From: Pseudomonadota bacterium
GTDB taxonomy: Bacteria > Desulfobacterota > JAPLJL01
Length of the DNA: 24,993 nt
Direction: 5' to 3'
Assembly (NCBI GenBank): GCA_026388615.1
Contig: JAPLJL010000023.1
Location: forward strand, 1-24,993
The position numbers and the translations under genes were made by a program. Position 1 is the stretch's first letter. Each line of letters begins with the position of its first letter. The notes beneath the pieces are model-generated. The model worked only from the letters and a program-made list of their open reading frames with translations. It did no database searches and had not been told where the DNA came from. Positions 1 to 24,993 of the stretch are shown here, piece by piece.

Positions 1-120
1 GATTTATCCCGTTTATCCCGAGAAGAATCGAGGGAAGCATGTTCGTTTCAATCAGTATAGACATAGCGAGGGACAGCGCCCTCCGGCTCTTTGAACTGTT
101 GGAATCGAAATAGGAAAAAC
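1..120 (+). repeat. Direct repeat copy 1 (may extend upstream of the window); 117/120 identical to 1598..1717
   Basis: Direct comparison; differences only at positions 80, 96 and 101 (vs 1677, 1693, 1698). Weak similarity continues about 25 bp further (TCGG.CTTC...GAGGA). Confidence 0.97.
39..113 (+). CDS. Putative 24-aa small protein MFVSISIDIARDSALRLFELLESK (copy 1), resembling the C-terminus of the adjacent oxidoreductase
   Basis: GAGGGA SD-like motif just before ATG; TAG stop; all 3 differences from copy 2 are synonymous; aligns with IGGELAADAALRLFEILEST. Confidence 0.5.
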   Translation: MFVSISIDIARDSALRLFELLESK

Positions 121-182
121 CAGGGCGATCGGACTTCCCCGAGGACAAAAAAGGTCAGACTTAAAAGGAGGGAACCGCGTTT

Positions 183-1583
183 ATGAGCAAAAAGAAAGTA
201 GTTATCATCGGCAGCGGAATCGGCGGATCGGGCGTGGGCGCGCTCCTGGCGCATTCAGGGAATTATGAAGTTTCTCTTTACGAACGCAACAAACTGATCG
301 GCGGACGCTTCGCTTCTTACGAAAAGGACGGCTTTAGATTCGATATCGGGTGCCATTTAATCGCCAATTGTGACAAAGGTAACCTGGGGCGGATTCTCAC
401 CCTGGTAGGTCATCCCGATTGGGTGGAGTGGCATTATGCGGTCAAGCCCGCGCCCGGAATCAACTTCAAGGGCAAGCGGGTGCGCTTCCCCAAGGAAATA
501 GACGGCCTCGGCCTTCCTCCCGAAGAGGTCGGTAAAATCATGGAGTTTTACAACCGGGCCCTGAGCATCCCGGAAGCGGAATACGAGGCTTGGGACAAGC
601 GGAGCGTATATTCCCTGTTGCAGGAGTATACCCAGAACGAAACCGTGCGCTCGGTTTTCAGCCTTTTAAACCGCATTTTTTTCGTCATTTCGGACCGGGA
701 AACCCCGGTCGGCGAGTATGTCCTCTGCACCAAGCAGATGTTGTCGACTCGGAGTAACGGTTATCCCGCGGGCGGAACCGGCAGCGTTCCCGAGGCCTAT
801 GTTAAGAGCATCAAGACTGACGGCGGGCAGGTCTTCCTGAGCACTCCGGTCAGGAGCATCGCGGTGGAAAACGGCGCGGCCCGGGGGATTATCCTGGAAG
901 ACGGGAAGAAGATCGACGCGGATATCGTGATCTCCAACGCCGGCAACAGGCCCACGGTTGATTTCCTGGTGGGCCGCGGGCATTACCGCCCCGAGGTCCT
1001 CGCGCGCCTGGACAAGTACGAATACTCCGGTTGTTTTTCCATGATAAAAATCGCGCTGGATCAGCCGATCTCCGATGAGAAGATGGTGATGTACATCGGG
1101 CGGGATGATATGAGCGTCCTGGATGAGGAACGCCGGGCGGGGATAATCCCCGAGGTGCTGACGGACGTGATGGCGCCGGTGATTTCCAATCTGGATCCGA
1201 AAGCCTGCCCGGAGGGACGCCAGCTCATTATCGCCGGAGGCGGCACCTACCCGATGCCGGAAAAGCCGGACAGCGCCTGGTTCAAGAAACTGGAAGCGTC
1301 CTTGTTTAATGCGGTCAAGATTATTTATCCCGGCATCGAGAAACACATCATGTGGACAAACTTTACCGCCAGCCGGGAAATCGACAATATGTTCGGCGAG
1401 GGCGGCAACATCGTCGGGATCGGCCAGAAAATCGGCCAGGTCGGCCCGGACCGCCCCTTCCTGGTGGACCCCTACGTCAAGAACCTCTACCACTGCAGCG
1501 CGGACTCCGGGGTGCACGGCATCGGCGGTGAACTGGCAGCGGATGCTGCACTCAGGCTTTTCGAGATTCTCGAGTCAACGTAG
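183..1583 (+). CDS. NAD(P)/FAD-dependent oxidoreductase, phytoene desaturase / retinol saturase superfamily (COG1233)
   Basis: N-terminal Rossmann motif VVIIGSGIGG...ERNKLIGGR, FDIGCH motif, YPAGG..SVPEA, C-terminal KNLYHC; AAGGAGG RBS; 466 aa. Confidence 0.9.
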   Translation: MSKKKVVIIGSGIGGSGVGALLAHSGNYEVSLYERNKLIGGRFASYEKDGFRFDIGCHLIANCDKGNLGRILTLVGHPDWVEWHYAVKPAPGINFKGKRVRFPKEIDGLGLPPEEVGKIMEFYNRALSIPEAEYEAWDKRSVYSLLQEYTQNETVRSVFSLLNRIFFVISDRETPVGEYVLCTKQMLSTRSNGYPAGGTGSVPEAYVKSIKTDGGQVFLSTPVRSIAVENGAARGIILEDGKKIDADIVISNAGNRPTVDFLVGRGHYRPEVLARLDKYEYSGCFSMIKIALDQPISDEKMVMYIGRDDMSVLDEERRAGIIPEVLTDVMAPVISNLDPKACPEGRQLIIAGGGTYPMPEKPDSAWFKKLEASLFNAVKIIYPGIEKHIMWTNFTASREIDNMFGEGGNIVGIGQKIGQVGPDRPFLVDPYVKNLYHCSADSGVHGIGGELAADAALRLFEILEST

Positions 1584-1597
1584 TATTAACAGCGGCC

Positions 1598-1717
1598 GAT
1601 TTATCCCGTTTATCCCGAGAAGAATCGAGGGAAGCATGTTCGTTTCAATCAGTATAGACATAGCGAGGGACAGCGCGCTCCGGCTCTTTGAATTGTTAGA
1701 ATCGAAATAGGAAAAAC
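1598..1717 (+). repeat. Direct repeat copy 2 of 1..120
   Basis: 117/120 identity with copy 1. Confidence 0.97.
1636..1710 (+). CDS. Putative 24-aa small protein (copy 2), identical translation to 39..113
   Basis: Same SD-like motif, ATG and TAG; only synonymous differences (GCC/GCG, CTG/TTG, TTG/TTA). Confidence 0.5.
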   Translation: MFVSISIDIARDSALRLFELLESK

Positions 1718-1745
1718 TGCCGGGGTCGGTCTTCGGTGAGGATTC

Positions 1746-3044
1746 TCAGCGGGCGGCCGAAGAGAGAAGATGATGGGCGTAACCCGGACCCATCCTTAAT
1801 CCCAGGGAAAAAAGATTGGCCGGGGGTCGGCGGTAATTTTTGACCGGCTGCATCGAGAGGGCTTTCGCCGGGCAGAGCGAGGCGCAGACCCCGCACCCGA
1901 TACAGCGTTCCCGGCGGTATTCCCATCCGTTTTCACCCAGAACTTGAGCCCCCATCGGACACTTCTGCTGGCATCGGCCGCAGCGGACGCACTTGCTCTC
2001 ATCCCGCTGGGGCCGGAAATGGGGAGGGGCGATCAGGGCGGGGATGTTGAACTTGTTAATGGTCCGGAGGATGAGGCAGCAGCACCCGCAGCAGGAACAG
2101 GTGTAATTGGGCAAATTGAAATCAATATTTATCGAGAAAGTCGCCAGCCCGGCGGCGTTGGCTTTCATTTTTATGTCCAGGGCTTCGGAACGGTCCACCC
2201 GGCGCTGGAAATTCCGGGAGAGCATGAAATCCGCGACCGGCCCGATCGACATGCAGGTTTCCCGGGGGAGGCCGCAGTCGTGGCCGGCATAGGCCTGGGA
2301 CTGGCGGCACTGGCAGAAGCCCACGCCGAAGCTCGAGTTTTCCTTCAGCATTTCGGTCAGGAGGTCGGAGGGCAGGGCGGCGGGAACGGCGTCGATGGTT
2401 TCATGTACCGGGATGTACCGGATCATGGGGAGGGGTTTGTCCAGATAATTGACCATATAGCCGGTATTGTAAACCCGCTCAAAAAGCTGTCCGAAACGGC
2501 GATGCCATTCATCATCATTTCCGCTCATCATCACCATTTCGAATGTTCCCGGGACGATGGGCATCAGGCCGTAGCGGAAGGGTTCCTCGGGCGCGGTGAA
2601 GGTAAGATTATCCCGGCGGTCGGAAATATAAGAGAGGATCTTTTCCGGCTCACCTTTTCCGAAGACGATCAGGGCCCGTTTTTCGTTAGCCAGGCGGTTG
2701 AGGATGGCGGTGACTTCCTCCAGGGGCCGTTTCGCCTGGCGCGCTACGGAACGCGCGGTTTTACCGTAAATCAGGGGAAGGTATTGAACTATTTCCGCCT
2801 CTTCCGGGGTGTATAAATGGACGATCAGCTCCAGGAGCTCCTGCGAAGGGGGGGGACCGATCAGGATCTTCTGGGAATAAAACTCGACGATTTTAAGGTA
2901 GGCCGGAGTGGCCCCGGGATTGGCGGCGCCCAGTTTCCGGATTTCCTTGAATCCACAGCCGCTGAGGAGGGCGGGATAGGCGGAAGCGGCCAGCGAGAGC
3001 TTCAGGAAATCTCGGCGGTTTAAATTTTGAGAAGATCCCGGCAT
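1746..3044 (-). CDS. Uncharacterised multi-[4Fe-4S] protein with twin-arginine (Tat) lipoprotein signal
   Basis: NRRDFLK Tat motif and LSGC lipobox; CQCR...C...C, CSCCGCCC and two CxxCxxCxxxCP motifs; paralog of 6044..6913 and 10050..11135. Confidence 0.85.
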   Translation of the reverse strand: MPGSSQNLNRRDFLKLSLAASAYPALLSGCGFKEIRKLGAANPGATPAYLKIVEFYSQKILIGPPPSQELLELIVHLYTPEEAEIVQYLPLIYGKTARSVARQAKRPLEEVTAILNRLANEKRALIVFGKGEPEKILSYISDRRDNLTFTAPEEPFRYGLMPIVPGTFEMVMMSGNDDEWHRRFGQLFERVYNTGYMVNYLDKPLPMIRYIPVHETIDAVPAALPSDLLTEMLKENSSFGVGFCQCRQSQAYAGHDCGLPRETCMSIGPVADFMLSRNFQRRVDRSEALDIKMKANAAGLATFSINIDFNLPNYTCSCCGCCCLILRTINKFNIPALIAPPHFRPQRDESKCVRCGRCQQKCPMGAQVLGENGWEYRRERCIGCGVCASLCPAKALSMQPVKNYRRPPANLFSLGLRMGPGYAHHLLSSAAR

Positions 3045-3386
3045 CTTTCTAATCGGAAAATTTTAAATGCGTTGGCAATTCCCTTTTCTTGAAATGTCCT
3101 GATAATTTTATCCTTATAGTTTTATGAAAGGTTGTCAAGAAATTATTCCGAACCGGACAAATGGGATTTATTCCGGGACCCGAGCGGAGGTTGATTCCTT
3201 CCCGCAGTGCTTTTTTTATTTGAGCCCGCTCCCGCAGGGACAGGGGTTATTGCGGCCGACCTTATGCCTGGATTGTAGGGATTGTGCCGGTCCAGCCGGA
3301 AAGTATTTATTGAAAGCCAATCAGTTCTGATATATAAAATATCAATGAATAAAATACCTAATCAAAACCAACCAATACCCATCGCC

Positions 3387-4421
3387 ATGAAAAAAATCAT
3401 ATTCTGTCTAGCCGTATTTGCTTTCACTTGTTCCATTCTCCCCTCAATTTCCCGGGCCGCCGAGCAGAAAGCCAAATACGTAATGAAAATGGCGGCCATC
3501 TCCCCCAATGGGACCAGCTGGGCCGACTCCGCGGCCAAGGTCAAAGCCTATGTCGAAGAGAAAACCCAGGGGCAGGTAAAGGTTACCTGGTATTTAGGGC
3601 AAGTGATGGGGGATGAACCGGATGAAATCCGGAAAATCAGGCTGGGACAGCTCCAGGGAGCCGGTTTTACCTTGATGGGCATGGGCCAGATTGACCCGGC
3701 CTTCAAGGTTCTGGAAATGCCTTTTTTGCTGCAGAATACCGACGATCTGGATTTGGTGATGGAGAAAATGAAACCGACCTTTGTCCGCATGTTCGAAGCC
3801 AAGGGATTCGTGCTGGCGGGGTTTCTGGATGTGGGGTTTATTTATTTATTCACCCAGGAGCCCATCATCACGCTTGATCAGCTGCCCAAATTCAAAATGT
3901 GGGCCTGGACAACCGAGTCGGTGATGGGCACCTTCCTCCGCCAGGTCGGGTTCCAGAATATTATTACCACCCCGCTGACCGAAACCCTGACCGCCCTTCA
4001 GACGGGGATGGTGAATGCTTTTTATTCCCCTCTTTACGCCGTAGTCGGCCTGCAATGGTATACCCAGGCCAAATACATTTCCAATTTTACCTTCGGCTAC
4101 ACCCCCGCCGCGATCCTGATGGACAAGAAATTCTACGATTCCCTGCCCCCGCAATTCCAAAAAATCGTCATGGACGCCTGGAACCGGTATCTTCCCGAAT
4201 TGGTCCGCCTGACCAGGGAAGAAAACGCCAATGCTTATAAAAACATGCTGGCCCGCGGGATCAAGGTCGGCCAGACCCCGAACGAAGTGATCGAGGAAAT
4301 TCAGAAAAGGGTTTTCCCGCTCCGCCGCGAACTGGCGGGAAAATATTATCCCGAGGAGCTCCTCGCCGAGATTCAAAATATTTTGGATGAGCCAAGCCTC
4401 CGGCAAAAAGAGGCCCGGTAA
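3387..4421 (+). CDS. TRAP transporter solute-binding protein, DctP family (TPAT/TatP-like subgroup)
   Basis: Signal peptide MKKIIFCLAVFAF...SRA; motifs MAAISPNGTSW, VMGDEPDEIRKIRLGQLQG, TALQTGMVNA. Start moved to the third Met of ORF 3282..4421. Confidence 0.88.
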   Translation: MKKIIFCLAVFAFTCSILPSISRAAEQKAKYVMKMAAISPNGTSWADSAAKVKAYVEEKTQGQVKVTWYLGQVMGDEPDEIRKIRLGQLQGAGFTLMGMGQIDPAFKVLEMPFLLQNTDDLDLVMEKMKPTFVRMFEAKGFVLAGFLDVGFIYLFTQEPIITLDQLPKFKMWAWTTESVMGTFLRQVGFQNIITTPLTETLTALQTGMVNAFYSPLYAVVGLQWYTQAKYISNFTFGYTPAAILMDKKFYDSLPPQFQKIVMDAWNRYLPELVRLTREENANAYKNMLARGIKVGQTPNEVIEEIQKRVFPLRRELAGKYYPEELLAEIQNILDEPSLRQKEAR

Positions 4422-4447
4422 ATCTCCGCCAACCGGAAGCCAAGCTG

Positions 4448-4483
4448 AAAAAAGAGGCCCGCGGTCAGGGCCTCGATTTTTTT
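4448..4483. terminator. Bidirectional intrinsic terminator between convergent genes
   Basis: A6 run, GAGGCCC stem, 7-nt loop, GGGCCTC, then GA and a T7 run. Confidence 0.7.
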
Positions 4484-4522
4484 ACCCCATTCAGGATAAT
4501 CGGTGCCCTCCCCCGCCTGTCC

Positions 4523-6019
4523 TCAGTCGATAAGCCCCTGGGCCAGATCGGAGGCGACGATCTCCGAGCACTCGATCCCGCTCTGGGTGTCGAGCTCGGT
4601 CCCGACCCCGTGTCCGCCCCCGGCGCAGTCCCCGGCGAAATACAGGCCCCGGATGGGGGTGCGGATGGAAGGGCGGTTTTTCCCGACCTGGTCGACGGTC
4701 TGGCCGGTGGAAATGGCCGGGCCGAATTCCTTCCCGATCCAGTTGGCGGTGAATTTCGTGTCGAAACGGTCGACCCACATGATGTGCTTTTTCAGGCCGG
4801 GAATCAGTTCGTCCAGGGAGTCCACGATCTCATCCATCCATTTTTCCGGCGGATCCTCCAGCTCGACGTCGGTGGTGGGGCCGGAGGAGCAGGCGGTGAT
4901 CAGCTGTTTTCCGGGGGGCGCGAGCGAGGGGTCGAAATTGCTCGGCACCGGGGCGTAAACCGCCGTCACCTCCGGGAATTTGCCCTGCATGATATTATTG
5001 TAATTTCTTTTCAGGTCGTCGATGGTGATTTTTTCCGGGTCAATGCTTTTGTCCAGAATCCGGGCCCCGAAAAGCGCTCCCGGCGCGAAGATCTTCCGGT
5101 CCAGGGCGATCTTCACCTGGAAGGCCACGCTGGATTTCTTAATCTTCTTCACCTTTTCGCGGTAGATTTCCGGGAAATGCTCCTCCCCCACCAGGCGCAG
5201 GACGCTGTCCCGGAGCGAGGTGGTGCTGACCACCGCCCGGGCGGGAAAGAACCGGCCGCCCTCGACCTCCACACCCTGGACCCGGCCGTTCTCCACCCTG
5301 ATTTTGGTCACCTTGCTCCCGGTCCGGAGGTCCGCCCCCAGGCCCTCGGCGGCCTCCAGGAAGACGGAAGGGATCCGGTGCGCCCCGCCCTGGGGATAGC
5401 TCAAGGATTGTTCCCAGATAACCCGCTTATAGCACCAGATCGCCTCCCCGGCCGAAGCCTCCCAGAAAGGAAGCACGAAAAACAGACCCAGGAGGGCTCC
5501 CAGGTATCCGACCAGGCGCTGGTTTTGCCCGATGTACTGGGACACGAACTCCTCCGCCGAGCGTTCGTTCCATTTTTCGATTTCGGAATCCGGCATCATC
5601 GCCAGGTCATGTAAAAACCTGGAAACCCCCACGAAATCCTTGAGGGAAATGTTCAGTTCCCGGTAAAGCTGAAGATAGAAGATCGGATACCGGTAGAGTT
5701 CCTTGGGCATGATAATGCTGTATCCCATCCCCTTCATGAGGGCCAGGTCGTGAACCTGTTTGAACTGGATCCGGTTCGGGATCCCCAGGCGCCGCTGGAC
5801 CTCCCCGAACGGGCCCCGGTTTCCCCGGGTGAACATGTGCGTGCCGATATCAACCTTGAAACCGTCTTTCTCGTAGTAGGAGCATGATCCCCCGATCTTC
5901 TCGTTTTTCTCGAGGATCAGCGGGTTGAGCCCGGCCTTGGCGAGGAGCGCCCCGCAGGCGCTGCCCCCCATCCCGGTCCCGATTACCGCCACGTCGTATC
6001 CGTTCCTCGAATTTTCCAT
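4523..6019 (-). CDS. NAD(P)/FAD-dependent oxidoreductase, phytoene desaturase superfamily (COG1233), second paralog
   Basis: YDVAVIGTGMGG...EKNEKIGG, VDIGTH, YPQGGAHRI, TPIRGLYFAGDCAGG; GGAGG RBS favours the Met at 6019. Confidence 0.9.
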   Translation of the reverse strand: MENSRNGYDVAVIGTGMGGSACGALLAKAGLNPLILEKNEKIGGSCSYYEKDGFKVDIGTHMFTRGNRGPFGEVQRRLGIPNRIQFKQVHDLALMKGMGYSIIMPKELYRYPIFYLQLYRELNISLKDFVGVSRFLHDLAMMPDSEIEKWNERSAEEFVSQYIGQNQRLVGYLGALLGLFFVLPFWEASAGEAIWCYKRVIWEQSLSYPQGGAHRIPSVFLEAAEGLGADLRTGSKVTKIRVENGRVQGVEVEGGRFFPARAVVSTTSLRDSVLRLVGEEHFPEIYREKVKKIKKSSVAFQVKIALDRKIFAPGALFGARILDKSIDPEKITIDDLKRNYNNIMQGKFPEVTAVYAPVPSNFDPSLAPPGKQLITACSSGPTTDVELEDPPEKWMDEIVDSLDELIPGLKKHIMWVDRFDTKFTANWIGKEFGPAISTGQTVDQVGKNRPSIRTPIRGLYFAGDCAGGGHGVGTELDTQSGIECSEIVASDLAQGLID

Positions 6020-6043
6020 AATTCCCGTTTCCTCCATAGAGAG

Positions 6044-6913
6044 TTATTGGATGTTGACCTTGAGTCCGCCCTGCGTGAAGTAGTCCTGGATGGTTCCCTG
6101 CAAGGGGGACTGCAGACTGAGCTTGATGGCTTTCTCCGGACAGTGCGCGGCGCAGAAGCCGCATCCCAGGCAGGCCTGTTCGTCAATCACCACCTGTTTT
6201 CCCTTGAGAGATATGGCGCGGACCGGGCATAGTTTTACGCACTTCCGGCACTGGTTGCAGATTTTATCATCCAGGCCGGCCTTCCAGCCGATCGAGCGGA
6301 AGCGGCCCTTGATGTCCTTTTGACTTGTGTCCCGCACCAGCTTGAAAGCGCCGCAGCAGCAGGGGCAGCAGAAGCAGATCTCCAGCCAGTTCGACACCCC
6401 CTCGTACTTGACCCCCAGGAGAAGCCGCTCCACCTCGATCCACATGGCCTGTCCGATCAGGCCCAGCTCGGCGCCCTTGTCGATGTGGGCCAGGGCTTCT
6501 TCCACGCTGACTTCCCGACCCAGGCGGTTTTTAACGACGCCCTTGGCCCCCTCGCCCAAAAAGATGCAGCCATGATCATGCGGAAAATCATGGCAGTCAT
6601 AAGCCGAGCGGCATAAGCAATGATCCATGACGGACCGATAGCCCGCCTGCCTCACCGCCTGCTTCATCATGTCGATGGGCAGGACGACCCCCTGGGCTTT
6701 ATCGGCGACATCGGCATTGAGATTCAGGGCATAGGTCTGGGTCTTGGCCGGCTGGTCCAACTTGGCCAGTTTTTTCAGCCTGGGCCCGATCACCGGATAA
6801 CCGAGATATGCGCCCGAACTGGTGAACAGCCGGAAAACCCCGAGAAAAGCTTTTCGGCTGGAGCGGGCCATGAATTTTTTAATCGATTTATTGGATTTGG
6901 GCTTGTCCGGCAT
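6044..6913 (-). CDS. Uncharacterised multi-[4Fe-4S] protein (short form lacking the N-terminal domain of its paralogs)
   Basis: HCLCR...C...C, ICFCCPCCC and two CxxCxxCxxxCP motifs; GGAGG RBS before MPDKPK; co-oriented and 24 bp upstream of the oxidoreductase. Confidence 0.85.
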   Translation of the reverse strand: MPDKPKSNKSIKKFMARSSRKAFLGVFRLFTSSGAYLGYPVIGPRLKKLAKLDQPAKTQTYALNLNADVADKAQGVVLPIDMMKQAVRQAGYRSVMDHCLCRSAYDCHDFPHDHGCIFLGEGAKGVVKNRLGREVSVEEALAHIDKGAELGLIGQAMWIEVERLLLGVKYEGVSNWLEICFCCPCCCGAFKLVRDTSQKDIKGRFRSIGWKAGLDDKICNQCRKCVKLCPVRAISLKGKQVVIDEQACLGCGFCAAHCPEKAIKLSLQSPLQGTIQDYFTQGGLKVNIQ

Positions 6914-7110
6914 GTTTGCCTCCGATTCCAAGGAATGGATTTCGTTTCAAGCGTAAATAATTAACTGCTGCCCGTTATAAATCAAGACGAAATTCTCTGA
7001 GGGGCGGAGAAGGGGCGGCGGGGCGGCGTTTCCGACCTCCCCTAATATTCCATTCCTTCTTAAAATTTGAATCTGGTGCGGAGGAAATCTATACTCATTA
7101 ATAATTCCGT

Positions 7111-8329
7111 ATGCTTATGGAAATCGAACCACGTCGAAAGCCAAAACTGCTCCTGATCAATCCCGGGGCGGATAAGGACCGTCTCGGCTCGCGCCGGCGG
7201 CGCAAATCCTCCATCGCCCCGCTGAGCCTTCCGCTCCTGGCCGTCCGCGCCGGGGCCCGGTTTGAAATCGAGATCCTCCATGAAAGGCGCAAAGGTCGTC
7301 CTGGGCGGCCTGCACGTCTTTTTCCGGGAAGCCGAGGCGGCCGGGCACGCGGACGCGCTCTTAGTCGGGGAGGCCGAGAAGGTCTGGGACCGGCTCCTGG
7401 ACGATTTTCTGGATGGCCGCCTGGAACGGCGCTACCAGGCGGAAAGCCCGCACGATCTTTCCGGATTGCCCCGTCCGCGCCTCGATCTCTTAAATCATCG
7501 GGCCTACTCCTTTGCCAACGTAATGGAGACCGGGCGGGGGTGCCCCCACCACTGCCAATACTGCTCGGTCACGGCCTACTGGGGAAACCGCTACCGCTTC
7601 CGTCCCATTCCGGAGGTAGTCGAAGAAATGGCCGCGATGCCGCCGGGGGTCGTTACTTTCGTGGATGACAATATTTTCGGTAATCCCGCCCGTGCCCGCG
7701 AGCTGCTCCTGGCGATCAAGCCCCTGGGCCGGCGCTGGCAGGCCCAGAGTGATCTTCGGGTGGCACGCGACCCTGAGCTTCTGCGCCTGGCCGTGGAATC
7801 CGGCTGCGAGTGGCTTTTCATCGGCCTGGAAAGCACCGATCCCGAAAATTTAAAGGCGGTGGGCAAGCGCGAACTCAACCTGGCGGGTGAATTTTCCTCA
7901 TCCCTAACGGCGCTCCGCCGGGCCGGGATCAAGATTTTTGGTTCCTTCATTTTGGGCATGGATCACGACGATGTCTCGGTTTTCGCTCGGACCGTCCGGT
8001 TCTGCATCGAGAACAAGCTCGAGGGGGCCAATTTCTACATATTTACGCCCTATCCCGGGACGCCGCTCTTTGACCAGATGGAGAGCGCGGGCCGGCTTCT
8101 CCACCGGGACTGGTCTAAGTACGACTCGAACCACGTGGTTTTCCGTCCGCAGCGCATGACCCCGGAGGAACTCATGCGGGGTTATCTCTGGACCTATCGG
8201 AATTTCTATTCGTTCGGCTCCATCTGGAAGCGGGTTCTCCGGCCCCGCCGCGATCTGGGCCCGGTGCTTGCCTCCAACCTGGGGCGGCGGATGAACTACC
8301 GGCGTTTCGCGGAAGGCTGCCGGGATTAA
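7111..8329 (+). pseudogene. B12-binding radical SAM protein, frameshifted near 7279-7286 with an apparent internal deletion in the B12-binding domain
   Basis: Frame 1 gives KLLLINPG...PLSLPLLA...EIEILHE; frame 2 continues GAKVVLGGLH...VGEAE, RGCPHHCQYC, FVDDNI, IGLES, TPYPGTPL. About 40 aa present at this point in paralog 12950..14365 are absent. Confidence 0.8.
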
Positions 8330-8429
8330 ACCTGACGGCAAATCGCGGAGGAATATCCCCCCACCGTTTCTTTCCACCCGTTCCGCTTGATATAAATACG
8401 AAAAATATATTTGTTATTCCCTGATACTT

Positions 8430-8509
8430 TGTAGTCGCCCGATTTACGTGTCCCGTCACCGGGCGGGATCGGGCGATTTTGAAACCCGCCGATTAATCGG
8501 CAGACTACA
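8430..8509 (+). repeat. 80-bp REP-like doublet (TGTAG...CTACA), GTAG-type palindrome family
   Basis: Two palindromes, GCCCGATTT[insert]ATCGGGC and GCCGATTAATCGGC, in inverted arrangement; homologous to 15101..15180 and the reverse complement of 23019..23097. Confidence 0.85.
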
Positions 8510-8561
8510 AAAAAATCCGCCCGAGAGAGACGGAGGAAACGATTCAACCGCTTTTTTCGGG

Positions 8562-9876
8562 TTAAAAGCTGTAGCGGAAGTTGAGGTAAACGCAGTCGTT
8601 CTGGGAGAAGTAACCGAAGATACTGTGCTGGGGTCCGTTCAGAAATGCCGCCCCCAGCGCGAGAGTCATCGAGTCCGTCAGGCTGTAATTCACCAAAAAA
8701 TCGATCAGATAATCATGGAACGCCAGGTTATAGGAAGCCCGGAGCTCAGGCTGGTACTGGCCTTCATCACCAAAAGAGGCCCGGGAAAAAAACACTAGAC
8801 TGGGCATGGATTCCTTGGCCACGTAAAGGCCGATCGGGGCGCCATTGACTGGATTAAGGGTTCTCTGATTCCAGTCCAGAATCAGGTTTTCCAGGATTTG
8901 AAAGTTTATATAGTACCGACCGTCAAAGAGTCGGTCCGCCCCCAGGCTGATCTGGAGAAAAGGCTTCCGGGTGATGGAATAATCCTCGTTCAAGAAGGAA
9001 AACTTTTCCCAGTGGGCGGTTTCGGCCCGGATCCCAAAACCGTGGATATAAATCCTGCCACGTATAAAGATAACTGAAACTGAAATCAAATCCGGCCCCG
9101 CTCCCGGAAACGCGGAAGCCGCCTTCCCCGTTTTTAGGGAAGGTTTGGGGGAATTTGTTGTTTTCTATGCTGAGTGAGCCATTCTGAAAATCGGCCAGGG
9201 CGTCCCGGGCGGTTTGAGGCCAGGTATCCGCAGGGTGCTTTTGCAGATAATCATGGATGAACCGGGGGTTGATCAGAGACCAGTTATCGCCGGCCGGGGG
9301 CAGCCGGACCGATTGATAAAAGGGAAGATAAACCCCCTCGACATTGAAGTCACCCAGGTAATATCTGGCCCGGGCCATCGGAACCGGGACCTTGATAAAT
9401 TCCTTTTCCGTAAAGATAAAATCCCGGAGATCCGGAGGATTCAGATTGTCGGTGGGACTGATATCGGCCCGGCCCCAGCGGGCGACCTGTTTCCCCAGTC
9501 TTAAATCAAGTTTGCCCAGGGTAATGTCGGTATAGGCCTCGAAAAGCTCGAGGTCGTAATAATTCGTAAAATAACCGACCTCATCGGCAAAAACCTTGTA
9601 GGAAGCCCGAGCCGAGATAGTCCAGCGGAGGCGGGATCCGGGATTAAAATCTCCCTTGAGAAAAACACCGTTCCGAAGTCCATAATCGGACTTCTGCGGA
9701 TTGTCATGGGAAGTATCCACGTTCAGCCGGCTGTGGAAAAATCCTCCCACGTGGGCACTGGATTCGGAGGAGGGAGCTGATGAAGTTTCCGCAGACTCTC
9801 CGGCCTGGGCGTAATTCGCGAAAAGGGCCCCGGCGGCAATCAACAGAATTCCTGGGATTATTCGAGATAATTTCAT
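8562..9876 (-). pseudogene. Outer-membrane beta-barrel protein (DUF1302-like), frameshifted near 9046-9054, probably with an internal deletion
   Basis: Signal peptide MKLSRII...YAQA; LFEAY, LRLGKQVARWG, DNLNPPDLRDF motifs in ORF 8923..9903; the C-terminal half (HGFGIRAETAH...YLNFRYSF, terminal Phe) lies in another frame (8562..9089). Confidence 0.72.
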
Positions 9877-10049
9877 CTTTCCATCTATTATAATCGTGGG
9901 CATGGCCGGGGGATAGAGAATGGCGGCAGGCGGAGAGGAAGACTTCCCTTTCCTTTTTGTTCTTATTACCTTAGCCTAGAATAAAGTTTTACCGCCTCCA
10001 GCGAATCGGGATTTTTTTATTTTCGGCCAACAAATATCGGGAGGTAAAA

Positions 10050-11135
10050 GTGGATATTTATGAGGAATTACAGAAGGTTCTTGACGCGCACCCGACCGGG
10101 GCGCCGAAATCAAAAATCTTTGATGAAATCCTCCGCCTGACCTTCACCCCCGAGGAAGCAGCCATCGCGAGCAAAATGTGCTTTTCCCCGCGCAGTATTG
10201 AGAGCATCAGCGCCGCCACCGGCGTGGAGCCGAAAAAACTCGAAGAGATGCTGGAGGCCATGGCCAACAAGATGGCGATTTTCTCCAACGAAAAAGGCGG
10301 GCAGCGCCTTTACGGCCTTATCCCGACCATTCCCGGGTTGTTTGAGTTCCCCTTCATGAAAGGCGGGGGAACACCCCGGCTGAAAAAGCTCGGCCAACTC
10401 TGGGAGAAATACCACCACGAGGCGATGGGGGCGGCCTTTGGGGCCACCAGCACCCCGCTGACCCGGGTAGTAACCGTGGGAAAAGCTTTGACTTCTCAGA
10501 ACCAGGCCCATCCCTACGAGGAAGTGGCGAATATCATTAAAAACGCGGAGACCATCGCCCTGGCCGAGTGCGCCTGCCGGTCCAGCCTCAACCACTGCGA
10601 TAAGCCCAAGGACGTCTGCCTCATCTTTGAATCGCCGGCGAAATTCCTGATCGCGCGCGGCTACGCCCGCGGCATTAGCAAGGAAGAAGCCATGAAAGTG
10701 CTCGACCGGGCCGAAAAAGCCGGGCTCGTTCACACCAGCAACAACAGCTCCGACAAAGCTTTCCTGATCTGCAACTGCTGTCCGTGCTGCTGCACTATTC
10801 TCCGCGGCCGCAGCCAGCTCCATCTCCCCCACGCTTTCGCAACCAGCGCCTTTATCCCCCGGGTGGACCCGAAGGATTGCAACGGCTGCGGGATCTGCGC
10901 GGAGGAGCGCTGCCCGATGCGGGCGATCGAAATGCGCAACGACGTCGCGGTGATCATCCCCGACAAATGCATCGGCTGCGGCCTCTGCGTGACCGGCTGC
11001 CCTGCCGAAGCAATCGTCCTCGAAAACCGCCCTGCGCCTTCGCACGAGATCTGCGCGAGCGGCACCGAAATGGGGATGAAGATCCTGCAGGAAAAAGGCA
11101 AGCTCGAGGAATACGTCGAAATCATGAAGCGCTGA
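10050..11135 (+). CDS. Uncharacterised multi-[4Fe-4S] protein (full-length cytoplasmic form)
   Basis: GGAGG RBS and GTG start; LTFTPEEA N-terminal domain, ECACR...C...C, ICNCCPCCC, CNGCGICAEERCP and CIGCGLCVTGCP. Confidence 0.88.
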   Translation: MDIYEELQKVLDAHPTGAPKSKIFDEILRLTFTPEEAAIASKMCFSPRSIESISAATGVEPKKLEEMLEAMANKMAIFSNEKGGQRLYGLIPTIPGLFEFPFMKGGGTPRLKKLGQLWEKYHHEAMGAAFGATSTPLTRVVTVGKALTSQNQAHPYEEVANIIKNAETIALAECACRSSLNHCDKPKDVCLIFESPAKFLIARGYARGISKEEAMKVLDRAEKAGLVHTSNNSSDKAFLICNCCPCCCTILRGRSQLHLPHAFATSAFIPRVDPKDCNGCGICAEERCPMRAIEMRNDVAVIIPDKCIGCGLCVTGCPAEAIVLENRPAPSHEICASGTEMGMKILQEKGKLEEYVEIMKR

Positions 11136-11156
11136 ACCATAACCGATCGGAAAGCC

Positions 11157-11193
11157 AGATCCTTCTCCCGCCCGAGGCGGGATCAGGATGACA
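11157..11193. repeat. Small nested palindromic element: AGATCCTTC-[TCCCGCCCGAGGCGGGA]-TCAGGATGACA
   Basis: Outer ATCCT/AGGAT stem enclosing an inner TCCCGC/GCGGGA hairpin. Confidence 0.6.
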
Positions 11194-11199
11194 TTTTAA

Positions 11200-11841
11200 A
11201 TGGAATATTTAAAAGACCTGATCGAGATTTTCTTCCATATCGATAAGCACCTGGGCACCGTGATCCAGATGTTCGGGATCTGGACCTACCTGATCCTCTT
11301 TGTCACGATCTTTTCCGAAACCGGCCTGGTGGTCACGCCCTTTCTCCCTGGGGATTCCCTCCTTTTCGCCGCGGGCAGTATCGCGGCCCTCGGGTCCCTC
11401 AACCCGCATTCCCTTTTCCTCCTGCTGACCGTCGCCGCGGTAGCGGGAAACATGGTCAACTACACAATCGGGAAATTCATCGGGCCCAAGATCTTCGCCC
11501 GGGAGGATGTCCGTTTCCTGAACAAAAAATACCTGGACCAAGCCCACGCTTTTTATGAAAAACACGGGGGCAAGGCCGTGATTATCGCCCGCTTCGCCCC
11601 CATCATCCGCACCTTTGTGCCCTTCGTGGCCGGAATCGCCAAAATGACCTATCTCCGGTATTCCATTTACAACATTGTCAGCAGCGTTGCCTGGGTCGCG
11701 CTTTTCATTTACGCCGGTTATTACTTCGGAACCATCCCGGTGGTGCAGAAACACTTCTCCCTCGTAATCATGGCCATCATTGTTATTTCGCTGGTGCCCG
11801 CGGTTTGGGGATACCTCAAAGCCAGAAAAGGAACAAATTAA
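11200..11841 (+). CDS. dedA: DedA family membrane protein
   Basis: FSETGLVVTPFLPGDSLLFAAG, YEKHGGKAVIIARFAPIIRTFVPFVAG signature. Confidence 0.95.
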   Translation: MEYLKDLIEIFFHIDKHLGTVIQMFGIWTYLILFVTIFSETGLVVTPFLPGDSLLFAAGSIAALGSLNPHSLFLLLTVAAVAGNMVNYTIGKFIGPKIFAREDVRFLNKKYLDQAHAFYEKHGGKAVIIARFAPIIRTFVPFVAGIAKMTYLRYSIYNIVSSVAWVALFIYAGYYFGTIPVVQKHFSLVIMAIIVISLVPAVWGYLKARKGTN

Positions 11842-12073
11842 TCACTTCCGTCACCTTTTCCAACCCGTCTGCCCTGAGCAAAAGGAAGAGTCTCCCGGGT
11901 AGGTCGAAGCGAACCCCACACCTTTGGTGGGGCACGCAAAGCATCTTTAAAAGACTACTCATTATTGTTTTCTTTGGTATTACCGGAGGCCGGGGGGCTA
12001 TCGCATGGCGCGCGGAGTATCCCAAACTTCGCCCGTTTAGCTTACTTCTTCGCCAAAGCATTTTTTTCTTTTT

Positions 12074-12227
12074 GGGGGGTTGGTCTCGCTCCCCAAATAA
12101 TGTGTGCGATCACGTAATCCCGGGCGGCGGGCTCGCTAAGCCTCGCCTTCGTTGAAGAATATCCAAGGTTCATCGAGTTTATCGAAGCTGGTCTATAAAG
12201 AATTTGTGTCGCGAGGACCAACCCCCC
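12074..12227. repeat. Long-range inverted repeat closing a 154-nt segment in a 520-bp intergenic region (possible structured RNA or MITE relic)
   Basis: GGGGGGTTGGTC-TCGC (12074-12089) pairs with GCGA-G-GACCAACCCCCC (12211-12227). Confidence 0.6.
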
Positions 12228-12278
12228 GGGCTTCCTTAAAACCCAACACCTAACATCTGTTTTTTATTACCAATCCCT

Positions 12279-12306
12279 TACGCCTCACGTTTCACGCTTT
12301 ACGCCT
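12279..12306. repeat. Degenerate heptamer tandem repeat (4 x 7 bp)
   Basis: TACGCCT CACGTTT CACGCTT TACGCCT; a second tract AAAACCC AACACCT AACATCT lies at 12238..12258. Confidence 0.7.
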
Positions 12307-12364
12307 AAAAGAGTGCGCGGAGCGAAAGCCCCAAAAAAAAAGAAAAAAAGGAGCTCTTTGCCGC

Positions 12365-12754
12365 CTACAAGCCTTGACGCCGTTTGAGGGCAGCGAGGGA
12401 TTCCGCCGTAAGCTCCTCGTCGGTTTTGAAAAGCTCCGGGTGCTCATAATGCAGCTCTGTGATCTGCCGCATTAAATCGTAGCGGTATTCATTCGGCCAT
12501 TCGCATTTCCCGGGACAGCTGGGGACCAGGTGATAGCCGCAATAAATATTGCTGAAGGCAACCCTGACGCTGATTTTCCCGGCGCAGATGGGGCAAGCCA
12601 GCTTGGGATCAGGCCCGCCGGCAACGGTAACCGGAGCGGGAGCGGAGACGGGGGGCGGGGCGGTGATTTTCTTCGGCCGGGATTTATTTTCTCCGGCCTG
12701 CTTTTTTGCCGAACCTTCCTTCTTCGCCGCGCTTCTTTTTTTAGTGCTCTTCAT
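12365..12754 (-). CDS. Hypothetical 129-aa protein: Lys/Ala-rich disordered N-terminus plus Cys-rich putative Zn-binding domain
   Basis: CPIC, YCGYH and CPGKC motifs; occupies otherwise gene-free space; plausible composition. Confidence 0.7.
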   Translation of the reverse strand: MKSTKKRSAAKKEGSAKKQAGENKSRPKKITAPPPVSAPAPVTVAGGPDPKLACPICAGKISVRVAFSNIYCGYHLVPSCPGKCEWPNEYRYDLMRQITELHYEHPELFKTDEELTAESLAALKRRQGL

Positions 12755-12805
12755 ATTTTTAATACTTATCTGAATGAAAGGATAAAGGCAACACCTCTAA
12801 ATAAA

Positions 12806-12830
12806 AGGGAGCCAGTTTAATGGCTCCCCT
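12806..12830. repeat. AGGGAGCC-family hairpin repeat
   Basis: GGGAGCCA-GTTTAA-TGGCTCCC; related to 16666..16692 and 17750..17777. Confidence 0.7.
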
Positions 12831-12835
12831 ATTTA

Positions 12836-12858
12836 GCCCGATAAATCGGGCAACTACA
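12836..12858 (-). repeat. Single REP-like unit (TGTAG-TT-GCCCGATTTATCGGGC on the minus strand)
   Basis: GCCCGATAAATCGGGCAACTACA; uninterrupted form of the palindrome found in the 80-bp doublets. Confidence 0.85.
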
Positions 12859-12949
12859 ATAATCTCAGACTCCCTTACTTAGCCCGATCCTGCCCTGGAC
12901 GGGAAAAGTAATTCAGGCGGTTATGTTAAGTTCAGATTGCCCTTATCAA

Positions 12950-14365
12950 TCAGGCCGGGCTTTTCGAGGCCTTCCCCAGCCGGATCCCCTTGAGGTAGGA
13001 GAGATATTCCTGATTGACCCCGCCGAATTTTCTCACGATGGCCCGGGCCTTCATCTTGATCACGGCGCTCTCCAGCGAATTGTAACTGAGCCGGGCAAAA
13101 ACCGAGGAAGCCTTCTCTTGAGCGGTCTCGAAGAAAACGTTGATCCCGTCATTCATGATATTCAGGTAGGAATAAAAATCCTGATAGGCCTCGAGCATCC
13201 CATCCTGGAGTTCGGAGGGAGGCAGAACCCGGGGCTGGAAAACCGCGTGCATCCCGTCGTAATAACTCCACATCCGGTGGAGGAGACGGTTCTCCTGCTC
13301 GAGTTTCTTGAACAGCTGAGTTCCCGGCAGGGGGGTCAAAATCATGAACTGAACCGAGGAAATATGGTTTTCCCGGCAGAAAGCGGACGTCTCCTCAAAA
13401 ACCTTGGGGGTATCCTCGTCGCTCCCGAACATGAACATCCCGTGGATGTTGATCTTGTGCTTATGGAAAATGCGGATGGCCTTCTCCACGTCCTCCCGGG
13501 TCTGTTTTTTCTTCATGGCCGCCAGGGTTTCCGAATTTATGGATTCGAAGCCGACGTAGACCCGGTTACAGCCGGTGCGGCGCATCTTGGCCACCAGATC
13601 CGGATCCTGGGTGACGTCGGCCCGGACCTGGGCGGACCAGTGGAGCTTGACCTTGGACGCGATCATCTGATCCAGCAGGGCGTGGGTCCGCTTGCGGTTG
13701 GCAGTGAAGTTGTCGTCGTAGAAAAAGACCTGCCGGGTGGGAGCCTGGGCCAGCTCTTCCATCACCCTCTCCACCGAAGTAGCCCGGTAGCCCCGGCCGA
13801 ACATCTCGGTCACAGAGCAGAAGTTGCAGCCGAAGGGACATCCCCGGGAGGTGATGACCGGCGTGATCTTAAGTTTCCGGTGCCCCACCAGCAGGGAAAA
13901 ATCCGGGACCGGAACATCATCCAGGTTTTCGATCCGGGAACCGGTTACGATTTTCTGGTCGCTCCCGTATTTGACCAGGTCGGCGATGATCCCCTCCCCT
14001 TCCCCGACCACCACGTTATCGGCGAAGGGAGCGGCCTCCTCCGGCAGGAAGGAAGGATGAATCCCCCCGATGATCACCCGGGAGCCCGGGTTGAGCGCCC
14101 GGAATTTCTGGGCGAGCTCGTAACCGCGCTCGGCCGTGGGGGTGAGCAGGGAAAGCAGCAGGTAATCCGCCTTCAGGTCGCTCATGGTCAAATCCCGGCC
14201 GAGAAGATTCTCGTTCATGACCTTGACCTCGTAGCCAGCCCGTTTCAGGATGGTTCCCAGGTAAAGCGTTCCCATCAGGGGCAGGCGCAGATATTCCGCA
14301 AAAACGTTGGCCGGCACCCCCCGGGGTTCAACGATTATTATTTGTTTACCCATTTGTTTTCCCAT
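12950..14365 (-). CDS. B12-binding domain radical SAM protein
   Basis: IIGGIHPSF..EE...ADNVVVGEGE, SRGCPFGCNFC, FYDDNF, VGFES, LTPLPGT; GGAGG RBS before the Met at 14365 (alternative start 14353). Confidence 0.92.
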   Translation of the reverse strand: MGKQMGKQIIIVEPRGVPANVFAEYLRLPLMGTLYLGTILKRAGYEVKVMNENLLGRDLTMSDLKADYLLLSLLTPTAERGYELAQKFRALNPGSRVIIGGIHPSFLPEEAAPFADNVVVGEGEGIIADLVKYGSDQKIVTGSRIENLDDVPVPDFSLLVGHRKLKITPVITSRGCPFGCNFCSVTEMFGRGYRATSVERVMEELAQAPTRQVFFYDDNFTANRKRTHALLDQMIASKVKLHWSAQVRADVTQDPDLVAKMRRTGCNRVYVGFESINSETLAAMKKKQTREDVEKAIRIFHKHKINIHGMFMFGSDEDTPKVFEETSAFCRENHISSVQFMILTPLPGTQLFKKLEQENRLLHRMWSYYDGMHAVFQPRVLPPSELQDGMLEAYQDFYSYLNIMNDGINVFFETAQEKASSVFARLSYNSLESAVIKMKARAIVRKFGGVNQEYLSYLKGIRLGKASKSPA

Positions 14366-14840
14366 CTTGATCAAACCTCCCAACTAATAGTAGGCAGATA
14401 CCGAATAAAACCAAGGATATCGGCCAAAGTTTAGAATCCGCCGAAAACGCCAGAATAAAAACCAGGGAAAGAAAAATCAGAAAGAGGGCGATGAAAATAA
14501 AGATTCCCCGCTTCTTCCCGAAAATAACCGGGGCGAGAAAGGAGAGCCCCAGGAACCCGATGAACAGGGGCCAAGCATCGGTCAGAATGTTCCAGGAAGT
14601 GTAATTCAGGAAAAGGAAGAAGAAACTGATGCAGATGAAATAGGTCCCGATCCCCAACAGGACGATTTCGAAGCGCTGTTTCTTGAAATAAAGCAGGCAG
14701 AGTCCGGCCCCGACGATCAGGGGAAAAACCGGCCAGAGCTTCCAAACCCCGTGAAGATACTCGTAGGTATTCAGGAGCATGAGCGCGCCGCAGATGATGG
14801 AAATAATGGCCAGGGGCCGATAACGAAATTTGGTTTTCAT
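14346..14840 (-). CDS. Small polytopic membrane protein, LiaF/LiaI-like TM repeats
   Basis: About 6 hydrophobic helices with three W-P repeats (LWPVF, AWPLF, LWPIS); 3' end overlaps the radical SAM start, indicating an operon. Confidence 0.75.
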   Translation of the reverse strand: MKTKFRYRPLAIISIICGALMLLNTYEYLHGVWKLWPVFPLIVGAGLCLLYFKKQRFEIVLLGIGTYFICISFFFLFLNYTSWNILTDAWPLFIGFLGLSFLAPVIFGKKRGIFIFIALFLIFLSLVFILAFSADSKLWPISLVLFGICLLLVGRFDQDGKTNG

Positions 14841-15100
14841 TTTGATAAACCCAAGGTGTTCTGGCGATGATTTTGTCGGAAAAATGAAGTCTGGGCCGGT
14901 TCACACTTGTGTCCTCAATTAAAACATAACTTACCAGAAACCCGAATAGTTATATAAATAATTAGTATTAAACGGTCTTTTTTACCTTTTTCCGGTAGTT
15001 TTCCAGCTGAGAATGGGCCGGACACCATGAGGATTTTCCGAATCAATTGCCCGAAATCTTCGGTTGAATTCGTCCTCCCATCTTTCCGGGCGGATTTTAT

Positions 15101-15180
15101 TGTAGCCTGCCGATTTACGTGTCCCGCTACTGAACGGGATCGGCGGGTTTTAAAGCAGCCCGATAAATCGGGCAACTGCA
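15101..15180 (+). repeat. 80-bp REP-like doublet, second copy
   Basis: TGTAGCCTGCCGATTT[22-nt insert]ATCGGC...GCCCGATAAATCGGGCAACTGCA. Confidence 0.85.
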
Positions 15181-15228
15181 GGGAAAGAGAAAACATCGAC
15201 TGTATTAGAAAAAATTTGCATAAGAACG

Positions 15229-15257
15229 TTGACATTTCCGGAGAGGTTTATTAGATA
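15229..15257 (+). promoter_or_regulatory. Putative sigma70 promoter of the acyl-CoA dehydrogenase
   Basis: Perfect TTGACA, 17-nt spacer, TAGATA (weak -10). Confidence 0.4.
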
Positions 15258-15297
15258 TTGAGGGCCGTTTTAGACCAACCAGAAAGGAGTAATAGAT

Positions 15298-16446
15298 ATG
15301 CCGCTCAAGTACACCGAAGACCATGAGATTTTCCGGACTTCCCTGAAGAAATTCTTCGAGAAAGAAGTCACCCCGCACGCCATGGAATGGAAGGAAAAGG
15401 GCGATGTGCCCCACGAGATCTGGAAGAAGATGGGGCAACAGGGGTTCCTCGGCTACTTCGCCCCGCCCGAATACGGCGGTTCCGGCCTGGATTTCAGCTA
15501 TTCCGTGGTTCTCCTGGAAGAGATGACCGGCACCTCCAGCGATCTTGCTCTCAACATCGGGGTGTGTAACGACGTGGCCGTCCCCTATATCCTCCACAGC
15601 GGTTCGGAAGAACAGAAAAAGAAATACCTCACCCGGTACTGCGCGGGCGAATGCATCGTAGCCATCGCCATGACCGAGCCCGGGGCCGGGAGCGACCTGC
15701 AGGCCATCCGCTCCACCGCCATCCGGAAAGGCGATCATTACATCGTCAACGGCCAGAAGACCTTCATTTCCAACGGCTACCACTGCGACATGGCCATCGT
15801 GGCGGTCAAGACGGATCCCAAGGCCAATCCTCCTTACACCGGCATCTCCCTGATCCTGGTCGATGCCGGCACCCCCGGCTTCAATAAAGGCCGCAAGCTC
15901 GACAAGATGGGCGTGAAAGCCGCGGACACCGCCGAGCTTTCCTTCGAGGACTGCAAGGTTCCGGTGGAGAACCTGCTCGGGGCGGAGGGGACCGGGTTCT
16001 TCACCCTGATGCAGAACCTCCAGCAAGAGCGCCTGGTCGGCGCCATCGGGGCCGTCCTGGGTTCGGATAAGATCCTGGCCCAAACCATCGAGTACACCAA
16101 AACCCGCGAGGCTTTCGGGCGCCCGATCTGCAAGTTCCAACACAACGCCTTCAAGCTCGTGGAAATGGCCACCGAGATCGAGATGGCCAAGGTGTTCACC
16201 TACAAGCTGATCGACCAGTTCCTCGACGGCGAAGACATCACCAAGGCCGTCTCCATGGCCAAGTGGTACAACAGCGAGATGCTGAACCGGGTCTGCTACC
16301 AGTGCGTCCAGCTCTACGGCGGCTACGGCTACATGATGGAATACCCGGTGGCCCACGCCTACGTGGACGCCCGGCTCCAGACCATCGCCGCCGGCACCAC
16401 CGAAATCATGAAGCTGATCATCGCCCGGATGATGGGACTATTATAA
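15298..16446 (+). CDS. Acyl-CoA dehydrogenase (LCAD-like subgroup), paralog A
   Basis: AIAMTEPGAGSDL, NGQKTFISNG, QQERL, REAFGRPI.KFQ, QLYGGYGYMMEY, IAAGTTEIMK; AAGGAG RBS. Confidence 0.96.
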   Translation: MPLKYTEDHEIFRTSLKKFFEKEVTPHAMEWKEKGDVPHEIWKKMGQQGFLGYFAPPEYGGSGLDFSYSVVLLEEMTGTSSDLALNIGVCNDVAVPYILHSGSEEQKKKYLTRYCAGECIVAIAMTEPGAGSDLQAIRSTAIRKGDHYIVNGQKTFISNGYHCDMAIVAVKTDPKANPPYTGISLILVDAGTPGFNKGRKLDKMGVKAADTAELSFEDCKVPVENLLGAEGTGFFTLMQNLQQERLVGAIGAVLGSDKILAQTIEYTKTREAFGRPICKFQHNAFKLVEMATEIEMAKVFTYKLIDQFLDGEDITKAVSMAKWYNSEMLNRVCYQCVQLYGGYGYMMEYPVAHAYVDARLQTIAAGTTEIMKLIIARMMGLL

Positions 16447-16458
16447 GAAAGAGCGAGA

Positions 16459-16520
16459 TCCTCCTTCGCTAACCTGTCCTACGCCTAGGCTTCGGAGGAC
16501 GGGAGCTCCGGAGGACAAGC
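16459..16520. repeat. Self-nested palindromic element
   Basis: Outer TCCTCCTTCGCTAA|AGCTCCGGAGGAC interrupted by inner CCTGTCCTACGCCTAGGCTTCGGAGGACGGG (16473-16503); both end in CGGAGGAC. Confidence 0.65.
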
Positions 16521-16665
16521 ACGCGAGAAAAAGTTAACGCGAGAAACGGAAAGATTTCTTTATTGCCCCTAATAATCAATTTTTCCAAGGGTCCAGGACA
16601 CGCGGATCCTAATTCTTCCACGTGAAAAACATTTCAGGTCATGAACACCTTTGCTGGCCGCCCTC

Positions 16666-16692
16666 AGGTAGTCAGTTGAATGGCTCCCCTAC
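16666..16692. repeat. Degenerate AGGGAGCC-family repeat ending in CCCCTAC (GTAG on the minus strand)
   Basis: AGGTAGTCAGTTGAATGGCTCCCCTAC vs AGGGAGCCAGTTTAATGGCTCCCCTAT at 12806. Confidence 0.65.
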
Positions 16693-16739
16693 GAAAAAAA
16701 TTCTTTTTTGCGCAGCCTAAATACGACTCATATTATTCT

Positions 16740-16779
16740 AACGAGAAAGGGCGGCACTTAAATGCCGCCCTTTCTCGTT
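16740..16779 (-). terminator. Strong hairpin downstream of the MaoC hydratase gene (likely terminator)
   Basis: Perfect 17-bp inverted repeat AACGAGAAAGGGCGGCA / TGCCGCCCTTTCTCGTT with a 6-nt loop. Confidence 0.7.
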
Positions 16780-16799
16780 GCTCATTGCTCGTTGCTTTT

Positions 16800-17639
16800 T
16801 TACTCTTCAAAGAGCGCGGCGGCGTTGGTGATCACGTTCCGCCCGTCGTCGGTGCTGGCGCTTACGATCGCCTTGCCTTTACCCTCTTTCCAGATCTTGG
16901 TGACGATCTTTTGGCCGGGGTAAACCTCCTTGGAGAAGCGCACCTCGAACTCCTTGAGTTTCGAGTCCTCCCCCCCGCAGCAGGCCTCGATCACCGCCCG
17001 GCCGACATGGCCGAAGGTACAGAGACCATGCAGGATGGGTTTGGTGTATCCGGCCATCTGGGCAAAGGCGGGATCGATGTGGAGGGGGTTGATGTCACCC
17101 GAGAGCCGGTAGATCAGATGCTGGATGGGCAGGGTCTGGTATTCGACCACCTGGTCCGGCTCGCGCGCGGGGGGTTCGTTCCCCGGGGCCGGGCCCTTGG
17201 GCCCGCCCCAGCCGCCGGCACCCCGGGCGAAAGCGGAAAAGATGTTGTCGAACAGATGTTCCCCGTCCAGGGTTTTGGTCACGGTATGGATCCGGTAGAG
17301 CGCCCCTTTCCCCTTGTCCCAGAGCTCGATCACCTTACCGGTGGTGACGGTCTGGGCGTCGAAGGGCAGAGGCCTTTTCTTGATCATGATCTTCTGCTCG
17401 CCGTGGACGATCATCATCGGGTTCGCCCCTAAGATCTCGATGCTCCCGAAAAGGCACATAAAAGGCGCGATCACCGCGAAGGTGGGGATCACTCGAATCC
17501 CGTTTTCAAAGTTCTCATAGGTATGGGCCAGATCGTAGGCCCCGATCCCGATGTTATAGAGGGCGATGTCCTTCCAGGCCCAGTTGAAATTAACGGGCGG
17601 GAGTTCCTTGCCCACGCAATCAAGATTTATTTCGGCCAC
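16800..17639 (-). CDS. MaoC/MFE-2-type (R)-specific enoyl-CoA hydratase, double hot-dog fold
   Basis: Hydratase-2 motif YRLSGDINPLHIDP.FA..AG..KPILHGLCTFG; N-terminal DIALYNIGIGA, VIPTF, VHGEQ; GTG start with AAGGAGG RBS. Confidence 0.92.
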   Translation of the reverse strand: MAEINLDCVGKELPPVNFNWAWKDIALYNIGIGAYDLAHTYENFENGIRVIPTFAVIAPFMCLFGSIEILGANPMMIVHGEQKIMIKKRPLPFDAQTVTTGKVIELWDKGKGALYRIHTVTKTLDGEHLFDNIFSAFARGAGGWGGPKGPAPGNEPPAREPDQVVEYQTLPIQHLIYRLSGDINPLHIDPAFAQMAGYTKPILHGLCTFGHVGRAVIEACCGGEDSKLKEFEVRFSKEVYPGQKIVTKIWKEGKGKAIVSASTDDGRNVITNAAALFEE

Positions 17640-17667
17640 GTCTCTCCTCCTTTCCCCTTAGGTTAAC

Positions 17668-17709
17668 GTTTCGGGTTCCTGGTTTCGAGTTTCGGGTTAT
17701 CAGTTACCC
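17668..17709. repeat. Degenerate heptamer tandem repeat (6 x 7 bp)
   Basis: GTTTCGG GTTCCTG GTTTCGA GTTTCGG GTTATCA GTTACCC. Confidence 0.65.
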
Positions 17710-17749
17710 AAGTTTAGAAACAACCTTATCATCCTATTATCTATAAAAA

Positions 17750-17777
17750 ACAGGGAGCCGTTTGACCGGCTCCCTGT
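17750..17777. repeat. AGGGAGCC-family hairpin (possible terminator)
   Basis: Perfect 11-bp stem ACAGGGAGCCG / CGGCTCCCTGT preceded by an A-run. Confidence 0.7.
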
Positions 17778-17827
17778 CGTGGGCAGCTATTAAATCCGCC
17801 CCTGAACTTTTATTTTTCTGCAACCCA

Positions 17828-17849
17828 GCCCGATGAATCGGGCAACTAC
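17828..17849 (-). repeat. Single REP-like unit
   Basis: GCCCGATGAATCGGGCAACTAC. Confidence 0.8.
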
Positions 17850-17886
17850 TAAATAACGCAGGTAAAAACCCTCGGCTGCCGGTTTC

Positions 17887-17919
17887 GGGTTTGCCCCGAC
17901 CAAAACTCGGGGTCTACCC
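17887..17919 (-). terminator. Hairpin downstream of the thiolase gene
   Basis: GGGT-TTG-CCCCGA loop TCGGGG-TCT-ACCC; no clear U-tract. Confidence 0.35.
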
Positions 17920-17922
17920 ATT

Positions 17923-17957
17923 ACCTTTGACCTTTCACCTTCCAGCTTTGACCTGCA
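17923..17957. repeat. Degenerate heptamer tandem repeat (5 x 7 bp)
   Basis: ACCTTTG ACCTTTC ACCTTCC AGCTTTG ACCTGCA. Confidence 0.65.
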
Positions 17958-17973
17958 GCTCCTTTATCACTGC

Positions 17974-19179
17974 CTAGTTGTACCGTCCCACGATCGCGAC
18001 GGAACAGACGTTCATGAACGGCATCCCGCCCAGGTTGTGGGTCAGGCCGAACTTCGGGTCCTTGAGCTGGCGGTCGCCGGCCCGCCCCAGGAGCTGGTTG
18101 TACATCTCGTAGAGCATCCGCAGGCCGGAGGCCCCGATCGGGTGGCCGAAGCACTTCAGGCCGCCGTCGATCTGGCAGGGCACCCCGCCGGTAGCGTCGT
18201 AGAACCCGTCCATCACGTCCTTGATCGCTCCCCCGCGCGGGGAGATGTGCAGGTCTTCCATGGTCACGAGCTCGGTGATGGAGAAGCAATCGTGCACCTC
18301 GATCATGCTGAGTTCCTTGCGGGGATCCTTGATCCCGGCTTCGGCGTAAGCCCGGGTGCTCGCCTTGTCGGCAGTCACGAAGTGGTCACCCTGCCACTCG
18401 TTGTATTGCATTTCGTAGCCGTTCGAGAGGGCGAGCTGGATGGACTTGACCGAGACCAGGTCCTTCCTCCCCATGGACTTGGCGATCTCGGGGGTGGTGA
18501 CAATCGCGCAGGCCGAGCCGTCGGAAACCCCGCAGCAGTCGAAGAGCCCGAGGGGATCGGCGATGATCGGCGAAGCCAGGATCTGGTCTACGGTTACCGC
18601 CTTCCGCAGGTGGGCCTTGGGGTTCTTGGCCCCATTCGCGTGACTTTTGGCGGAAATATGGGCCAGAGCGTTTTTCAGATCATCCCGCTCGATTTTATAC
18701 TTGGCCCGGTAGGCGCTCGCCAGCTGGGCGAACATCCCGGGGGCGGTCATGTTGGGCATGACCATGAAATGGGCAGGTCCCCCGTTGGAACCCAGGTTCG
18801 GCAATCCGCCGTAACCCGAGTCCTTGAGCTTCTCCACCCCCTGGGCCAGGGCGAAATCCACCGCCCCGGAAGCCACCGCGTAGCAGGCCCCGCGGAAGGC
18901 CTCGGTGCCGGTGGCGCAGAAATTCTCCACCCGGGTTACCGGGATGAAGGGGAGGCGCAACGTTATCGGGAGCGCCAGGGCGGAAAGCCCCACGTGCTGC
19001 GACTCGAAGGCCGTCCCAAACCAGGCCGCCTGGATCTGCTTCTTCTCTATCCCCGCGTCCTTGATGCATTCCTCGAAGGCCTCCACGATCAGGTCCTGGG
19101 CGCTCATATCCCAGCGTTCTCCGAAGCGGCTGCAGCCCATCCCGAGGATCGCTACTTTATCTCTGATTCCGGTTGCCAT
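17974..19179 (-). CDS. Thiolase, SCP-x/archaeal-type acetyl-CoA acetyltransferase
   Basis: VENFCATG (catalytic Cys), DCCGVSDGSAC, EVHDCFSITE, GGLKCFGHPIGASG; AAGGAGG RBS. Confidence 0.92.
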   Translation of the reverse strand: MATGIRDKVAILGMGCSRFGERWDMSAQDLIVEAFEECIKDAGIEKKQIQAAWFGTAFESQHVGLSALALPITLRLPFIPVTRVENFCATGTEAFRGACYAVASGAVDFALAQGVEKLKDSGYGGLPNLGSNGGPAHFMVMPNMTAPGMFAQLASAYRAKYKIERDDLKNALAHISAKSHANGAKNPKAHLRKAVTVDQILASPIIADPLGLFDCCGVSDGSACAIVTTPEIAKSMGRKDLVSVKSIQLALSNGYEMQYNEWQGDHFVTADKASTRAYAEAGIKDPRKELSMIEVHDCFSITELVTMEDLHISPRGGAIKDVMDGFYDATGGVPCQIDGGLKCFGHPIGASGLRMLYEMYNQLLGRAGDRQLKDPKFGLTHNLGGMPFMNVCSVAIVGRYN

Positions 19180-19229
19180 TTTATATCCTCCTTATCTTGA
19201 TATTGGATTGATCCCGTTTTGGTCCCGCC

Positions 19230-20690
19230 TCACGCCGGTTTCTTGAAGGCTGGGGCCGCGCTCCAGAAATACCCGGTGAAGCAGCGGTCCTTGTCATAGT
19301 ATTTCTTCCGGAAGGTAACCTGCATCGGCACGCCCACCTCGATGTCGTTCATGGTGCAGTCGGTGAAGTCCATAATCATCCGGCCGCCGCCCTCGAACTG
19401 GATCATCCCGTAACTGGCGGGGGGATCGATCGAAACCGCGAGGAGATCGCTGGTGAAGGTCAGGATCTTGGCCGGCCGGCCGACGAACTCGCAATCCTCC
19501 TGGGAATGGACAGCACCGCACTCGGGCTTGACGCAAACATTGCTCTTCGGAATTTGGAGTGTCCCGCAGGCTTTGCATTTTCCGCCGACGAACCCGAGGA
19601 TGAGCTTACGGTCGCGCCACATCGCAGAGAGGGCCGTCTGCATCGGGACCTCGGCGCGGATCCCCATCTCGGTATTGAGGAGGTCGCGGAACCGGAGGAA
19701 CTTCCCGTAGGTGTACTCGGTCCGGCTGTTGGCCAGGTGCCCCGAAACCGCCATGCGGGGAGCAAGATTCTTGATTTTATCGGTAACCATGAAAATCAGG
19801 GCGTCCGAACCCTGCCCGAAGCTCGCCACTAAAAGTTTGTCACCGGGCTTGGCGGTTTCAAGCTCGCGGGCGAGCATGATGAGGGGATGGGCCACCCCGC
19901 ATTCGCCGGTTTCCTCGTGCATGTTTCCGGACAGCTGTTCCTTGGTGAAACCCATGCTCTTGGCAATTTCCCAGTGGGCCCGGCCGAAGAGGCAGGGGAA
20001 CATGATCCGGGTAATATCCGTCGGCTTGAGTCCGGTCTTGGCCAGCACCCCTTTCACCGCCTGGGGGATGATCTTGCCGTAGCCTTCATCCCGGATCCAG
20101 CGTTCCTCCCAGTTGTAATCGAATTTTCCCTCGGTGCCCCGGTAATGGTCCACGAAATCCTGGCTGAGCGAGAAGGAACCCACCAGCTCGGCGACAACAT
20201 TGTCCTTCCCCAAAACCAGCGACGCGGCACCGTCCCCGAACCACATCTCGTGGAACCAGGCTGTCTTGGTTCTCCGGCTGTCCGAGGCGGAAAGCAGGAT
20301 CTGTTTCTTATCCCCGCCCTGGACCGCTTCCAGGGCCGTGACCAGCGCGCTGGTCCCAGCCTTCTGGGTGCTGGTAAAATCCGCGGTGGTGACATCGTCC
20401 TTCAGGTTCAAAGCGCATTTCAGGATGCTCGCGCTGTCGCGGTCGGCGAAGGACAGGCTGGTGGAGGCGATGTAAACCCCGTCCAGCTTGGCGCGGTCCT
20501 GGCCGGTCATACAATCCCAGGCCGCGGCCACCGCCATGGTCATGGCGTCCTCGTCCCAGTTGCAGAAGGTGCGTTCGCCCGAAGCGGCAGTCATCAGGCC
20601 CGGGGCCAACCACCCCATCGCATCCATGATGCAGCTCCGACCTAATCGGTACTTGGGCAGATATGCCCCGTAGGAAACTATTCCAACCAT
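19230..20690 (-). CDS. HMG-CoA-synthase-fold domain (catalytic Cys absent) fused to DUF35 Zn-ribbon/OB-fold domain
   Basis: GIVSYGAYLPKYRL, WDEDAMTMAV, GDGAASL; ADFTSTQKAGT where archaeal HMGCS has ADLEFACKAGT; C-terminal CKAC...CVKPEC and OB-fold (YGMIQFEGGGR..MDFTD...VTFR). Confidence 0.85.
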   Translation of the reverse strand: MVGIVSYGAYLPKYRLGRSCIMDAMGWLAPGLMTAASGERTFCNWDEDAMTMAVAAAWDCMTGQDRAKLDGVYIASTSLSFADRDSASILKCALNLKDDVTTADFTSTQKAGTSALVTALEAVQGGDKKQILLSASDSRRTKTAWFHEMWFGDGAASLVLGKDNVVAELVGSFSLSQDFVDHYRGTEGKFDYNWEERWIRDEGYGKIIPQAVKGVLAKTGLKPTDITRIMFPCLFGRAHWEIAKSMGFTKEQLSGNMHEETGECGVAHPLIMLARELETAKPGDKLLVASFGQGSDALIFMVTDKIKNLAPRMAVSGHLANSRTEYTYGKFLRFRDLLNTEMGIRAEVPMQTALSAMWRDRKLILGFVGGKCKACGTLQIPKSNVCVKPECGAVHSQEDCEFVGRPAKILTFTSDLLAVSIDPPASYGMIQFEGGGRMIMDFTDCTMNDIEVGVPMQVTFRKKYYDKDRCFTGYFWSAAPAFKKPA

Positions 20691-20759
20691 GAAAGATACC
20701 CTCCTTTCCTCGTTAATCCTTATCCTTAAACCGTTGACTTTAAAATCTTAATCAAACCT

Positions 20760-20776
20760 AGTTAGTGTTCCTCACC
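20760..20776. promoter_or_regulatory. Candidate TetR operator, copy 1
   Basis: AGTTAGTGTTCCTCACC, 13/17 identical to 20978..20994; lies between the minus-strand promoter and the fusion gene start. Confidence 0.35.
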
Positions 20777-20842
20777 TCCGGGCCCAGAACCGGCCCGAAG
20801 CAGCTCAAGCTCGAATTATCGATATCCAACCCAGCGGGATGA

Positions 20843-20871
20843 TTTTTACGCAATTTTATCCGCTTTGTCAA
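20843..20871 (-). promoter_or_regulatory. Putative sigma70 promoter of the HMGCS-like/thiolase operon
   Basis: Minus strand TTGACA, 17-nt spacer, TAAAAA. Confidence 0.5.
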
Positions 20872-20935
20872 GCCCCCTTTTACCGACGATAATATCAGGA
20901 ATATGATCCCGGGTTCCGCCATTTTTACCCCCTTC

Positions 20936-20964
20936 TTGACCGGGGGATTTTTCTCTGATAAAAG
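20936..20964 (+). promoter_or_regulatory. Putative sigma70 promoter of tetR
   Basis: TTGACC, 17-nt spacer ending in TGA (extended -10), TAAAAG. Confidence 0.45.
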
Positions 20965-20977
20965 ATACCAACTGGCA

Positions 20978-20994
20978 AGTTAGTGAGTCTCAAC
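20978..20994. promoter_or_regulatory. Candidate TetR operator, copy 2
   Basis: AGTTAGTGAGTCTCAAC, imperfect GTT..AAC dyad just downstream of the predicted tetR promoter. Confidence 0.35.
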
Positions 20995-21032
20995 CCGGAG
21001 CCCTGGAGAGCCCCGGGAAGGAGGTTTTTCTG

Positions 21033-21713
21033 TTGGTTCAGAGCCTGACCGGCCGGAAGGATGTTTCCGAACCCGCCGCCCCCAACGGGGACCGCACCCC
21101 GCCCCCCGGCCGGCAGAAGATCGAAAAAGCCCTCAAGTCGCTCCTCGAAGACAAGGAATTCAGCGCCATCACCACTTCCGAGATCGCCAAGACCGCCGGG
21201 GTAACCGAGGCGCTGATCTACAAGTATTTCAAGGACAAGCGCGACCTGCTCTACCAGGTCCTGGCCCGGGACCTGGAACACCATCTCGAACAGTCCCAGC
21301 TTCACCTCAAGGGGATCAGCGGAGCCCGGAACAAGATCCGCAAACTCATCTGGTTTTACCTGAACACCTACGCGGAGGAACGGGTCTTCGGCCAGATGCT
21401 CATGCTTGAGGTATTGAGTTTCCACGATTTCTACCAGAGCGCACCCTACCAGGTGCTGAAAAAATTCGCCATCCTCGAGCTCGGCATCCTGAAAGAGGGA
21501 ATCGAAACCGGGGAGATCCGCGACGATCTCCCCCCCGCCCTGATCCGCCAGGTGATCCGGGGCAGCATCGAAAACGCCTGCCTGGCCTGGGTGAAGATCA
21601 GCCAGAAGATCTCCCCCGACGAGCTGACCGAAAACCTCTGCCGGGTTCTGTTCAACGGAATCGAAAAACCGGAAAGGGAAAAAACCAGGAACGGGCGCAA
21701 CTTGCATCAATAA
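21033..21713 (+). CDS. TetR/AcrR family transcriptional regulator
   Basis: HTH motif FSAITTSEIAKTAGVTEALIYKYFKDKRDLL; GGAGG RBS before a TTG start. Confidence 0.93.
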   Translation: MVQSLTGRKDVSEPAAPNGDRTPPPGRQKIEKALKSLLEDKEFSAITTSEIAKTAGVTEALIYKYFKDKRDLLYQVLARDLEHHLEQSQLHLKGISGARNKIRKLIWFYLNTYAEERVFGQMLMLEVLSFHDFYQSAPYQVLKKFAILELGILKEGIETGEIRDDLPPALIRQVIRGSIENACLAWVKISQKISPDELTENLCRVLFNGIEKPEREKTRNGRNLHQ

Positions 21714-21790
21714 TATCCTCCCCTCCCTTGAGGGGAGGGGTAAATGGTTAAGGCAAAAAATTCTTATTTTCAGTAGAAAGGAGTTGAAAA

Positions 21791-22939
21791 ATGCCGCTCA
21801 AGTATACCGACGAACATGAGATCTTCCGCCGCTCCCTCCGGAAATTCTTTGAAGCCGAAGTCAAGCCCAACGTGGAGCAGTGGCGGAAGCAGGGGTTCAT
21901 CCCCCGCGACATCTGGAAGAAGATGGGCGCCCAGGGGTTCATCGGCTACTGGCTGCCGCCCGAATTCGGCGGGTCGGGGCTGGATTTCAGCTACTCGGTG
22001 GTCCTCTCCGAGGAGATGGTGATTGCCTCCTCCGACCTGGGGGTGAACATCGGGGTGCATAACGACGTGGCCCTGCCCTACATCGCCCACAGCGGGACCG
22101 AGGAGCAGAAGAAGAAGTACCTGCCCCCCGCCTGCACCGGGGACTGCATCGTTTCCATCGCCATGACCGAGCCGGGGGCCGGGAGCGACCTGGCCTCGAT
22201 CCGCTCCACCGCCATCCGGAAGGGCGATCATTACATTATCAACGGCCAGAAAACCTTCATCTCCAACGGTTACGCCTGCGACCTGGCCATCGTGGCGGTA
22301 AAAACCGACCCCAAGGCCAATCCCCCTCATACCGGGGTCAGCCTGGTCCTGGTTGAGAACGGCACCCCCGGCTTCACCAAGGGCCGGAAGCTGGAGAAGA
22401 TGGGCCTGCACGCCGCCGACACCGCCGAGCTTTCCTTCGAGGACTGCAAGGTCCCGGTCACGAACCTGTTGGGGGCGGAGGGGGGCGGTTTCTTCACCCT
22501 GATGCAGAACCTCCAGCAGGAGCGCCTGATGGGGGCGATCGGGGCGATCGTGGGGGCCGAGCACATCCTGCAGGCGACCATCGAGTACACCAAGACCCGG
22601 GAGGCCTTCGGCCGGCCGATCTGCAAGTTCCAGCACAACGCCTTCAAGATCGTGGAGATGGCCACCGAGATCGAGATGGCCAAGACCTTTACCTACAAGC
22701 TGATCGACGAATACCTGGACGGGAAGGATATCGTCAAGACCGTCTCCATGGCCAAGTGGTACAACTCGGAGCTGGTGAACCGGGTGGCTTACAACTGCGT
22801 CCAGCTTCACGGCGGCTACGGCTATATGATGGAGTACGAAGTGGCCCACGCCTATGTCGACGCCCGGATGCAGACGATCGCGGCCGGCACCACCGAGATC
22901 ATGAAGCTCATCATCTCGCGGCTGATGGGGCTGCTGTAA
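21791..22939 (+). CDS. Acyl-CoA dehydrogenase (LCAD-like subgroup), paralog B
   Basis: Same motifs as 15298..16446; same length (382 aa), about 80% identical by manual alignment. Confidence 0.96.
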   Translation: MPLKYTDEHEIFRRSLRKFFEAEVKPNVEQWRKQGFIPRDIWKKMGAQGFIGYWLPPEFGGSGLDFSYSVVLSEEMVIASSDLGVNIGVHNDVALPYIAHSGTEEQKKKYLPPACTGDCIVSIAMTEPGAGSDLASIRSTAIRKGDHYIINGQKTFISNGYACDLAIVAVKTDPKANPPHTGVSLVLVENGTPGFTKGRKLEKMGLHAADTAELSFEDCKVPVTNLLGAEGGGFFTLMQNLQQERLMGAIGAIVGAEHILQATIEYTKTREAFGRPICKFQHNAFKIVEMATEIEMAKTFTYKLIDEYLDGKDIVKTVSMAKWYNSELVNRVAYNCVQLHGGYGYMMEYEVAHAYVDARMQTIAAGTTEIMKLIISRLMGLL

Positions 22940-23018
22940 AAAACAGCCCCTCGATATAACTCGGGGTAAACGAGAAAGGTGGAAAAGGGTTAAGGCGAGA
23001 AAAGGATTTGCATTTTTT

Positions 23019-23097
23019 TGTAGTTTGCCGATTAATCGGCGGTTTTTAAAAACGCCCGATCCCTCTGTTGTCGGGATAAATAAATCGGGCAACTACA
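23019..23097 (-). repeat. 79-bp REP-like doublet, third copy (opposite orientation)
   Basis: Reverse complement TGTAGTTGCCCGATTT[21 nt]ATCGGGC...GCCGATTAATCGGCAAACTACA aligns with 8430..8509. Confidence 0.85.
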
Positions 23098-23109
23098 TAA
23101 TATTTAGTT

Positions 23110-23141
23110 GCGGAGGGGCCGTCTGGCCCCTCCGCTTTTTT
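23110..23141 (+). terminator. Intrinsic terminator after tetR-ACAD B
   Basis: Perfect 11-bp stem GCGGAGGGGCC / GGCCCCTCCGC, 4-nt loop, T6 tract. Confidence 0.85.
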
Positions 23142-23144
23142 CAC

Positions 23145-23172
23145 TTGAACTCACCCCGGGAAGGGGTAGAAT
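23145..23172 (+). promoter_or_regulatory. Putative sigma70 promoter of the second TRAP SBP
   Basis: TTGAAC, 16-nt spacer, TAGAAT, immediately after the terminator. Confidence 0.45.
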
Positions 23173-23214
23173 GAAAACAGTAGACGGGGGATATTCCTTC
23201 CTAACCTTATAAAA

Positions 23215-24267
23215 ATGAAGAAGAACCTTTTTTTGAGCCTGACGCTGCTCTTTTTCCTGCCCGTCAGCCTCCAGGCCGCGGACGCGCCCTCACCCGCCCC
23301 CAAGCCTCAATACGTCATCAAATGGGCCACGATCGCCCCCGAGAACACCTTCTGGGGCGACATCCTTAACAAGGCTTCCCGGGAGCTGGAGGAAGCCAGC
23401 GGCGGACGGATCAAAAACACCTGGTATTACGGGGCCGTGATGGGCGACGAGCCGGATGCGATTCGGAAACTCCGGATCGGCCAGCTCCAGGGCCTGGCCC
23501 TCCTGACCGTGGGACTGCAGAAGCTCGCCCCCGAGGCGATTGTCTATTCCCTCCCGGACCTTTTTCAGAGTTACCAGGAAGTGGACTGCGTCTGGGACCG
23601 GACCCATGAAATGATGGAAAAAATCTTCGCGGAGAAAGGCCTGGTGCTCCTCGGGCGGGGAGACGTCGGGTTCAGCGTTTTTGTCTCCAAGCGCGCGATG
23701 AAAGACCTGGAGGAGCTCAAGAAGGCCAAGATCTGGGTCTGGTCGGGGCTCGGTCTGGACCAGGCGGTGGCCCGGATGTTCGGGATCGTGAACACCGTCC
23801 CGCTGGCCCTCCCGGAGGTAATAACCGCCCTGCAGACCGGGATGGTGGACACCGTTTACGGCTCCTACTACACCACCATCGCCCTCCAATGGTACACAAT
23901 GATCAAATACATGACCGACGTGAAGCAATCGGGAACGGCATACTGCCCGGCGATGCTGATCATTAAGAAAGAGGTTTATGACGCCCTTTCCCCGGATCTC
24001 CAGACGATCATGCGGGAAAAGATGCAGAAGTATCTAATCCCCCTCCGGGAGCAGATGCGCGCGGATGAGGAAGACGCCCGGCAGTCCCTGATCAAGCGGG
24101 GGGTGGTAATGGTGGAGCTCGATCCCGTGATGGTCAAAGACATCCGCATCCGGGCCCAGGCCATTTATAAGGAATGGGAAGGCAAGTATTATCCTTCCTG
24201 GTTTCTGGAAGGCATCCTGAAGGCCCGGGACCAGTGCCGTTCCGAGTTGGCTCCCCCGAAGCCTTAA
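23215..24267 (+). CDS. TRAP transporter solute-binding protein, DctP family (TPAT/TatP-like subgroup), second paralog
   Basis: Signal peptide ending SLQA; WATIAPENTFW, VMGDEPDAIRKLRIGQLQG, TALQTGMVD. Confidence 0.9.
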   Translation: MKKNLFLSLTLLFFLPVSLQAADAPSPAPKPQYVIKWATIAPENTFWGDILNKASRELEEASGGRIKNTWYYGAVMGDEPDAIRKLRIGQLQGLALLTVGLQKLAPEAIVYSLPDLFQSYQEVDCVWDRTHEMMEKIFAEKGLVLLGRGDVGFSVFVSKRAMKDLEELKKAKIWVWSGLGLDQAVARMFGIVNTVPLALPEVITALQTGMVDTVYGSYYTTIALQWYTMIKYMTDVKQSGTAYCPAMLIIKKEVYDALSPDLQTIMREKMQKYLIPLREQMRADEEDARQSLIKRGVVMVELDPVMVKDIRIRAQAIYKEWEGKYYPSWFLEGILKARDQCRSELAPPKP

Positions 24268-24325
24268 TGCTTCGATTGGCAATTACGATAACATATTGTT
24301 TATAAGCAAAACCAATAACAATGCT

Positions 24326-24346
24326 CACTCAGCACTAAGTCCTGAG
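24326..24346. repeat. Degenerate heptamer tandem repeat (3 x 7 bp)
   Basis: CACTCAG CACTAAG TCCTGAG. Confidence 0.45.
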
Positions 24347-24453
24347 CGAATAAGTTTTTTATCAAACTTATGAATCGAAGGACTTAGCCCCGCGCCTATC
24401 TCGTCCTTTCCGATTTTCTATATTAGAATACGCGTTTAAAATATCCGGCAATC

Positions 24454-24993
24454 ATGGAAAATAACGAAACTAAAAAACTCGGCGCCTTCACCCGCCTCCG
24501 GCACCTGCTGATCGGCGAGCCGAAAAAAATCGACGACCCTTCTCTTTATCAGAAAATCTCCCTGGTTGCCCTCCTGGCCTGGATCGGTCTGGGCGCCGAC
24601 GGGCTGTCTTCCGCTTCTTATGGCCCCGAGGAAGCGTTTAAAACCCTCGGCTCGCACACCTACTTGGCCGTCTTTCTAGCCTTGGCTACGGCCTTTACCG
24701 TATTCGTCATTTCGTACGCTTACAGCCGCATCATCGAATATTTCCCCTCGGGGGGAGGGGGATATATCGTCGCCGGCCGCACTTTGGGGGAAAAATTCGG
24801 GGTGATCTCAGGCGCCGCGCTTCTAGTCGATTACATGCTGACAATTACCGTGTCGATCGTCAGTTGCGGAGACGCCCTGTTCAGTTTCTTTCCGGCCTCC
24901 TGGAGTCCCTTTAATATCGAATTCGAAATTGCGGCGATTCTCTTTCTCGTCGTTCTCAATCTGCGGGGCATTCGCGAGTCGGTCACCTTTCTC
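24454..24993 (+). CDS. APC-family transporter, KimA/YdaO-like (5' part; runs off the window end; absent from the ORF track)
   Basis: Manual translation: MENNETKK...LLIGEPKK...GLGADGLSSASYGPEEAF...YFPSGGGGYIVA...LLVDYMLTITVSI...LNLRGIRES. Confidence 0.9.
   Translation, partial: MENNETKKLGAFTRLRHLLIGEPKKIDDPSLYQKISLVALLAWIGLGADGLSSASYGPEEAFKTLGSHTYLAVFLALATAFTVFVISYAYSRIIEYFPSGGGGYIVAGRTLGEKFGVISGAALLVDYMLTITVSIVSCGDALFSFFPASWSPFNIEFEIAAILFLVVLNLRGIRESVTFL

Follow-up and report, generated by a model that had tools for sequence, protein, structure and literature searches.

Recombination between paralogs as the probable source of a direct repeat and displaced gene end at a COG1233 oxidoreductase locus

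The window analysed here, the first 24,993 bases of contig C293 from a MAG in 449 contigs that is 82% complete (G000), opens with a COG1233 oxidoreductase gene (hereafter gene B) flanked by a direct repeat, which is very probably the composite 3' end of two adjacent paralogous COG1233 oxidoreductase genes, left by recombination between paralogs. The normal end in this gene family is ...GIGGELAADSALRLFELLESK followed by a stop codon (the old tail). One paralog lineage, A, carries a composite end made up of a 13-codon substitute tail (D[AS]ALRLFEILES[KT] and a stop), an 85-nt spacer, and the displaced, non-coding old tail with a short stretch of 3' flank. The same 127-nt block (substitute tail plus spacer) would have been copied into gene B in this genome, likely by gene conversion, with the left pairing in the homologous gene body and the right pairing in the old tail. 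Gene B now stops at the substitute tail, with its former end 85 nt downstream; since 127 is not a multiple of three, that former end now lies in the +1 frame. The 24-codon ORF found in each repeat would be an accidental product of this arrangement, its codons 1-11 stemming from the spacer, its apparent SD site from a dispersed mini-hairpin repeat and its last 13 codons from the former end of the enzyme. As the enzyme is altered by only 1-3 conservative residues, the event was probably neutral.

Table 1. Features at the left end of the window.
Feature	Position	Strand	Remarks
Spacer part of repeat copy 1	1..71	+	71/71 identical to 1598-1668; truncated by contig start; 3' flank of upstream paralog
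Mini-hairpin module, TCCCGAG-N6-TCGAGGGA	16..36	+	contains the "SD-like" GAGGGA; 9-nt tandem repeat TTTATCCCG x2 just before
Mini-ORF copy 1, 24 codons	39..113	+	not conserved as a gene
Relic old-type tail 1, DSALRLFELLESK + stop	72..113	+	40/42 identical to functional end of G001_B
Gene B, COG1233/CrtI-like FAD-dependent oxidoreductase, 466 aa	183..1583	+	Pfam and orthologs
127-nt insertion or conversion tract	1542..1668	+	missing in orthologs; substitute 13-codon end + 85-nt spacer
New-type tail, present C-terminus DAALRLFEILEST + stop	1542..1583	+	near-identical to paralog A tail in G001 and L069
85-nt spacer	1584..1668	+	14 nt, TTTATCCCG x2, mini-hairpin module 1613-1633, 34 nt of unmatched origin
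Mini-ORF copy 2	1636..1710	+	+1 frame relative to gene B
Relic old-type tail 2, former coding end of gene B	1669..1710	+	41/42 identical to functional end of L051_B
Tat-signal 4Fe-4S protein gene, convergent	1746..3044	-	context; marks locus as orthologous to L051

Sequence comparison bears out the 120-bp repeat described in an earlier, sequence-only reading of this DNA: positions 1-120 and 1598-1717 are identical at 117 of 120 sites, and lower similarity runs on to about position 145. Because the window begins where C293 begins, copy 1 is truncated at the contig end. All three differences fall inside the last 42 nt, the first 71 nt being identical throughout. Both copies contain the 24-codon ORF (MFVSISIDIARDSALRLFELLESK) and, as that reading had also stated, every one of the three differences is synonymous in its frame. 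A third copy of the repeat (88% identical), of the further genome copies that the reading had suggested counting, lies 3' of a paralog (82% identical) on the 2-kb contig C405. The likeness between the peptide and the tail of the enzyme had been put at 11 identities over the last 20 residues; the match is real, with 12 of 20 identical, but similarity is limited to the last 13 (10/13), the first seven residues agreeing at the level of chance (2/7), as do the 33 nt ahead of the homologous stretch (12/33). Beyond relic 1, the 3' flank (114-145) is homologous over about 30 nt to the flank of gene B, 20 of its first 30 nt matching the flank of copy 2; relic 1 therefore derives from a complete gene end that reached beyond the coding sequence.

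Gene B has the composition of a COG1233/CrtI-like enzyme, with an N-terminal GxGxxG dinucleotide-binding fold and an amine-oxidase-type domain (Pfam matches Amino_oxidase, 1.2e-12, and NAD_binding_8, 5.8e-12), and the end ...HGIGGELAADSALRL... is common to 90 of its homologs at E<=1e-100. Its locus was compared with two same-genus genomes (G001 and G002), metagenome contigs (L051, L069 and L052) and contigs from sequencing runs (X1-X4). The related records come from uncultured sediment bacteria. Searching the related genomes returned an ortholog (95% amino acid identity) and two paralogs in G001 and one paralog in G002, while a metagenome scan found that L051 carries a 97% identical ortholog, the orthologs thus spanning 95-97% identity, and contig L069 was reached through a protein look-up.

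In the closest relatives the enzyme terminates in ...AADSALRLFELLESK and a stop, which is the tail of the "peptide". The genes G001_B, L051_B, G001:C15, G002:C59 and L052 end directly in the old tail (...HGIGGELAADSALRLFELLESK and a stop), and the database proteins P0001-P0004, P0006 and P0007 likewise terminate directly in DSALRLFELLESK. In L051_B and G001_B the bases ...AA are joined straight to the codons of DSALRLFELLESK and the stop, the 127 nt being absent, and a contig from the independent run X2 joins position 1540 to position 1668, skipping exactly 127 nt. Three unconverted alleles of gene B are thus present (L051_B, G001_B and X2). L051_B shares with the window both its downstream flank and the convergent Fe-S gene and therefore represents an insertion-free allele of this locus. 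In the window, a displaced 3' fragment homologous to the gene end does follow the substitute end (1542-1583, then 1669-1710). Along its length gene B is 0.85-1.00 identical to L051_B, and only over its last 60 nt does paralog A (identity 0.93) come nearer than the B orthologs (0.82-0.85).

The left half of the repeat is explained by contigs L069 and L051, which reach past the left edge of the window. In both, the end of an upstream COG1233 paralog comprises the substitute tail, a relic old tail and, between them, the same spacer; immediately after this composite end come a 69-nt leader and the beginning of gene B. Contigs from X3 and X4 show the same junction between upstream paralog and gene B, with a shorter spacer, and reproduce the arrangement of window positions 1-182. 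Given a composite-ended paralog directly upstream in L069, L051, X3 and X4, window positions 1-182 correspond to its composite end. A paralog ahead of copy 1, which the sequence-only reading had proposed looking for, is hence present in the related contigs, and its suggestion of a relic of a tandem paralog array came close to the data, with the refinement that the repeat is the composite 3' end of that paralog. The upstream donor paralog was found in the related contigs L069 and L051 only and none is assembled in G000 (82% complete), so that its presence in this genome is one we infer from those contigs. In L051 the upstream gene combines a body of the C405 type with a relic of the window type, a combination that could stem from real mosaicism or from a chimeric contig.

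The boundaries of the block are specific to each paralog. The left junction on C405 is at a different point: its substitute tail agrees with the relic on the same contig at 19 of the first 20 nt, and only the last 22 nt of the tail are of the substitute type, which points to a probable separate recombination event. Its counterpart by flanking sequence, C15 of G001, is without the insertion. A tract of perfect identity (71/71 between 1-71 and 1598-1668) is flanked by divergence of the kind normal between paralogs, the old tails differing at 3 of 42 positions. An identical tract, homology on both sides, paralog-specific junctions and unconverted close alleles are together what gene conversion, a non-reciprocal form of homologous recombination, would be expected to leave. 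The three differences between the repeats match those between the corresponding tails in relatives, and they are synonymous because they were inherited from real coding sequence. Between G000 and G001, relic and spacer differ by 2 substitutions in 75 nt and one deletion, which is below the level at synonymous sites of gene B (pS 0.22); repeated conversion is the simplest explanation for this low divergence, though some constraint may lie behind it instead.

We also considered a tandem duplication of the 127 nt and rejected it: what comes after the relic is the old flank (GAAAAAC...) where a second spacer would be expected, and only 12 positions agree between the 33 nt ahead of the relic and the 33 nt ahead of the tail.

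The origin of the substitute tail is a separate matter. It encodes 10-12 of the 13 old-tail residues, and yet only 24-27 of its 42 nt are identical to any old tail, whereas the paralog bodies are 81-83% identical. This is too much divergence for the tail to be simply the co-diverged end of paralog A, and it implies a tail older than, or foreign to, the split between A, B and C. The search of G000, G001 and G002 revealed no other source, the tail occurring only at the known composite ends. The gene bodies have diverged far less among themselves than the substitute tail has from the old tails. Such a difference, suggestive of an outside source, would suit a small mobile cassette, possibly tied to the mini-hairpin module, that inserts into the 3' end of these genes and whose surrogate tail keeps the host gene intact, a miniature counterpart of integrating elements with a replacement gene end. 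To this can be added that three paralog lineages (A, B and the C405 type) carry the block at their gene ends, with insertion-less alleles known for B and C, that its spacer contains a dispersed repeat module, and that the C405 block is flanked by a 19/20 direct repeat. We nevertheless consider such an element improbable: integrase, transposase and terminal inverted repeats are all lacking at or near the block, which occurs only beside these paralogs and nowhere else in the three genomes; the dispersed module by itself measures about 21 nt and is present where the remainder of the block is not; and the differing left junctions, with homology on their flanks, are as expected from homologous recombination. 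The interval between paralogs A and B in G001 is likewise free of mobile-element genes, containing nothing but a further FAD oxidoreductase and ORFs that belong to no Pfam family. There is a small chance that the 127-nt block is a self-preserving tail-replacement cassette spreading among the 3' ends of paralogous oxidoreductases, by conversion or by a module-linked mechanism. Were this so, a near-identical C-terminus would always be supplied and the insertion would be harmless to the host gene, and the diverged substitute tail would mark its foreign origin.

The spacer itself is heterogeneous. The mini-hairpin module has 22 exact-pattern copies in G000, mostly nested within other palindromic repeats, and 22 and 35 matches, from weak to good, in the two same-genus genomes G001 and G002; dispersal in many short, potentially hairpin-forming copies, as in REP- or MITE-like repeats, is thus seen for the spacer core only. 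The last 34 nt of the spacer match nothing else. An Rfam scan of 1-1800 gave no match at E<=1, the predicted RNA fold of 1575-1760 is no more stable than shuffled sequence (z -0.38), no promoter was detected in 1-1900, and terminator-like sites showed no enrichment, none lying within the spacer. A derivation of the spacer and mini-ORF start from the relic 5' end of a deleted paralog was rejected after local alignment to three gene starts (p = 0.34-1.0), and there is likewise no support for a paralog that had lost its interior and been joined start to end, the last 34 nt of the spacer being unlike any paralog 5' end.

The sequence-only reading had seen in the 24-codon ORF a translated mini-protein under purifying selection, serving as a decoy, competitor or swap-in for the C-terminal helix of the enzyme. 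None of the six sequenced copies has a stop in this frame, differences in codons 12-24, the last 13, are synonymous in 10 cases and non-synonymous in 1, and GAGGGA stands 5 nt ahead of an ATG in four copies. Two metatranscriptome runs, X19 and X20, contain small shares of the region. The start codon and ribosome-binding site are not, however, conserved across copies: the ORF starts with ACG instead of ATG in two of the six (C405 and paralog A of G001), a 24-nt deletion in G001_A takes out the GAGGGA site, and GAGGGA is in any case part of the 22-copy dispersed repeat. Nor does the excess of synonymous change extend over the whole ORF, codons 1-11 showing 2 synonymous against 7 non-synonymous codon changes among the six copies. 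In X3 and X4 the spacer is shorter by 48 nt at the upstream locus and by 49 nt at the B locus, and most of codons 1-10 are gone. Loss of the start, deletion of the SD site, loss of 48-49 nt of spacer and the free non-synonymous change in codons 1-11 together run up against the refuting conditions that the earlier reading had itself set. Its claim of conservation at the protein level holds for the last 13 codons, where it stems from the enzyme's coding end in relatives, and breaks down for codons 1-11. As the conserved half is a real coding end in paralogs and orthologs, no peptide is needed to account for the synonymous pattern. The GxGGELAxxSA stretch, moreover, we take to be an integral part of the FAD-binding domain in this flavoenzyme fold and not a detachable helix, which again counts against a mini-protein. 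A translated, selected peptide is therefore extremely improbable, and no new small-protein biology follows from the locus.

It could further be supposed that the +1-frame relic is a spare C-terminus, brought into use as an alternative end through programmed frameshifting close to the stop codon or through reversible recombination of the tails. Such a role would agree with a relic frame that in every composite copy stays open backwards across the stop region, with two spacer deletions that keep this frame (24 nt in G001_A and a net 48 nt in X3/X4), and with the coexistence in nature of alleles with and without the insertion. The sequence ...TCA A[AC]G TAG shows no obvious slippery or shift-prone site, however, and the 49-nt difference in the X3/X4 variant of the B locus disrupts the frame relation. 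The linker of a frameshifted form would be freely varying junk sequence and switching between two tails distinguished by just 1-3 conservative residues would alter almost nothing. We accordingly hold a spare-tail function to be very improbable.

Finally, the architecture might have arisen in assembly, through mis-joining of paralogs at shared sequence, with gene B really ending like its orthologs. The MAG is fragmented, C293 begins inside the repeat, the paralogs have conserved stretches in common, and in run X1 no contig covers 1-160 or certain other parts. Independent Logan contigs from the same run, though, reproduce the right-hand side with zero differences, over 1482-1624 (B-type GTG codon, new tail and spacer) and over 1595-2400 (spacer, B-type relic and downstream gene). 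A mis-join at the border of spacer and relic would have needed passage through only about 9 shared bases, and the same architecture recurs in C405, G001, L051, L069 and X3/X4. An artefact is unlikely and, on this evidence, scarcely credible.

Recombination between paralogs, the reading preferred here, has counterparts among known systems. In E. coli K-12, at the attachment site of prophage e14, as described in PMC13626634 (citing Hill et al. 1989), icd has received a substitute 3' segment and its displaced C-terminal fragment persists as the pseudogene icdC, loss of the intervening DNA yielding a slightly chimeric but functional gene. The likeness is close: gene B ends in a substitute segment, a homologous C-terminal fragment is displaced downstream, and alleles without the intervening DNA are of the functional type. 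The differences are equally plain, for here 85 nt and not a 15-kb prophage separate the two ends, integrase and attachment machinery are lacking, and the block resides among tandem paralogs, apparently moved by homologous recombination. The 85 nt between the two ends of gene B hold no integrase or element genes, nor is there a recombinase in the neighbourhood examined; with the defining integrase and element absent, the locus falls outside the icd/e14 class.

REP/BIME- or MITE-like repeats share with the spacer core the character of a short, multi-copy intergenic module, often nested in palindromes, but only about 21 of the 127 nt belong to the module and the whole block is not dispersed. With bacterial small proteins (sORF microproteins) the locus has in common a short ORF with an SD-like site and an ATG in 4 of 6 copies; it differs in that start and SD site are not conserved, the N-terminal half evolves freely and the conserved half is inherited from a larger gene. 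The case thus carries a caution, namely that a mini-ORF which seems to mimic the end of a neighbouring protein, and whose copies differ only at synonymous sites, can be a displaced gene end with an inherited codon pattern.

There is also a correspondence with gene conversion between paralogs, as in the cpsG paralogs (PMC13626634), where there is likewise a short tract of perfect identity within diverged paralogs, mosaic boundaries specific to each event, and presence or absence that varies among close strains. The tract departs from these in one respect: the DNA inserted with it includes a stop codon, so that what remains is a relic visible out of frame and not a silent patch. The locus is very probably an ordinary instance of paralog gene conversion leaving a gene-end relic, a known kind of event, and it offers a clean natural example of a stop-carrying recombination tract with its relic still visible and with converted and unconverted alleles side by side in environmental populations.

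The lineage to which the window belongs is strongly amplified for COG1233-type oxidoreductase genes. Seven matches were found across the whole genome of the window (G000), and a gene of this type other than gene B, the CrtI-like oxidoreductase, lies in the window. In the same-genus genome G001 at least five such genes lie inside 20 kb of a single contig, among them its ortholog of gene B and the sister gene, paralog A. Frequent neighbours of these genes are Cys-rich Fe-S proteins, TRAP-type binding proteins and an AMP-binding ligase. Elsewhere in the window, a long direct repeat in two diverged copies (74-82% identity, spaced by 6493 nt) points to another duplicated gene pair.

The substitute tail with which gene B presently ends and the old tail, its displaced former end, encode 13 nearly identical residues, and yet they differ at almost all synonymous sites, with 24-27 of 42 nt identical. 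This tail-to-tail difference is far greater than that between the paralog bodies (pS 0.35-0.45).

In L052, a contig resembling G002, the paralog carries CAG in place of its TAG stop codon (4390-4410), and the protein is therefore three residues longer, ending in ..ELLESKQEK*. The database protein of paralog A (P0008) is called at 487 aa with a 21-residue N-terminal extension (L069:2461-2523); its true start is likely the conserved MSKKK... at L069:2524.

In the related contig L051, the body of the gene upstream of B (1-1150) is of the type carried by C405, a 2-kb contig of G000, at 96% nucleotide identity; behind this gene come a spacer and relic of the window type, and next gene B. The C405 gene itself differs from this arrangement in both its relic and its downstream flank. 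Either the mosaic in L051 is a real product of recombination, or L051 is a chimeric metagenome contig with its switch inside the shared 39-nt repeat.

Other short repeats surround the C405-type paralog: a run of short, imperfect tandem repeats of the CCATGC/CCCATGAC type on its 5' side and, on its 3' side in both G000 and G001, several palindromic units of the form GTCATTCTGA...CCCGCC-N4-GGCGGG...AGAAGAATCC. The mini-hairpin module of the spacer, TCCCGAG-N6-(T/C)CGAGGGA, is present in 22 copies in the G000 genome, usually in the loop of differing larger palindromic repeats such as GTCATTGCGAGC...GCAATCTCGC and GTCATTCTGAGC...GAAGAATCTC. Its arms could form four Watson-Crick pairs, a tandem G.A/A.G and one G-C pair.

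Locations of the oxidoreductase genes, tails and repeats
Feature	Location	Strand	Remark
COG1233-type genes of G001	C34 (L035/L036), about 14.7-33.6 kb		A and B; a further gene between them; two at 33% identity
COG1233-type oxidoreductase gene	window 4553-5992	-	
Diverged direct repeats	window 15298-15832 vs 21791-22325		
Tail comparison sites	window 1542-1583 (substitute) vs 1669-1710 (old); L035:16319-16360		
Short tandem repeats	G000:C405:1-110; L053:2860-2910		
Palindromic units	G000:C405:1740-2040		
Palindromic units	G001:C15 downstream (L037)	-	
Mini-hairpin module	window 16-36, 1613-1633		
Mini-hairpin module	G000 contigs C29, C40, C74, C139, C165, C256, C275, C325, C423		and others
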